A stretch of 57,813 nt of DNA from a virus (IMGVR_UViG_3300029787_000046:1-57813), one strand, 5' to 3'. Positions 1-57,813 are shown, counted from the first letter of the stretch. A program made the numbers and translations. Notes: a model not told the origin generated them from the sequence alone.

Positions 1-144
1 TCAAGCCTGTCCCACTTTCGGGCAAGCATCATGAACGCACCTACGCCACCTCTTTGTTTCCAACTGTTTCCGTAACTCTGCTCTGCCTTATGTAGTTTTG
101 TAACATCTACTTGTGCTACTTTTTCTACGATTGTAATCATTTCA
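1..144. repeat. Terminal overlap with 57670-57813 (circularisation overlap)
   Basis: 144 bp identical to 57670-57813 except A90 vs G57759; lies inside a coding sequence. Confidence 0.95.
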
Positions 145-182
145 CTGTAGTTATACTCAACTTTATCTAACTCAACACGCAT
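1..182 (-). CDS. 5' part of Nmad1/DUF1599-like protein that continues across the junction into 57471-57669
   Basis: ATG at 182 overlaps the TS stop (TAATG); reads MRVELDKVEYNYSEMITIVEK..., in frame with ORF 57471..57809. Confidence 0.8.
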   Translation of the reverse strand, partial: MRVELDKVEYNYSEMITIVEKVAQVDVTKLHKAEQSYGNSWKQRGGVGAFMMLARKWDRL

Positions 183-1228
183 TATGTTCTCCTCTCTAAC
201 CATTCAAGACACGCTTTACGCCATGCCCTATCGTTAATTGTTGTTGCCTCTATTATGGCTTCATCCATAAATAGTTTGTTTGTATCTTTACTTTTCCATG
301 CTTTCCAAGATTTAATCATAGGTGTTGCTGTTGTATTCAAGTAATCATTTATTGCACCTGTGTCTTCAACTCTTCGCCTATTATTGTGCTTTAATCTTGT
401 TTTACTGGCCTCGTTATCACCTCCCCATCTTTTAAACCACTGGCTAAGTTCTTGATCAAAAGTAGCAGGGTTATCTATTAATGGTGGAGAGGCATAGCTT
501 AACCCATCATCTGCTATAGTAAGATACGGTTCATAATCTAACGGTAAATTATCTAACTTTTGTAATGTGTCTACATAAGCATGAAGATTATTACTAAACT
601 GATAGTAAATCCCCACCCGAAGTCCGCACATTGTTGCCATATACTCTAGTAAAAAAGACATATGCACAGCGTTAGCTCCGTAAGCTCCCCAGATCATATC
701 ATTACTACGATTAGCTACAGTCATATTTAGTTTGCCCTTACGAGACCAAAAATAAATCTGGGTATTACAGGGGTAGTCTTTGCCATCATTATCTTCCTGC
801 AAATCTTCCCATGGATCCCACATCCCAATAACTGTTCTTCTATCATTTGGATAATTCCTCAGCCTATGGATAGCAGTTAATAATTGATCTTTTGTAAACC
901 ATTCTCTCCATCTAAAACCATATGCCCCATGAAAATGCTCACCATCATCACTGTAAGTATTTATCCTGCCATTAAACTGGCTAATCCATTCTACATCATT
1001 ACGCCCTGCTAACATCCATAAAGATTCCATAAAGTGGAAGTATGGGTTGGCATCTCGTTGTGGATAAAACAGTACTCGTTCACGGCTATCTGTATAAGTT
1101 GTCATAACAGGGGTGGGGAACTCTAAAGCTGCCCCATTACGAGTTTGCACTTCTACTCCGTTAACTTCTAATGCTTGTTTAGCTAGGTATAACGCCTCGC
1201 TTACGTTTCTTGCGTGTATCGACTGCAT
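182..1228 (-). CDS. Thymidylate synthase-family protein, probable dUMP hydroxymethylase
   Basis: Catalytic PC (DYPCNTQ), RSNDMIWGAYGAN motif ending in Asn (uracil-type), NLHAY; N-terminal TRNG and ESLWMLAG motifs. Confidence 0.85.
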   Translation of the reverse strand: MQSIHARNVSEALYLAKQALEVNGVEVQTRNGAALEFPTPVMTTYTDSRERVLFYPQRDANPYFHFMESLWMLAGRNDVEWISQFNGRINTYSDDGEHFHGAYGFRWREWFTKDQLLTAIHRLRNYPNDRRTVIGMWDPWEDLQEDNDGKDYPCNTQIYFWSRKGKLNMTVANRSNDMIWGAYGANAVHMSFLLEYMATMCGLRVGIYYQFSNNLHAYVDTLQKLDNLPLDYEPYLTIADDGLSYASPPLIDNPATFDQELSQWFKRWGGDNEASKTRLKHNNRRRVEDTGAINDYLNTTATPMIKSWKAWKSKDTNKLFMDEAIIEATTINDRAWRKACLEWLERRT

Positions 1229-1251
1229 ATTAGCCTCCTCGATGGTTGTTA

Positions 1252-2571
1252 TTATAGTTGGGTATGGTAACCTTGTTGTGTATAGTCATAGCGTTCTTCG
1301 AGTAGCGTCGAAAGCCTCGGTAAACCAAAGAACTGTAGGTTTTTATTGCAATCGATAATTAGCTGAATATTCTGTTCTGGGTGACCTTTTTCAAGAAAAT
1401 GCGTTGGTTGAGTTACAATGTCTACATATTCTTGCGCTACGTTCCGCATATCAAACTTATTTAACAACCCTAGATTATTGTGTCGCATTGTTTCCCACTG
1501 TTCCTTATTAGTTAGCCCCTCATTTACTATATCCCCAAACTCTTCGGGTGTAGCTGTATGGGGTATCTCTATGTAGTTTTGCCCAGACTTAAATATCTGG
1601 CTGTTTTTCATACCCAAATCTGTAGCCATTGGTACAGCACCTTTGATCATAGCCTCTACCGTTGTACGATTAAAATGTGCGCCATAGTCAGAATACTTTT
1701 TAGAAAAGCTAGGGTCTATCTGTAGCTTAGTTTCACCAAGCAATCGCAATACTTCTTCATTAGGTACAACACCATGATAACTCATACCTGTATTGAGGGC
1801 GATTGCCCATATACGGTTACCCTGTGCATCAAAATACTTTGGTTTGCATTTATCTTTACTTGTCATATACCTGTATTCAATCCCTGCCCCACCGACTACA
1901 ACAGTCTCTTTTATAAACGGTACAGCACGAACCAAAGTATCCACTCGTTTCCACGCTTTAAATATTTGGATTGCCAATGCACCACTACGTTGATCAAAAT
2001 CATAACCAAAATCCCCATGTATTTTAAATGGGTTTAAGATTAACTTGCGTGGAATATCTAAATATTGTGCCGAGTTATAGGCACTTTCATGAACGCATAC
2101 AGCGGCATGAAAATATTCTGAAACAGAGATAAGGTGTGGATACAACTTAGGTAAATTGCCATCATGTATGATAGCAATGTTTTTGCTACCATGATCATAC
2201 AGATCTAGCCAAGCTTTGATTTCTGTGTTATCTTTATTAAGAGTAGGTACAGGTATATGCCAAAGAACGGCATCGTATTTACTACACTTTTCTTTAAATA
2301 GCTCTCGTGCCTGTTTGCTCACATAAGGTATCTTGGGTATACCCTTCCACCCTCGTGCTTGGTGAAACTTATACCCTGTCCCACCTTCTAAAGATTTATA
2401 ATCTCCATCCCTACCGCGGATTGGTGATCTATTAGAAACAGCACTTTTAGGAACGAGCATACAAAAGTCTACTTCATGCCCTAACTCTTTTAAGCCTTTA
2501 GCCAAATACTCAGCATGGTTAATTATGCCACCATAATCTTGTATTTGGAATAGTGTCATTAAGAACTTCAT
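1252..2571 (-). CDS. GT-B fold (GT4-like) glycosyltransferase
   Basis: N-terminal GGIINHAEYLAKGLKELGHEVD; WKRVD; C-terminal HFNRTTVEAMIKGAVPMATD equivalent to the GT4 nucleotide-sugar-binding signature. Confidence 0.8.
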   Translation of the reverse strand: MKFLMTLFQIQDYGGIINHAEYLAKGLKELGHEVDFCMLVPKSAVSNRSPIRGRDGDYKSLEGGTGYKFHQARGWKGIPKIPYVSKQARELFKEKCSKYDAVLWHIPVPTLNKDNTEIKAWLDLYDHGSKNIAIIHDGNLPKLYPHLISVSEYFHAAVCVHESAYNSAQYLDIPRKLILNPFKIHGDFGYDFDQRSGALAIQIFKAWKRVDTLVRAVPFIKETVVVGGAGIEYRYMTSKDKCKPKYFDAQGNRIWAIALNTGMSYHGVVPNEEVLRLLGETKLQIDPSFSKKYSDYGAHFNRTTVEAMIKGAVPMATDLGMKNSQIFKSGQNYIEIPHTATPEEFGDIVNEGLTNKEQWETMRHNNLGLLNKFDMRNVAQEYVDIVTQPTHFLEKGHPEQNIQLIIDCNKNLQFFGLPRLSTLLEERYDYTQQGYHTQL

Positions 2572-3479
2572 TCTACAGTCCCTTTCTTAAAGTTATCGTT
2601 TGATAATATATTGGCGTTATATCTACTCCTAGGCGTACCTTGTCCCAAACGCACACGTTCGTATTTATCCCACTCACATAAGCTATGCTCTATAGTACGC
2701 ATATCTACACGAGCTACAGGCACATGAGGTTTACAATGCTTAGGAGCTTCAGCTAATAACAGTTGCATTTCAGTATTTGCTACTTGTTGATTCATGCCTT
2801 TTTTAAGGTCACGCAAATGTATACGGTTTAATCCTCGCTTGGCTCCAGGACCTGCGTTAGCCCACGAGAATTGATCTTTCGCGGCTTCCAACACAGGTGT
2901 GTAGTTGAGATCCGTAACCACCTCGTACGACATAAAACCTCCCCCTCCCCACCCTTTATAGGAACCCATCGCTTGGTGGAGCTCTTGGAGGGATAAAGAT
3001 TCATTGGCAATCTTGGAAAGTGCCTCCTTTTTCTCCCAAATGGGCGCAAGAAAATAGTCAACTACGACCTCCGATTTTGGTGCTTTTAACCCTTGATTTG
3101 TGATTATATACGCACCAGTAAAAGTTCGTAAACCTTTTGACAACCGATCTTCAATCAATTGTTTAGTTTTAGTTTTATCCCACCCATCATCTTCGTACAC
3201 CCACTTGTGAGCATCGGCAAACTCACTTGTGCCGATCATACGAAATAAGCAACAGTTAAAAATAATTTCACCATGTGGACGGTTGTGGTTTGGTTTAGTC
3301 CAGTTCTCACGCATCCACACAGTTACTTTATCATTTTCACGAAAAGGGTTTGTAAACTTGTAGTCTTGAAGAATTCTATCTTCTGTCCACGGTGGTATTT
3401 CGTCGGCTACCCTACGTTGGTAAATAGAATGTCTTTCATTTATCCAACCAAAGTATCTTTCTACAGCTTCGGTGTCCAT
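2568..3479 (-). CDS. 5-hmdU DNA kinase helical-domain family protein (aGPT-Pplase1 / HMUDK_hel-like)
   Basis: ERHSIY...PPWTEDRILQDYKFTNPFREND, FTGAYII, GGFMSYEVVTDL, GPGAKRGL, IEHSLCEWDKY motifs typical of this family; adjacent to TS homologue. Confidence 0.8.
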   Translation of the reverse strand: MDTEAVERYFGWINERHSIYQRRVADEIPPWTEDRILQDYKFTNPFRENDKVTVWMRENWTKPNHNRPHGEIIFNCCLFRMIGTSEFADAHKWVYEDDGWDKTKTKQLIEDRLSKGLRTFTGAYIITNQGLKAPKSEVVVDYFLAPIWEKKEALSKIANESLSLQELHQAMGSYKGWGGGGFMSYEVVTDLNYTPVLEAAKDQFSWANAGPGAKRGLNRIHLRDLKKGMNQQVANTEMQLLLAEAPKHCKPHVPVARVDMRTIEHSLCEWDKYERVRLGQGTPRSRYNANILSNDNFKKGTVE

Positions 3480-3482
3480 AGC

Positions 3483-4124
3483 TTACTCCTCTAACTTTAT
3501 GGCTCCTGCCTTTACAGCAATTTTAATATCTACCCCACCTCCTGGAGAAGGATCTAAAGCACGAAGTTTTTCCATCGCTTCAGCTACAGTAGTGCATCCC
3601 ATAACAACCTGCATATTACGATGACGATTTGTACCTGAACGGATTGGGGGGTCTACCATAAGAGAAACTATTTTAGTAGTTTTTTCAAAACGAGGGCGCA
3701 CCTCTTTTTCTGCTTTTTGCGCTTTATTATTAAATTGATCTACATGAATTGTAGTAGCGTATGGAGCATCGGTATCATTCATTTGGTTTTCCTTTTTCCA
3801 TGGTTTAACACAAAACAGCACGAGTTCATGGAGCTTCTGTGCCGCTATCTCTTTATTCTGAAACTTATTCTTCATATTTCGGTATGTAGTAAGGTCAGTA
3901 AAAAACCTTTGGTGAGCTTTTTTACTGTTGAGTAAAATGCTGAGCCATGTGCCTTCAAGCTCATCTTGTTGCCAATTATCTATTAATTGTCTGGGTTCTT
4001 TGTCGCTGTAAACCATGCTGTACTGGTCTATAAACTTGCAATCTTTCATAGAGGCTAACGAAGTAAAAGACAGCACTTGGTAAGGGCTGTTCTCATTGTT
4101 ACTTTCACATATCGCATAGTGCAT
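3483..4124 (-). CDS. Hypothetical protein, first gene of the modification operon
   Basis: 213 aa ORF, TAGAAAGGG RBS, 3 bp from next gene. Confidence 0.7.
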   Translation of the reverse strand: MHYAICESNNENSPYQVLSFTSLASMKDCKFIDQYSMVYSDKEPRQLIDNWQQDELEGTWLSILLNSKKAHQRFFTDLTTYRNMKNKFQNKEIAAQKLHELVLFCVKPWKKENQMNDTDAPYATTIHVDQFNNKAQKAEKEVRPRFEKTTKIVSLMVDPPIRSGTNRHRNMQVVMGCTTVAEAMEKLRALDPSPGGGVDIKIAVKAGAIKLEE

Positions 4125-4148
4125 TTAATTCCCTTTCTATGGAAAACA

Positions 4149-4182
4149 GGTAGTGTTCATATTCTAGTATACGAACACTACC
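4149..4182 (-). terminator. Hairpin (probable terminator of the DUF932 gene) overlapping a promoter
   Basis: GGTAGTGTTC...GAACACTACC inverted repeat, followed on the minus strand by TGTTTT. Confidence 0.55.
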
Positions 4183-4202
4183 AAGACAACATTTACTTTA
4201 TC
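4161..4202 (-). promoter_or_regulatory. Promoter with GATAA-N8-TTGTC dyad
   Basis: GATAA-AGTAAATG-TTGTCT-N17-TAGAAT. Confidence 0.65.
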
Positions 4203-4205
4203 AAG

Positions 4206-5234
4206 TTAAGCTACGTTAGCATACTCAATAGCTTTTGTCAATGCTTTACGTTTAGTGTTTGCACCAGACCCAAACCATGCAGAGTGCAACGCATTACCTT
4301 CAGCTAAAGATTTTTTCTGGTGATCAACTACATAGGTCACAGCATTTACTGCTCCCCACCAAGTGCCACGAGCGGAAGATAGGTTTGCTCCTGGACTTGT
4401 TTCTACTGCCTCATGTACAAGTTCTGCTGTACGAGCAAACTCTTGGTGTAACGGAGGTAACGCATTTTGATTAGGTGCTTTAGCTCGTTCAATCAATAAA
4501 TTTGGTTGTAACAGCTCAGCAATAAAGTTGCTCACATCGAAGTCTTTAGCAGTTTTGCTTGCCAAGAACTCAGACTGTTCTTTGAAGTTTTGCATTTGGT
4601 GTCCACTAATGCCCAGAGCTTCTTCTGCTGCTTTGTGGATTTCTTCATCGAACATTTGTAAGTGTAGCACACGGAAACGCGAACCTTCTGCGTTCAATGC
4701 CATAGTGAGTGTATTATTGCAGACAACACGTATCGGTGTAAACATAACCGTCATCGCTTTGCCTACTTGATGGCTGTTGTTTAATAACAGATAACCACCT
4801 ACTTCATCGCCACCTGCGAGAGCAAACTCATCTTTAAGTTTTGCTAACCCCCAAATGTCTTTGCCATCTTTTAAACTACCTGCCGTTTCCATAGTCATGG
4901 AACCTGCTTCGGTAAACTTTTTGAAAAAGTCCATAACTTCTGAGTTTTGGAAAGGAACATAGCCTTCACCACATGGAGATAATATTTTGTTGTCGCTATC
5001 ACGAACAAGAAAATAATTGTCGGGACAACGCAAAAACCCTGCCTCGCCTGTTGGGTCTACAATATTCCAACAGTTTGGTTTGTCAACTGTGTAAGCAGGT
5101 CGCTTACTAACTGTCCAATCAATCTGGGCAGCTTTTAACATTTGGTCGGGCGACATATTGTCGTCAACCTTTTTGCCTAGACCATGCCAAGGAACTTGTC
5201 CTGCATAAGCCATCGTTTCTACTTCATGTGCCAT
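4206..5234 (-). CDS. DUF932/DUF945 phage-plasmid family protein (TIGR03299-like)
   Basis: MAHEVETMAYAGQVPWHGLG start, METAGSLKDG, TPIRVVCNNTL, GTWWGAVNAVT. Confidence 0.9.
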   Translation of the reverse strand: MAHEVETMAYAGQVPWHGLGKKVDDNMSPDQMLKAAQIDWTVSKRPAYTVDKPNCWNIVDPTGEAGFLRCPDNYFLVRDSDNKILSPCGEGYVPFQNSEVMDFFKKFTEAGSMTMETAGSLKDGKDIWGLAKLKDEFALAGGDEVGGYLLLNNSHQVGKAMTVMFTPIRVVCNNTLTMALNAEGSRFRVLHLQMFDEEIHKAAEEALGISGHQMQNFKEQSEFLASKTAKDFDVSNFIAELLQPNLLIERAKAPNQNALPPLHQEFARTAELVHEAVETSPGANLSSARGTWWGAVNAVTYVVDHQKKSLAEGNALHSAWFGSGANTKRKALTKAIEYANVA

Positions 5235-5254
5235 TTAAATACTCCTTTCTCGAG

Positions 5255-5515
5255 TTAATGTGTTGGCATTGTTACGACAGGTAAGCTGTCGTATGTTTTA
5301 AACGGTATGTCGATCCACGCATCAGAGTCTGCTGTTAATAATAAACGAACACGCATCTCCACATCGTTGTGTGGCATTGTCCATACAATCGGGTACTTAT
5401 TGTCTTCATCAAGCTCTGATAAATACTTTGGTTCAAGCGTACGATTACGATTAGTGCGAATCGCAGTTTTATTAGCCTTTACCAAAAGGTCTTTGGTGAA
5501 ATATTTTACCTGCAT
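5255..5515 (-). CDS. Hypothetical protein
   Basis: 86 aa ORF with TAGAAAGGG RBS and upstream promoter. Confidence 0.75.
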   Translation of the reverse strand: MQVKYFTKDLLVKANKTAIRTNRNRTLEPKYLSELDEDNKYPIVWTMPHNDVEMRVRLLLTADSDAWIDIPFKTYDSLPVVTMPTH

Positions 5516-5547
5516 TTTATCCCTTTCTATGTTTTTAATGCTACACC

Positions 5548-5588
5548 ATAATACACGCAGTGTTAGTCTTGATAAGCGTTTATTTATC
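5548..5588 (-). promoter_or_regulatory. Promoter with GATAA-N8-TTATC dyad
   Basis: GATAA-ATAAACGC-TTATCA-N16-TATTAT. Confidence 0.65.
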
Positions 5589-5596
5589 TTGTTTGT

Positions 5597-7114
5597 TCAG
5601 TAGGGCAACGCATATCCTTGACTATACATAGGATGTATCAAATGTATATTATTTATGGCTCTGGTAAGTCCAACATAAAATACTCTTGTTTCATCTTCTT
5701 CATAGGTATGTATTTTACGCCACATTGAGTATGGTCGTTTCATTGTATCAGTTAATAGCATTACGTTAGTTGCTTGAGCACCTTTAGCTGAATGAATAGT
5801 AGAGATTCGTAGTCGAGGTGTTTCGGTCAAACTTTCACCTTTTCGTAAACAAGCTTTTATATACGTCTTATCTCTTTGATTTATTTTGCCTAGCCCGATA
5901 TCCCATGGATGGTTGTGCAACAAACCGTGATTGTTTTGTAACTCTTGCAAACTGTAGAAAGAACCTTCCTCACCATCGGGCATAGTTTTGCAGCCATACT
6001 TTACTTGACTGTTTAGCATCATGTGTTTGTACACGAGCAAGACTTGTTCTTTACTGAGCTTGTTGCCTTCTCGTAAATATTCCCATAATCTGACTGCTTC
6101 TAAAACCTTACTGTCAATACTTTTAGATCCATTGTAGATATATAAATGTCCTCGCCTTCTTACTTCTTCCTCTATTTGTTGAGCTCCTCGGGTAGTTCTA
6201 CTTAGTAGTAACCAGTCACCTTCTGATAAACTCACCTCTTCAGAATGGCGATGCCAAGTTATATTACCTTCTTCTTGTCTTGGTTCAAACTCTTTTTCCC
6301 TGCGTCCCACTATTGTTTTGATTACATTGTGGCTGAGTGTATGGTGCGAAGAAGGAATACGATAACTTTTATTTAGTAATGTCACATCACCTTCAAGACC
6401 TACAAAGTAATTTACATCTGCTCCTGCCCAACGGTAAATAGCTTGGTCATCATCCCCTGCTACATAACATATCTTGCTTTTTTGTTCTAACTGTCTTACC
6501 ATTTCCCACTGCAAAGGTGACAGGTCTTGGGCTTCATCTATAAATACTACTTCTAATTTAGGGCAAAGGTCACGCTCTACAAAAGCCTCTAACATTCCGG
6601 TATAATCATATAGCCCATAAGAGTTTTTCCAATGCTCTATACCTCTGTTTACATAATCAACCCTAGCCCAATCTGTTTTCAATGGTACGATACTGTCATT
6701 GTAAATCTTGCGTAACGGTTGGCGTAGTATACGAGCAATATTAATAATTTCAAGGAATTTGTCACCATAGCCAAAGTCTTTGTATGGTCCTTGTTCTACA
6801 TTACCTCCTCCATAAAACTTTCCTATCTTTAACCAATCAGCTATTTCTTGGTACTTATCTGGTGTAATCACTTGTGAATGGGTCAAACCTGCTTGCAAAA
6901 AAGCTAGACTATGTAGAGTTCTAAAGTAAGGTAACTCTTTTTTAGATATATTAAACTTGGTACAAGCTCTTTCTATAGCTTCCTGTGCTGCTCTTCTTGT
7001 AAAAGCAAAGTACCCTATACGGTCTGGCGGTACACCAGAGGCAAGGTATTGTTCAACTAAGTTAAGAAGTTTAGTTGTCTTGCCTGTTCCTGGAGGTCCG
7101 AGCACGATGTGCAT
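5597..7114 (-). CDS. UvrD/Rep-like superfamily 1 helicase
   Basis: GPPGTGKT, FTRRAA, TLHS, IDEAQD, GDDDQAIY, STIHSAKG, YVGLTRA. Confidence 0.92.
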   Translation of the reverse strand: MHIVLGPPGTGKTTKLLNLVEQYLASGVPPDRIGYFAFTRRAAQEAIERACTKFNISKKELPYFRTLHSLAFLQAGLTHSQVITPDKYQEIADWLKIGKFYGGGNVEQGPYKDFGYGDKFLEIINIARILRQPLRKIYNDSIVPLKTDWARVDYVNRGIEHWKNSYGLYDYTGMLEAFVERDLCPKLEVVFIDEAQDLSPLQWEMVRQLEQKSKICYVAGDDDQAIYRWAGADVNYFVGLEGDVTLLNKSYRIPSSHHTLSHNVIKTIVGRREKEFEPRQEEGNITWHRHSEEVSLSEGDWLLLSRTTRGAQQIEEEVRRRGHLYIYNGSKSIDSKVLEAVRLWEYLREGNKLSKEQVLLVYKHMMLNSQVKYGCKTMPDGEEGSFYSLQELQNNHGLLHNHPWDIGLGKINQRDKTYIKACLRKGESLTETPRLRISTIHSAKGAQATNVMLLTDTMKRPYSMWRKIHTYEEDETRVFYVGLTRAINNIHLIHPMYSQGYALPY

Positions 7115-8637
7115 TATATTATATCATTTTCAACAGGTAGTTGAGGCAAGGCCATTTCTGAGTCATCTGTTTCAAAATAGTTTTGTGGCAGTGACCAAAC
7201 ATGGATACCTTTCCCCCTTACTCTCCAAAACATTTTTTCTGCTTGTAAGTCCTGTAATCTTAAAGTTATTTTGTTAGAAGTATAGTGGTTAAAATCGTTT
7301 ACAGATAAATGTTTCTTTAAATCTTTTATTTGAAAGTATACCCTTGTTTCTGCCCAGACCGCAACACCTTGCAGAATATCTTCACGCTCTTCACCTTTAG
7401 CTCTTTCCGCAGCGAAAGCATGAAGTAAATCTTCAAACTCACCTTTGAACGTAGCATCAGGCGGTACTTCCACAATAGTCAAATTATCTAACAACAGTTG
7501 TATGCGTGTCTGCCATGCACGTTGATTAACTATAACAGGGAACTTATTTATTTGTGACACACACTCTTTTTGAAACTGTGCTTGACTGGTTAAACCATTG
7601 GTACTAAGCTCTAATCGTTCGCCATCTACATTAAGAATCCAGATAGGGGGGTCACCGTCAATTTTAGTAAGGCTAGACATATCATTGCCTATGCCACTTG
7701 GTCCTACGCCATGCTTCCTTGTTTTACATAACTCTTTATCACAAAAAGGTTTTATGGGTTGGTCTTCACATTTATAAAAGTAATCTTTCTTTTTTAATTG
7801 TCTGATTGTATTGCCTACCTCACCATGACTTAGCGGTGGGCTGAGGTAATCCACATTGTAGCGTTGGACTAACTGCTCCCAATTATCTTCATCAAACATT
7901 CTGGCATATACACCAAGATTAAATAGAGCATTGTTTCGAGAACCCTCGCCAAATCCTTTACTGCATAAGTGCTGTAAACAAGGTGGTCCTTCTTCTAATA
8001 CTCCCTCTTTTGTACCAAACCCCATATTAAGTTTACGAAACTGATTTGGAGTTATAATATAATCTTTACAGTATTCTATAAACTCTTCTGGCGTTAGTGT
8101 TTCTGCATTTTGGTCAAACGCATACCGAGTAGATTTAGATCCACTGAAGTAAGGCATATTAAGAAAGTTGCCCGTATCGCCCCTATCTAGCAATATTGTT
8201 GTTTGTTTTGGGAATATTTCACTCCCTGCAAAACCAAGAGCTGCACTTAGCTCGGTTAATCTGCGCTGCATATCTTCAGCTTCTACAGGCTCACTTAAAA
8301 ATATCCATACATGAGCTCCACCGCTTTTAGTCCTGCCCACTACAGCAGGGATTTTATTTTTAGCTAATGTTTTGATTAAATCTTTATGACTAACACTGTA
8401 TTCATCAATATCTATCGCACCCCAATGGCAAGTATTATCACTTTTAATTGGTATGATTCCAAGACCTGTGCCACCTTTTAAATGGTCTTCCCACATAGCT
8501 ATCGTTGTAGGTTCACGAATAACTTTTGCTGTGCCTTGTTTCTTTCCGTCTGTTTCTCTATTACTCTTTACAACATATGTGCCATGAGCAATATCGCTGC
8601 CTTTAAATAAATCGTAAAAATCTTGTGCAAGTGACAT
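7114..8637 (-). CDS. Archaeo-eukaryotic primase (AEP)-like primase/replication protein
   Basis: WGAIDID, RTKSGGAH, EIFPKQ, GNFLNMPY motifs; PPCL...GSRNNALF PriCT-like region. Confidence 0.75.
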   Translation of the reverse strand: MSLAQDFYDLFKGSDIAHGTYVVKSNRETDGKKQGTAKVIREPTTIAMWEDHLKGGTGLGIIPIKSDNTCHWGAIDIDEYSVSHKDLIKTLAKNKIPAVVGRTKSGGAHVWIFLSEPVEAEDMQRRLTELSAALGFAGSEIFPKQTTILLDRGDTGNFLNMPYFSGSKSTRYAFDQNAETLTPEEFIEYCKDYIITPNQFRKLNMGFGTKEGVLEEGPPCLQHLCSKGFGEGSRNNALFNLGVYARMFDEDNWEQLVQRYNVDYLSPPLSHGEVGNTIRQLKKKDYFYKCEDQPIKPFCDKELCKTRKHGVGPSGIGNDMSSLTKIDGDPPIWILNVDGERLELSTNGLTSQAQFQKECVSQINKFPVIVNQRAWQTRIQLLLDNLTIVEVPPDATFKGEFEDLLHAFAAERAKGEEREDILQGVAVWAETRVYFQIKDLKKHLSVNDFNHYTSNKITLRLQDLQAEKMFWRVRGKGIHVWSLPQNYFETDDSEMALPQLPVENDII

Positions 8638-8756
8638 GGCTACCTCCTAATTAGTGTAGACCATCTCCCTAACCCCTATGATATAGGTTCTACCCACATA
8701 AGTGAAAAGAAAATGGTCTACGCAGTATGGGGTCATGACTCCCCATAACTGTTCTT

Positions 8757-9575
8757 TTACATGATGTCTTGGTTGCCATCACTTGTATTAGGGGTTACGT
8801 TTTTAGCCTCTTCAGGGGCTTCTTCTTTTACCTTTACCTCACCTGCCTCTACAGATTTTGCAAAACCAACTGCTGATTCAAAGATATCTTTATCAGCAGG
8901 AACAGAAAGATTTAATGCACGTTCACGGCTAATATCCCAACCAAACCAGTTACCTTTATCATTTTTCTCTGGTGTAGTTTTTACAGTATATACTTGTGAC
9001 ATGAGAGGCAGAACATAAATACCGTTTTTACCTTTAGCTGTCATAGATTGCGCTTGTGTCAACCACTTCCTGCCCTTTTTAAGTTGTGTAGATGACATAG
9101 TCATAAGCACACGCTGAGCACCAAATGTAGGGTGTAACATCAACACAAAAAACTGCGATGTGTTGGTTAATAGATTGCCATTTGGCAACATATCTTGCCC
9201 TCTTTCATTTTGGGTTGTTGTATCCTTAATAGGATCATCAGGTAAGTAAGAGCCAACGTACCCACCACCTTGTTCACGTTGTTTCCATTCAACAAAACGT
9301 CTGTTGTAATGGCATGGCACAACTTGAATGCCTTGTTCACCATTATACACTTCGTTCAATACTGTATTGAACATCATACCTGCTTCTGCTCCAGGAACAT
9401 AAGCACCATCTTGTTTATTAACTTGTGGCGAAAGCTGTGCAAGAATCCTAAGGAATGGTATTGAAAGGTCTTCTGCACCTACCTCACCAAATCCTGTGCC
9501 ACTGTATTCTTCCATACCCTCGTAGGAAACTACGTTTGAGCTTTTAGTCTTAGTTAGTTCTTTAGTATCTGACAT
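8757..9575 (-). CDS. Probable single-stranded DNA-binding/recombination protein
   Basis: DLSIPFLRILAQLSPQV, MSSTQLKKGRKW, KGNWFGW, acidic C-terminal tail; position in replication module. Confidence 0.55.
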   Translation of the reverse strand: MSDTKELTKTKSSNVVSYEGMEEYSGTGFGEVGAEDLSIPFLRILAQLSPQVNKQDGAYVPGAEAGMMFNTVLNEVYNGEQGIQVVPCHYNRRFVEWKQREQGGGYVGSYLPDDPIKDTTTQNERGQDMLPNGNLLTNTSQFFVLMLHPTFGAQRVLMTMSSTQLKKGRKWLTQAQSMTAKGKNGIYVLPLMSQVYTVKTTPEKNDKGNWFGWDISRERALNLSVPADKDIFESAVGFAKSVEAGEVKVKEEAPEEAKNVTPNTSDGNQDIM

Positions 9576-9578
9576 ATT

Positions 9579-10139
9579 TTACCCTTTCTTTGGAGTAGTA
9601 ATTTTTGCTTTTTCTCCGATGTAACCACCGAACAGTTCATCTGGTATCGAAATACCGTTTTCAGTAGACTCTTTGTACCAAGCCTTTAATGACATAGGTT
9701 CTACCCATTTCCTACTATTGACGGGCATACCTCTTTCTGTCAATTCTTCTGCAAACTTATTTGCTTGTTCTTCTTGTCCGCGAACAAAGTTTGTAGCTAC
9801 TTGGTTCTTTATAAGGTCACCGAAGCCATTGTCCAGTAACCATGTAAACGATTCGTCTGCTTTATCTTTTGGTATAGAAGCACTGTAGAATTTGCTTATT
9901 TTAATTTCTGAGCCATCTTCCAAACCAATTTTAGTCATATTATATTCAGCCATCGCAGCAGGTAATTGTTCCTCTGCTACTTCTTTTAAACTTCTTTTAG
10001 TTTCTTTCACCTCCTCTTCTAAAGCTTTCACACGCTCTTCCAATGTTAATTGCAAACGAGCAAGCTTACTTACTCTACTCATGCCATCTTCATTTATTGC
10101 ACTGAACTGTTCTGCGACAGATTCAAAGTCGCTACTCAT
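9579..10139 (-). CDS. Conserved phage replication-module protein (coiled-coil N-terminus)
   Basis: 186 aa; WLLDNGFGDLIKN and VEPMSLKAW motifs recurrent in such modules. Confidence 0.7.
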   Translation of the reverse strand: MSSDFESVAEQFSAINEDGMSRVSKLARLQLTLEERVKALEEEVKETKRSLKEVAEEQLPAAMAEYNMTKIGLEDGSEIKISKFYSASIPKDKADESFTWLLDNGFGDLIKNQVATNFVRGQEEQANKFAEELTERGMPVNSRKWVEPMSLKAWYKESTENGISIPDELFGGYIGEKAKITTPKKG

Positions 10140-10474
10140 TTGTCACCTCCTGGTCTATAATTTAGGTCTGCGGTTAAGGGAAAATACTTTCCATCTTGCC
10201 TATCCCATTTTAACATTTTGAATTTACCCCTGTTTGCTCTTGCTGCGAGGCAAGCACATAACGCAATAACAACAGGGTCTCCTGCTAAAATAAGGTAGTC
10301 CTCATCAGAAAACTTACTGAGCTTTCTGTTAATTTGTCTAATAATAGGTTGTGTAGAATAACTTGCTTGCTCTCCTGCAGGTACAAGTATTTCTACATCA
10401 CCGAAGCTAGTGGCATCTGTAATGTCACGGCCTCGCATTTCTTGGGTAATATAAACTGTCATGTCTTTCTCCAC
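10136..10474 (-). CDS. Conserved hypothetical protein
   Basis: ORF overlapping the next gene by ATGA; DYLILAGDP and LKWDRQ motifs. Confidence 0.7.
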   Translation of the reverse strand: MEKDMTVYITQEMRGRDITDATSFGDVEILVPAGEQASYSTQPIIRQINRKLSKFSDEDYLILAGDPVVIALCACLAARANRGKFKMLKWDRQDGKYFPLTADLNYRPGGDK

Positions 10475-10621
10475 ATGGGTATATTTTACTTTACTTTATA
10501 TAGTGTAAAAACAAAAGCAGTAACTTATCCTTTACTATCTCCACTATCTTGTAGGGGTTTTTACTTTTACTAATAGGCACTAAAATTAAAGGAATGACCA
10601 ATAAAATAAAGTCCAATTTAA

Positions 10622-10695
10622 TCGCGCGGACACGAAACTTGAAGATATTGTATATCGTATATTATAAAATGTTAAAAACGTAAAACAATCCTATC
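10622..10695. repeat. Dispersed intergenic repeat copy 1 (origin-like)
   Basis: TCGCGCGGACACGAAA exact match to 49961-49976, plus AGATATTGTATAT...AAAACAnTCCTATC block also present at 50056-50101. Confidence 0.75.
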
Positions 10696-10722
10696 GGTCT
10701 TTTACCTCTATAAAACAAACCA

Positions 10723-10764
10723 GATAAAATAACGGTTGTCTACTATATAGCGGTATAATAGAAT
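10723..10764 (+). promoter_or_regulatory. Promoter with GATAA-N8-TTGTC dyad for the SNF2 gene
   Basis: GATAA-AATAACGG-TTGTCT-N17-TAGAAT. Confidence 0.65.
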
Positions 10765-10790
10765 TAACGTACCCAATAGAAAGAGGGCAA

Positions 10791-12230
10791 ATGCGATACA
10801 AGTTTAAATTCAAGCCGTACGAGCACCAACTCGAAGCGTTAGAAAAATCTTGGACTAAAGAGTATTATGCTCTTTTTATGGATATGGGTACAGGTAAATC
10901 TAAAGTTCTTATAGATAATATTGCTATGCTGTATGACAAAGGCGAAATAGATTCTGCATTGATTATTGCACCAAAAGGTGTGTATAGAAACTGGGAACGT
11001 AAAGAGCTACCAACCCATTTGCCCGATCATGTAAAAGCGAACATTGTTACATGGTCACCTGAAAAAACAAAAAAGAAACAAGAAGAATTAAACACGTTAA
11101 ATAAAATAACGGATGACCTACAAATATTCCTTATGAATGTAGAGGCGTTGTCAACTAAACGTGGGGTTGAGGTTGCTGATAAGTTTTTACTCTGCCATAG
11201 GGCAATGCTTGCTGTAGATGAAAGCACTACTATAAAATCACGAACAGCGAATCGTACAAAGAGTATAATAAAACTTGGCAAAAACGCGCCTTATCGTAGG
11301 ATTCTTACAGGGTCTCCTGTAACTAAATCACCACTTGATTTATACACACAATGTGATTTTTTAGAAAACAATGTATTAGGACATACCTCTTTTTGGACAT
11401 TTCAAAACCGTTATGCTAAAATGGTACGGAAAAATATGGGAGCTCATTCTTTCAACCAAATTGTAGGATATCAAAACCTAAGTGAACTAAATGAATTAAT
11501 AGAAGAATTTAGTTTTAGAGTACGCAAAGAAGACTGTTTAGACTTACCTGACAAAGTATATACTAAACGGTCAGTAGAGTTAACACCTGAGCAACGTAAA
11601 TTATACGACCAATTAAAACGAAATGCACTCGCGATTATTGAAAACGAAGGCATGGTTTCTGCCTCTACTATCTTAACTCAACTATTAAGGTTGCAACAAG
11701 TTTGCTCTGGTTTTGCAAAGCTAGAAGATGGGCGAATGATCAAAGTTCCAAGTAACAAGCTAACTGAGCTTATGTCTGTATTAGAAGAAACAGATGGTAA
11801 AGTAATTATATGGGGAAACTTTACCCATGACCTTGAAATTATAGGCGAAGCTCTTGCCAAGCAGTATGGTGCTGAATCTGTAGAATTGTTTTATGGTGGA
11901 ACTCCAGGAGAAGAAAGGCAGTTAATTGTTGAAAGGTTTCAAGATAAAGACGATCCTCTGAGGTTTTTCGTTGGGCAACCACGCACAGGTGGCTACGGTC
12001 TGACTCTGACAGAAGCAAAAACAGTGATCTATTACAGCAATGGATACGATTTAGAAGTTAGATTGCAAAGTGAAGATAGAGCTCATCGCATAGGTCAAGT
12101 AAACAAAGTTACCTATATTGATATTATTGCAGATAAAACAAGTGATGAAAAAATACTTAGAGCGTTGCGTAATAAAATAGACATTAGCTCACAAGTATTA
12201 GCTGAAGGTTACAAAGATTGGATAATATAA
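10791..12230 (+). CDS. SNF2-family (SF2) helicase
   Basis: MDMGTGKS, VDEST, LTGSP, GGYGLTLT, QSEDRAHRIGQ. Confidence 0.92.
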   Translation: MRYKFKFKPYEHQLEALEKSWTKEYYALFMDMGTGKSKVLIDNIAMLYDKGEIDSALIIAPKGVYRNWERKELPTHLPDHVKANIVTWSPEKTKKKQEELNTLNKITDDLQIFLMNVEALSTKRGVEVADKFLLCHRAMLAVDESTTIKSRTANRTKSIIKLGKNAPYRRILTGSPVTKSPLDLYTQCDFLENNVLGHTSFWTFQNRYAKMVRKNMGAHSFNQIVGYQNLSELNELIEEFSFRVRKEDCLDLPDKVYTKRSVELTPEQRKLYDQLKRNALAIIENEGMVSASTILTQLLRLQQVCSGFAKLEDGRMIKVPSNKLTELMSVLEETDGKVIIWGNFTHDLEIIGEALAKQYGAESVELFYGGTPGEERQLIVERFQDKDDPLRFFVGQPRTGGYGLTLTEAKTVIYYSNGYDLEVRLQSEDRAHRIGQVNKVTYIDIIADKTSDEKILRALRNKIDISSQVLAEGYKDWII

Positions 12231-12401
12231 CTATGTGCTCGTAACTTCTAAACAAGCTACTTTCATTGAGTTATGTGTTACCAGTATTTTTGCTTTTTCT
12301 GCTTGAGCCAAACACTCTTCTTTATCAGAGTATGTGCCGATTTGATAATAATGCAAATTATCTGTATTTATAAAGTGTAGAAAAATTAAAACATAAATCA
12401 T
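12231..12401 (-). CDS. Small protein with hydrophobic N-terminus and two Cys (56 aa, not in ORF track)
   Basis: MIYVLIFLHFINTDNLHYYQIGTYSDKEECLAQAEKAKILVTHNSMKVACLEVTST; ATGA overlap with upstream gene. Confidence 0.65.
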   Translation of the reverse strand: MIYVLIFLHFINTDNLHYYQIGTYSDKEECLAQAEKAKILVTHNSMKVACLEVTST

Positions 12402-12853
12402 TTAAAATAATCCTTTATATCTAGCCAACCCATATAATGTAGATAACCGATAGCTCCAACAAATGTGAATATGAGTAATACGATTATACCCACTACAGTA
12501 ACCATGAACTCTTGTTTTTGTATAGCGTCACGCCTTGCTTGAGCTTCAGCTTCGCGTTTTTCTGCTAAAACTTCTTTTCTGATTTTTAAAAGCTCTAACC
12601 ATTTTGATCTTCCGTAAGTCTGTGTGATCCACTCTTGGAGTTCAGCTTCTGCTTCTGCTGCTTGTCTAATTTTCGCCCAACGATCCAACGCCGTAGCATT
12701 GGTGCTTTTGCTTGATATACCTTTTTTCTGTAATTTTTTCTTAGCTTGGTCAGTTGCGTCAAAAAATTGTCCGATCTGCTTACTTAGACCTGCGACAGTT
12801 TTACCTGCGGCAAGACCTGTTTTCAGTCCTGCTAAAATTGTTAAGGGATCCAT
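12398..12853 (-). CDS. Membrane protein with C-terminal TM helix
   Basis: VTVVGIIVLLIFTFVGAIGYL hydrophobic stretch. Confidence 0.7.
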   Translation of the reverse strand: MDPLTILAGLKTGLAAGKTVAGLSKQIGQFFDATDQAKKKLQKKGISSKSTNATALDRWAKIRQAAEAEAELQEWITQTYGRSKWLELLKIRKEVLAEKREAEAQARRDAIQKQEFMVTVVGIIVLLIFTFVGAIGYLHYMGWLDIKDYFK

Positions 12854-12855
12854 AC

Positions 12856-13266
12856 TTACATCCCATCAGAATTTATAGGGCGTCTTGTCAGGTATTCCAT
12901 TGTGTTTTCTAGAGTTTTTATTCTAGCTTGTAGCTTGACGATCTGATTAAACTGTAACAGAAAGCCCTCTTGCGTTTCATAAACTTCCTCAAACTCTTCA
13001 TAGATTTCGTCAATAGTTTCGCCACCATCCTCTTCAACTTCTATGATGTAATCTATAATTTCATCTATTCGCTCTTTGTTTTCTTCAACATCTCTCATAA
13101 GATTGGTGCGATCAGTTGCATTATTCTCTACCGTTAAAACATTTACCGTTTCTTCAAGGTTTGCTATCGTACTAGCTTGTTGTGCTGTCCACCATATAAA
13201 ACCACCAATCTGGGCGATTACAACCCCGACTACAGCAATACTTACTTTTGGTAATTTATCAGCCAT
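12856..13266 (-). CDS. N-anchored coiled-coil membrane protein
   Basis: N-terminal TM (IAVVGVVIAQIGGFIWW) and acidic coiled coil. Confidence 0.7.
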   Translation of the reverse strand: MADKLPKVSIAVVGVVIAQIGGFIWWTAQQASTIANLEETVNVLTVENNATDRTNLMRDVEENKERIDEIIDYIIEVEEDGGETIDEIYEEFEEVYETQEGFLLQFNQIVKLQARIKTLENTMEYLTRRPINSDGM

Positions 13267-13280
13267 TAGTTTCTCATCAA

Positions 13281-16200
13281 TTAAGTTAGAGACATAATTC
13301 CTTGTTTAGCATTTTGTCGTTTTTCTATAGCAGCAAGCGTTGGATCAAAAGGGAAAAGATCAGTAGCTGAAGCTGTTTGAGTATTTGTTTGTTGCGTATT
13401 TACTACAGGTGCAGGAGGCAAAGTGTTGCTTCCATACTGTTCTCCTGTTTCTTGGTCAAACAAAAACGGATTAGTTTTATCATACGGTTTAGGCAAATTC
13501 ACTGGCGGTAATTCAGATTTCTCAGGTAACTCAAAAGCTTTAGGGAACTCTATCATAATATCTTCTGCAGGACTTTCTTTACCTATTGATTCTCGTACGG
13601 TGGGTAAAACTCCTATATTAAATAAAATAGAGTTTATAGCTCTATTCGTTTCTGGGGTAATACTAAAATCTTGTGGTCCTTCTTTAACTAATAACTTTGC
13701 TACCTCAGGATTAAACATCATCTCTTTAAATAAAGCATCTGCTCGAGCTGCTGACCTTGCAGATAATCCTCTTGTTATAAAGTAAGCTGCTGCTGCTTTT
13801 GACCCAATCCTACCTTCTTGTAAGGCAACGAAACGTGTAGAAGCTCCTGCTACACTTGTACCAAGTTTAGAAGCAAACCTAGACATTAAGTCTTCAGATT
13901 TCATTCCTGCTCCTGCCACCATAGGAGTTGCGAAAACTCGTTCAGCGGCATCTGCAACTAAATACATATTATCTATATGTGTTTTATCAAATATCGCATT
14001 GAGTGATCTTTCATTATTAACAAGAAACTTTTTAAAATCAAGCGGATTATCTAAAGCACTAGGACTATTACCCAATGCTTTCTGCATAACTGCTGCTCTA
14101 AATGCTTCTAATACTTCTGGATCTTTACCTATTTTTGTTTTAACTTCACGAGCTAATCTAGGGCTTTTTAAAATATCATTTATAAGTTTTTCAGGATCTT
14201 CTACTTTCATAGCTCTAGCTACGGCAGAATACATGGCATTCTGATTAACTATTTTTTTACGAGTATCTAAAGTAGCTGCTCTTGAAGTTAATTGATTTAC
14301 TAAATTCTGAGTATCAGAAAGTTCATCAAACAAACCAAGCTCTGCCAAAGTTTCTCTATTATTATTCATATATCTGTTAATAGCATTTGGTTTAAATTCA
14401 CCACCAACTACACCCACTGATCTAATCTCATCTAAAACAGCAGCTCGCACATTGCTTAATTGAGTTGCATTATCACCAAACAAAGTCATAAATTGTTTTG
14501 CAGTATTGCTATCTTTTAAAAAAGCTTTTGCTACTTGCTCATCAGCTAAATAGTAAACAGGTCTATCACCAGTTCCCCCTCTACCTTTAGCTAAGATTTT
14601 TATTACCTGACTCGTTTCAAAAGGACGTATTACTGTTTGATCGTAATAGTTTTGAAACTCTTTAAATTTTGTATTAGTTCTACCAAATGCTTCACCTAAA
14701 TCGTCTAATGTTTTTGCAAGGATAGCTAAAGTTCTTTGATCTGATTTATTATTAGTCGCAAAAGCTTTCCCTATTTGTGAGCTTACTTGGTCTCTAAACA
14801 TTTTCCAATCTTGGAAAGATATTTTCTTTAAATCACTTTCAATAAAATTTTTAACTGTGCTGTTTAATCCTTGATAACTAAGTGCCTCTTCACCTGCTCT
14901 TGAAGTTACTGCATTACGAACAGTTGTTTTAGCTGCCTCAAGAGCATCCATAGAGGCTACTTGATCTGCATTATTTATATTTAAATTTTTAGCTAGAGCT
15001 TCTGCCGATTCTTTAGCTTGTGTATGAGCGGCTGTAACAATTTGTCTTATTTCTTGACCTGCTTCTGATCTATTACTTATTTGAGGATAAACTCCTGTAT
15101 CAGCATCTGTTAAAATAGAAATCTTGGTTGATAACTCTTGTTCACCTTTGTTTATTCTGCCTAATGTTAATACATACTTTTGTTTAGCTGCATCATACAC
15201 AACTAAAGGGGCATCATCGATAGCATTCCCTGTAAATTTTTGAGTTATAAAATTAGACATAGCGTTGAGTATATTTTCTTTTCTCGCTAAGTTTTTTCTT
15301 GTAAACTCAGGTGTGGCTGATTGTTCTATCGCTGCTTGTGTTTTTAAAGTAGGCGCATCTAAAGTAGCTTCTGCAGGACTAATAACAATACGCTCGTCAG
15401 TATACGGCTGTAAGTTTGTTTCAATTTCAATAGCTCTTTTTATATTAGCTTCATTACCAACAGCCGCCTCTTGTAATTGTTTATCTACAATCGCTTGAGC
15501 TTCTTCTCCTCGTCTGCCTGATCCTGGTTCAACCTTACCTGACTCAACTCTTACATTGTCAATAATATCTCCACCCTTGCTAACTGTTTTTTTCAAAGCC
15601 CAACCGACTGGAGTAACGACACCTTTTTTAACACCATAATAAATAGCAGGTCCTCCAAAAGGTAATAACCCACCGAGTCCTGTTTGTGTGCCAAATAAAT
15701 CTTCTTCTGCTTGTATACCCAAACCAGAAACACCACCTAATCCTGTTTCAACGGCAACTGCTGTTCCAGGAGTAGTAACGAAAGGTTTAGTTACAACATC
15801 CATAACTCTATCTTTTACTCCCTTATAAACCTGAGGAAGTTTTTGAGCAGTTTTAGCATATGCACTAGCCAATCCTGCAAAAGGCAACGCTATAGCACCT
15901 CCTTGACCTACTGCGCGTCCATAACGGTCATAAAAAGGATCTTGTTCTGAAGTTCCTACATAGCCATCTACACCATAAGATAAAATGTAGGGGATTAATA
16001 TTCTTTGTGATTCAAAATCATCTGAGTTAAATATTCGCAACAATATATCTTTATCTATTTCAGAACCAGTCGCAGCATTATATCCTGAAGTAATAGCATT
16101 AATAGCTGCATCAGGTAACGCAGCTAGTGAGCTATTAAACCCTTTTGCTATTGATCTTAATGGATCTAACACAGTTTCTATGGGATCCATAATTCTTCCA

Positions 16201-16415
16201 AATACACTGTCGTCTATTTTTTCATAGAGGTCTTTACCTGCGCCCTCTTCAACAACACCAGTAATACGACTTGGTTGTTTTTGAACCATGCCACCAAGAG
16301 TTTCTACCTCTTCCATTTGGATATCTGCACTAGGTAATCGTGTTGCAGCATCTACTTCAGATGGTTTGCTTATAATCCCAAGGTTTTTAATATCTTCTTC
16401 AGTTAGTCCTGCCAT
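13281..16415 (-). CDS. Large internal virion (ejection) protein
   Basis: 1044 aa, helical Ala/Gly-rich, last gene of the podovirus-type structural module. Confidence 0.65.
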   Translation of the reverse strand: MAGLTEEDIKNLGIISKPSEVDAATRLPSADIQMEEVETLGGMVQKQPSRITGVVEEGAGKDLYEKIDDSVFGRIMDPIETVLDPLRSIAKGFNSSLAALPDAAINAITSGYNAATGSEIDKDILLRIFNSDDFESQRILIPYILSYGVDGYVGTSEQDPFYDRYGRAVGQGGAIALPFAGLASAYAKTAQKLPQVYKGVKDRVMDVVTKPFVTTPGTAVAVETGLGGVSGLGIQAEEDLFGTQTGLGGLLPFGGPAIYYGVKKGVVTPVGWALKKTVSKGGDIIDNVRVESGKVEPGSGRRGEEAQAIVDKQLQEAAVGNEANIKRAIEIETNLQPYTDERIVISPAEATLDAPTLKTQAAIEQSATPEFTRKNLARKENILNAMSNFITQKFTGNAIDDAPLVVYDAAKQKYVLTLGRINKGEQELSTKISILTDADTGVYPQISNRSEAGQEIRQIVTAAHTQAKESAEALAKNLNINNADQVASMDALEAAKTTVRNAVTSRAGEEALSYQGLNSTVKNFIESDLKKISFQDWKMFRDQVSSQIGKAFATNNKSDQRTLAILAKTLDDLGEAFGRTNTKFKEFQNYYDQTVIRPFETSQVIKILAKGRGGTGDRPVYYLADEQVAKAFLKDSNTAKQFMTLFGDNATQLSNVRAAVLDEIRSVGVVGGEFKPNAINRYMNNNRETLAELGLFDELSDTQNLVNQLTSRAATLDTRKKIVNQNAMYSAVARAMKVEDPEKLINDILKSPRLAREVKTKIGKDPEVLEAFRAAVMQKALGNSPSALDNPLDFKKFLVNNERSLNAIFDKTHIDNMYLVADAAERVFATPMVAGAGMKSEDLMSRFASKLGTSVAGASTRFVALQEGRIGSKAAAAYFITRGLSARSAARADALFKEMMFNPEVAKLLVKEGPQDFSITPETNRAINSILFNIGVLPTVRESIGKESPAEDIMIEFPKAFELPEKSELPPVNLPKPYDKTNPFLFDQETGEQYGSNTLPPAPVVNTQQTNTQTASATDLFPFDPTLAAIEKRQNAKQGIMSLT

Positions 16416-16419
16416 GTTA

Positions 16420-18978
16420 TCACCTTGTTAGGTTTATCATTCTATTTGCTTTGATAAGAATATTCCCTTTGTAAGAACCATCTGGTTTTTTGTATATTGA
16501 TTCTTTGTTAGGAAGAGTGCTATCTCTCATAACATACTCTAATTGTGGTCCTGTTATACTTACATTAATTTCTGATAAATCAACAGGATTTGTAGCATCA
16601 CTTGCTATCATAGTTAAATAATCAAACTCTGAAGTTGGTCCTGCAGGAAGAGCAGGGTCATAAAATTTAAATGGATCATCTGCTTGTCCTGATGGAGGAA
16701 GCGTAATCTCTAGCCGAGGCGTATTTGAAGTATCTAATCTATGACGTTCATTTGCTAATCTGTTTTGAATGTTAACTAAAAAGCCTTGTAACTCTACCAT
16801 AGATGCTTCAGGATCTTTAAAGAAAGAAAGTTTAGGAACTAATTGTGCAATGATCTCTTGTTCTGCGACAGCATATCGGTCACTAAGAGCTAAAGAAGTT
16901 TGTATCGTTCTTTCAAATAAAGCTAACGCTTCCCGTCCTTCAACTGTTTTAAAGTGTTGAGATAATTCTTTTAATGCCCCTTCAGGAAGGAAAGCAGCAA
17001 CATTATTAGTAGAGATAGCTTTTAGTGTAGCTATAGGTCCGATAGTATCAGGTAATGACTCTAATAATTTTTGACCTGCATCTAAAACAACAACGTGAGA
17101 AGCTACGTTTTTGTGAATTCTTGCTATGTCCTCAGCACGTAAAGAAGTTTCAGGTATACCGATAGGATCTAACTCATGTACAAGAGGATTACCGCCTTGA
17201 TAAATTCTATCTCCTGCATCATTTGTAGTAAATTCTGCTTGCCTTAATTGATAAGCAGGGTCAGATATCTTAGTAGATATAAAAATAGGTTTCCCAAATT
17301 GATCTACTGATGGTCTTACAACTTCAGAAATATAACTAAACGCTTGTCCGTTTGGCGGTTTCACTGTTGTGAATATTCTTCCAACCCCATCTGGTTGATC
17401 AGAAACTTTTACTATATTATTTTTCGCCCCAACAATACTACCTTTAGGTGGTCTTACTGCGTTTTCGTATCCACCATCTGGAGTTAAATAGTATCCTTCG
17501 TCTGGAACAAATACACCTTCAACTTGCGCCCAACCATCAGGTGAGGTTTCGCTAGGAATAGTAAATGTTGTTTTCTGTGCTTTCGACCAATCTGTTTTAC
17601 CTGCATTAACTGCTGCTATATGATCTGACTTAGAAACTTCTCTAAATCCTTTTGGTATAGGGAGTAACTTTAATGGGTTATTTTCATCTATAGCCATTAA
17701 ACCTTGACCGCCTGGATCTTCAACTACTCTTACTGATGTATAATTACCTGAGGCATCTGTTCCAGCGAATATTTTTTCATCTTTTCCTGCCCAAATCATC
17801 TGAGCATTAAATGCTGTCAATTTTTCTTTATTTACCTGCTCTGCCATTGTTTGTGCATCAGCGATACCTAATTCTATCCCTGCATTTATAGCAGAATTTG
17901 TTGCTGCCATGTTTGATTGACTATTAGCTGCTGATGTTTTTACAGCATCAAGAGCTAAATTGAGATTCGTAGTCCGTTCTTCACGTTCCTCGGCTGCTGC
18001 TGTACTGTAAGCGAATTCTTTTTGTTGGCGATCTAAAGCTGCTTTTTGAGCAGCTATTTTAGACATATCACTAGCTACCGTAGGTACATTAGCTGTGAGG
18101 GCTTGTAGTAAAGATCCTGGACTTTGAGCAACTCCTGCTCCAAATTTAGCTAGTGCTAAAGAGCCTTGTGTTTCCAAATCTTTTTGATCTTGGTCGCCAA
18201 AAAGTGCTTGTTGTTCTGCAAGTATTTCTTCTTGGCTTCTTGGCTCAATCATAAAGGGTTGTAAAAATTTATTTTGGTTTTCCATAATTTGAGCTGTATC
18301 AGTAGGGGCTTTTTTATACCCAAGTTCTGTTTGAGCATCCATATATGTTTTAGCAATATTTGTAATATCGTCAACTTTATAATCAGGCCTTTCAAGCTGA
18401 GGAAATGGAAACGTCCTATAAGAAGGAGTCATTGTACCTGTTAGTATTTCTGGAGCATGATAACCCCCATGTGCAAAATTAACTGGTGTTTCGCCCATAG
18501 CTATACGCATTGACGCCTCATCCGATCCTGGAGCTTGGATTGGAGAGGCGTTATTAAAATTTACAGTGGACTGCCGACCTCCTGCCATTGGAGCATCTGC
18601 AATGCCTCCAGGAGCTGCGTCGCTCGCTTGGGCTTGCACCATTTCAAGGATTTGAAAGTATGGTTGCATGACCGCTAATACTGATTCAGGAGTTTTCTTA
18701 GCATCTTTTTGACCAACTAACTCTGCCAGTTCACTTACTCTAGCTTTTATAGGTTGTTCATCACCCCTTATGGAGTTTATAACTTCCTCCATATTCTCTG
18801 CTGCGTCTACTTTTTCGTACAAATTTTCAACAGTATTTTCAAACTGTTTCATACCTTGTTGAATTATTGGGTCGTTATTTTCTGGCACTAGTCCAGAGGT
18901 AATGCCTGTCCCTACTGCATTAGGCGCAGAGGCAGACATACCTTGAGCAACCATAGGTCGCTGTGCAAATTCTACCAT
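16420..18978 (-). CDS. Internal virion (ejection) protein
   Basis: 852 aa; FAHGG motif; position among ejection genes. Confidence 0.6.
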   Translation of the reverse strand: MVEFAQRPMVAQGMSASAPNAVGTGITSGLVPENNDPIIQQGMKQFENTVENLYEKVDAAENMEEVINSIRGDEQPIKARVSELAELVGQKDAKKTPESVLAVMQPYFQILEMVQAQASDAAPGGIADAPMAGGRQSTVNFNNASPIQAPGSDEASMRIAMGETPVNFAHGGYHAPEILTGTMTPSYRTFPFPQLERPDYKVDDITNIAKTYMDAQTELGYKKAPTDTAQIMENQNKFLQPFMIEPRSQEEILAEQQALFGDQDQKDLETQGSLALAKFGAGVAQSPGSLLQALTANVPTVASDMSKIAAQKAALDRQQKEFAYSTAAAEEREERTTNLNLALDAVKTSAANSQSNMAATNSAINAGIELGIADAQTMAEQVNKEKLTAFNAQMIWAGKDEKIFAGTDASGNYTSVRVVEDPGGQGLMAIDENNPLKLLPIPKGFREVSKSDHIAAVNAGKTDWSKAQKTTFTIPSETSPDGWAQVEGVFVPDEGYYLTPDGGYENAVRPPKGSIVGAKNNIVKVSDQPDGVGRIFTTVKPPNGQAFSYISEVVRPSVDQFGKPIFISTKISDPAYQLRQAEFTTNDAGDRIYQGGNPLVHELDPIGIPETSLRAEDIARIHKNVASHVVVLDAGQKLLESLPDTIGPIATLKAISTNNVAAFLPEGALKELSQHFKTVEGREALALFERTIQTSLALSDRYAVAEQEIIAQLVPKLSFFKDPEASMVELQGFLVNIQNRLANERHRLDTSNTPRLEITLPPSGQADDPFKFYDPALPAGPTSEFDYLTMIASDATNPVDLSEINVSITGPQLEYVMRDSTLPNKESIYKKPDGSYKGNILIKANRMINLTR

Positions 18979-20286
18979 TTATATTATCCCTACGTTTTGT
19001 GCTGCGTTTGCTATTCCTAACCCACCGATTCCTGCACCAACTACCTGATTTAACATAGAAGGTCGGGGAGCTGTACTTTGAGTAATACTCGAAGATGTAG
19101 ATGGTGCGCCTTGTAAAATATCGCTATAAAAACCAAGTTTTTGATAAGGTTGATATACGTTTTGTAAATCATATTGTTGCTGTGCATCAAAAGCTGCTTG
19201 ATCAAGAACTTGTTGTTGCGCTCCTAGTTTAGCAAGAGCATCTACATCTGCCATTTGCATTTGTTGCCCTAATTGACCTAATCCTGCCGTAGTTTGCCCT
19301 AATGCAGCTAATGTTTTAGCTTGATCTAAAGTTTGTCCTGTTTGAGCTTGCCCTAGTTGAGCACCTTGTAAAGCAAGTTGTCCTAATTGACCTGCTGCCT
19401 GACCAGTCATATCAGCACCCATGAGTCCTAATTTAGCAGCAGCTTCTTGTCCTGCAAGACCCATTTGTCCAAACTGCGCCCCTAACTGACCACCTGCTTG
19501 ACCTAATTGACCAAACATACCTGCTGCTTGCTGTTGTCTTTTTAAAGCAGCTTCTTGAGCAGCCATTGATTGTTGTATAGCTTGTCCAAAACCTTGAGAT
19601 CTTAACGCTGCTGCTGTTTTAGCTTGTTGTTCTAATATATTTCTACCACGCTCAGAATCTACAATGCCTGAACGAGAACCACCAAATGCTCCTGCCCCAA
19701 CTGCTCTGGCTGCATCTGTTTGACCTGCAATATCACCTGCTCTTTGCACATCGGCTAATGCTTGTTGTACCACTGCATCTTCATAAGGATCCATAAACGC
19801 CTGTGCAGAAGTAGGGTCATATTGAGCTTCTGTTCCTGCTAACTGTGCTTGACCAAGTGCTGCAGATCCTAGTCCAAATTGAAGAAAAGGTTGGTTTGCA
19901 GCTAATTGATCTTGTATTCCTTGCATTCCTCCAACAGCGGCTTGTTGCCCCATTTGAGCTCCAAGAGCTGTTCCTAGCATAGCCTCTTGTTGAGCAGGGG
20001 TAAAAGCTTGCATAGCTGCTTCCCCTTGTTGACCTGCAAGTTGAGCTGCTGTACCTGCACCTGTAACAAAATCACTACCAGAAGTTAAAAAAGGTTGAAA
20101 TGACCCTACCCCTTGCTGTGCAAGTTGTTGCGCTTGTGTAGTCATTGGGTCTGCATCAACCGTAGTGGGTTCAGGAAGTGTTACTCCCTTTTCAATAAGC
20201 TCTTGAGCTTTTTGCATCAACCCTAGCTTGTATGCTTCTACAGCAGGGGATTCTTGTTGTTGGATAATTTGTGTTTCTGTAGCCAT
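18979..20286 (-). CDS. Gln/Gly/Ala-rich DNA transfer (ejection) protein
   Basis: FMDPY and GAFGGSR motifs, C-terminal Gly-rich hydrophobic segment; start more likely MATET at 20286. Confidence 0.7.
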   Translation of the reverse strand: MATETQIIQQQESPAVEAYKLGLMQKAQELIEKGVTLPEPTTVDADPMTTQAQQLAQQGVGSFQPFLTSGSDFVTGAGTAAQLAGQQGEAAMQAFTPAQQEAMLGTALGAQMGQQAAVGGMQGIQDQLAANQPFLQFGLGSAALGQAQLAGTEAQYDPTSAQAFMDPYEDAVVQQALADVQRAGDIAGQTDAARAVGAGAFGGSRSGIVDSERGRNILEQQAKTAAALRSQGFGQAIQQSMAAQEAALKRQQQAAGMFGQLGQAGGQLGAQFGQMGLAGQEAAAKLGLMGADMTGQAAGQLGQLALQGAQLGQAQTGQTLDQAKTLAALGQTTAGLGQLGQQMQMADVDALAKLGAQQQVLDQAAFDAQQQYDLQNVYQPYQKLGFYSDILQGAPSTSSSITQSTAPRPSMLNQVVGAGIGGLGIANAAQNVGII

Positions 20287-20287
20287 A

Positions 20288-22009
20288 TTACGCAGTCCTC
20301 TCAAAAGAACGCATCATTTCATACATTCGTTTAGCCCCTTTTTGACGGTCGCCACCTCCTGCTCCTCTTACGGCACGAGCATTCATAACAAATTCACCAT
20401 CACTTAACATTGCAGGTACTGAATCACTGGTCGGTGTTCCAGGACCCATAATTTCTCCACCAGAAGCTGCTGATATTGGCAGAGCTATAGGATAGCCCCT
20501 TCCAGGACCAATAATAGGTGGTGGGTTTATACCAACAGGAGGGAGTGGGTTAGGATTAAAATAGTTAAGACCACTGTACGGTGTTTGTGCGAAATAATCT
20601 CCACCAAACATTCCTGCATACTGATTATCTGCATTAGGATTATTAATCACTGCTCCAGGAACATTTATTCCTGTTGTAGGTTGTGTCGCTGGAAACACTG
20701 GAGCATCTGGAGCATATTTCATGATCCCCTGTGCAGTTTGAGGTTGTTGAGGTGTTGCAGGTAGAGTTGTGACCTGATCATAAAACGGATTACCACCTAG
20801 ATAACTATCATCAATACCATACGTTCCTGGATCAGAAGCTAGTAAGTCAGCTCCTCGATTTTGCATTGCAGCTAAATCAACTTTTTCTTCTTCTGGTGGA
20901 GTAATAATATTTGTGCCTAGTAAAGTATCACTTGCTAAACCTCCTGCTAAAACAGTGCCTACAGCAGGACCATATTTAGTTAACATTCCGGGAGCATACT
21001 TTTCGTCTAATTTGCTTACAAAACTTGTATAATCTGTTGCCGTAGCATTAGGAAACTGTTCTTTAAAAGCAGATAAATCTTTTTGGTAGCCTTTTTGTGC
21101 TTCTGCTGAAATACCTTCACGTCCTGGACTTAAATACTCTTTAAAGAAATCATCAAACCCATACTCATCTCCAGGAGTAAATGCTTTCTTTACTCCATCC
21201 ATAAAATCAACTGATTGTGCTCCTGACCCACGAGTAGTAACTCCTAAATCAGGAAGTACTTCTTGTCCACCAAAATCTTGTTTAAATATACCGCCGCCTA
21301 CTTTGCCTCCTGCTTGTGCCACTTGAGCACCAACTCCTGTAATTTTAGATGAAATCGCAGCAGTAAATGGATTATCAGGTGTAAACATAGTGCCTAGTTT
21401 TTGTAATCCTGCTATATTTCCAGGATCAACAGTAGAACCTAAAAAGCTGCCTCCTGCAATCATGTTACCTGCACCTGCGGTGAGACCTGTCATTATACCT
21501 GATTTTAATGAATCTTTTAAACCTTTACCTGCAATCAAATTACCTGCGGTGCTGCCTAATCCTGCGGCTAGAGCAATAGGCATGGTAGGAAGCAAAACAG
21601 GAGCAGCAATAGCTAATACGACAGGAGCTACTTTTTTAACAACTTTTTTGACTTTTTTAACAACTTTTTTAACAAGTCTTTTAAGTTTCTTAAAAAAGAA
21701 CTCAGGTTGTCCTGTTTCTGGGTTTAAAGAGTTTAACTCACTACCAACAACATATCTCTCTGGCTCTAAACCCATTTCTTCCATTTGGGTATAGATCATA
21801 TTTTTAAGTCGAGGGTTATTTTCTAAAACTTCTAACGGTAAAACTGTTTCGCCTTCAGCGGCATGAACTAGATAAGTATCGCCATTACGCCCAAAATCTG
21901 CTAACATTTCTGCTGCTTGTTGGTTTCGTGCTATCCCACCCTCTAACATTAAAGCTTCAACTGGAGTAGTTTCTACAACTTCATAGCCTAATGTTTCTAT
22001 ACCTTGCAT
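20288..22009 (-). CDS. Internal virion protein with amphipathic cationic helix and GPGT-SD-PA-LS-GEFV domain
   Basis: NPETGQPEFFFKKLKRLVKKVVKKVKKVVKK followed by hydrophobic/Gly-rich region; C-terminal GPGTPTSDSVPAMLSDGEFV. Confidence 0.65.
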   Translation of the reverse strand: MQGIETLGYEVVETTPVEALMLEGGIARNQQAAEMLADFGRNGDTYLVHAAEGETVLPLEVLENNPRLKNMIYTQMEEMGLEPERYVVGSELNSLNPETGQPEFFFKKLKRLVKKVVKKVKKVVKKVAPVVLAIAAPVLLPTMPIALAAGLGSTAGNLIAGKGLKDSLKSGIMTGLTAGAGNMIAGGSFLGSTVDPGNIAGLQKLGTMFTPDNPFTAAISSKITGVGAQVAQAGGKVGGGIFKQDFGGQEVLPDLGVTTRGSGAQSVDFMDGVKKAFTPGDEYGFDDFFKEYLSPGREGISAEAQKGYQKDLSAFKEQFPNATATDYTSFVSKLDEKYAPGMLTKYGPAVGTVLAGGLASDTLLGTNIITPPEEEKVDLAAMQNRGADLLASDPGTYGIDDSYLGGNPFYDQVTTLPATPQQPQTAQGIMKYAPDAPVFPATQPTTGINVPGAVINNPNADNQYAGMFGGDYFAQTPYSGLNYFNPNPLPPVGINPPPIIGPGRGYPIALPISAASGGEIMGPGTPTSDSVPAMLSDGEFVMNARAVRGAGGGDRQKGAKRMYEMMRSFERTA

Positions 22010-22127
22010 TTTTCACCTATCTCTTTCTGGGGGAAATATGCAGGAAGCGTTAGTTCCTGAATAGACGCTAAACTCATAATAGCGTCAACTATATAATATC
22101 GCAACCTACATATTTTTTTAATCATAT

Positions 22128-22427
22128 TTACACCGTTACCGTAACACTTCCTACCGAACTTGTTGCAGAGTTTCCTCGAAGGTGAGAAATACCTGCTATT
22201 GTTATTTTTAAATCTCCTGTTTCTCCAGATCTAAATAGTGCTCCTACTTCTAACCCTTGATCATCTGTTTGTAAGTTGGTAAGAACTAATCCTGTATGTC
22301 TACCCTCTCCTGGATTTTGCATTTGTGTTAAGTAAATAGAAAAAGATCTTACAATTTCTTCCAGATATTGTTGATCGTACTGATCTGGTGGCACAGGAAA
22401 AAATGGTAAAACTAAATTTCTTGACAT
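22128..22427 (-). CDS. Small tail-associated protein
   Basis: 99 aa ORF coupled to the tail gene. Confidence 0.6.
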   Translation of the reverse strand: MSRNLVLPFFPVPPDQYDQQYLEEIVRSFSIYLTQMQNPGEGRHTGLVLTNLQTDDQGLEVGALFRSGETGDLKITIAGISHLRGNSATSSVGSVTVTV

Positions 22428-24352
22428 TATCTTTTTCCATCTGGCCTAATATCTATTCTAGGAGAGCCTAACCTCCATGCTACTCCTGTTTCGGCTGATT
22501 CAATCCGTAATGCAAATGAACGACCTCTAAGGCGTATATGCACTTGATCAGTAAATTGTTCTACCACTGTTGAAGTTGCAGCCGCAGATTGAGTCACCGC
22601 TTTAGCGTTAGATTGCAGATATTTTCCTCCAGGAAAATTTCGTGTTTTCAATGTAAAAGTAGCTTTAGGCGAGCCAGAAGTTGAATCTCTAAATGTTAGA
22701 TCAGGTATTAATTTATTGATAAACGTAAAATTATCTCCATCACCCATATCAAATTGACTTGATTCTATATGGGCAGATATAGCCGAAGCAGGATTAGTGC
22801 TACCATCATCAAAACCAAATTCATGCGAATACAGAAAATGATCTGTTCCTGCTGCTATGGGTAAAGTTTCTATGCCTCTGTCTAACCACGCAGTTCGGGC
22901 TAAATTCCCATAATACCAAATTTTTTGTTGATAATTGTAAATAACGTACTTATCATTTTCATCACTATTTGCACTTGGATAAAACCACCATACTTCAGAA
23001 AATGCGATGTTAGTTGATGCAGTCACTTTTTCAATTTGTTTTTCGTTAAAGTCATTAAAAACATAATCACGAACAGTGCAGGGCAGTCTTTGTACTCCTC
23101 CACCATAAACATAAAATTCTTGTCGCCCCATCCAGAACACCATATCTTCAACAGCTATAGCTGCCAGAGGTCCTGCAATAGTTATGCCTTCTGATATTGC
23201 GTTGATGCCAAATGTAAAGGGTGGTCCTATAAACTGCATAGCATGAAGAGATGCATCAGTAAAAACCAATATTTGTTGACGTGTTTCTATAGCAGATATA
23301 ATTTCACTGCCTGAACCAATCCTTAAATCACCTGCTGTGTTTGTAGGTAAAGTTCGCCACTCAGTTAAACTTTCTTGCGAACTGAATCTAATCAACAAAG
23401 GGTCTTGCGTACCTATAGCTGTTTCAGGATCACAACCAAAAGCTATAATATGTCTATCTGCGTCGGAAACTAAAACTTTTTTAGCAATAGTAGGAGCCAA
23501 ATCAGAACTAGCCAAACTTGAAATTGCTACTGCTCTTGTGTTTGTTCCATTAGATTTATCCCAATAAAAAATACCGCTATCTCTAACATTTATTAAAAGA
23601 TCTTCACCAAAATTATCATGGCTCCATATTCGTAATGTAGCTCCTGTTACAGATAAATTTGAAACAGAGTTCCAAGTACCACGACCCCATGTTCCTGCAT
23701 TCCAACCATTACCAGTAAGAGCTGTGTCTAACCCTATACGAACTTGATAAGCTGCATCCGCACTACTCCCACCATTTCCAGTATCACTAGAGTTTGCTAC
23801 AACAGGAGTAGGATTTAATCCCGAAGTTGTGGTTATACTTTGTATATCAGTACCTGCTTCACGAGCTTGGAATGTAAATGTATCATCACTTGGCACAGAA
23901 AGAATAATATATTCTTGATTTAATACATCTGCAGTAATCAAGCCACCGAGACTAACTGCTTCTGAAATAGTCACAAAATCATCAACAATAGCTCCATGAT
24001 TATTATCTGTAGCGGTAATAATAGAAGAACCGTTAGTAGCGGAAAAAGTAATCCCATCTGTTGTAGTTGCTCTTATGGGCGTGATGTCATTAAAAGCACC
24101 ACCTTCGTTGATATAATACTTAAGATGCGTTCCTACGCCAAGATATGCAGTGCCATCTAACGCTACCCAAGAATGTAACGCTCTAGCAGTTCCTAAGTAT
24201 GCATTAACAGATTGTTTAATCCAACCGCCTATTTTTTCAGCAAACCCAAATCTAAAACGAGTTTTATCCATATCAAACCAACCGCCCTCGTTACTGTAAG
24301 AGGTTGTTTCTCTGTTTATTCCAGGACGAAATTGTAACTTAGTTAGAGGCAT
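22427..24352 (-). CDS. Tail nozzle / P22 gp10-like tail tubular protein
   Basis: 641 aa beta-rich; DPLLIRFSSQES, VFWMG, EVWWFYPS, WYYGNLARTAW. Confidence 0.7.
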   Translation of the reverse strand: MPLTKLQFRPGINRETTSYSNEGGWFDMDKTRFRFGFAEKIGGWIKQSVNAYLGTARALHSWVALDGTAYLGVGTHLKYYINEGGAFNDITPIRATTTDGITFSATNGSSIITATDNNHGAIVDDFVTISEAVSLGGLITADVLNQEYIILSVPSDDTFTFQAREAGTDIQSITTTSGLNPTPVVANSSDTGNGGSSADAAYQVRIGLDTALTGNGWNAGTWGRGTWNSVSNLSVTGATLRIWSHDNFGEDLLINVRDSGIFYWDKSNGTNTRAVAISSLASSDLAPTIAKKVLVSDADRHIIAFGCDPETAIGTQDPLLIRFSSQESLTEWRTLPTNTAGDLRIGSGSEIISAIETRQQILVFTDASLHAMQFIGPPFTFGINAISEGITIAGPLAAIAVEDMVFWMGRQEFYVYGGGVQRLPCTVRDYVFNDFNEKQIEKVTASTNIAFSEVWWFYPSANSDENDKYVIYNYQQKIWYYGNLARTAWLDRGIETLPIAAGTDHFLYSHEFGFDDGSTNPASAISAHIESSQFDMGDGDNFTFINKLIPDLTFRDSTSGSPKATFTLKTRNFPGGKYLQSNAKAVTQSAAATSTVVEQFTDQVHIRLRGRSFALRIESAETGVAWRLGSPRIDIRPDGKR

Positions 24353-24373
24353 CTCAATCCTTTAATTTTATGT

Positions 24374-24679
24374 TTATCCTACAAAAGAATTAGCTGCAGT
24401 TATAGCTTTATCTATTTCTGTGAAACTTTCACTGCCCCAATCACCTAGTGCTTTCATATGAACTAGATAACCGTTGCTACGAGCTACACGCTCTTTCTTT
24501 TCGTCATGCGTCATGTCATGACCGAAATCAGCAGGTATTGTGTTACCGTCAGAATCTTCTTTGCTACCATCACTTGCATCACTGCCTTTATTATGTGTAG
24601 CAATAACACTGTTAATTACTGACACACTACCAAGCATTGCAGCATGGTCTTGTGCTATTTGATCTGCATCTCTTGCCAT
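24374..24679 (-). CDS. Hypothetical protein (tail fibre region)
   Basis: 101 aa ORF in operon. Confidence 0.65.
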   Translation of the reverse strand: MARDADQIAQDHAAMLGSVSVINSVIATHNKGSDASDGSKEDSDGNTIPADFGHDMTHDEKKERVARSNGYLVHMKALGDWGSESFTEIDKAITAANSFVG

Positions 24680-24684
24680 TATAC

Positions 24685-25326
24685 TTACCCTTCTAGTTTT
24701 GCAATGTTGATATTGCCTGAGATTGATATACGTTCCCCATCATTATCGTAAAAGGGAAACACCTGATGAAGCATAGTTGAGGGAAACATAACCATGTAAC
24801 CCTCTGCTTCTTTCTCCATGTTGTAAGCAAAAGTTGATATCCTGCCCAACGTATTTGTGTAGCTAAATGCAAAGTTAGATATGTGGTTATCTGCATTTGA
24901 GTTGGCACAAATAGGAAGTTTCTTCTGCTCTGCGTAGGATGTAGGTATCTGCATCCATATCACAAAGCTATACACGCCACTGTGGTCATGTGGTGGATTA
25001 AACTCATGTTGCCTTTGGAAGTTAACCCATAGGCTTTCTAAGTTCCAACCTTCACCCTCACGCATAGTTTCACGCCAAGGTGGTCCATAAGCCTCAATGT
25101 GGTTTTGTATAAACGAAGGTAGTAGCTCATCAACAAACTCTTTGAGCAAAGGTGAGTCACTGTCTAACCTGATAGACTTACTAATGTTACCTGCGAGTTC
25201 AGGCTTCATGTCCTCTGGTTGTTCTCTTGCCTCGTTTACAACTTTCCATATGTTGTCCACAACGTCCTCTGGGAGTTGACCTTCAACCACACCTACGTTT
25301 GGAAAGTTTCTTTGTATTAAGTCCAT
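24685..25326 (-). CDS. 2OG-Fe(II) oxygenase-like protein (HxH type)
   Basis: WVNFQ..EFNPPHDH..SFV..FPSTMLHQVFPF..RISISGN. Confidence 0.8.
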   Translation of the reverse strand: MDLIQRNFPNVGVVEGQLPEDVVDNIWKVVNEAREQPEDMKPELAGNISKSIRLDSDSPLLKEFVDELLPSFIQNHIEAYGPPWRETMREGEGWNLESLWVNFQRQHEFNPPHDHSGVYSFVIWMQIPTSYAEQKKLPICANSNADNHISNFAFSYTNTLGRISTFAYNMEKEAEGYMVMFPSTMLHQVFPFYDNDGERISISGNINIAKLEG

Positions 25327-25328
25327 GC

Positions 25329-28310
25329 TTATCCCTCTAGGGTTACCACTCTTGCAGTAAGTGCTTCTATTAGTGCGTTCTGTTCTTGAATAGCTTTGAC
25401 TAGAATTGGTACTAACTTAGCGTACCTCATTCCGTACTGTTTACCATCGCCACTTACACTTACAGTTAAATTTGTTTTATCTGCAATTTTATAATTAGAA
25501 GCTTCTTCTAATGTTTTAACATCTTGTGCTTTAAAACCTAAATCTAACCAATCTTCTTTATGAGTTCCATCAGAAGTTATGGCATCTAAATCATAATCAT
25601 CTGCTGTCTTATCTCCATATTTAGAACGCTTATCCCACTTAAAGGTGTACGGTTTCATAGCTTTTACAAAGTCTAAACCTAAGTCTAATGTAGTAAAATC
25701 TGTCTTATCTCGTTCATCAGAAGCTGCCGTTATATCTACTTGAGCATTAAAAGTAGTAATGTTTTCATCACCTATATATATTTCGTTTGAACCAGTTGTG
25801 ACATTACCTCCAGGACTTCCAGTAAGACCTGCATCATGACCTATGACTGTATTGTTATGACCAGAAGTTATTGCTCTTCCTGTTAAAAAACCCATCGCAG
25901 TGTTATCATATCCAGTACAAGCTGTGAGAGCTTGAACACCAACAGCAGTATTTGTACCACCACTATCTGCTGAACCCAAAGCAAGTCTTCCAACAGCAGT
26001 ATTATCACTACTATCTAATGTTTCTGCTCCTGCATTAAAACCAATAAGTGTGTTATTAATTCCTGTTGTAATTTTTGTACCTGCAAATGTACCAACTGCG
26101 GTGTTGAAACTAGTTGTATCAGTAGAAAAGTTTTGTGCTTTAAGTGCTGAAGCTCCTATTGCAACTGATTTATCACCTCTTGTATCAGCGGTTAAAGCGT
26201 CATTACCTATTGCAACATTCATTTCACCGTCAGTAATACTTGCTCCTGCATTACTACCTACTATAGTGGTTTTGACTGCTGTAGTAATTGCCATTCCTGC
26301 ATTGTTACCAACAGCAGTATTGTGAGAATCTGTTGCAGTAGTGAAGTTTTGTGCTTTTAATGCCTGTCTGCCTACTGCTGTAGAATGACTTCCTAATGTA
26401 TCTGCACTTAATGCTTCATAACCTAAAGCGAGGTTGTTCCCACCTGTTGTTAAATGATCACCTGACAGACCACCAATTACAGTATTATTTACACCTGTTG
26501 TAATACGTCTACCTGCTAAAGCTCCTACAGCAGTATTATAGGCATCTGTAGCCGTAGTAAAATTTTGTTCGTTTAAAGTTAAAGATCCAAGTGCTGTATT
26601 ATAACTACCTAATGTATCTGCACTTAATGCTGCTTTTCCGACTGCTACATTAAACTCTGAAGTAGTAAGTGCATCTCCTACTTCTGCACCGATGAGGGTG
26701 TTGTTTGTACCTGTTGTAACTGATTGACCTGCATCATATCCTACGGCTACATTAAAGGACTCCGTAGTAGTAGCATAATTTTGATTTTGTAATGTTTGAT
26801 AACCTATTGCAACTGATTTTCTACCTACGTCATCACTAGATAAAGAAGCATATCCCATAGCTACATTACGGTCACCTGTTGTTAAAGCATCTCCTGATGT
26901 TCCACCAATAAGAGTATTTCTTGTACCTGTAGTAACTGATAAACCTGCTTGATGACCAACAGCTACGTTGTATGAATCTGTAGCCGTTGTAAAGTTTTGT
27001 GTAGCTAAAGCTTGATACCCTAATGCAGTGGAATTAGAACCTAGTGTATCAGCACTTAAAGCATTCACACCTAATGCTGTATTATAATCGGCATCTGTAA
27101 GAGCGTCTCCTGCTAGTCCACCAATAAGGGTATTTTGAAGGCCTGTTGTTATTGATCCACCTGCATTGTAACCTAGTCCTACGTTGTAAGAAGTAGTAGC
27201 AGTAGTAAAATTTTGATTAGCTAAAGCACTGTAACCTATAGCAACAGTTCTGCTTCCAAGTGTGTCATCTGTTAATGCTCCTCTACCAATTGCTACGTTC
27301 CTATCAGCATCAGTTAAAGCATCTCCTGCTGTACCACCAATTATTACATTGTCAACTCCAGTTGTTATATTTTGTGCAGTATTATATCCAACTGCTACAT
27401 TGTAAGAATCAGTTGCAGTAGTAAAATTTTGAGTTGTTAATGCGTTTCTTCCTATAGCAATAGATTTACTACCTAGAGTGTCAGTAGTAAGAGCATTGTA
27501 TCCTACAGCTACATTATGGTCAGCATCCGTAAGTGCATCACCTGCAAGCGCACCTATCAAGGTGTTTTGTACACCTGTGGTAACTGATGTACCTGCATCA
27601 ACACCTACTGCTGTATTATAAGATTCTGCTCCTGCATTAAGAGTTTTCAATGCTCTATAACCAATAGCTACGTTGTTTCCATTGGCATCTTCTGTTGATA
27701 AAGCTTCAAACCCAACAGCAACATTATTATCACCTGTAGTCAAAGCAGTACCTGCTTCATCACCCAAGACCACATTGTAGTTGCCGCCAGAGGTTATTGC
27801 ATCCCCTGCATTAATGCCAAGACGTAAATTAGATGTACCTGCTGTACTTGTAGATAAACTGGGGACAGAAATATTAGTAAGCGCCTCTACAACAGCAGCT
27901 CCAGATCCTGCACCATCTAAATAAACAACCTTAACTGTACCATTAGGGATTGTTACATTAGCACCAGAACCTTGACTAATAATTATGTTATAAGGACCAG
28001 AACTCCCACTATCTGTAGTAGCATTCTCAATAAAGTGTACTCTTGATAAAGTGTTGGGAGCAATAGTAATTGTACAATCAGAGTCTAACGCTCCTGTATA
28101 CTTAATGTACATTGAACGAGCAGGATCTGTTGCCCCATCTGCAACCGTAGAAGTATGCGTGTCTGCATTTGTTGTGATCGCTTCAGTTCCAAAACTGAAA
28201 CCTTCAGCAATTAACTCTAAGTTCGTGTTAGTTGTATCTCCCCACGTTCCTGACTGTTCGCCTGACCCAATTTCTTCTAATCGTAAATCATTTGTATATA
28301 CACTTGCCAT
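25329..28310 (-). CDS. Tail fibre with tandem beta-helix repeats and C-terminal peptidase S74 intramolecular chaperone
   Basis: Repeated NxAxGxxAL/TTG units and QNFTTATDSYN; SDERDK...GLDFV...KPYTFKW...GFKAQDV...LVKAIQE. Confidence 0.88.
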   Translation of the reverse strand: MASVYTNDLRLEEIGSGEQSGTWGDTTNTNLELIAEGFSFGTEAITTNADTHTSTVADGATDPARSMYIKYTGALDSDCTITIAPNTLSRVHFIENATTDSGSSGPYNIIISQGSGANVTIPNGTVKVVYLDGAGSGAAVVEALTNISVPSLSTSTAGTSNLRLGINAGDAITSGGNYNVVLGDEAGTALTTGDNNVAVGFEALSTEDANGNNVAIGYRALKTLNAGAESYNTAVGVDAGTSVTTGVQNTLIGALAGDALTDADHNVAVGYNALTTDTLGSKSIAIGRNALTTQNFTTATDSYNVAVGYNTAQNITTGVDNVIIGGTAGDALTDADRNVAIGRGALTDDTLGSRTVAIGYSALANQNFTTATTSYNVGLGYNAGGSITTGLQNTLIGGLAGDALTDADYNTALGVNALSADTLGSNSTALGYQALATQNFTTATDSYNVAVGHQAGLSVTTGTRNTLIGGTSGDALTTGDRNVAMGYASLSSDDVGRKSVAIGYQTLQNQNYATTTESFNVAVGYDAGQSVTTGTNNTLIGAEVGDALTTSEFNVAVGKAALSADTLGSYNTALGSLTLNEQNFTTATDAYNTAVGALAGRRITTGVNNTVIGGLSGDHLTTGGNNLALGYEALSADTLGSHSTAVGRQALKAQNFTTATDSHNTAVGNNAGMAITTAVKTTIVGSNAGASITDGEMNVAIGNDALTADTRGDKSVAIGASALKAQNFSTDTTSFNTAVGTFAGTKITTGINNTLIGFNAGAETLDSSDNTAVGRLALGSADSGGTNTAVGVQALTACTGYDNTAMGFLTGRAITSGHNNTVIGHDAGLTGSPGGNVTTGSNEIYIGDENITTFNAQVDITAASDERDKTDFTTLDLGLDFVKAMKPYTFKWDKRSKYGDKTADDYDLDAITSDGTHKEDWLDLGFKAQDVKTLEEASNYKIADKTNLTVSVSGDGKQYGMRYAKLVPILVKAIQEQNALIEALTARVVTLEG

Positions 28311-28321
28311 GTTTTATCTCC

Positions 28322-28978
28322 TTATGCTGCTATATCTATCCAAGAGGGGGTCTGACTTGGGGATATTTCACTAAAATTGGCAGTTTGACTAGGGGATACT
28401 GCACTAAAATTAGGTGTTTGACTAGGCACAATGTTACCCCAAACAAGCACCCTTCCTAAAGATGCCGTAGCACTTACCCCTGTAATTTCAAATCTGGTTG
28501 ATGTATCAATTACTACTGGAGCATCATCAACTACAGCAGTAGCTTCTACACCACTCGGTTCAATATTTGATGTTGCTATTATTGATAAGGCAGCACTATC
28601 AACTGAAGCAGTAGCACTTACCCCTACATTTGTCTCAAACGTATTGCCTAAAGAAGTAGTGCCTGAAACACCCATCTGTGTTTCAAATACATTGCCTAAA
28701 GAGGTAGTGCCTGAAACACCAGTAACAGATACATTCGCAAACCCTGTAATCGTAGAAGATCCGACACTACCTGTCCCGCTGACTCCTACATTTGTCTCAA
28801 ACGTATTACCTATGGCAGATGTTGCTGCGACCCCTGTAACATTTTGACCAATAACAATTGATACAGAGTCGATAGAAGCAGTTGCACTAGGAAAACCAAC
28901 CTCTGTATTCCATGCGCCCTCGTTCCACCCTCGGGTAGTGCTATTCCAACCTAATAAAGGAACAAGAGCATCAGACAT
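28322..28978 (-). CDS. Ser/Thr/Gly-rich structural fibre protein
   Basis: GWN..GWNEGAW start; repeated GVSxTxSxG units. Confidence 0.65.
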   Translation of the reverse strand: MSDALVPLLGWNSTTRGWNEGAWNTEVGFPSATASIDSVSIVIGQNVTGVAATSAIGNTFETNVGVSGTGSVGSSTITGFANVSVTGVSGTTSLGNVFETQMGVSGTTSLGNTFETNVGVSATASVDSAALSIIATSNIEPSGVEATAVVDDAPVVIDTSTRFEITGVSATASLGRVLVWGNIVPSQTPNFSAVSPSQTANFSEISPSQTPSWIDIAA

Positions 28979-29415
28979 TAAGCTATCCTGATAATAGCGT
29001 TACTCGCATCAGCTGTAGGAAATACTATAGTAAAATCACCTGCGCTTGCTGCTTTATCTGAACCAAAATCTAATACAGCTACCGAAGGGTCTCCTGTGGC
29101 TGTGTCGTTAAATATTAAAGCTCCTCTTACTGAGGAGATAGTCACATTGCTAAAAACTTCATCAGCAAAATCAACTAATGCTGTTGTGCTACTTGAGGTA
29201 GGTGTGACAGGGTTCAAAGCTTGCCCTTTAGCAGAATAATTAGTTCCGCTAATTTCATTACTGGTAGTATACGCTGTTGTCGCTGCTGTGAACGAAGCAC
29301 TATTATCATACAACGCGATATTAAAAGTGTTTCCTGTTGTCGCCGTAAAATTATGCACTCCTTTTAATAACTCTACTTTAAAAGAGGTACACAGAAAGTT
29401 TCCCGTGAAAGCCAT
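28978..29415 (-). CDS. Virion structural protein
   Basis: CTSFKVELL, AVLDFGSDK, AIIRIA motifs common in marine phage structural modules. Confidence 0.7.
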   Translation of the reverse strand: MAFTGNFLCTSFKVELLKGVHNFTATTGNTFNIALYDNSASFTAATTAYTTSNEISGTNYSAKGQALNPVTPTSSSTTALVDFADEVFSNVTISSVRGALIFNDTATGDPSVAVLDFGSDKAASAGDFTIVFPTADASNAIIRIA

Positions 29416-29708
29416 TACATTCTCCTTATATATTCTGCAAGTTTCGGGTTTCCAGAATCTTTTATTGCATTGTATATAGTAGTTCTATCACTTTTAATAG
29501 CTTGTTTCATATATAACGCAATAATCGTTTCCATTTCTTTGCGATAAGCATGAGCTTGATCACGTATTGCAGGGTGAGCATTGTTAGATATACCGATTAT
29601 TTTATCAACACATCTTTTGGCTGTTTCCTCTGGAGTAAACCCCCTGTTGTCTGTAGTTTCAACCGTAACAGAAAAGTTATTAGACATACCTAACGATTCT
29701 GTAAACAT
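29415..29708 (-). CDS. Conserved hypothetical protein
   Basis: 97 aa ORF, TAATG-coupled. Confidence 0.7.
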   Translation of the reverse strand: MFTESLGMSNNFSVTVETTDNRGFTPEETAKRCVDKIIGISNNAHPAIRDQAHAYRKEMETIIALYMKQAIKSDRTTIYNAIKDSGNPKLAEYIRRM

Positions 29709-30562
29709 TATGTCCTAGCCTTTCTTAACGGTCCTGATGTATATTCATCTGTTACTTCTTTAGCTTCACCTAAATTTTTAAGTCGTGCAAGAGCTTCCGC
29801 AAAACGAGAATTATACATAGTCATAACGTCTTGTTCACCCTTCATATAAATATAACACTCTATTAACGATCCGTAAAGTAAAGCAAGTTCTCCATTTTCA
29901 CTAACCCAAGAAACAGTAGAGTCTGACCCTATGCTAGATAATGTGCCTGTTGCCCCACTAGAGCTCCCTGTAATTGTTTCACCCACTGTAAAATCACCAC
30001 TAGGAATTATAACCGTAAGAGTAGTAGAGCTAGGAACGGCATCAACAGTGGCTGTTTCTCCACTTGTGCCTCCTGTTATTGTGTCACTTGTCGTAAAAGT
30101 GCCTACAACAGAAGTTAAAGTAAGTAGAAACGTGCTTTGTGTTAAACTTTTAGGACGATAAAAATAACTCATTTCAACAACATAATTGCTGTCAGGAGTA
30201 GGAGCTATAATAAAATTATCTACATCAAATTGTGCGTAATACTTAGGGGTTCCTGTAGTTGCAGGGTTAGGGTTATACGATTGTATAAACTCTAACTCTT
30301 TGTATTGTAAAAACTCAAGACTACTGTCGTTAGTAATTGTCAATGAGTTAGAAGCTAAAAAATCATCTGGACAAGCTAGAAATTTATTACTTGCAGTCAT
30401 AGATCCCGAAGCGTTCTTTTCAAAAACATTTAATTGCACTGATTTTAGTATGCGCTCTTCTGCAAGCCTAATAAACACTGGCAGGTTAGATACAAAAGAA
30501 ACTTCATCGTTTTGAGTATAATCTTTTAAAGCTTGTTTTAAAGTTGAATAAGTAAAACTCAT
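29708..30562 (-). CDS. Head-tail adaptor-like protein with inserted GETITG repeat domain
   Basis: FIRLAEERI, GTPKYYA, APTPD, LLYGSLIE. Confidence 0.65.
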   Translation of the reverse strand: MSFTYSTLKQALKDYTQNDEVSFVSNLPVFIRLAEERILKSVQLNVFEKNASGSMTASNKFLACPDDFLASNSLTITNDSSLEFLQYKELEFIQSYNPNPATTGTPKYYAQFDVDNFIIAPTPDSNYVVEMSYFYRPKSLTQSTFLLTLTSVVGTFTTSDTITGGTSGETATVDAVPSSTTLTVIIPSGDFTVGETITGSSSGATGTLSSIGSDSTVSWVSENGELALLYGSLIECYIYMKGEQDVMTMYNSRFAEALARLKNLGEAKEVTDEYTSGPLRKART

Positions 30563-30858
30563 GTTGTAACCTCTACTTTTCCTACAGAGCTAATTCCTTG
30601 TATTGACGTATTAGTAAAAAGAGGAAATGTATTTTGACCTACAAGTATGTCAAGAGGCTCTTTTCTATCAGGACGAGGATATCGCAAAGCTTCTGGCTCA
30701 AAAGGCACAGAACTTGGTTCTAACTGAGGATGTTTTTCCTCAAAACACTCAGGACATACTCTTAAACCATTCCATTCTTGTCGTAATGAAATGTAATCAT
30801 ATTGTTGACCACATCGATCACATAAAGCTAAAGCGTATTGTCCTGTTGCGAATTTCAT
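30559..30858 (-). CDS. Zn-ribbon protein
   Basis: CDRCG...VCPEC..KHPQL. Confidence 0.7.
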   Translation of the reverse strand: MKFATGQYALALCDRCGQQYDYISLRQEWNGLRVCPECFEEKHPQLEPSSVPFEPEALRYPRPDRKEPLDILVGQNTFPLFTNTSIQGISSVGKVEVTT

Positions 30859-31760
30859 CTTATCAACGTGTAATAATCTCTGCTAGGGGTTAATGTTAAA
30901 CTAGCTCGGTCACGATCTTCCGCAGCAGCTCGCTCAAATTCTTCTTCATATACAGCTTTTAACAGTTGCACACGATTAGGTGCTTTTTTCAAACTGATAT
31001 AGTAGGCTAATCCTGCTGCTAAACAGGGGTAAAACCTAAATGGCACATCTACTGTATTCTGTGGGTTATCTACATCATCAATTCTTACAAGTCTATCAAA
31101 AACAAGAGTATACGTTGTTGCATCAGGAGTTCCCCACAATTTCAAAACAGGTGTGATTTGTCTATCTATATAAAACTGAGAAGGTCGTGCCGTTGTTCGT
31201 TTGCTTGGAATATTTATAAAAGTATCACGACTTATTCTACTTATAGAAATATCTGATTGATTAGAAGCACCTGCATTTTGCCTTATAACCGCAGACAAAA
31301 TATCTATAGTGCTTCTTACATTCGTAAAATCAACAGCAGCCGTAACCGTAGTAGTCGCACCGCTCGTGCCACCTGTGATTGTTTCTGCAGCAACAAAAGT
31401 TCCAGAAGGTATAGTTATAGCAATAACCGTAGATGAAGTAACGCTTGTTATAGACGCAGTCGCACCACTCGTACCACCTGTGATTGTTTCACCAACAGTA
31501 AAAGAACCACTAGCTCCTACAGTCATAGTTAAAATTCCTGCGGGATAATTAGCAATATCTGTAACTAAAGGTAAAGATACCTGCTCAATAGTCCAACGAT
31601 TTAATCCTCGATTTGCCCAGTCTGCAAAAAGTAAATTTAAAGAACGTCTTGCTGTTTTTAAATCATATCCTGTAGCTACAATTAAACCACAACGTTCGAA
31701 CGCTTCTTCAATATACTCTGCTACATCTGGTTCAAAATCAACTGATCCTGAAACTGCCAT
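30855..31760 (-). CDS. Tail/connector protein with inserted GETITG repeat domain
   Basis: IEEAFERCG..ARRSLNLLFADWANRGLN..PFRFYPCLAAGLAYY. Confidence 0.7.
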   Translation of the reverse strand: MAVSGSVDFEPDVAEYIEEAFERCGLIVATGYDLKTARRSLNLLFADWANRGLNRWTIEQVSLPLVTDIANYPAGILTMTVGASGSFTVGETITGGTSGATASITSVTSSTVIAITIPSGTFVAAETITGGTSGATTTVTAAVDFTNVRSTIDILSAVIRQNAGASNQSDISISRISRDTFINIPSKRTTARPSQFYIDRQITPVLKLWGTPDATTYTLVFDRLVRIDDVDNPQNTVDVPFRFYPCLAAGLAYYISLKKAPNRVQLLKAVYEEEFERAAAEDRDRASLTLTPSRDYYTLIR

Positions 31761-31770
31761 AACTTATCCT

Positions 31771-31950
31771 TTAACTGTAAGGTCCTTTAATAACCTTACC
31801 GCCCATTTTCATGCCTTTGGGTTTCATCATTTTTCCACCCATTTTCATGCCTTTGGGTTTCATCATTTTTCCACCGTTTGCCATGCCTTTAGGCTTCATA
31901 GCCTTACCGCCATTCTTCATGCCTTTAGGCTTCTTTTTCATTTTTTTCAT
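31771..31950 (-). CDS. Lys/Met/Gly-rich basic repeat peptide (59 aa, not in ORF track)
   Basis: MKKMKKKPKGMKNGGKAMKPKGMANGGKMMKPKGMKMGGKMMKPKGMKMGGKVIKGPYS; four 12-aa (36-bp) units; AAGGA RBS. Confidence 0.75.
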   Translation of the reverse strand: MKKMKKKPKGMKNGGKAMKPKGMANGGKMMKPKGMKMGGKMMKPKGMKMGGKVIKGPYS

Positions 31951-31961
31951 GTTCTTTTCCT

Positions 31962-32237
31962 TTATTTTAGTTTGCCTAGTATAAATTTCATAACTTCCGT
32001 AGATGATAATCTACCTTCTTTTAAATCAACGAATTTTTTAGAAACTTGTGCAGGGGTTAAACCTGTTTTTTTACTTTCACCACCTGAAGCCATGCGGACA
32101 GGTTTTTTCGTAGCCTTACCACCATTTTTCATGTAACCCATTTTGTTGCGAACTTTTTTAGGCAGTTTCGCAAGTCCAGGATTTTTCTTTTTATCAACTG
32201 GCTTCATCATTGTCTCCTTTGTTATACAAATTGTCAA
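31962..32237 (-). CDS. Small basic protein with MxxGG motifs
   Basis: NPGLAKLPKKVRNKMGYMKNGG, MASGG; true start probably the MMKP codons. Confidence 0.65.
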   Translation of the reverse strand: MTICITKETMMKPVDKKKNPGLAKLPKKVRNKMGYMKNGGKATKKPVRMASGGESKKTGLTPAQVSKKFVDLKEGRLSSTEVMKFILGKLK

Positions 32238-32886
32238 ACACTCTATTCACATCTAGTGTATAGTCTAAATCGGACTTTGAATAGTGTATATGTTGAGATG
32301 GTCTAAAATCAGGAGCACCTTGTCCTGTTGCAAACCAAGCAGGGTGAGTTACTCTAACCCTGTTATTGGGCAATGCCACAATATTTCCTGTCCATATTCC
32401 TGCATCGAGTAATTGTAAAACATGAGATTGTTTATGTTGTGCAGGATCATCTGCAATTTCACTATCTGTATAATCTACAGTAAACATATACTTTGCAGGG
32501 AAAAACTCGCCATTTATTTTTGCTAACCAAGGACAAGGGGTTGTTCTATCCATCACATATACAGAATGATAATGTGAAGCACAATCCCAAGGTTGAGCAT
32601 CATATGTTTCCATGGGGTGTGACCATTCCTCTAAAGGAACATCACCTAACAATCCAGTTATAGGCATCCTAGCCCACATAGCACCACCATGCACAGTATC
32701 TTCTGGTTCGCCTTCTGCTTCGTTACCTGTAAATATTACTTGAAAACTTAAACATCTATTTGGGATAGTTGTAACAGCGATAGCCATAGCGTGTAAAAAC
32801 TCACCATGATATTTCTCGTGGTTATGAGTATATTCACGACGAACCCAACATTTAAAATAGGGAATGTTACTTTGTAAGTAACTCAT
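32194..32886 (-). CDS. Conserved phage protein
   Basis: GAMWARMPI, QPWDC, YMFTVDY, HKQSH, ALPNNR. Confidence 0.75.
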   Translation of the reverse strand: MSYLQSNIPYFKCWVRREYTHNHEKYHGEFLHAMAIAVTTIPNRCLSFQVIFTGNEAEGEPEDTVHGGAMWARMPITGLLGDVPLEEWSHPMETYDAQPWDCASHYHSVYVMDRTTPCPWLAKINGEFFPAKYMFTVDYTDSEIADDPAQHKQSHVLQLLDAGIWTGNIVALPNNRVRVTHPAWFATGQGAPDFRPSQHIHYSKSDLDYTLDVNRVFDNLYNKGDNDEAS

Positions 32887-33137
32887 TTTTTAGTGCTTTT
32901 CTTTTTGCCTTTTAGTAAGTCAGCGTCTGCTTTCCTAGCTCCACCTTTACCAGTTACGAAACTCTTCACTCTCCCCATTGCCCACGCATGAGCAGAGGTT
33001 TTAGGTCTGCTTCCAGAAGAATAATATGCACCAAGACCTCTTTTATAAACTGCATCTAATTTAGATGGAGTAAATTTTCCTGCTCCAGGAATAGAAGAAT
33101 ATTTACCACCTTTTTTCTTGGGTTTTGTCTCTGCCAT
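32883..33137 (-). CDS. Small basic protein
   Basis: VYKRGLGAYYSSGSRP...WAMGRV. Confidence 0.7.
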   Translation of the reverse strand: MAETKPKKKGGKYSSIPGAGKFTPSKLDAVYKRGLGAYYSSGSRPKTSAHAWAMGRVKSFVTGKGGARKADADLLKGKKKSTKK

Positions 33138-33334
33138 TAGCTCTTACTCCGTTGTTTACTAATTTTATCCATCATAGCAGGAGTTAACTTCCCTTGTTTA
33201 TAAAGACGAGCAGTCCTTTTTATTTCTGCTTCTCTTGCTTTAGGATTTTTTGCACCTTTCACATATACTCTAGGAACACCTTTTTTAGTTTTAGGAACTT
33301 TTTTAAACTTTCTTGGCACTAGTTTTCCTCGCAT
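33137..33334 (-). CDS. Small basic protein
   Basis: Lys/Arg-rich ORF in operon; start uncertain. Confidence 0.55.
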   Translation of the reverse strand: MRGKLVPRKFKKVPKTKKGVPRVYVKGAKNPKAREAEIKRTARLYKQGKLTPAMMDKISKQRSKS

Positions 33335-33521
33335 CTCTTAAGTTAGCTTTTGTCGGCGCACCTTTAGATCCAGGTTTTCTCATTCTTTCACCAGATCCGG
33401 CCTTTATTCGTTTTCTTTTAGCATGAATATTTTCCCATAACCCCCCACTTTTCATGCCTCTAGGTTTCTTTTTCTTAGAAGTTGTAATTTGTTTTTTCAT
33501 TTGACCACGACTAATTGCCAT
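33303..33521 (-). CDS. Small basic protein
   Basis: MKSGGLWENIHAKRKRIKAGSGERMRKPGSKGAPT. Confidence 0.7.
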   Translation of the reverse strand: MAISRGQMKKQITTSKKKKPRGMKSGGLWENIHAKRKRIKAGSGERMRKPGSKGAPTKANLRDARKTSAKKV

Positions 33522-33815
33522 CTAACAATCCCACGCTCTACGCGACCAGTAGTTAGCTGATAACTTATTAGTCGTGCCTTTAATGCCACCTGATCTGGCA
33601 CAATAAGATCTTTTACGGGATGGTTGATTCTTTTTAATAGACAACTCAGGATCGCCGAAGCGAACTATTTTTACATCTTTGCCTACTTTAGCTAAAACTG
33701 CTGATTTTTTCTTTGCGTTAGGGGTTCGTTTAGGTTTATTGTATCCTGAAAATAGTTCACCACGATACTTTAGTTTACCACTAGGTAATCGTTTTACATC
33801 TTTAGTAGTAGCCAT
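33522..33815 (-). CDS. Small basic protein
   Basis: KIVRFGDP...RKRSYCARS...SANYWSRRAW. Confidence 0.75.
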   Translation of the reverse strand: MATTKDVKRLPSGKLKYRGELFSGYNKPKRTPNAKKKSAVLAKVGKDVKIVRFGDPELSIKKNQPSRKRSYCARSGGIKGTTNKLSANYWSRRAWDC

Positions 33816-33842
33816 AACAACTCCTTTAAATCAATATACCTA

Positions 33843-34247
33843 TTAGCTAAATTCCTTCCTTACTTGAAGAATAACTGTGTAAGAATCTGCAGAAGCGTGT
33901 CCTACAGTTGTAAACAATATATCTCCAGTAACACCAGAACCTGCATTATTTGTAAGTCCACCAAAGCTTGTGTAATCATGGTGTCCACTTTGGTTTTCAC
34001 CAAGTTCAATACAAAAAACATTTGTAGAAGCATCAAATAACATTTTGACTTTCATGCCATTGCATTGCCACCAGATTTTTTCAATGGTTGCTTTTGTGCA
34101 AGTGTCACCATTTCCATTTTTAGATAACGCACTAACGTCAACTTTTACAACTTCAGATTCACCTGATCCGTCAGAAATATTAGTAAATTTCAAAACGGCA
34201 GTTTTCGGACCATCTATTATGGTTTGTGAGGTTACAGCATCTGCCAT
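33843..34247 (-). CDS. Virion structural protein (beta-sandwich)
   Basis: MADAVTSQTI..KFTNISDGSGES..GDILFTT. Confidence 0.7.
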   Translation of the reverse strand: MADAVTSQTIIDGPKTAVLKFTNISDGSGESEVVKVDVSALSKNGNGDTCTKATIEKIWWQCNGMKVKMLFDASTNVFCIELGENQSGHHDYTSFGGLTNNAGSGVTGDILFTTVGHASADSYTVILQVRKEFS

Positions 34248-34250
34248 TGA

Positions 34251-34424
34251 TTACTCCTTTATTTCTCCACGCAAAAGCATGGCTTTATACTCAGCACTTC
34301 CTTTAGGAGGAAGAGTAGTAGAGGTCTTTTCCTCTACTACTTCCCATGCTTCGTTTTCTGGGGTATTCGGATCGTCAGCGATAAACGCACCTTTATCCGT
34401 TCTGGCTCTAACTTTTTTAGCCAT
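34251..34424 (-). CDS. Small conserved protein (57 aa, not in ORF track)
   Basis: MAKKVRARTDKGAFIADDPNTPENEAWEVVEEK...GEIKE; fills the gap between two structural genes. Confidence 0.7.
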   Translation of the reverse strand: MAKKVRARTDKGAFIADDPNTPENEAWEVVEEKTSTTLPPKGSAEYKAMLLRGEIKE

Positions 34425-34434
34425 TTGTTACCCC

Positions 34435-35151
34435 CTATCTTACTTGAGCAGCAAAAATGTAATCAATGTTCATTGACTTTGTTCCTGTTGCAGAGCCTGA
34501 TAGTTGCATAGCTCCTAGCGCAAGATTTTCATCATCAGGAATATTTGCTGTGTGGGTTGCAACTTTGTTCCTGTTAACAAAAAACTCAACAGAGCCAGTG
34601 CTTTTAACATGGAAGCCAAGAGTAACAGCAGTGCCACTAGCGACATCAACTCCAGAATCTGTTGTTGTAGCAGTGCCATCTTTTTCAGTTACACAATCAA
34701 TATTGCTATCGCCATCATCAACTTGGAACACAATACGGTCAGCAGCAGCTAACATTGCTTCTGGATTTGTTGCAAAGTTCACAGTTAATCCAATACAAAT
34801 TTCTTGATTATCACCCTCTGCATCTGTTGGAGTGATTTTTGTTTCGAACCAAATATCTTTATCAGTAGCAACTGCAAATATCTCATTGCCTTGTATAGAA
34901 GAACCATCGTCATCTGTTGTGGCTTGTGAGCTAAGAGTAAGTGCTCCACCTACAACATCTGCAGCAATAGCTGCGGAGGCACTGGAGTCTTTGACAACTG
35001 TCCAGTCATTTGTAGAATCTAATGCAACACCTGTAAAATCATCCATATAAACAAGATAATCAGGGTTACGGTCTATTGGCAGGTTTTCAAACCATTGTCT
35101 TTGTCCATCCTTACCTGCAAAAAGGATTGGTCCAGTAAAATGTACAGCCAT
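34435..35151 (-). CDS. Minor capsid/head fibre protein (lectin-like fold)
   Basis: 238 aa beta-rich acidic ORF directly after the MCP. Confidence 0.6.
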   Translation of the reverse strand: MAVHFTGPILFAGKDGQRQWFENLPIDRNPDYLVYMDDFTGVALDSTNDWTVVKDSSASAAIAADVVGGALTLSSQATTDDDGSSIQGNEIFAVATDKDIWFETKITPTDAEGDNQEICIGLTVNFATNPEAMLAAADRIVFQVDDGDSNIDCVTEKDGTATTTDSGVDVASGTAVTLGFHVKSTGSVEFFVNRNKVATHTANIPDDENLALGAMQLSGSATGTKSMNIDYIFAAQVR

Positions 35152-35201
35152 TTAAAAATCTCCTGTCGTGGCTAATGTCAGCAAATGCTGTCAGTAAGAT
35201 T

Positions 35202-35229
35202 AAAAAAAGGAGGACAAATCTGCCCTCCT
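35202..35229 (-). terminator. Rho-independent terminator after the major capsid gene
   Basis: AGGAGGGCA-GATT-TGTCCTCCT-TTTTTT. Confidence 0.8.
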
Positions 35230-35236
35230 AGGTTTT

Positions 35237-36145
35237 TTATGCTCCTGGAGAGCCAAACACACATCGTGGATCTGAAACACCAAAGCTGTAACGCTCACGA
35301 GCTTTGTATCGCACGTTGCCTGTATCAAAATCACCTTCCATAGAAGTTTTGACAGCACTACGCTCAAAATGTTTAAAACCATTAGGTGCATCTGTTTTAA
35401 TGAAAAATGCGTCAGTATCGGTTAAGAAGTGGTTTACCACATAACCGTCTGGCAACATTCCCATGTTACGAACTGCGTTGACGTCATTGTCTGCTGTTCC
35501 TGGACGCAGGTTACTAGCCATCAAACGTTCAGCTACAAACTGAAGTGCAGATGGAATAATCAACTTACGCCCTTGCAGAGCAATTTTAAGTCCACGCTCA
35601 TCGATAAAAGCAGCGATGTCGATTAACGACTGCTCTAAAGATGTTTCGTTAAGGTCAGCAGCAGTAGCTAACTCGTTGCGGAAGTTACCGCCACCATTAG
35701 TGGGGTGGTCAGTCGCACAAAGTTCTTTACCGTCGCCATAAGTTACTGTGCTATCAAACGCATTGTTCAATACCGCAGCCGCCTTGACCTGTTTAGTATT
35801 TGACATAGACCGAGCCAAAGCACGAGTGTAACGAGAACTGAGTCGGTCGTAAAGGTTATCCTCTACAGCTTCTTCTGTAATCGCAAACGCAAGAGCTATT
35901 GTCTCATGTGTATATCGAGCCGTAAATGACTCATTTGCTGTGTCAAATGAAACTGCGGAGCCTTCCCCTTTTACAGGAGCAGCACCAAAGCCACTTAACA
36001 TTACTTCCTCTTCAAACGCTCTGTCTGAAGATTCTGTTTCGTAAATCTCGGCATGTTCATTGTCATACCGATCATACTCCAGTCCGAATAGAGCATTTAG
36101 TCCAGGCTCTAATTCTTTAAGGAGTTGGGATCTTGCTATAGCCAT
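35237..36145 (-). CDS. Major capsid protein (HK97 fold)
   Basis: MAIARSQLLKELEPGLNALFGLEY..., RYKARERYSFGVSDPR; follows scaffold; followed by terminator. Confidence 0.9.
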   Translation of the reverse strand: MAIARSQLLKELEPGLNALFGLEYDRYDNEHAEIYETESSDRAFEEEVMLSGFGAAPVKGEGSAVSFDTANESFTARYTHETIALAFAITEEAVEDNLYDRLSSRYTRALARSMSNTKQVKAAAVLNNAFDSTVTYGDGKELCATDHPTNGGGNFRNELATAADLNETSLEQSLIDIAAFIDERGLKIALQGRKLIIPSALQFVAERLMASNLRPGTADNDVNAVRNMGMLPDGYVVNHFLTDTDAFFIKTDAPNGFKHFERSAVKTSMEGDFDTGNVRYKARERYSFGVSDPRCVFGSPGA

Positions 36146-36156
36146 ATCTTATCTCC

Positions 36157-36768
36157 TTATAGACCAGTTGTGGCAGTATGGAATGGTAGATTTAGTTTAA
36201 CTAAAGCTACAACCCCTGCGGAAGCGTAGTCAATGCCCTCAACATCTTTAAAACCAACAATCCTAAAATTATCAGTAGCTGTTGTAGCACCTGCGGAAGC
36301 TACTGATATCTCACCTGATGAGATACCGTTTGCTTGCTCTGAACCAAATCCTGTGCCTTCGGCATTTGAGTGGATCAAAGCTGTAGCTGTTGCTAAGTTA
36401 GTTAACGAAGCATCGCATTGGACTTCATAAACTTGAAACGGATCATCATAAACAAACACAGTAGCTTCTGTGCCTGATTTTAATGAGCTTGTTCCAGGAT
36501 AGTTATTATCAAAAACGGGTTTGCCGTTTAGATCAGTATATTGACAACCTGCCATAACACCAAGAATCGCTACCGAACCACCGTCTGCTGCACTTACGTC
36601 TACAAGTCCATTGGTTAGAGGAATCACCATATCGCCCTGAAAGATAGAGCTAGATGAACCTGCTACACCTGCGATTTGCACTTTGTAAGCCGTTAAACCA
36701 TTTCCGTTCGGTGTAGACCCTAATTTGTTATGAGGTCTCAACCCAAAAGGTGAATCTGTATTCGCCAT
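36157..36768 (-). CDS. Capsid decoration/cement protein
   Basis: MANTDSPFGLRP, IFQGD, VYDDP; directly upstream of MCP. Confidence 0.7.
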   Translation of the reverse strand: MANTDSPFGLRPHNKLGSTPNGNGLTAYKVQIAGVAGSSSSIFQGDMVIPLTNGLVDVSAADGGSVAILGVMAGCQYTDLNGKPVFDNNYPGTSSLKSGTEATVFVYDDPFQVYEVQCDASLTNLATATALIHSNAEGTGFGSEQANGISSGEISVASAGATTATDNFRIVGFKDVEGIDYASAGVVALVKLNLPFHTATTGL

Positions 36769-36786
36769 GGATTAGTCTCCTAAAAA

Positions 36787-37245
36787 TTAATCAGAGGATT
36801 TATCTCCCCCGAAGGTTACACGAGATTGCCTATCAGGTTTGCTAATAGGCATAGATGGATGTTGTTCCCTCATAAGATCGTTGTCAACTGCATCCATTTG
36901 ATCTTGAGTTTGACCTTGGAAGTAAGCTTGTCGTTGACCTACTGTTTCTTTAGGGATTCTTGCAAGCACTAGACCGCCTACTCCTATAACACCTGCGTGT
37001 TTACCATCTTGGACGGTAGGAGCTTCAAAGTCAGGATACTCATCAGCACGAACTAATTCAAAGCCTTCGCGTAGCCGAGCAGAAAGGTTCTTCTTATCAT
37101 CAAAACCCATGACAGATTCACGGACCCAACGATGAACATAGCCCTCTGGAGGGGATGGAGCGTCTAATTGTGACGGTGGTTTCCACGGTTTAGCGCGGAC
37201 AGTTTTTTCCCTAGTTTGGGATGTGCGTGGGCTTCTATCATTCAT
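36787..37245 (-). CDS. Conserved head-module protein
   Basis: WKPPSQLDAP, HRWVR, LREGFELV, GGLVLARIP. Confidence 0.75.
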   Translation of the reverse strand: MNDRSPRTSQTREKTVRAKPWKPPSQLDAPSPPEGYVHRWVRESVMGFDDKKNLSARLREGFELVRADEYPDFEAPTVQDGKHAGVIGVGGLVLARIPKETVGQRQAYFQGQTQDQMDAVDNDLMREQHPSMPISKPDRQSRVTFGGDKSSD

Positions 37246-37260
37246 AATTTTATCCTCACG

Positions 37261-38163
37261 TTAATTTTGCATACGAGCTTTTTGCTTCGCATATTGTTCA
37301 TAAGATACACCGAGTTTGTCAGCGATTGCAACCTCTGATTTTGTCAATTGTATTTTTTGTTTACCTTTTTTCTGCCCACCACGATTTGCGGAGGCTACAA
37401 CAGGACCACTTTGTCGAGTCGTAAGACCAAACTTATGTGGGAATTCTTGTCTGATTCGTTTATCAACTTCAGCATAGTATTCATCACTAGTTGCATCCCA
37501 ACCTTCAGCTTCCACCATAGTTTTGTGGATAGAAAAAGCGGTAAGAGTCATAGGTTCATCTGTACCAAACCACTCATTTTTTGCTGCCCACGCATCTGCT
37601 TTAGGGTCTCGTGGTGCAGGTTGTGGTTGTTGAGGTTCTGCAACAGGAGCAGGTTGTTGAGCTCGTTGTTCTTGCTGTTGTTTTATCATCGCAAGTTTAT
37701 CGTTCTGTGAAGCTACAGCAGCTAGTTGTGTTTGAGCTTCTACTTGAGCATCAATATCGCCCCTATCAATAGCTTCTTTTAAATTACTTCTTAAAAGCTG
37801 ATCCTGTAGCTTTACTCTATTTTCAAATTCAGTAACATAAGAACTATCTAAAGAAAGATTCTTTTTCTGGTTTTCTTCAAGCTCTTTTTTAGCTGCTTGA
37901 GCATATTGTAAAGCTGCTTGTTCACGACGTTCAGCTTCACGCATTTTAGCTGTAAGCTTACTGATTCGTTTTTGAACACCTTCGCTATATTGCTCTAACT
38001 CATCATCAGATTGTTCGGGCTTTGGCTTAACTTCAGTTTTAGTTTCAACTTCAACCTCAGCTTCAGGGTTTTCTTGTTCTTCTGTTTCAAGAACTTCTAC
38101 TTCAACTTCATCAGTTTCTTTTTCTTCGACCTGTTGGTCTTGTTTTTGTGCTGCTTGTGGCAT
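37261..38163 (-). CDS. Capsid scaffolding protein
   Basis: Acidic N-terminus, coiled coil, WAAKNEWFG, C-terminal IADKLGVSYEQYAK. Confidence 0.75.
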   Translation of the reverse strand: MPQAAQKQDQQVEEKETDEVEVEVLETEEQENPEAEVEVETKTEVKPKPEQSDDELEQYSEGVQKRISKLTAKMREAERREQAALQYAQAAKKELEENQKKNLSLDSSYVTEFENRVKLQDQLLRSNLKEAIDRGDIDAQVEAQTQLAAVASQNDKLAMIKQQQEQRAQQPAPVAEPQQPQPAPRDPKADAWAAKNEWFGTDEPMTLTAFSIHKTMVEAEGWDATSDEYYAEVDKRIRQEFPHKFGLTTRQSGPVVASANRGGQKKGKQKIQLTKSEVAIADKLGVSYEQYAKQKARMQN

Positions 38164-38178
38164 GGTTACTCCATGTAA

Positions 38179-38646
38179 TTAAAGGTGCAAAATATCATCA
38201 GGGTTATTAATGCGAGCTATTATCTCGTCATCATTAAGAATGCGGACTTCTCCACCCTCGATTTTGAATCTACTTCCCGCATATCTGCCGAACAATACCC
38301 AATCCTTTTCTTTACACCAAGGAGAAGCATCTTCGCCAAATTTACTAGAGTCTTGGTACGCTAATGGACCAACTCTCAATACATAGCCACATACAGTGGC
38401 AACGGCTTCACGTTCTCTGACTTCATCAGGAACAATTATACCACCCATTGTTTGCTTTTTACCTTGATACGGTAATATCAAAAGACGCCAACCTGTAGGT
38501 TCAGGTAACTTATCTAAGGCACTTTCGGTAAGTTTGGAAGGTTCTAAGTATCTATCTTCTGCTGATACATACGCTTTTTCAAGCTCACCTTTTTCTTTTT
38601 TCTTTTTATTAGCAATATAGTCAGGCACATAAAGTGTTTTAGTCAT
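38179..38646 (-). CDS. groES: GroES-like co-chaperonin
   Basis: PTGWRLLI, GGIIVPD, VGPLAY, FGRYAG, RILNDDEIIA. Confidence 0.88.
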   Translation of the reverse strand: MTKTLYVPDYIANKKKKEKGELEKAYVSAEDRYLEPSKLTESALDKLPEPTGWRLLILPYQGKKQTMGGIIVPDEVREREAVATVCGYVLRVGPLAYQDSSKFGEDASPWCKEKDWVLFGRYAGSRFKIEGGEVRILNDDEIIARINNPDDILHL

Positions 38647-38833
38647 TATTATCTACTTTCTCTAGCAGGTCTTTTAAATCCTGTTCAGTTTGGGCAAGCT
38701 CATCTAAACGAGCTCGTAATTCTTTAAATGCGGTAAAATCTGCTACAGGACCAACACATATAGCCTCTTTTAACAAACTTTGCCGATCACGGACATTTTT
38801 AAGCATTTTTTCATAAATGTAAAGCTCATCCAT
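38639..38833 (-). CDS. Small conserved protein upstream of GroES
   Basis: 64 aa ORF overlapping both neighbours. Confidence 0.65.
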   Translation of the reverse strand: MDELYIYEKMLKNVRDRQSLLKEAICVGPVADFTAFKELRARLDELAQTEQDLKDLLEKVDNND

Positions 38834-39341
38834 GAACTAACTCAAATGCCGTTTCTTTTGTTTCTTTATTTCTTCTAGTCCAACCACGACCAAAAGTTTC
38901 AAAAGTAGGTAACTTTTCATAAAAACTTTGTCTTTGGTCATACATTTTTTCCACTAAAAACTCAGGGTCTTCGTTTGCAATTAGTTGCAAAGTTTTCGGA
39001 CCAATAGCACCATCTTGTTTTGCCCCGACTATTTTTTGAATAGCTTTAGCAGCTCTGCCTGTCCCAGAATTAACTGCCCAATCAAACACAGACCAATCTG
39101 CACCACTAGGTAAATTATCACATTTGCATCTATCCCAGTAATTCTTTTTGTAAATAGGAGCTACATCATCTTGAGTTAAACCACGCATCTCTTCTTCAGT
39201 AGATTCTCTGCCAATCCATTTATCATACACAGCTTTAGTAACGCCTAAATTTGTCATGCCTCCAGGATCTTTAGGGTGATCTACAAATCCACCCTCATGC
39301 TTTAAAAGCATAGCTAAACATTTATCAAAGTTCTTTTTCAC
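38826..39341 (-). CDS. Endolysin, glycoside hydrolase family 108
   Basis: HEGGFVDHPKDPGGMTNLGVT, FDWAVNSG, FGRGWTRR. Confidence 0.92.
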   Translation of the reverse strand: MKKNFDKCLAMLLKHEGGFVDHPKDPGGMTNLGVTKAVYDKWIGRESTEEEMRGLTQDDVAPIYKKNYWDRCKCDNLPSGADWSVFDWAVNSGTGRAAKAIQKIVGAKQDGAIGPKTLQLIANEDPEFLVEKMYDQRQSFYEKLPTFETFGRGWTRRNKETKETAFELVHG

Positions 39342-39739
39342 TTTGTTAACCCTTTCTGTTTCTCATACGTTCGTAATCCACCTAAACCAAGCATACCCAT
39401 CAACACAGTCATTAAACTGCTCATATCAAACTCAGGCAAAGGTGGGATAGTAGCTCCTGAAAGACCTACCCCAAATAAAATTAAAGGGGTTAAAATAAAA
39501 TGATACAATAAAGCAACACCACACGTCCATCCTACAAAAGGTCGCCAACCACCCTTAAACAAACTGCCTGATGCAGCTTCTGCTTTATTAACTTCAATTT
39601 GTGCAAGTTGTTGTTCATGAGATAATTTATCAGCCATAGTCGCTAACTCATGCGCTAATGCAGCTTTTTGGTCTTTATCTTCTATAACTTTATCTAGTAT
39701 CCCAGTAACAGGACCTATAAGATTATTTAGCAGACTCAT
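39338..39739 (-). CDS. Holin (3TM / GTA-holin-like)
   Basis: QIEVNKAEA, GWRPFVGW, GMLGLGGLRTYEK; next to endolysin. Confidence 0.85.
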   Translation of the reverse strand: MSLLNNLIGPVTGILDKVIEDKDQKAALAHELATMADKLSHEQQLAQIEVNKAEAASGSLFKGGWRPFVGWTCGVALLYHFILTPLILFGVGLSGATIPPLPEFDMSSLMTVLMGMLGLGGLRTYEKQKGLTK

Positions 39740-40397
39740 CTACATTCTCCTTTGGTGATGCAGCTATAGTGAAGTTTACACTAAAAGATCTTCTTTCGCC
39801 AGAAGTTTTAAAAGGATAAACACAATGGTGCAGGTGTGCAGGGAAAACAATAAAATGACCAACTTTGGGTTTCATTAGAAAGTTAGAACCTTCATGGTTT
39901 GCTGCTTGTCCATGAATAAATTGTATATGCCCATGACTAGGGTGGTGATCTTTGTAATCTTCTTCCCACTCTTTTTCTATTCCTTCAGGTAATTGTAAAT
40001 AGCCAACGCAAGAAAGCATTGATCCTTGATGAGTATGTATCGGGTTATATTCATTTTCAAACTGACGAACAAACCACCCACTCGTTATTTCTAACCTATA
40101 ATCAAATATATCAGGTGTTATATTACGCCTACCCATAGAAGTATATAACTCTGCATGACTTTGGTAACGCATTAAAAAAGTACCCATTTCCTCAGACCAT
40201 GCTTGGTTTAAATCGTCATTCCATTTTAATTCTTGTTTTACTTTACCAACAAGATTACCAGACCAATCCTCCATTTTTTGGTCTATAGCATTATTGCATT
40301 TATCAATAAAAGCCTCTGACATTTTTTTGTATCCCAGTATAGGACTAAAAGGTGTCAGTATTTCCTCATCTTTTTGTGGTTCATATATATTTGCCAT
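39723..40397 (-). CDS. 2OG-Fe(II) oxygenase-like protein (HxH type)
   Basis: EYNPIHTH..SCVGYL..FPAHLHHCVYPF..RRSFSVN. Confidence 0.8.
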   Translation of the reverse strand: MANIYEPQKDEEILTPFSPILGYKKMSEAFIDKCNNAIDQKMEDWSGNLVGKVKQELKWNDDLNQAWSEEMGTFLMRYQSHAELYTSMGRRNITPDIFDYRLEITSGWFVRQFENEYNPIHTHQGSMLSCVGYLQLPEGIEKEWEEDYKDHHPSHGHIQFIHGQAANHEGSNFLMKPKVGHFIVFPAHLHHCVYPFKTSGERRSFSVNFTIAASPKENVDESAK

Positions 40398-40406
40398 TTT
40401 GTTTCC

Positions 40407-40613
40407 TTAAGAGAGTTTCTTTTTCAACCACAAAACCAAAGCGAACACAGTAAGACCGTAAACGGTAGCTACGCCAATATCTAACAAATGTTCACGCATA
40501 TGATAAATAAATTCGATTCCTGCCTCTACATCACTAGAACCGCCTGTCCCAATATTTATTGTTTTAGTTCCTATTGTGGAAGCTGATTGCTCAATAATAA
40601 CCTCATTATCCAT
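40407..40613 (-). CDS. Small membrane protein
   Basis: C-terminal TM followed by KKK. Confidence 0.6.
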   Translation of the reverse strand: MDNEVIIEQSASTIGTKTINIGTGGSSDVEAGIEFIYHMREHLLDIGVATVYGLTVFALVLWLKKKLS

Positions 40614-40958
40614 TTATTCTTCCATTTGTATGGTTGCTTTTTTATTATCTGCTTTTGCAGAGTAAGCATTAAATCCCATAAACGCAGCTACAACACCTGA
40701 AGCCGCAATCACATACACACTTGCGATATCTGTTATTAACGCAGCCGCTTTATCAAAACCTAAAACACTTGCTAATAAAATTATAAACGGATAAATTAAC
40801 ATTCCTGCTAATGCAAAACCTGTAAATCTACGCTCAGCATTACGTTTTAAATCACGATCAACCATCTCTAACCTACGGTCTTCTAAGACTAGTTTATTCC
40901 ACTCAGCTTTATCGATAACTCCGTTACCGTTAGTATCTGCTTTTTTAAATTCTGTCAT
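40614..40958 (-). CDS. EF-hand-containing two-TM membrane protein
   Basis: DTNGNGVIDKAE 12-residue EF loop; two hydrophobic helices. Confidence 0.7.
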   Translation of the reverse strand: MTEFKKADTNGNGVIDKAEWNKLVLEDRRLEMVDRDLKRNAERRFTGFALAGMLIYPFIILLASVLGFDKAAALITDIASVYVIAASGVVAAFMGFNAYSAKADNKKATIQMEE

Positions 40959-40965
40959 ACATCAC

Positions 40966-42081
40966 CTAATAATTTTCTAATACTTCTCTTGCTTGTCTAC
41001 CAATTTCAGTATCCTCTACTACAAAAATATTTTCTTTAACTCTTTCTACTACCTTTTCTGGTGTAGTTAACATCCAAGCACTGTATCTTCGCATCAGGGG
41101 TAGGTTTTCATCATCCGTTAAATCAATTGATCTTGTGGTAACTTGTTTTAAAAAATTATCTAAAACATCAGGATGTAAGAATGAATCATCTCCATCTGTA
41201 AGGTCGTCCGCAATACGCCCTAGTTCTATATCGCTCATATTTTCAAACATTTCTTTTACCGCTTGTTTTTCTGACGCATCAAGCACTTTGTTAAAAGTAT
41301 TTCCTTGTTTATCTACTATCATTTTACCATCAGCATCTTTTTTTCTAAATATGTCATCCATTTCCATTCGCATTTCCGACATTAAAAATTCTGCCTCTTC
41401 GTTTAATCTTGTTGACTCTGACATTGCTGATGGATTTATATCTATATCTGCTCCAAATTTTTCTTCTAACTCCATTTCTTTTCTCATTCTATCTTCATAT
41501 TTTCGCATTATAGACAACACCTCTTTAATCCCTCCAACTATTTCAGGAGAGGCTTTAACTGCTTTAGATGTTGTAGCTGTAGGAATTATTTCTTCTATTC
41601 CTCTAGCCGCAGGAACTACAGATAAAATTCCTGCCGTTCCTGCTTTTTTCATAAAATCTCTTTTACTCGGATCGGCAATTTTTACAGCTTGTTCTGCAAC
41701 CTCATCAGAAGCTCCTAAAGGATAAAACAAATCTTGCATATATCTTAATCCTGCTTTCATAGGCTCTTTAGCTCCATAGGCGATACGACCTGCAATAGGA
41801 CCTGCACTTAATAAAGCAGTATCTAATAATGCCCCTAATCCTGCTTGGTAATCTTTACCTCCTGAGTCGAAAAACTGTCCTGATTTACCCGTCATTTCTC
41901 TCGCCATTGTAATAGGGTTCATCATAACAGCTAAATCACCTGCCTGTTTAGCTGCTAGACTATACGGTCTTAATTCAGGGGGAATATAAGGTGTGACTGT
42001 TTTACGCAACGCCTGTGGTATCCCTCTTAATTCAGGAGGGATATAAGACTTAATCCTATTTGCAACAGTTTGTTCGTCCAT
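40966..42081 (-). CDS. Hypothetical (probable virion-associated) protein
   Basis: 371 aa; YIPPELR twice; SKRDFMKK motif. Confidence 0.7.
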   Translation of the reverse strand: MDEQTVANRIKSYIPPELRGIPQALRKTVTPYIPPELRPYSLAAKQAGDLAVMMNPITMAREMTGKSGQFFDSGGKDYQAGLGALLDTALLSAGPIAGRIAYGAKEPMKAGLRYMQDLFYPLGASDEVAEQAVKIADPSKRDFMKKAGTAGILSVVPAARGIEEIIPTATTSKAVKASPEIVGGIKEVLSIMRKYEDRMRKEMELEEKFGADIDINPSAMSESTRLNEEAEFLMSEMRMEMDDIFRKKDADGKMIVDKQGNTFNKVLDASEKQAVKEMFENMSDIELGRIADDLTDGDDSFLHPDVLDNFLKQVTTRSIDLTDDENLPLMRRYSAWMLTTPEKVVERVKENIFVVEDTEIGRQAREVLENY

Positions 42082-42083
42082 TA

Positions 42084-42317
42084 TTAATTCAGATAAGCTT
42101 TACCAAATCCCTTTTTAGCAGCTCTCACTCCTTGGGGTCGCATCTTTTTATTAGGCTTACTTTCAATTATACCGCCATCACGTTTTTCAACCAACTTAGG
42201 CATAGGGATACCAAATATCTTTTCATACTGGCTAGGAAACTCTCTCGCAATATCAGCAGCAGCATTTTCATCGCCCTCTTCAGCTTTTTCCACAAGCTGT
42301 TTTAATCGTTTATCCAT
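42084..42317 (-). CDS. Small protein with xxGG motif
   Basis: KRDGGII...GVRAAKKGF. Confidence 0.65.
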   Translation of the reverse strand: MDKRLKQLVEKAEEGDENAAADIAREFPSQYEKIFGIPMPKLVEKRDGGIIESKPNKKMRPQGVRAAKKGFGKAYLN

Positions 42318-42545
42318 TTACTTAACTCCTCTGAATTTTACCCCTGCGAACGCAGCACCGCCACCACGACTAATCCTATCAGTATCGGGGGAAGGATAGG
42401 CGTTCCCCATAAAGTAAGGTTGTCCACCATGCGACAACTTCTGACGATTATTTTTCTTAGTTTCTCTACCCATGCTAGGAACACCAAAAATAATTGCGAT
42501 ATCAATAGATTTTCCTTTTTTAGCTTTAGATTTCTTTTTAGACAT
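42318..42545 (-). CDS. Small basic protein downstream of portal
   Basis: MSKKKSK...LSHGG...RGGGAAFAGVKFRGVK; start at the second Met after the GAGGGGG RBS. Confidence 0.65.
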   Translation of the reverse strand: MSKKKSKAKKGKSIDIAIIFGVPSMGRETKKNNRQKLSHGGQPYFMGNAYPSPDTDRISRGGGAAFAGVKFRGVK

Positions 42546-42546
42546 A

Positions 42547-44931
42547 TTACCCCCTCGTCTGGTTTTGTTTCTGCAGAGCAATACGAGCTCGCATTTGAGC
42601 TATATCTTCCGTACTATCTATACGGTCACGCCCTAACTGAAAATTTTGTTGAGCGCGTTGTTGGTCAAGTGCTAATTTTTGCTGATCATTTTGTTGGTCA
42701 GCTACCATTTCTTGTTGACGTAACTGCAACTCTTGCTCTTTTATGCGTACAAGTGGGTCTTCTTCTTGTGCAGGTGGTTGTGATTGTTGATATTCAGCAA
42801 TTAATTGTGCCTGTATCTGTGCCACCATTTGTTCTTGCTGAGCAGGGTCTACTTGCTGCCCTGCTTGCGGCATCTGTTGTTGCGCCATAACCATAGCTTT
42901 CATACCAAGATGTTCGTAAATATGTTTCTCTAATGTCATTAATAAAGGCGGCTGCATCTGTGCAATTTTACTATTCATATACGCAGAATGCACCGCGATA
43001 TGTGCATCATGGTCTTGTTGCGGAAATGCTTGCATTTTACCCTGTCCTGCTGCCGCCTTACTCGCCTCTTGGTTTTCAGTAGAAGGATCCATAGGTTGTG
43101 GTTCTGGCTCTGGGTTTAATATTTGCTCAATATTACTTACACCTAATGCCTCATACACACGCTTATATGACTCATACAAATTGTGCAAATCAGGTGCTGC
43201 CTGAGCTAATTTTAATTGTTCTTGTGCTAAAACAACTCTTTGCGACATACTGAAAATATTTGGGTCACTTACTGGTAAAATATCTACACGATTATCAAAA
43301 TCTTGCATCTTTATCATACCATCTACACCAACATTGTACGGATAAGGTGTAGGGTCTTCTGCAAATAATCGTGCAAGCATCCTTAACTCTGATTTCATAG
43401 ACGTATGCAACCGTTTATGCACAGCACTCACAATCCGTGAGCCACGTTCCAATAATGCGATAGTAGTACCGACAGGCATCTCTGTATTACCCTGCCCCAT
43501 GCCCATATCGGTTGTCCCGATAAACCGTTGCGCTGCCTCTACTACAAAACCCATTAATTGAAATAACGTGCCAGAAGGCTCTTTATATGGTAATGGCATT
43601 AAAGAAGCCTTTAAATCACCTCCAGGAACATCTACATCTCTAAATTCTCCAGGAGCTAAAGGATTTGCCTCATCTGCAATGCGTAACCCTCTGGCTTTAA
43701 ATCCTGCTGGCATATTACTCAACGTACCTGCATCAATTAACTGCCGTAAATTAGCTGTAGCAGTGCGGGATAAGTTTCCAAGTAAGTGAATTAAGCCAAA
43801 ACCATAAAAACCTAGTCCTGGAGTGAATTTATACTGCACAAAATGCGGAATTTTATCTTTTTTAGGGTCATCTGGGGCAAAATTACGCCTAATTGCCAAA
43901 ACTTCGTTCGTATCTAAACAAACTGTTACGATATAAGGTAGCTTTATACCTGTTTCTTCACCTGTTACATCAACATCAGGGTAATCATCGAGATCCAAAA
44001 AACAATGGCACTCATATAATGTAAACTGTTCATCAGTACCCGACGGTGATCTACCTTCAATATCATCATAAGCATCGGTAATTGAATCACTACCTCCACC
44101 ATAACTATCAGTTGTACTACCTTTACCTTCCATATCAAGGTAAACACCCGATACTTGTGCCTTGCGTAACTCATTTTTAGACATTTTTATCACATGAGTA
44201 ACACGTTCAGCCGTTTTTAAATCTGTAGCAACATAAGGTACAAGCACATCTTCCGCAGGAATAAACTTACTTACTGGTCTACCCAACGCCTCATCACGGT
44301 ATATTTTCTTAAACGCACTCCCTGCTAAACCAAGATAATACAACATCTGGTCAAACTCAGGTTCATACTCTTCCATCTCATACATTATCTGATAATTCAT
44401 ATAATCTTGCACACGTTGAGCCTGTTGTTCTGCATCAGGGGTAGGTGTACCAACAATATTAGCTCGCACTGGTCCTGAACTAGGCAACATCTCTTTATAT
44501 GCTTGAGATTGAAACTGCGTAACAGCCTCATTTAATAAAGGGTGAATAACTCCAGTAGCACCATCAAAAGGTTCTGTTCTGGATTCATACCGCATACCTA
44601 GTAAATCTAAACCCTTTACATAAGTATCTTCCCAATCATCACGGCTAGTACGGTCTTCTTCAACAGAATCTATTACATAACTTGCCACACCTGTCAATGT
44701 AGCATCTGAAACCATCGGGGCTAAATTATCATAGAAATTTTCTGGCTCACCACCAAACGTAACTTCCTCTTCACCAAAACTTACTTCCGCACCTTCATCA
44801 TTCTCAACAACTTCGACATTTAAAAAATCATCTTCCTGTTGAGCAAGATCCTCTTCTTCTATACTTAAAAAATCATTCGGGGCTTGTACTAAAGCTCTAT
44901 CAATATTACTTGGTCGTGGGGGTTGTGCCAT
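42547..44931 (-). CDS. Portal protein (P22-like)
   Basis: 794 aa; HPLLNEAVTQFQ, GSAFKK, GFYGFGLIH, RQLIDAGTL; next to TerL. Confidence 0.9.
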   Translation of the reverse strand: MAQPPRPSNIDRALVQAPNDFLSIEEEDLAQQEDDFLNVEVVENDEGAEVSFGEEEVTFGGEPENFYDNLAPMVSDATLTGVASYVIDSVEEDRTSRDDWEDTYVKGLDLLGMRYESRTEPFDGATGVIHPLLNEAVTQFQSQAYKEMLPSSGPVRANIVGTPTPDAEQQAQRVQDYMNYQIMYEMEEYEPEFDQMLYYLGLAGSAFKKIYRDEALGRPVSKFIPAEDVLVPYVATDLKTAERVTHVIKMSKNELRKAQVSGVYLDMEGKGSTTDSYGGGSDSITDAYDDIEGRSPSGTDEQFTLYECHCFLDLDDYPDVDVTGEETGIKLPYIVTVCLDTNEVLAIRRNFAPDDPKKDKIPHFVQYKFTPGLGFYGFGLIHLLGNLSRTATANLRQLIDAGTLSNMPAGFKARGLRIADEANPLAPGEFRDVDVPGGDLKASLMPLPYKEPSGTLFQLMGFVVEAAQRFIGTTDMGMGQGNTEMPVGTTIALLERGSRIVSAVHKRLHTSMKSELRMLARLFAEDPTPYPYNVGVDGMIKMQDFDNRVDILPVSDPNIFSMSQRVVLAQEQLKLAQAAPDLHNLYESYKRVYEALGVSNIEQILNPEPEPQPMDPSTENQEASKAAAGQGKMQAFPQQDHDAHIAVHSAYMNSKIAQMQPPLLMTLEKHIYEHLGMKAMVMAQQQMPQAGQQVDPAQQEQMVAQIQAQLIAEYQQSQPPAQEEDPLVRIKEQELQLRQQEMVADQQNDQQKLALDQQRAQQNFQLGRDRIDSTEDIAQMRARIALQKQNQTRG

Positions 44932-46412
44932 TAATAATATTTCCTTATTCTAGGAGCAGTATCTTCTTCCTCATAATCTTCAGGATGCTGAATGAAACCG
45001 CCCTCTCTAAATCTACGTAACGCTTGCGTAACCGTATCAACATAATCATCATGCTCTCCTGCAGGAAAAGCAGCACACTCTTCAACAACTTCCTCTGCCC
45101 ATCGAGTATCTGGAACCCATACTAACCCACTTTCAAGTAATGGTGCAACTGAATTTACTCGAGTGAATTTATCATTTCCTCTACTCGGGCTATAATTCTG
45201 CACTGGAATACCCATAGCTCGCAACTCCTGCGTTAACGGCATACCCGAAGCTTTTGCCTCTATCAATACACATTCAGGATCCCAATACTTATATTCCTCC
45301 AACGCTCGCCTACGCAAATCAGGAAAATCCCATCGTCCACGCTGTGCATCTACAAGAACAATGTTTGGTGGTCCTCCCTCCGTAGGGTAAAATACACCCC
45401 ATGTAGTTATCGCACTATAATCAGCAGTAGTCTGTTTACTATACGCAGTATCATAACTCTGCATAACATACTCCAAAGGAGGTAACTCTTTTTTCTCCCA
45501 ACGCTGCCACCAATCACGTTTTAATATAGCAGATTGTTCACTCGTCGGGTTTTGCTGCCACTGAGCTTCCCACTTACCCACAGACAAACTGCCCTTAACC
45601 GAAAGTAAATCTTCCTTTTTCCAATACTCACCCCACAACGGCTCATTCGTATCTGGCATCAAAGCAGGAAACTCTACAACCTCCCACTTATCAGCTAAAA
45701 CATCTCGCCCCTGCTGCTTTAATAACTTACCTGTTAAATCATTTTCTGCCCATCGGGTCATAATTATCACAATAGACCCTCCTGGTTGAAGCCTCTGCCG
45801 TGGTCCTGACGTATACCACTCATAAGCGTGTTCCATCGCCGTAGGGCTTAAAGCATCTTGTTCACTATGGGGGTCATCAATAATTAATAAATCAGCACCA
45901 CGTCCCGTAACCGCACCACCAACTCCCGCAGCAAAATATTCACCACCCTTTGAAGTTTCCCAACGTCCTGCTGCCTGACTATCTGCTCGCAACTCTACAT
46001 CAAATATCTTTTTATAAGCCTCTGAGTTCATTAAATTACGAGTCTTACGACCAAATCTAAACGCTAACTCAGCAGTGTGCGTAGTCTGCATAATCTTTAA
46101 CGTAGGGCGTCGTCCCATCAACCACGCAGGTAATAAATAACTTCCGAATTCAGATTTCGTGTGCCGAGGTGGCATATTCACAATTAATCGTTTTAACTCT
46201 CCACAAGCCAAACGGTTAAACTTCTCTGCCATTATTTTATGGTGGCGTCCATTTATAAAATCTTCCCACACAGCCTTAGTAAAAGCCATAAAATCATCAC
46301 GGGCTAACTCTGATTCATTAATCTCCTTAGCTCGATCCAATAAAGTCGCAAACTTCTTCAAATGCTCTTCTGGCACATTGGTTAGATCAAAGCTCATATT
46401 TTCAAAATACAT
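44931..46412 (-). CDS. terL: Terminase large subunit
   Basis: NMPPRHTKS Walker A-like, IIDDP, QSYDTA, IEAKASG, HDDYVD. Confidence 0.95.
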   Translation of the reverse strand: MYFENMSFDLTNVPEEHLKKFATLLDRAKEINESELARDDFMAFTKAVWEDFINGRHHKIMAEKFNRLACGELKRLIVNMPPRHTKSEFGSYLLPAWLMGRRPTLKIMQTTHTAELAFRFGRKTRNLMNSEAYKKIFDVELRADSQAAGRWETSKGGEYFAAGVGGAVTGRGADLLIIDDPHSEQDALSPTAMEHAYEWYTSGPRQRLQPGGSIVIIMTRWAENDLTGKLLKQQGRDVLADKWEVVEFPALMPDTNEPLWGEYWKKEDLLSVKGSLSVGKWEAQWQQNPTSEQSAILKRDWWQRWEKKELPPLEYVMQSYDTAYSKQTTADYSAITTWGVFYPTEGGPPNIVLVDAQRGRWDFPDLRRRALEEYKYWDPECVLIEAKASGMPLTQELRAMGIPVQNYSPSRGNDKFTRVNSVAPLLESGLVWVPDTRWAEEVVEECAAFPAGEHDDYVDTVTQALRRFREGGFIQHPEDYEEEDTAPRIRKYY

Positions 46413-46582
46413 CGAAAAATTTCAAAGGGCAATGAACCTATAATCAATATACACAATAGGGGGGTGCATGATCTCGGCTTTTGATCGAGTAAAGTTCACT
46501 ATCCATGAAAAATGTTTTTGGATCTCGAAGAAATATCTAAAACTTGGTTACACCTGACGGCATAACCAAAGGTCGTCTCACA

Positions 46583-46606
46583 GGGGGGTGGTGGGGGGTG
46601 GGGGGG
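46583..46606 (+). other. G-tract cluster (potential G-quadruplex)
   Basis: GGGGGGTGGTGGGGGGTGGGGGGG in an otherwise AT-rich genome. Confidence 0.6.
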
Positions 46607-46625
46607 TCAATGGTGACCAGTGATT

Positions 46626-46651
46626 GGCTAGGGGGACCCATCCCCCTAGCC
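46626..46651 (-). terminator. GC-rich hairpin after orphan paralog 1
   Basis: GGCTAGGGGGA-CCCA-TCCCCCTAGCC, 11-bp stem; no clear U tract. Confidence 0.55.
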
Positions 46652-46658
46652 GTTGTTA

Positions 46659-47081
46659 TTAAGCTTTGGCTTGTGGCTCAACTACCAATTTAACGTAGCC
46701 AGTACCATAAACTGAACTGCTTGGAGTATAACCACCGTTTAACATTGCCAATAAACAAATAGGTGATTTAGTGCTGTGACCCAAAGGCTTGGCAGCATTA
46801 AGAATTGAAAACAAGCTGTGACTACCGTCAACACCTTTCAACAACCAATCTTGAATTGTAGCGCGGACACCGCCAGTTTTACCAGTGTATCCAAATGGTA
46901 CGGGCTGATCAGAATCTAACTTAACATTGTCAAGTGGAACAACCTGAACATTATGTATATTGCCACCTGCTTCAGCGTTAACGAACGCCCAGATGTCAGA
47001 GTAGTTAAGAGGAGAACCAGTATTTTGTAGCGTTGCTACTGCGACTGATTGAGTTGCGGTTTTTGTTTTTGCTTGTGCCAT
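46659..47081 (-). CDS. Orphan protein, paralog of 47497-47922
   Basis: Start MAQAKT after GTAGAAAGGG RBS; shares DIW.FV...AGGN..NV..VPLDNV.L.SD.PVPFGY.G..GGVR..IQDW with the neighbour. Confidence 0.8.
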   Translation of the reverse strand: MAQAKTKTATQSVAVATLQNTGSPLNYSDIWAFVNAEAGGNIHNVQVVPLDNVKLDSDQPVPFGYTGKTGGVRATIQDWLLKGVDGSHSLFSILNAAKPLGHSTKSPICLLAMLNGGYTPSSSVYGTGYVKLVVEPQAKA

Positions 47082-47180
47082 TTTATAACCCTTTCTACGG
47101 TTTATGACTGTAACCATTATTGGCTACATATTCTTTCTACTATAGTTCACTATTATTGTAAACCCCTTTTGTGAACTTTT

Positions 47181-47243
47181 TTACATTTTATTTAAACTAA
47201 TAATGCTGACTATTATTATGACAGCAACTATCAAGATTGACAT
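47181..47243 (-). CDS. Hydrophobic micropeptide MSILIVAVIIIVSIISLNKM
   Basis: AAGGA RBS, TTGACA element at 47291-47296, single-TM composition. Confidence 0.45.
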   Translation of the reverse strand: MSILIVAVIIIVSIISLNKM

Positions 47244-47469
47244 ATTCATTCCTTATTGTTATTAACATTAACAAATGTAACCCAGTGAAATGTCAAACAG
47301 TATTTTGTTTAATCTTTTTTTGTGGGGGAAAATCCTCAAGAATCTTCAAACGATGATTAATGATGAGTACTTGAGGAAGATTGATTAATATATATACTCA
47401 TATATATATGTCGTCTTTCATCCTCAGGAAAGGGATCATTATCTTTCTTCCTCGGGAAAGGGAAGGGAG

Positions 47470-47491
47470 AAAAAGGGGACCGAAGTCCCCT
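47470..47491 (-). terminator. Rho-independent terminator with UUCG tetraloop
   Basis: AGGGGAC-TTCG-GTCCCCT-TTTT. Confidence 0.85.
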
Positions 47492-47496
47492 GATCC

Positions 47497-47922
47497 TTAA
47501 GCTTGAACTACGAGCTTGACATATGGTGTCATCCAGTATTTACTAGACGGTGAGTATCCACCATGCAAGAGCGCGTGTAGACAAACAGGCTTTTTGCGAC
47601 TGTGTCCTAATGGAGCGGCTTTAGTGAGAACCGCTTTAAGTGTGAGATCGCCATCAACACCGCGTAGCATCCAGTCTTGTATTTTCTGGCGTACACCCCC
47701 GGAACGTCCACCGTAACCAAATGGCACAGGCGCGTCAGACTTGAGGTCAACATTGTCAAGAGGTACGATTTTCACGTTTGCCTCATTGCCACCTGCCTTA
47801 GTCTGGACAAAATTCCAGATGTCATCGTAAGTAAGCTCTTGGTCAGTGACCATTAACTCAACGGATTTTACCACCTTTTTAGTGGCAGATTTAGGGGAAG
47901 TCTTTTTAGCTGTATTAGCCAT
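47497..47922 (-). CDS. Orphan protein, paralog of 46659-47081
   Basis: GTAGAAAGGAG RBS, own promoter and terminator. Confidence 0.8.
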   Translation of the reverse strand: MANTAKKTSPKSATKKVVKSVELMVTDQELTYDDIWNFVQTKAGGNEANVKIVPLDNVDLKSDAPVPFGYGGRSGGVRQKIQDWMLRGVDGDLTLKAVLTKAAPLGHSRKKPVCLHALLHGGYSPSSKYWMTPYVKLVVQA

Positions 47923-48067
47923 GATTAGCTCCTTTCTACGAGCAAGAAATTATGGCGCTTTGTATGTCCCTATTAATAAGTGCGCCACGACTTACTAATC
48001 AAGTACTCCAGAATGTCTAGTCCAGTGTCTGGTCACCGTGTACTGGCGAAACTGTGCCAGTAACTAT

Positions 48068-48096
48068 AGAATAGCAAATAGTGAACTCAGGCGCAA
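48068..48096 (-). promoter_or_regulatory. Sigma70-type promoter
   Basis: TTGCGC-N17-TATTCT with AT-rich upstream element. Confidence 0.55.
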
Positions 48097-48145
48097 GTCT
48101 TTTATACTCTTAAATAATCTTTTTTTATAGGGGCAAAATCCTCAA

Positions 48146-48235
48146 GAATCATCGGTCATCGTCAATCATCATCTGTCTACGAATCATCGTTCATCGTCAT
48201 TCATCCTCAAAGCCATGTCATCATCTTTCATCCTC
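48146..48235. repeat. Iterated TCATC motif array
   Basis: About ten TCATC/TCAT units in about 90 bp. Confidence 0.7.
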
Positions 48236-48685
48236 TATGATGGGAGGAAATTGGAGATCTTCCTCCTTGTGATGGGACGATTTTGAGGATAGAATATGAT
48301 TGATAATACCTGTCCAATCGTACGGTGTCGGGGAACTCCAATCAGGTGTCCATGATTCTCCGTTTCCTGCTATCTCTATCGCTCTTTCACCGCTAAATAT
48401 ATTTAGGGTATGGGAAGAAGGATGATGAACCAAGTTATAAATTGAGCCACCATTCATAAAATATCTTGTTTGCCACGCGATTTGATGTGGACGTAGAGTT
48501 ATAGACTTTAGTGACTTTAACCTGTGAACTTTGAGTTCTAGCCAAAAAGGATGACCTTGGACGATGCCATGTAAGTCAGGAACTCCAGGACTTGCCCATG
48601 ATTCTAGGCGTGTCCAAAACACGCCCAGATCCTTAGTACCATCACGGAGTTTATACCATAATTGTGACTCGGGTTTTGTACCCAT
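48221..48685 (-). CDS. VRR-NUC/PD-(D/E)XK nuclease (Holliday junction resolvase-like)
   Basis: RLES..GVPDL..FWLELK..LRPHQIAW. Confidence 0.8.
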   Translation of the reverse strand: MGTKPESQLWYKLRDGTKDLGVFWTRLESWASPGVPDLHGIVQGHPFWLELKVHRLKSLKSITLRPHQIAWQTRYFMNGGSIYNLVHHPSSHTLNIFSGERAIEIAGNGESWTPDWSSPTPYDWTGIINHILSSKSSHHKEEDLQFPPIIEDER

Positions 48686-48885
48686 TAGTCTACGAGCTCC
48701 CCTGTTATAATAAAATCCATACGCTCAGCGCATTTGGGACAAGGTGTTTTATCCTCGTCGTAATAGTCTGCGGCATAATTGTTGCCGAGCAACGGCATCC
48801 CACATAATGTCCTGCTTGTGCCATCAGCCATTGAGAAATGCTGTTGTCCTAACTTTTTAGTCCACTCATAAAATTTAGTAGCCAT
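48685..48885 (-). CDS. Small Zn-binding protein
   Basis: H..TLCG..CPKC. Confidence 0.65.
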   Translation of the reverse strand: MATKFYEWTKKLGQQHFSMADGTSRTLCGMPLLGNNYAADYYDEDKTPCPKCAERMDFIITGELVD

Positions 48886-48886
48886 A

Positions 48887-49258
48887 TTAAAGATGCTCCG
48901 TTAAAAATTGGTCAAGAGTACCAAACCAATGCGGAGTTTCTGTCCCATTTTCAATCTGATGTACTGTAACATTGACCTCATAAGGTTTGACCTCGGTTAA
49001 AGTGTAACCCCACTCAAGATCTCCTGCCTCTAAACGGTTGAGTTGCGGCACAGCGTTGAGACCTTTGTCTTCTACAACATAAACAAATTGGTTGAGAAGG
49101 TCGGGATCTGACGGTTCACTGAGCTCTGCGAAATGAACCATATCTTCAAAATACTTTGCTGCTCCCTCAGGATCTCCGTCCCAGTGTACATAAATATGTT
49201 TAGGTTTAGAATCATGTGCCTCAAAGTTGGCAAATGTATAGATTGCTCTGGTAGCCAT
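48887..49258 (-). CDS. Conserved phage early protein
   Basis: MATRA...IYVHWDGDPEG motif. Confidence 0.7.
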   Translation of the reverse strand: MATRAIYTFANFEAHDSKPKHIYVHWDGDPEGAAKYFEDMVHFAELSEPSDPDLLNQFVYVVEDKGLNAVPQLNRLEAGDLEWGYTLTEVKPYEVNVTVHQIENGTETPHWFGTLDQFLTEHL

Positions 49259-49315
49259 TTTAAAATCCTTTCTGCGATTTTTTGTTGCTATACTTTACTG
49301 TAGCACAGGTAATTG

Positions 49316-49870
49316 TCAGGTGGTGTCTTTTGTTATCTTTTTTTGTGCCGTACCCTCGATGACCATATTACCATCAGCTACTGCTGCGAGTGCAGGGAAC
49401 TCTTTTTGCAAACGCTCTATTTCTTTCATAACTTGTTCTCTATCCATTTGATCAATACGTCCATGAAGGATTTCTTTACGATCTATGTAGATCCCTGCCG
49501 CTTGTCCTCTAGATTTTTCGGCTGCGACTGCCGCTGCAAAGTTTCCTCCAGTAAGGGCAGCATCACGTATCTCGGCTAGTTTTTTAACGTGTCCTTCAAA
49601 ACTTACCTCGTACTTTTTAGATAGCTCACTCTTTAGTTCGCCTATCCTTTGCACAACTTGAGGATATCTTTGCCCATTGAGTAATTGTGATGCAATGGCG
49701 TGGGCAGATTTTACAGAATATCCTGCTCTTACAGCAGCCTCAGTTTGGCTAACATCTTCGCAAACGTAGATTCTACAAAACTCCTCTTGTTTCGGAGTGA
49801 TTCCTTTCTCTACACGAGGATTAGCGACGACATTGATACTGGGTTTGTGAGTGGCTTTTGCAAGAGGCAT
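49316..49870 (-). CDS. terS: Terminase small subunit
   Basis: ITPKQEEFCRIY..SQTEAAVRAGYSVKSAHAIASQLL. Confidence 0.85.
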   Translation of the reverse strand: MPLAKATHKPSINVVANPRVEKGITPKQEEFCRIYVCEDVSQTEAAVRAGYSVKSAHAIASQLLNGQRYPQVVQRIGELKSELSKKYEVSFEGHVKKLAEIRDAALTGGNFAAAVAAEKSRGQAAGIYIDRKEILHGRIDQMDREQVMKEIERLQKEFPALAAVADGNMVIEGTAQKKITKDTT

Positions 49871-49960
49871 TTTACTTTTCCTTCTCGTTATGATGGGACC
49901 ACTTTACTTAATAGGAGGGAAAAAGAAAAGTAGCCATTTTAAAACAGCCCTGATTTAAAG

Positions 49961-50101
49961 TCGCGCGGACACGAAAGTAATGATCTATTGTGATCAAGAT
50001 ATCGGAGTCAGAGAGCCATAATCCATGCTAACCTATTGAATATATGGGGATAGTGAGATATTGTATATTATCAAATCTTTAAAAACAAAAACAGTCCTAT
50101 C
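49961..50101. repeat. Dispersed intergenic repeat copy 2 (origin-like)
   Basis: See 10622-10695. Confidence 0.75.
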
Positions 50102-50140
50102 CATAATTCACCCCTATATAGCAAAGTCCATATAATATAC

Positions 50141-50180
50141 AAAAAGACCCCCTGACCAGAAAGGTGGAATCAGGGGGTTT
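50141..50180 (-). terminator. Terminator hairpin
   Basis: ACCCCCTGA...TCAGGGGGT followed by CTTTTT on the minus strand. Confidence 0.7.
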
Positions 50181-50216
50181 GAGTGAGAGCATACAACTTG
50201 GGAGGTGAGCTTATGC

Positions 50217-50543
50217 TTATTTACGATACCAAGAATAAATTTTTGACACAAGTCTTTTCCAAAAAGTTTTTTCTTTCTGGCGTTCGTATTCCCAAACGTC
50301 GGCACTTGCCCCTGATGCAGAAAGCACAGTCACGGCTTCCGATTGAGCAGATTTAGTTGATCTAAAATTAGCACTCTTTGTATTTAACTTTTTGCCGAGC
50401 GTATACACGATATACTTATACTGACTAGGTGTAAGTCCATGAAAAGATTGTATTTGTTTAGCAGTCAATCCTTTTTCTTTATCCGTAAGAATTCTTGCTA
50501 CAAACGCATCACTTGGGCGTGTCCTATCAGTTTGCTTGCTCAT
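50217..50543 (-). CDS. Possible helix-turn-helix protein
   Basis: KGLTAKQIQSFHGLTPSQYKYIVY resembles an HTH. Confidence 0.5.
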   Translation of the reverse strand: MSKQTDRTRPSDAFVARILTDKEKGLTAKQIQSFHGLTPSQYKYIVYTLGKKLNTKSANFRSTKSAQSEAVTVLSASGASADVWEYERQKEKTFWKRLVSKIYSWYRK

Positions 50544-50892
50544 CAGTTTCTCCTAACTTACTGCGGATGAAAAACATTCCCGACTGCTCAGGAATCCATG
50601 GTTCGCCATCCTTAAATATAGCTTCAACTTCATTTGACTTGCTTGCATCATACAAACAATCTGAACATAATTTGACATATTTTTTATCTTCTGGCAAGCC
50701 TTCTGCTGTAGCTCGCACCCAATGCACTTGAGTTGGTAGACTGCGGTGCATCTTTACACCAAACTGAGGTTCCCCTAATGCTTGACACATAGGGCAGTAA
50801 TCCTCGCTAGGTTCTTCTATATGAAAGGTTAATAAAGGATTAGTCATGCTTAACCTCCCCATATTTTTCAGGTGCAGGAATCGTTTCCACAA
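50527..50892 (-). CDS. Zn-finger-like hypothetical protein
   Basis: CPMC...CSDC; true start likely MTNPLL. Confidence 0.6.
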   Translation of the reverse strand: MWKRFLHLKNMGRLSMTNPLLTFHIEEPSEDYCPMCQALGEPQFGVKMHRSLPTQVHWVRATAEGLPEDKKYVKLCSDCLYDASKSNEVEAIFKDGEPWIPEQSGMFFIRSKLGETDEQAN

Positions 50893-51022
50893 CTGGTTCT
50901 AGCATAAATTTAACATGGACATACCCACTCTGCATTGAGCTTATGCTGTATGAACATGGACAAGTATCAAGCCATTTTAAAAATGGTTCAAGATCTTTTG
51001 CTCTTACTATAAATGCCATCAC
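50840..51022 (-). CDS. Hypothetical protein
   Basis: 60 aa ORF coupled to neighbours. Confidence 0.55.
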   Translation of the reverse strand: MMAFIVRAKDLEPFLKWLDTCPCSYSISSMQSGYVHVKFMLEPVVETIPAPEKYGEVKHD

Positions 51023-51297
51023 TTCACTCTCCCTTCACGTTCAGTATGGTCACGATCATGGATAAATCGTAAAACTTTGGGCAACAATTTATAGATGCAA
51101 GAATTTATATTTAATCGCCCACTAAGCAGAGCATCATCTGTCCAAGAAGTTTGTTTGCCCTCAAATAAACGCCATACATTATCAGTATAATCTAGTGACA
51201 AACAATAATATTGATTAGCTCGGGTTTCAAACCCTGCCGAATCATAACATAAATCTGTTATATCTATGCTATAATCCCTTAACGCAATTTTATTCAC
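51019..51297 (-). CDS. Hypothetical protein flanked by 23-bp direct repeats
   Basis: Ends REGRVK like the upstream gene. Confidence 0.6.
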   Translation of the reverse strand: MNKIALRDYSIDITDLCYDSAGFETRANQYYCLSLDYTDNVWRLFEGKQTSWTDDALLSGRLNINSCIYKLLPKVLRFIHDRDHTEREGRVK

Positions 51298-51596
51298 TTC
51301 ACTCTCCCTTCACGTTTGGAATCTTTTGTTCGGCGAGTATCTAACAAGTGTACTTGCCTATTGATATCAGCCACCCTTTTTTCTAATCTTTTCAAAGCGT
51401 TAGCCTCATTGAAACAGATTGTAGCTAGGGTGAATATGACTACCCCTAACTTACGGCTGTCATCAAAATCTTTCAAAGGAACGCCAATAGCTTCATGTTC
51501 TAGTTGAAACTCTCGTTCAGAGGCGTAAAGTAACGAGCTAATAATAGCTCGCACTTGTGCGATAGAGTGGGTAGTCTGTAAATATTTACGCTTCAT
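51294..51596 (-). CDS. Hypothetical protein
   Basis: 100 aa ORF in early operon. Confidence 0.6.
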   Translation of the reverse strand: MKRKYLQTTHSIAQVRAIISSLLYASEREFQLEHEAIGVPLKDFDDSRKLGVVIFTLATICFNEANALKRLEKRVADINRQVHLLDTRRTKDSKREGRVK

Positions 51597-51597
51597 A

Positions 51598-51993
51598 TCA
51601 TACCCTCAATGAAGCGTTGTTAATTTCAAGGGTTGCATCGTTAAGCTCAACACTAGCATCAATATCTACATCTGCACTGCGTATAAGCTCTTTTACTTTT
51701 TCTTCAAACAAAGGCCACATTGCATCATGTAAGTCTTTATTATCAAGAAAAACAGTTTTTACAGCCTCAGTAAGCCTATCAGTTACTCTTTCACTAGGCG
51801 GTATTTTTATAGAAATCCGTAGGCATTCATTGTGCAGTTTCTCAATTTCATCTGCCAACATACGGAGTGTCTGCCCTAAGTTTTCACAATCGGCAGAAAT
51901 TTTCCCTGCTATATCCGGAACAGTAGACTCGCTAGTCCTATTAGGATCAACATAAATATCAGATAACCCATTTACTTCTTCTTTCTCATTCAT
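51598..51993 (-). CDS. Acidic hypothetical protein
   Basis: AAGAAAGGAG RBS; first gene after promoter and structured leader. Confidence 0.7.
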   Translation of the reverse strand: MNEKEEVNGLSDIYVDPNRTSESTVPDIAGKISADCENLGQTLRMLADEIEKLHNECLRISIKIPPSERVTDRLTEAVKTVFLDNKDLHDAMWPLFEEKVKELIRSADVDIDASVELNDATLEINNASLRV

Positions 51994-52032
51994 GATATAC
52001 TCCTTTCTTGAGTAATCGTTTGGTTAGGTTGG

Positions 52033-52102
52033 TATGATGTGCAACAAGCCGAAAGGACAAGTGTAATGTCATACACAAAAATGACGAGTGCTGCACACCA
52101 TA
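52033..52102 (-). ncRNA. Structured leader/ncRNA candidate with H-type pseudoknot
   Basis: Outer stem UAUGGUGUGCA/UGCACAUCAUA; inner GUCA/UGAC and GUGUA/UACAC interleaved. Confidence 0.4.
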
Positions 52103-52107
52103 TAATT

Positions 52108-52149
52108 ATACTACTACAGGATAAAATTAATGATAAGTATCAATTTATC
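52108..52149 (-). promoter_or_regulatory. Promoter with GATAA-N8-TTATC dyad
   Basis: GATAA-N8-TTATCA-N17-TAGTAT. Confidence 0.6.
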
Positions 52150-52583
52150 TTATTAGGTCGTAGTCTAGGACGTAACCATTCATCATTATCTTTCTTCTTA
52201 TAGAATATATGTTTCCCGATCCGTCGTATTTTGTGCAAATCATTTGCCCAATATGGATGCACATCATTACTATGATAGTGCGTTGCCTCATTACCGATAA
52301 CTGTAATGTGGTGACCCTCTTTTAACATAAGCTCAGCAAGAGCTTTAGATGTCCGTAAAGAATTATGTTCTCTTGGTTGGTCTGATTTACCATCGCACCA
52401 CCAACTAAATTGACAGCCATCTTTATTCTCTTGCAAGACTACACTGCATACATCGTTAGGATAATTAGCAGAGGCTACTCTATTGAGAGTAACCTCTGCT
52501 ATTGCTATTTGCCCCTCAATGGGTTCGGATCTTGCCTCAAAATAAATATTTAAGGCAAGACACATCAGTGCTGTTTCTATCAT
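52140..52583 (-). CDS. Cell wall hydrolase, SleB/Hydrolase_2 family
   Basis: CLALNIYFEARSE, VTLNRV, CQFSWWCDG, ATHYH, IGKHIFY. Confidence 0.9.
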   Translation of the reverse strand: MIETALMCLALNIYFEARSEPIEGQIAIAEVTLNRVASANYPNDVCSVVLQENKDGCQFSWWCDGKSDQPREHNSLRTSKALAELMLKEGHHITVIGNEATHYHSNDVHPYWANDLHKIRRIGKHIFYKKKDNDEWLRPRLRPNKIN

Positions 52584-52937
52584 TTAATACTCACTTGGTA
52601 GTAGTAAGACATTGTTAGTAAAGAAGAACTTCCATGTACCTTCCTCGGCATCTGTAAAATCTATATTCTTTGTATACAAGACATTACCATTGCCATCGTC
52701 GGCAGTTATTTTAGCAGAGCTATCTACCACATCTAGTGTGATAGACATAAAGTCTTCTGTTTCCTGCAAGTCGGCAAGCTCGGTAGCTAGTATATCTAGG
52801 AACCAGTATGCACCTCCTCCGCAGTGTTCAGCAAAGAACTTTACACCATCAGTGTAAAGAAAGTTAGAGCTCAGTGGGTGACGAAACCATTGTTCGGTCC
52901 CCGTGAACATTTTTAGATCAGCTGATAATGCACTCAT
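52584..52937 (-). CDS. DUF6876-like protein
   Basis: FTGTE.W.RH, YTDGV, AYWFLD, VLLLPSEY. Confidence 0.75.
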   Translation of the reverse strand: MSALSADLKMFTGTEQWFRHPLSSNFLYTDGVKFFAEHCGGGAYWFLDILATELADLQETEDFMSITLDVVDSSAKITADDGNGNVLYTKNIDFTDAEEGTWKFFFTNNVLLLPSEY

Positions 52938-53233
52938 ACATCACCCCCAAACAACTCTTCGGCTTCTTGTTCAGCCTGAAGCACCATTTTATCTATTTTA
53001 TTAAATTTGACTTGTGTTGCTTCTAACTCTTTAATGAAGTTTACCCTATCGTCGTAATCAGCTTTAGCATCGCTAAACTCATTATGAACTTTCACATTGC
53101 CCTGTATAGGAGCTCCGTAGTAATCAGTACCATCTTCACGGTATACTATGTAGGCTTGGTTGATATCTGCATAATGTAGTATCAAACGAGACCTACCCTC
53201 GTTAAATACATATGCGTCTGGTTGTGGTTTCAT
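52934..53233 (-). CDS. Hypothetical protein
   Basis: GTAGAAAGGAG RBS and promoter. Confidence 0.7.
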   Translation of the reverse strand: MKPQPDAYVFNEGRSRLILHYADINQAYIVYREDGTDYYGAPIQGNVKVHNEFSDAKADYDDRVNFIKELEATQVKFNKIDKMVLQAEQEAEELFGGDV

Positions 53234-53266
53234 TAATATCTCCTTTCTACGAAATATTTATACTTT

Positions 53267-53307
53267 ATAATAGCAAAGCAGTTAGTATTGATAACTCTTT
53301 TGTTATC
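53267..53307 (-). promoter_or_regulatory. Promoter with GATAA-N8-TTATC dyad
   Basis: GATAA-CAAAAGAG-TTATCA-N16-TATTAT. Confidence 0.65.
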
Positions 53308-53323
53308 TTGTTTATTCCTCACA

Positions 53324-53584
53324 TTAGCTAGAGAAATCATTATCTTTCTTCTCTGTCCAGTAAGTTCCTGTCAAATATCCACACGATGAGCAACCAATCT
53401 GTCTTGTTTTTTCATTGAGTAAGAAAAAGGAATTATCTCCACATAAAGAACAGACAAGAACATCAACCTCGTAACATTCTACGGTGACGTTTTTCTCTTC
53501 AGAATGGGATCTTTTTTCTCTTGTGAATGGGATAACATTACTTTCTCCATGAATGGGGGAACTTTTCTTTTCTTCCATGTACAT
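53324..53584 (-). CDS. Zn-ribbon protein
   Basis: CSLCG...CSSCG; start uncertain. Confidence 0.55.
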   Translation of the reverse strand: MYMEEKKSSPIHGESNVIPFTREKRSHSEEKNVTVECYEVDVLVCSLCGDNSFFLLNEKTRQIGCSSCGYLTGTYWTEKKDNDFSS

Positions 53585-54003
53585 AACCTCGCTTTCTCAC
53601 CGATGTAATAGTTATGATAAGCAAGTAACGGTGTCGGTGATTTGTACTCATCAGGCATAGCCTGAGGGTGTTTCGTTACTCCTCTTGCGGTTAATTCTAC
53701 AGGGGGGCATCGTAGTATGGCAAGAATTCTTTCACAAGCATGGATCTTTTCATACCTGAAAGTATACTCTTTACATAATGCAATACCTAGACGCCAGAGC
53801 CATTTGTAGTTTTCTACAGTTTGTCCTGCCCATAATGTGCAAGGATGTTTTTGATGAACAGGTAAATATGGTCCTTCGGCATTATGTCGCCAATGAACAG
53901 TGCTGAGCATTTGGGTAGATTCTAATGGCATTTTAACGACGTGTTTATCGCAATGATATTGAGCACAAGTTTCGTGGTTATAATCTAGTAAGAATATATT
54001 CAC
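53479..54003 (-). CDS. Pyrimidine dimer DNA glycosylase (DenV-related) family protein
   Basis: MNIFLLD..HCDKHVVKMPLESTQML..HPCTLW..PQAMPDEYK..AYHNYY. Confidence 0.75.
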   Translation of the reverse strand: MNIFLLDYNHETCAQYHCDKHVVKMPLESTQMLSTVHWRHNAEGPYLPVHQKHPCTLWAGQTVENYKWLWRLGIALCKEYTFRYEKIHACERILAILRCPPVELTARGVTKHPQAMPDEYKSPTPLLAYHNYYIGEKARLCTWKKRKVPPFMEKVMLSHSQEKKDPILKRKTSP

Positions 54004-54260
54004 TCGTCGCCCCAGTCTTTGCGGTCTTCCTCTTCGTTGTAGCCTTTGTAATATTCTTTTATTTCTTGGTCAGACATATTGTCTTCGTTTATTTCTTTGG
54101 ATAAATGTGTTTTTCCTACGAAATAATGTGGGCGTGGTGGACGACCATAATAGGCATCCATATTGCCCCTGTCTCTTGGGCTACCATGTCTTGGTAATGG
54201 GTTGCCATAGTGGTATCTATTTTGCCCTTTTACTCGATACTCACCTTCATTATCTGCCAT
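54000..54260 (-). CDS. Conserved hypothetical protein
   Basis: HGSPRDRGNMDAYYGR..PHY motif. Confidence 0.7.
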   Translation of the reverse strand: MADNEGEYRVKGQNRYHYGNPLPRHGSPRDRGNMDAYYGRPPRPHYFVGKTHLSKEINEDNMSDQEIKEYYKGYNEEEDRKDWGDE

Positions 54261-54306
54261 GTAAAATCCTTTCTATGATTTTGCCTGTAATTTAGTGTAA
54301 CAGCAT

Positions 54307-54735
54307 TTAATTCATTTGACTTTTTTTATTTGCTCTTTTTACTCGGTCTCGTAATTCGGTCGAGGAGAATCCATGTCCACGATTATTGTAATGCAGTTTT
54401 ATGTTTAGATCTTTATGCAGGTGTTCTCCGCTTAAAGGTCTGTTCCTATACTCTTCGCCTACTATGCGGATGTTTACTCTAAGTATCTGCAATAGCTCGT
54501 GCATATCGTGTTCAGTATGATAAGGTAAAACATAATCAACGTATTTTATCGCTTCTAATTGTATAAAGCGTTCATGAATAGATTGCACTGGTTTGTTTTT
54601 CCATTCACGCTCTTCACTTGGGTCTATATGTAACCCTACGATTAAAAAGTCACATACTTCGCTTGCTTCTTTTAACATCAGTACATGACCTGCGTGTACT
54701 AAATCAAATGTTCCACAAGTAAATCCTACAATCAT
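54307..54735 (-). CDS. Cytidylyltransferase (TagD/glycerol-3-phosphate CT-like)
   Basis: GTFDLVHAGH (HxGH), LIVGL, ER..L..IKYVD, GFSSTELR. Confidence 0.85.
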   Translation of the reverse strand: MIVGFTCGTFDLVHAGHVLMLKEASEVCDFLIVGLHIDPSEEREWKNKPVQSIHERFIQLEAIKYVDYVLPYHTEHDMHELLQILRVNIRIVGEEYRNRPLSGEHLHKDLNIKLHYNNRGHGFSSTELRDRVKRANKKSQMN

Positions 54736-54938
54736 TACTTGCCTCCCTCTTTTGGCATTTTATAATCCAGTTCATACTTTTCATCTGTTGTATCAACAAT
54801 TAGTTTAACTTTTTTTACTTTTTTACTTTCTAATAATTCAGTGAATTTTTCAGATATAAATTTAAAATAGCCATCTTTTCGATTATACCCTGTAGTTGGG
54901 GAATACATAATCACATATTTAGGATCTTTTTTAGCCAT
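54735..54938 (-). CDS. Hypothetical protein
   Basis: 67 aa, TAATG-coupled on both sides. Confidence 0.65.
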   Translation of the reverse strand: MAKKDPKYVIMYSPTTGYNRKDGYFKFISEKFTELLESKKVKKVKLIVDTTDEKYELDYKMPKEGGK

Positions 54939-55486
54939 TAAACATCATCACATAATATTTTGATTATTTCAGAAACAGGTTCAAAAATCAATTCGTTTCT
55001 GTACGTTTTATTTAAATAATCTACTCCTCGTAAAAAAACATCTTCTGCCATACCATTGCCTTGTTGCATTAAACGATAACAATGCAATACAAGCTCTAAT
55101 TTGTCGGCAATATCGCACATTTTTTTATCTTCTTTAGTAATTTTGTGTACAGTATCACCCACCCTAATAGATTGTTCATAAGCTCTTTCAGCTTTTACCA
55201 TTAAATCATTAATCTTAGGGTAATTCCATTTAGTCGTAGCAGGTACATCACCTACCTCGGCTTCTGCCACATCGTGATATAATAAATGCAAGATGCAGTT
55301 TTTACTTGCGTCAGGGTAAAGGGTTTGCAGTATAACTATCGCCCTCCAAGTATGAGCAGCTACATTTTGCCCATCCCCTAACTCTGGTCGTGTATGATAC
55401 CGAACAACGTGTCCACCTTTTAACCGAGCGTGTAGCTTGGCTAAGTTTTCATTTCGCTGTGGTTGTCTTTTAATCCTCTTGTCCAT
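54938..55486 (-). CDS. HD-domain 5'-deoxynucleotidase / dNTP hydrolase (YfbR-like)
   Basis: RYH..QNVAAHTW..LYHDVAE..GDVP..ADKLE; start reassigned to MDKRIK after GGAG RBS. Confidence 0.8.
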   Translation of the reverse strand: MDKRIKRQPQRNENLAKLHARLKGGHVVRYHTRPELGDGQNVAAHTWRAIVILQTLYPDASKNCILHLLYHDVAEAEVGDVPATTKWNYPKINDLMVKAERAYEQSIRVGDTVHKITKEDKKMCDIADKLELVLHCYRLMQQGNGMAEDVFLRGVDYLNKTYRNELIFEPVSEIIKILCDDV

Positions 55487-57357
55487 GGTTTCTCCGTGAA
55501 TGTTTGTTTTGCTTCCCCCCAATTTGGTCCAAACTCTGCGTCGACTACGGAGGGTACTTCTAGTTTGACGCAATCCTGCATTATCTCCGTAATCTTTTTA
55601 GCTTGGTCTTCACTTTCTACGGAGACATCTAGTTCATCGTGTACTTGAATCATGGGAAGTATACCTTCATCAGCTAAAGCAACCATCGCAGCTTTAGTTT
55701 GATCGGCAGCACTTCCTTGGATAAGTTTATTAAGAGCCTTATAAGTAAACGCTCGTTTGATTGCAGGACCATGTTCGGCATAAGCTTCTTGGTAAGTCAT
55801 TGGCTTCCAACTCCCATACTTGTTTGGTTCCCATTTATCAAACCTACAACGTCTGCCTAGAACGGTACGGATTACACCTTTTTGACTTGCTCTGTTTATA
55901 GCGTAATCACTTAACTCTCGTACGAAGGGTACTTTTTCATGATATTGAGCAAACAACTCTTTTGCATCTTCAAACTCTAAACCTAAACTTGCTGCCAACT
56001 TTTTAGACCCCATACCGTAGAACAACCCGAGGTTGATATCTTTAGCCTGTTTACGAGGGACGCCCACAATATCTGCTGCCATTTGGTGGAAGTCTGTTCG
56101 TGCATCTGCATTGTATTGTTCTGCAAAGTCAGAAGCCCCTCTGAAGCCCATGAGCTTGCTGTAATGCACAACTATGCGCGGTTCTTGGCTAGAGTAATCG
56201 AACGCACCCCATAATGTGTCTTGTTCAGGTATAAATAGGCTACGTATCATTGGACCAATTTCGCCATGCCTAGCAGGGATTTGTTGAAGATTAGGGTTAC
56301 TGTAACTAAATCTACCTGTGACAGTACCGCCATCGTCAGAACGCAGAGGGTGTAGCTCAGCATGGATACGCCCATTTATCTGGTGCTTTAATATTGTATC
56401 TACAAAAGTAGTTCTTGCTTTATTAAACTCTCTAGCTTGTACAATCATTTGTGGTATTTTGTGGGGATGGTTGGCTAAGAATCCTTTAGTAAAGCTTGGT
56501 GCTCCTGTTTTTTCTGTTTTACTATACTCTAAACCTAAAGCATCAAATGCTTTTGATACACTCTCAGCAGCCCACAACTCTACAGCAATACCTGATTGTT
56601 TTTTAATTTCGTCAAGTAATTTCTTTTCACGTTGCTCTAAATCAACTTTAATACGTTCGGCTTTTTCTAAATCTACACAGACGCCACGTTGTCGCATAGG
56701 TATTATCGTTTTCAATACTTTTAATTCTAGGTCAAAAATATCGCCAATATCTTCTTTTATGATTAGCCCTTTAAAATGTGTCCACAAACGTAAAGTCAAC
56801 GCTGCATCTTGTTCTGCATAAGCTCCTACATAAGCAGCAGGGAGTTTAAACATCTCACTTTTAGCATTGATACCAAAAGCCTCTGCTGCTTCTCGTAGTT
56901 CTTTTTCTGATTTACGCTCTTGCAAATAATCTCTGCCAATAGCGTTTAAGGCATAGCTAAAACGATTTTCATCTAACAAAGGGGCAACAACCATTGTGTC
57001 TACTATTCTTCCTTGGATAGTTACACCTTCAGCAAGCAACCACCCAACATCATAAGGAGCGTTATGGAAAATATAATCACGATCTTTTGAACATACCTCT
57101 TGTAACCACCTGATTGTTGTTTTGGGGTCAAGATTAGAACCTAACTCGTGTCGTATAGGAAAGTACCATTGGTCGCCATCTACTGCTACAGCGATACCTA
57201 TAATATATCCATCTTTCCTAGCCCACCCTGAACCCATTGTTGTAAGGTTAGGATCTCTAGTTTCTAAATCTATAGCTACTTCTCTAGCATGGCTAAGATC
57301 TGGATAACCATCGGGCATAACCCACTCAGTCGGGGGTTGAAATAAAGGAAACTGCAT
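55441..57357 (-). CDS. polA: Family A DNA polymerase with 3'-5' exonuclease
   Basis: IDLET, HNAPYD, YAEQD exonuclease motifs; TGRFS.SNPNLQQIP, DYSSQEPR, KDINLGLFYGMG, IQGSAAD, VHDE. Confidence 0.95.
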   Translation of the reverse strand: MQFPLFQPPTEWVMPDGYPDLSHAREVAIDLETRDPNLTTMGSGWARKDGYIIGIAVAVDGDQWYFPIRHELGSNLDPKTTIRWLQEVCSKDRDYIFHNAPYDVGWLLAEGVTIQGRIVDTMVVAPLLDENRFSYALNAIGRDYLQERKSEKELREAAEAFGINAKSEMFKLPAAYVGAYAEQDAALTLRLWTHFKGLIIKEDIGDIFDLELKVLKTIIPMRQRGVCVDLEKAERIKVDLEQREKKLLDEIKKQSGIAVELWAAESVSKAFDALGLEYSKTEKTGAPSFTKGFLANHPHKIPQMIVQAREFNKARTTFVDTILKHQINGRIHAELHPLRSDDGGTVTGRFSYSNPNLQQIPARHGEIGPMIRSLFIPEQDTLWGAFDYSSQEPRIVVHYSKLMGFRGASDFAEQYNADARTDFHQMAADIVGVPRKQAKDINLGLFYGMGSKKLAASLGLEFEDAKELFAQYHEKVPFVRELSDYAINRASQKGVIRTVLGRRCRFDKWEPNKYGSWKPMTYQEAYAEHGPAIKRAFTYKALNKLIQGSAADQTKAAMVALADEGILPMIQVHDELDVSVESEDQAKKITEIMQDCVKLEVPSVVDAEFGPNWGEAKQTFTEKPWTRGLKDNHSEMKT

Positions 57358-57526
57358 TACTCTTCACTTTCATCGGTTGGTTGCATTTATGACATTTAGC
57401 CCACTTATTTTTCAAATTGCGAAAAGTAACCTCCTTTGTAGCCCCACACTCACAAACGGCGATTAGCACTTCATCTAGTTTTCCATTCGCATCTGTCTTC
57501 GAGGAAGAGGTCTGGCTCTTGGTCAT
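57326..57526 (-). CDS. Small Zn-finger protein
   Basis: CECG...CHKC; start uncertain. Confidence 0.55.
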   Translation of the reverse strand: MTKSQTSSSKTDANGKLDEVLIAVCECGATKEVTFRNLKNKWAKCHKCNQPMKVKSNAVSFISTPD

Positions 57527-57813
57527 TCGTTGTTTCCTTCCGAATAATTTCTGCTTCAACTAACATAAGATACCTGCGTAAATCTTGTATATCATCCAAG
57601 ATACCTTCAGCTCTAGTGTCTTTTTCAGCAGCAAGAAAGATGTCATAGTTGCTTTCATTCACTTGCTTTTCAAGCCTGTCCCACTTTCGGGCAAGCATCA
57701 TGAACGCACCTACGCCACCTCTTTGTTTCCAACTGTTTCCGTAACTCTGCTCTGCCTTGTGTAGTTTTGTAACATCTACTTGTGCTACTTTTTCTACGAT
57801 TGTAATCATTTCA
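57471..57813 (-). CDS. Nucleotide-modification-associated (Nmad1/DUF1599-like) all-alpha protein, 3' part
   Basis: K...YGNSW..RG..G....LARKWDRL...DDIQDLRRY. Confidence 0.65.
   Translation of the reverse strand, partial: EMITIVEKVAQVDVTKLHKAEQSYGNSWKQRGGVGAFMMLARKWDRLEKQVNESNYDIFLAAEKDTRAEGILDDIQDLRRYLMLVEAEIIRKETTNDQEPDLFLEDRCEWKTR
57670..57813. repeat. Terminal overlap with 1-144
   Basis: 143/144 identical. Confidence 0.95.

Follow-up and report, generated by a model that had tools for sequence, protein, structure and literature searches.

The window analysed here, a viral record of 57,813 nucleotides (IMGVR_UViG_3300029787_000046:1-57813; 99% complete), is best explained as the genome of an HTVC023P-like marine phage in which a three-gene locus is central to a module that modifies thymidine independently of a kinase, an assignment that we regard as probable. 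The gene context across relatives suggests, with about the same confidence, that the product would be glycosylated 5-hmdU in the phage DNA. This is considered likely because unrelated glycosyltransferases (GTs), among them members of the TAGT family, replace each other in the same gene slot of related phages, and because relatives of the GT found here also occur beside Tet_JBP dioxygenases.

A three-gene cassette

The cassette comprises three co-directional genes on the minus strand (Table 1). The sequence-only reading of this DNA had noted adjoining genes for a thymidylate synthase (TS) homologue, a GT-B enzyme and an HMUDK_hel-type protein, and the coordinates, Pfam matches and GT-B model agree with it. 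The overlap it described between the GT gene and the stop of the HMUDK_hel gene was also seen, as a 4-nt ATGA that holds both the stop of the latter and the start of the former; as predicted from this overlap, the GT is translationally coupled to its neighbour.

Table 1 Features of the cassette and its surroundings in the window.
Feature	Position	Strand	Remarks
TS homologue, predicted dUMP hydroxymethylase	182..1228	-	348 aa; PF00303, phrog_5131
GT4-like GT-B glycosyltransferase, proposed 5-hmdU-DNA glycosyltransferase	1252..2571	-	439 aa; fold model, Pfam matches of homologues
aGPT-Pplase clade 1 (Pfam HMUDK_hel)	2568..3479	-	303 aa; PF18723
213-aa protein, no known family	3483..4124	-	first gene after promoter-/terminator-like site
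Hairpin with T-tail overlapping promoter-like site	4149..4189	-	between DUF932 and 213-aa genes
DUF932 / TIGR03299 protein	4206..5234	-	travels with the module
Split gene, about 132 aa	1..203 + 57471..57813	-	overlaps TS stop, spans window ends
Family A DNA polymerase (PolA), 3'-5' exonuclease domain	55441..57357	-	PF00476, 214 bits
HD-domain 5'-deoxynucleotidase-like protein	54938..55573	-	PF12917 YfbR-like 34.8 bits, PF13023
Small nucleotidyltransferase, heptose-1-P adenylyltransferase / glycerol-3-P cytidylyltransferase type	54307..54735	-	PF01467, 61.7 bits

The TS homologue is a predicted dUMP hydroxymethylase

The TS homologue matched Thymidylat_synt in Pfam (83 bits) and its PHROG family at 362 bits. 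It shares 42.5% identity over the full length with the phage M6 homologue, 45.7% with SN1_017 and 30.7% with SP10 gp188, with motifs in common, and the similarity to the M6/SN1 and SP10 enzymes extends through the C-terminal extension. The Cys of its PCN motif (residue 153) aligns with the PCH Cys of TS. At the base-specifying position it has an Asn, aligned with the TS Asn, where the CMP hydroxymethylase MilA has Asp, which indicates uracil rather than cytosine as the substrate. Neither position of the Trp pair of E. coli TS, which we take to be the folate wall, is Trp in the window enzyme. Having both the uracil-specifying Asn and the likeness to enzymes of hmdU-making phages that mark the dUMP hydroxymethylase subgroup, the protein is probably a dUMP hydroxymethylase of the M6/SP10 type making 5-hmdUMP. 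That the enzyme is instead a normal thymidylate synthase or acts as dCMP hydroxymethylase, which would leave the DNA with normal T or with glycosylated hmC as in T-even phages, is very unlikely: thymidylate synthase is the only name that Pfam and NCBIfam give the enzyme, but none of the NCBIfam TS equivalog scores comes near its cut-off (best 79 vs 174), the Asn speaks against a dCMP hydroxymethylase, and both options are at odds with the full-length similarity above and with the constant link to a clade-1 Pplase, a protein that, in a comparison of seven genomes including the hmdU phage SPO1, was confined to the hypermodifying phages (PMC5889632).

The glycosyltransferase has a GT-B fold

The Pfam match of the GT itself, PF13439 (Glyco_transf_4, 22.2 bits), is under the cut-off of 28.5; homologues 40–65% identical to it bear PF00534/PF13692. 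Its structure model has a GT-B fold (pLDDT 92.9), for which Foldseek returned 384 PDB matches at E≤0.001, the best being the GT4 enzymes HepE, BshA, MshA, TarM and PimA (E about 1e-14, TM up to 0.71). At the level of the model, the protein is thus confirmed as a two-Rossmann GT-B enzyme of GT4-like type. These nearest solved folds belong to enzymes for small molecules, lipids and polysaccharides (teichoic acid, LPS). Comparison with T4 AGT (PF11440), T4 BGT (PF09198) and TAGT (PF20691) gave no Pfam match at E≤0.01 and no PHROG match, and aligning the window GT cluster with the TAGT/phrog_842 cluster by hhalign gave a probability of 0.3%, as for unrelated families.

HMUDK_hel denotes a clade-1 Pplase, not a kinase

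The third gene had been read from sequence as a member of the kinase family, which does not hold. PF18723 (HMUDK_hel) is the sole Pfam match of the protein (170.7 bits, cut-off 25; profile positions 1-276 of 281, thus full-length) and corresponds to aGPT-Pplase clade 1 (here Pplase1) in phage annotations, whereas the 5-hmdU DNA kinase demonstrated by experiment has a P-loop (PMC8989533, partial text) and falls into Pfam family PF18748 (HMUDK_HMUD1). Pplase1 also matched phrog_2396 (183 bits) and is 33–37% identical to proteins of SN1, YuA and Sonora, two of the three being annotated as clade 1. Its model is all-alpha (pLDDT 94.1), and searches by fold and by profile found no relative in the PDB, the fold search returning no solved Pplase2 structure either.

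Twelve residues are invariant across 60 Pplase1 sequences (R16, N44, R47, D50, A123, F182, D202, G210, G212, C268, E269 and K272), and P211 is nearly so, forming with G210 and G212 an HhH-like GPG loop. C268, E269 and the GPG residues are retained in all eight proteins compared across contexts, a check covering 28 positions of which three differ in one kinase-linked member, and all 12 invariant residues are present in the kinase-linked proteins of SN1, SP10 and the related locus L077 as they are in GT-linked members. In SP10, the kinase is fused to a Pplase1 domain. The Cys motif aligns with the ADDT of SN1, with hhalign covering only 18 columns at a probability of 0.9%, and in relatives the C-terminal part of Pplase1 gives weak, sub-threshold hits to the ADDT profile (12.9–17.9 bits). 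On these comparisons, Pplase1 is no kinase: it is a helical paralogue, in clade 1, of the amino-acid:DNA transferases and retains their Cys motif, and the step it would catalyze is putative. The literature searched assigns no function to a clade-1 Pplase, and we know of no chemistry in the wider Pplase family other than one that requires a phosphate leaving group.

The M6/ViI-type pathway is incomplete

Six-frame searches of the window gave no match at E≤10 to PF18748 or to PF18724 (ADDT / aGPT-Pplase clade 2), and none to PF18757. As positive controls, SN1 scored 65 bits with PF18748 and 160 bits with PF18724, and SP10 gp186 scored 82.9 bits with PF18748. The kinase family was also absent from 12/12 relatives in a first set and 17/18 in a second, including all 17 that are at least 90% complete (3 and 14 from the two sets, respectively). 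A Pfam scan of 68 ORFs of the window found no PLP or radical-SAM family, as had been supposed from the sequence, nor were FAD or acetyltransferase tailoring genes found in the window, so that only the hydroxymethylase and the clade-1 Pplase of the M6/ViI-type set are present. The supposed lack of an amino acid:DNA transferase stands as far as PF18724 goes, but the transferase family is represented by its clade-1 paralogue.

Neighbouring genes

The gene that overlaps the TS stop runs on at the other end of the window, whose first 60 bases recur 144 bases before its end. This split gene always lies between TS and PolA and belongs to no known family; for an intact ortholog (L003:10363-10761), Pfam and NCBIfam gave no match and PHROG a weak one (phrog_22490, 22 bits). 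PolA is 51–55% identical to the polymerases of DSL-LC04, 023Pt_psg01, HTVC023P and HTVC027P. In SN1, too, an HD gene adjoins the TS homologue; the HD protein would probably reduce the pool of competing dTMP/dTTP. The nucleotidyltransferase matched rfaE_dom_II (76 bits) and TagD (65 bits), both under the cut-offs, and phrog_7878 (117 bits); it may supply the sugar donor but would not be obligatory, as 5/5 near-complete GT-B-type relatives lack it.

On the other side, the 213-aa protein has no Pfam match above cut-off and no PHROG match. Its gene lies upstream of Pplase1 in relatives as well (31–94% identity) and is conserved but fast-evolving. The adjacent hairpin and promoter-like site may mark the operon boundary, with weak evidence, since the scan gave 14 sites in total vs 15.7 in shuffles. 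In most relatives the DUF932 gene is flanked by UvrD and Pplase1; the compared stretches of 023Pt_psg01 and DSL-LC04 carry no annotation of DUF932, TS, Pplase or GT.

The sequence-only reading had a kinase phosphorylate hmdU before sugar addition and allowed for 5-phosphomethyl-dU whose phosphate bears the sugar. With no kinase in the window, such a linkage has no enzyme behind it. We consider a sugar or polyol joined via phosphorylated hmdU extremely improbable: the TagD/RfaE-type nucleotidyltransferase in the operon would suit it, but a P-loop kinase is missing from the window and from every near-complete relative, the nucleotidyltransferase itself is dispensed with in the relatives named above, and the best folds of the GT are sugar transferases, with no TagF-type polyol-phosphate transferase among the matches listed.

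Different glycosyltransferases occupy one slot in related phages

Ocean data sets, Tara among them, contain relatives of the cassette phage. The gene slot between Pplase1 and TS was surveyed in 75 related Pplase1 loci with both flanks (54 Pplase1 clusters at 90% identity); many of the loci hardly differ from one another, which makes the counts non-independent. As to the co-occurrence of TS, GT and the gene labelled as kinase, proposed earlier as a check, the order Pplase1-GT-TS holds on each side in 19 of 20 GT loci, and Pplase1 always accompanies the hydroxymethylase. The slot holds TAGT (PF20691/phrog_842) in 35 loci, the window-type GT-B in 14 and a third family (c3), homologous to the window GT (hhalign 92.9%), in 12, giving 61/75 firm assignments. 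Another family (c6), GT-like by language-model features only, fills eight more and brings the count with leads to 69/75, leaving six slots without a GT-like gene. The families are mutually exclusive, with two GT kinds in none of the 75 loci. Some slots additionally hold FkbM methyltransferases or radical-SAM/SPASM enzymes, and L077 has, where other relatives have a GT, a kinase match of 24.5 bits, just under the cut-off of 27.

Relatives of the GT follow TET/JBP dioxygenases

In 60 further loci with the window GT family, Pplase1 was found in 38, TS in 41 and neither in 19. A Tet_JBP dioxygenase gene (PF12851, 88 bits) lies upstream of the GT in 18 of these 19 and abuts it in 15. The GTs concerned are 36–42% identical to that of the window, and none of the TET-linked loci has Pplase1. 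The TET-linked records are fragments (8–33% complete), so the GT's target there could be either hmC or hmU. TET/JBP genes are absent from the window itself, where the two 2OG-FeII_Oxy_5 genes are of a different family. The TS context and the TET context both supply 5-hydroxymethylpyrimidine in DNA, and the comparative context points to this as the predicted acceptor of the GT.

A GT with an acceptor other than DNA (a virion protein, a small molecule or part of the host envelope), with TS and Pplase1 giving a non-sugar modification or plain hmdU/T DNA, seems unlikely. The substrates of the nearest GT4 folds would fit such a role, as would the lack of a sequence match to known DNA GT families and three loci (L054, L118 and L119) in which the GT lies about 7 kb away from Pplase1-TS. 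Against it stand the slot position, the one-for-one alternation with TAGT, which is a DNA-base GT family, the members abutting Tet_JBP genes and the coupling to Pplase1.

Proposed pathway

In the pathway that we favour, the TS homologue would, by its family and relatives, act as dUMP hydroxymethylase, and together with the HD nucleotidase and PolA of the same operon would cause 5-hmdU to replace T in DNA. The GT would then form a base-J-like O-glycoside, as the gene context across relatives suggests, and the end product would shield the DNA against host nucleases. The sugar-bearing thymidine proposed earlier is thereby favoured by the hydroxymethylase-type TS, the GT and the slot and TET contexts, but not in its phosphate-linked form. 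No paper showing glycosylated 5-hmdU in phage DNA was found in the literature searched. Also weighing against the pathway are the missing sequence match of the GT to known DNA GT families, the substrates of its nearest folds, the six slots without a GT-like gene and, as regards Pplase1, the M6 lysates described below and the phosphate leaving group required by its wider family, for which the window has no kinase.

Pplase1 would perform a step common to all phages that make hmdU pre-replicatively, and our best guess is that it turns non-glycosylated hmdU into thymine or another C5-substituted base. The fuller version, in which a polymer-level enzyme converts leftover 5-hmdU into thymine, or resolves hmdU skipped by the tailoring enzyme, and the phage packages a sequence-patterned glycosyl-hmdU/T mosaic, is put forward tentatively and is rather unlikely. 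The chemistry would be Cys-driven through an exocyclic methylene, as in the transferase paralogues, but kinase-free here. It fits the constant company of the hydroxymethylase, the restriction of Pplase1 to hypermodifying phages in the seven-genome comparison (PMC5889632), and its absence from GT loci with TET, in which oxidation is confined to selected T. It also fits M6 lysates, in which a reaction without gp55 still yielded N-alpha-glycinylthymidine, and the virion DNA of SP10, PhiW-14, M6 and ViI, which contains the hypermodified base and T but no hmdU (both PMC8989533, partial text).

Alternatively, the glycoside could be a transient activating group, the GT replacing the kinase and Pplase1 using its Cys to expel the sugar, much as the transferases do with phosphate, and adding another nucleophile or hydride, to leave a sugar-free base. 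The sharing of the slot by GT and kinase in different relatives (L077), the identity of the invariant Pplase1 residues in the two settings and the SP10 fusion are compatible with this, but a sugar alkoxide would, on chemical reasoning, be a far poorer leaving group than phosphate, the FkbM or radical-SAM/SPASM enzymes of some slots would suit the tailoring of a sugar that stays on the base, and the TET-linked GT homologues do without Pplase1. We hold a transient glycoside to be decidedly improbable.

Comparison with known systems

The novelty claimed for the pathway was overstated, as genes beside PolA in HTVC023P-type pelagiphages had already been reported to encode TS, aG/PT-PPlase1, 5'-deoxynucleotidase and glucosyltransferase; in the available part of that report the genes are annotated only, and the absence of a kinase is not remarked on (PMC9599517). 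These phages share with the window the backbone (as judged from PolA), the place beside PolA and the TS, Pplase1 and HD genes, but their glucosyltransferase matches the TAGT/phrog_842 type, to which the GT-B of the window is unrelated. M6, ViI, PaMx11, PhiW-14 and SH-Ab 15599 (5-HMUDK and AADT; PMC8989533 and PMC13458397, partial texts) likewise make hmdU pre-replicatively via a TS-like hydroxymethylase, and M6/ViI-type phages have an adjoining clade-1 Pplase gene with HD phosphohydrolase and PolA nearby; their kinase, ADDT and PLP, radical-SAM, FAD and acetyltransferase genes are absent from the window, where a GT takes their place.

The predicted product is of the same class as kinetoplastid base J (JBP1/2 and JGT), an O-glycoside of 5-hydroxymethyluracil in DNA. 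The hmU of base J comes from a DNA dioxygenase, whereas that of the window is predicted to come from a nucleotide-level hydroxymethylase, and JGT is GT-A-like (bioRxiv 10.1101/2023.12.21.572611, partial text) while the window enzyme is GT-B. The glucosylation of hmC in T-even phages (dCMP hydroxymethylase and AGT/BGT) follows the same logic, in that the hydroxymethylpyrimidine is made before replication and a GT-B then modifies the polymeric DNA; the window differs in its Asn instead of Asp, in the lack of Pfam AGT/BGT matches and in the extra Pplase1 gene. Published phage 5mYOX (TET/JBP) and GT pathways are post-replicative, with GT53, GT66 and GT94 as GT-B enzymes, one cluster combining a cytidylyltransferase and a GT-B to give heptosyl-5hmC (PMC8256090, bioRxiv 10.1101/2023.12.21.572611 and PMC13229309, partial texts); relatives of the window GT directly follow Tet_JBP genes, but the window lacks TET/JBP.

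Implications

If the proposed pathway is correct, a large marine phage group, represented in our sample by the 54 Pplase1 clusters, would carry sugar on thymidine by a route that dispenses with both the 5-hmdU DNA kinase and the amino-acid:DNA transferase, and base-J-like DNA would arise in bacterial viruses via a nucleotide-level hydroxymethylase. This would bear on the evasion of restriction and CRISPR nucleases by these phages, on the recovery and reading of their DNA in viromes and on the enzyme toolbox for 5-hmU labelling. That at least three unrelated GT families replace each other one-for-one in this slot provides a clean natural experiment for the discovery of DNA glycosyltransferases, and the kinase-less setting offers the simplest system in which to learn the role of the clade-1 Pplase.

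Identification of the module genes

The TS homologue (table below) was assigned to PF00303 by Pfam (83 bits) and shares 42.5% identity over its full length with the homologue from phage M6, 45.7% with SN1_017 and 30.7% with SP10 gp188, with common motifs and a similar C-terminal extension, and it scored far below the cut-offs of all NCBIfam thymidylate-synthase equivalogs. In HMMER alignments to solved structures, the cysteine of its PCN motif aligned with the PCH cysteine, which we take to be catalytic, and an asparagine aligned with the TS Asn that presumably contacts the base, a position taken by Asp in the CMP hydroxymethylase MilA; neither Trp of the E. coli pair that presumably forms the folate wall was found. 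We read the protein as a putative dUMP hydroxymethylase. The phages from which these homologues come (M6, SN1 and SP10) first make DNA with 5-hmdU replacing T, according to the available text of PMC8989533.

Features of the module, its operon and other regions of the window
Feature	Position	Strand	Assignment
Pplase1, 303 aa	2568–3479	minus	PF18723 HMUDK_hel
GT, 439 aa	1252–2571	minus	PF13439, sub-threshold
TS homologue, 348 aa	182–1228	minus	PF00303
~132-aa gene	1–203 + 57471–57813 (split)		no family; next in operon after TS
PolA	55441–57357		family A; module operon
HD gene	54938–55573		5'-deoxynucleotidase-like; module operon
Small nucleotidyltransferase, 142 aa	54307–54735		module operon
Pyrimidine-dimer DNA glycosylase	53479–54003		PF03013, T4 endonuclease V type
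Structural region	13281–46412		
Terminal overlap, about 144 nt	1–144 and 57670–57813		

The 303-aa protein matched PF18723 HMUDK_hel over the whole profile (170.7 bits). The aGPT-Pplase clades reportedly originate with Iyer et al. 2013. Family names were taken from a Pfam scan of the annotated cluster in the M6-like phage SN1, in which the P-loop kinase belongs to PF18748, the clade-2 transferase to PF18724 (ADDT) and the 'clade 1' gene to PF18723. SP10 gp186, for which the Pfam name 'kinase, helical domain' is apt, fuses PF18748 (residues 35–193) to PF18723 (residues 313–598). Lee et al. (PMC8989533) describe M6 gp54, ViI gp67 and gp243, PhiW-14 gp37 and SP10 gp186, the 5-hmdU DNA kinases with demonstrated activity, as P-loop proteins, and the amino-acid:DNA transferases as clade-2 aGPT-Pplases. 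Six-frame searches of the window gave no match to PF18748, PF18724 or Nmad5 PF18757 at E ≤ 10, with the SN1 kinase (65 bits) and SN1 ADDT (160 bits) as positive controls, and a Pfam scan of 68 window ORFs returned no kinase, PLP or radical-SAM family. The sequence-only reading was thus right about the genes and the gene absences, namely the lack of a recognizable amino acid:DNA transferase and of PLP/radical-SAM tailoring genes, and a GT that lies between the 303-aa gene and TS and overlaps the end of the former (an ATGA overlap), and wrong in labelling the 303-aa protein as kinase family. With no PF18748 kinase in the window, its suggestion of a phosphate-linked sugar is left unsupported.

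Two candidates for a hidden kinase were dropped: a 213-aa protein with no Pfam or PHROG match above cut-off, and Pam3_gp34, whose counterpart by gene order precedes the primase also in relatives without the module and is labelled 'ATP-binding protein' in phage DSL-LC04. Among related records, PF18748 was missing in 12 of 12 relatives of one set, in 17 of 18 of another and in all 17 relatives that were at least 90% complete. ADDT (PF18724) never passed its cut-off in relatives; weak matches of 12.9–17.9 bits fell on Pplase1-sized ORFs, and in the two records where these were mapped (G007 and G021) the coordinates lie inside the Pplase1 gene. Only in locus L077 (8843–10222) does a P-loop kinase (PF18748, 24.5 bits) occupy the slot that separates Pplase1 from TS; this locus has no GT, and next to the kinase lies a 182-aa protein with a match to phrog_3816 'DNA methyltransferase'. 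Ten longer Pplase1 relatives were scanned for fused domains, and none contained a kinase; a second Pfam domain was found in only one, the metagenomic protein P0124 (420 aa), with an HhH-GPD base-excision domain (31.7 bits) N-terminal to HMUDK_hel.

The only Pfam match of the 439-aa protein was to PF13439 (22.2 bits, cut-off 28.5). It had no PHROG match, no usable match in PDB sequence searches and no relative in 50,697 GenBank phage records (tblastn); metagenomic proteins yielded 171 relatives at E ≤ 0.001, several of them from Tara. A structural model built on an alignment of 38 homologues (pLDDT 92.9, pTM 0.90) gave 384 Foldseek matches in the PDB at E ≤ 0.001, the best being GT4-type GT-B enzymes (HepE, BshA, MshA, TarM, PimA and glycogen synthase), which bears out the GT-B fold proposed from sequence alone. 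Fold matches in BFVD to SP-15 and 'DNA alpha-glucosyltransferase' entries were given no weight, as any GT-B scores equally.

A slot for alternative glycosyltransferases

The co-occurrence of the TS-GT-Pplase1 triplet held up in a survey of IMG/VR: in 20 loci encoding the GT (53–97% identity), Pplase1 was found upstream in 19 and TS downstream in 19, both exceptions being loci truncated by the contig end. Pplase1 proteins form a large family (3,664 clusters at 50% identity), and slot contents were compared in the best 80 IMG/VR loci of 564 confirmed Pplase1 relatives, 75 of which had both flanks. The order UvrD-(DUF932)-Pplase1-slot-TS-PolA was kept in all but a few of these best 80 loci, and alternative gene families fill the slot across the 75.

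Gene clusters filling the slot, by locus and by Pplase1 cluster (54 clusters at 90% identity)
Slot cluster	Loci	Pplase1 clusters	Assignment
c0	34	24	PF20691 TET-associated glycosyltransferase (TAGT), 81.6 bits; phrog_842 'beta-glucosyl-HMC-alpha-glucosyltransferase', 171 bits
c2	14	13	window-type GT-B
c3	12	6	window-GT homologue (hhalign 92.9%, E 3.8e-7, 307 columns); glycosyltransferase also by language-model features
c6	8	4	GT-like (T4 BGT / group 1), language-model features only
c13	1	1	TAGT, 40.8 bits
no GT		6	

A firm GT was present in 61 of 75 slots, or 69 if c6 is included, which we count as a lead because its GT-likeness comes from language-model features; no slot held two kinds. Companion genes in the slot encode radical-SAM/SPASM proteins (21 loci), FkbM-type methyltransferases, an NrdR-like zinc ribbon, dUTPase and HD proteins. 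A trio of NrdR-like zinc ribbon (PF22811), TAGT and radical-SAM/SPASM recurs in loci L027, L029, L031, L033–L035, L038, L047 and L048, pointing to additional tailoring steps on the sugar or the base. The GT-B gene is not always in the slot: in loci L054, L118 and L119 it lies ~7 kb upstream of Pplase1, which is then followed directly by TS.

A wider search for the GT family identified 60 further loci, with Pplase1 in the flanks of 38, TS in the flanks of 41 and neither in 19. In 18 of these 19, the GT is preceded by a homologue of an ORF matching PF12851 Tet_JBP (88 bits), abutting the GT in 15 (gap −3 to +4 nt) and 408–1057 nt away in three. The TET-linked loci belong to phages encoding a clamp and clamp loader. 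Flanked by Pplase1/TS or by Tet_JBP, the GT family is thus found almost only beside an enzyme that creates 5-hydroxymethylpyrimidine, either a nucleotide-level hydroxymethylase or a DNA-level dioxygenase. Five TET-linked records, 8–33% complete, yielded no C5-methyltransferase, and the GT acceptor there may be either hmU or hmC. At one locus (L137:6382–12741), the window-GT homologue is flanked on one side by a B12-binding radical-SAM gene and on the other by a gene for a DNA polymerase III alpha subunit with a fused uracil-DNA glycosylase domain.

Possible role of Pplase1

The Pplase1 model is all-helical (pLDDT 94.1). Foldseek returned no PDB match at E ≤ 0.001 (best 0.98) and sequence and profile searches of the PDB no usable match, so that Pplase1 could not be placed beside the solved Pplase2 structures. 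Sixty Pplase1 sequences share 12 invariant residues, including C268-E269 within HSLCEWDKY and a GPG loop. All 12, as well as 13 of 16 other checked positions, were constant across the Pplase1 proteins of SN1 (where the same cluster encodes the kinase), SP10 (where the two are fused) and L077 (where the kinase fills the slot), and across those linked to TAGT, GT-B, c3 and c6; three checked positions differ in a kinase-linked member. With the same residues in kinase- and GT-linked proteins, the chemistry of Pplase1 seems independent of which tailoring enzyme is present.

The available text of Lee et al. (PMC8989533) states that clade-2 enzymes need a Cys and a nearby Glu, and that borohydride converts their intermediate to thymidine. 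The Cys motif of Pplase1 aligned weakly with VETVLC of the SN1 ADDT (18 columns around the Cys, hhalign probability 0.9%), and PF18724 is absent altogether from SP10. The same source, as far as accessible, reports only T and the hypermodified base, with no hmdU, in virion DNA of SP10, PhiW-14, M6 and ViI, and N-alpha-GlyT still being made in a reaction without M6 gp55. From the lack of Pplase1 in the TET-linked GT loci we infer that the GT needs no Pplase1, and that what Pplase1 does goes together with complete replacement by hmdU ahead of replication. Our favoured guess is that Pplase1 would convert unmodified hmdU to T. A plain copy of the PhiW-14/SP10 route by Pplase1 is argued against by the absence of a kinase, in which the window differs from that route. 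In the accessible parts of the literature on Pplase1, no function is assigned to clade 1.

Genomic context and sugar donor

The window spans an entire virus record (57,813 bases) rated 99% complete, and its opening 60 bases are found again 144 bases short of its end; one gene is therefore split across both window ends. The terminal overlap of about 144 nt is drawn from this 60-base recurrence; no exact repeat across the whole overlap was found, and the IMG/VR entry describes the record as linear with no end repeats. The record is probably circularly permuted. Across the ends, the module operon runs on through the ~132-aa gene, PolA, the HD gene and the nucleotidyltransferase. A small protein without Pfam match directly follows the TS homologue in both the window and SP10 (gp189, L105:15989–16438); gp189 is annotated 'replication protein', and the ortholog of the ~132-aa gene weakly matches phrog_22490 'replication protein'. 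The pyrimidine-dimer DNA glycosylase gene just downstream of the modification-polymerase operon is conserved in relatives. Encoded in the structural region are a Cpn10 co-chaperonin, a GH108 lysin, and portal and adaptor proteins of SU10 type; two ORFs there match PF13759 2OG-FeII_Oxy_5 (best E 1.1e-17). A promoter and terminator scan of positions 1–5700 gave no more sites than in shuffles.

The 142-aa nucleotidyltransferase had sub-threshold matches to heptose-1-P adenylyltransferase (76 bits) and to glycerol-3-P cytidylyltransferase (65 bits), and it matched phrog_7878 (117 bits). In a published phage cluster, heptose on 5hmC takes such a nucleotidyltransferase and a GT-B (bioRxiv 10.1101/2023.12.21.572611, accessible part). 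As the gene is missing in five of five near-complete GT-B-type relatives, it is an optional extra.

A nucleotide search of the 50,697 GenBank phage records with the first 8 kb of the window gave no match. PolA of the window is 51–55% identical to those of DSL-LC04, 023Pt_psg01, HTVC023P and HTVC027P. In 023Pt_psg01 and DSL-LC04, PolA comes straight after the helicase or after two small ORFs, and DUF932, Pplase1, GT and TS are not annotated in the stretches shown; the module thus seems to have been inserted between the helicase and polymerase genes.

Predicted product

TS and aG/PT-PPlase1 near PolA have been reported in HTVC023P-type pelagiphages (PMC9599517, available text), so the cassette itself is already noted in print. 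The accessible parts of two further reports describe GT-B contigs as often associated with ThyS (Pyle et al.) and phage T-dioxygenases as linked with GTs (PMC13229309). A literature search for glycosylated 5-hmU turned up nothing beyond chemistry papers and kinetoplastid base J. As far as our searches show, three features are new to the literature: the variant with a GT-B, the mutual exclusion of GT families in the slot, and the absence of the kinase throughout the clade. The best supported reading of the module, and one we hold to be somewhat probable, is that the phage would carry a sugar on thymidine in its DNA.
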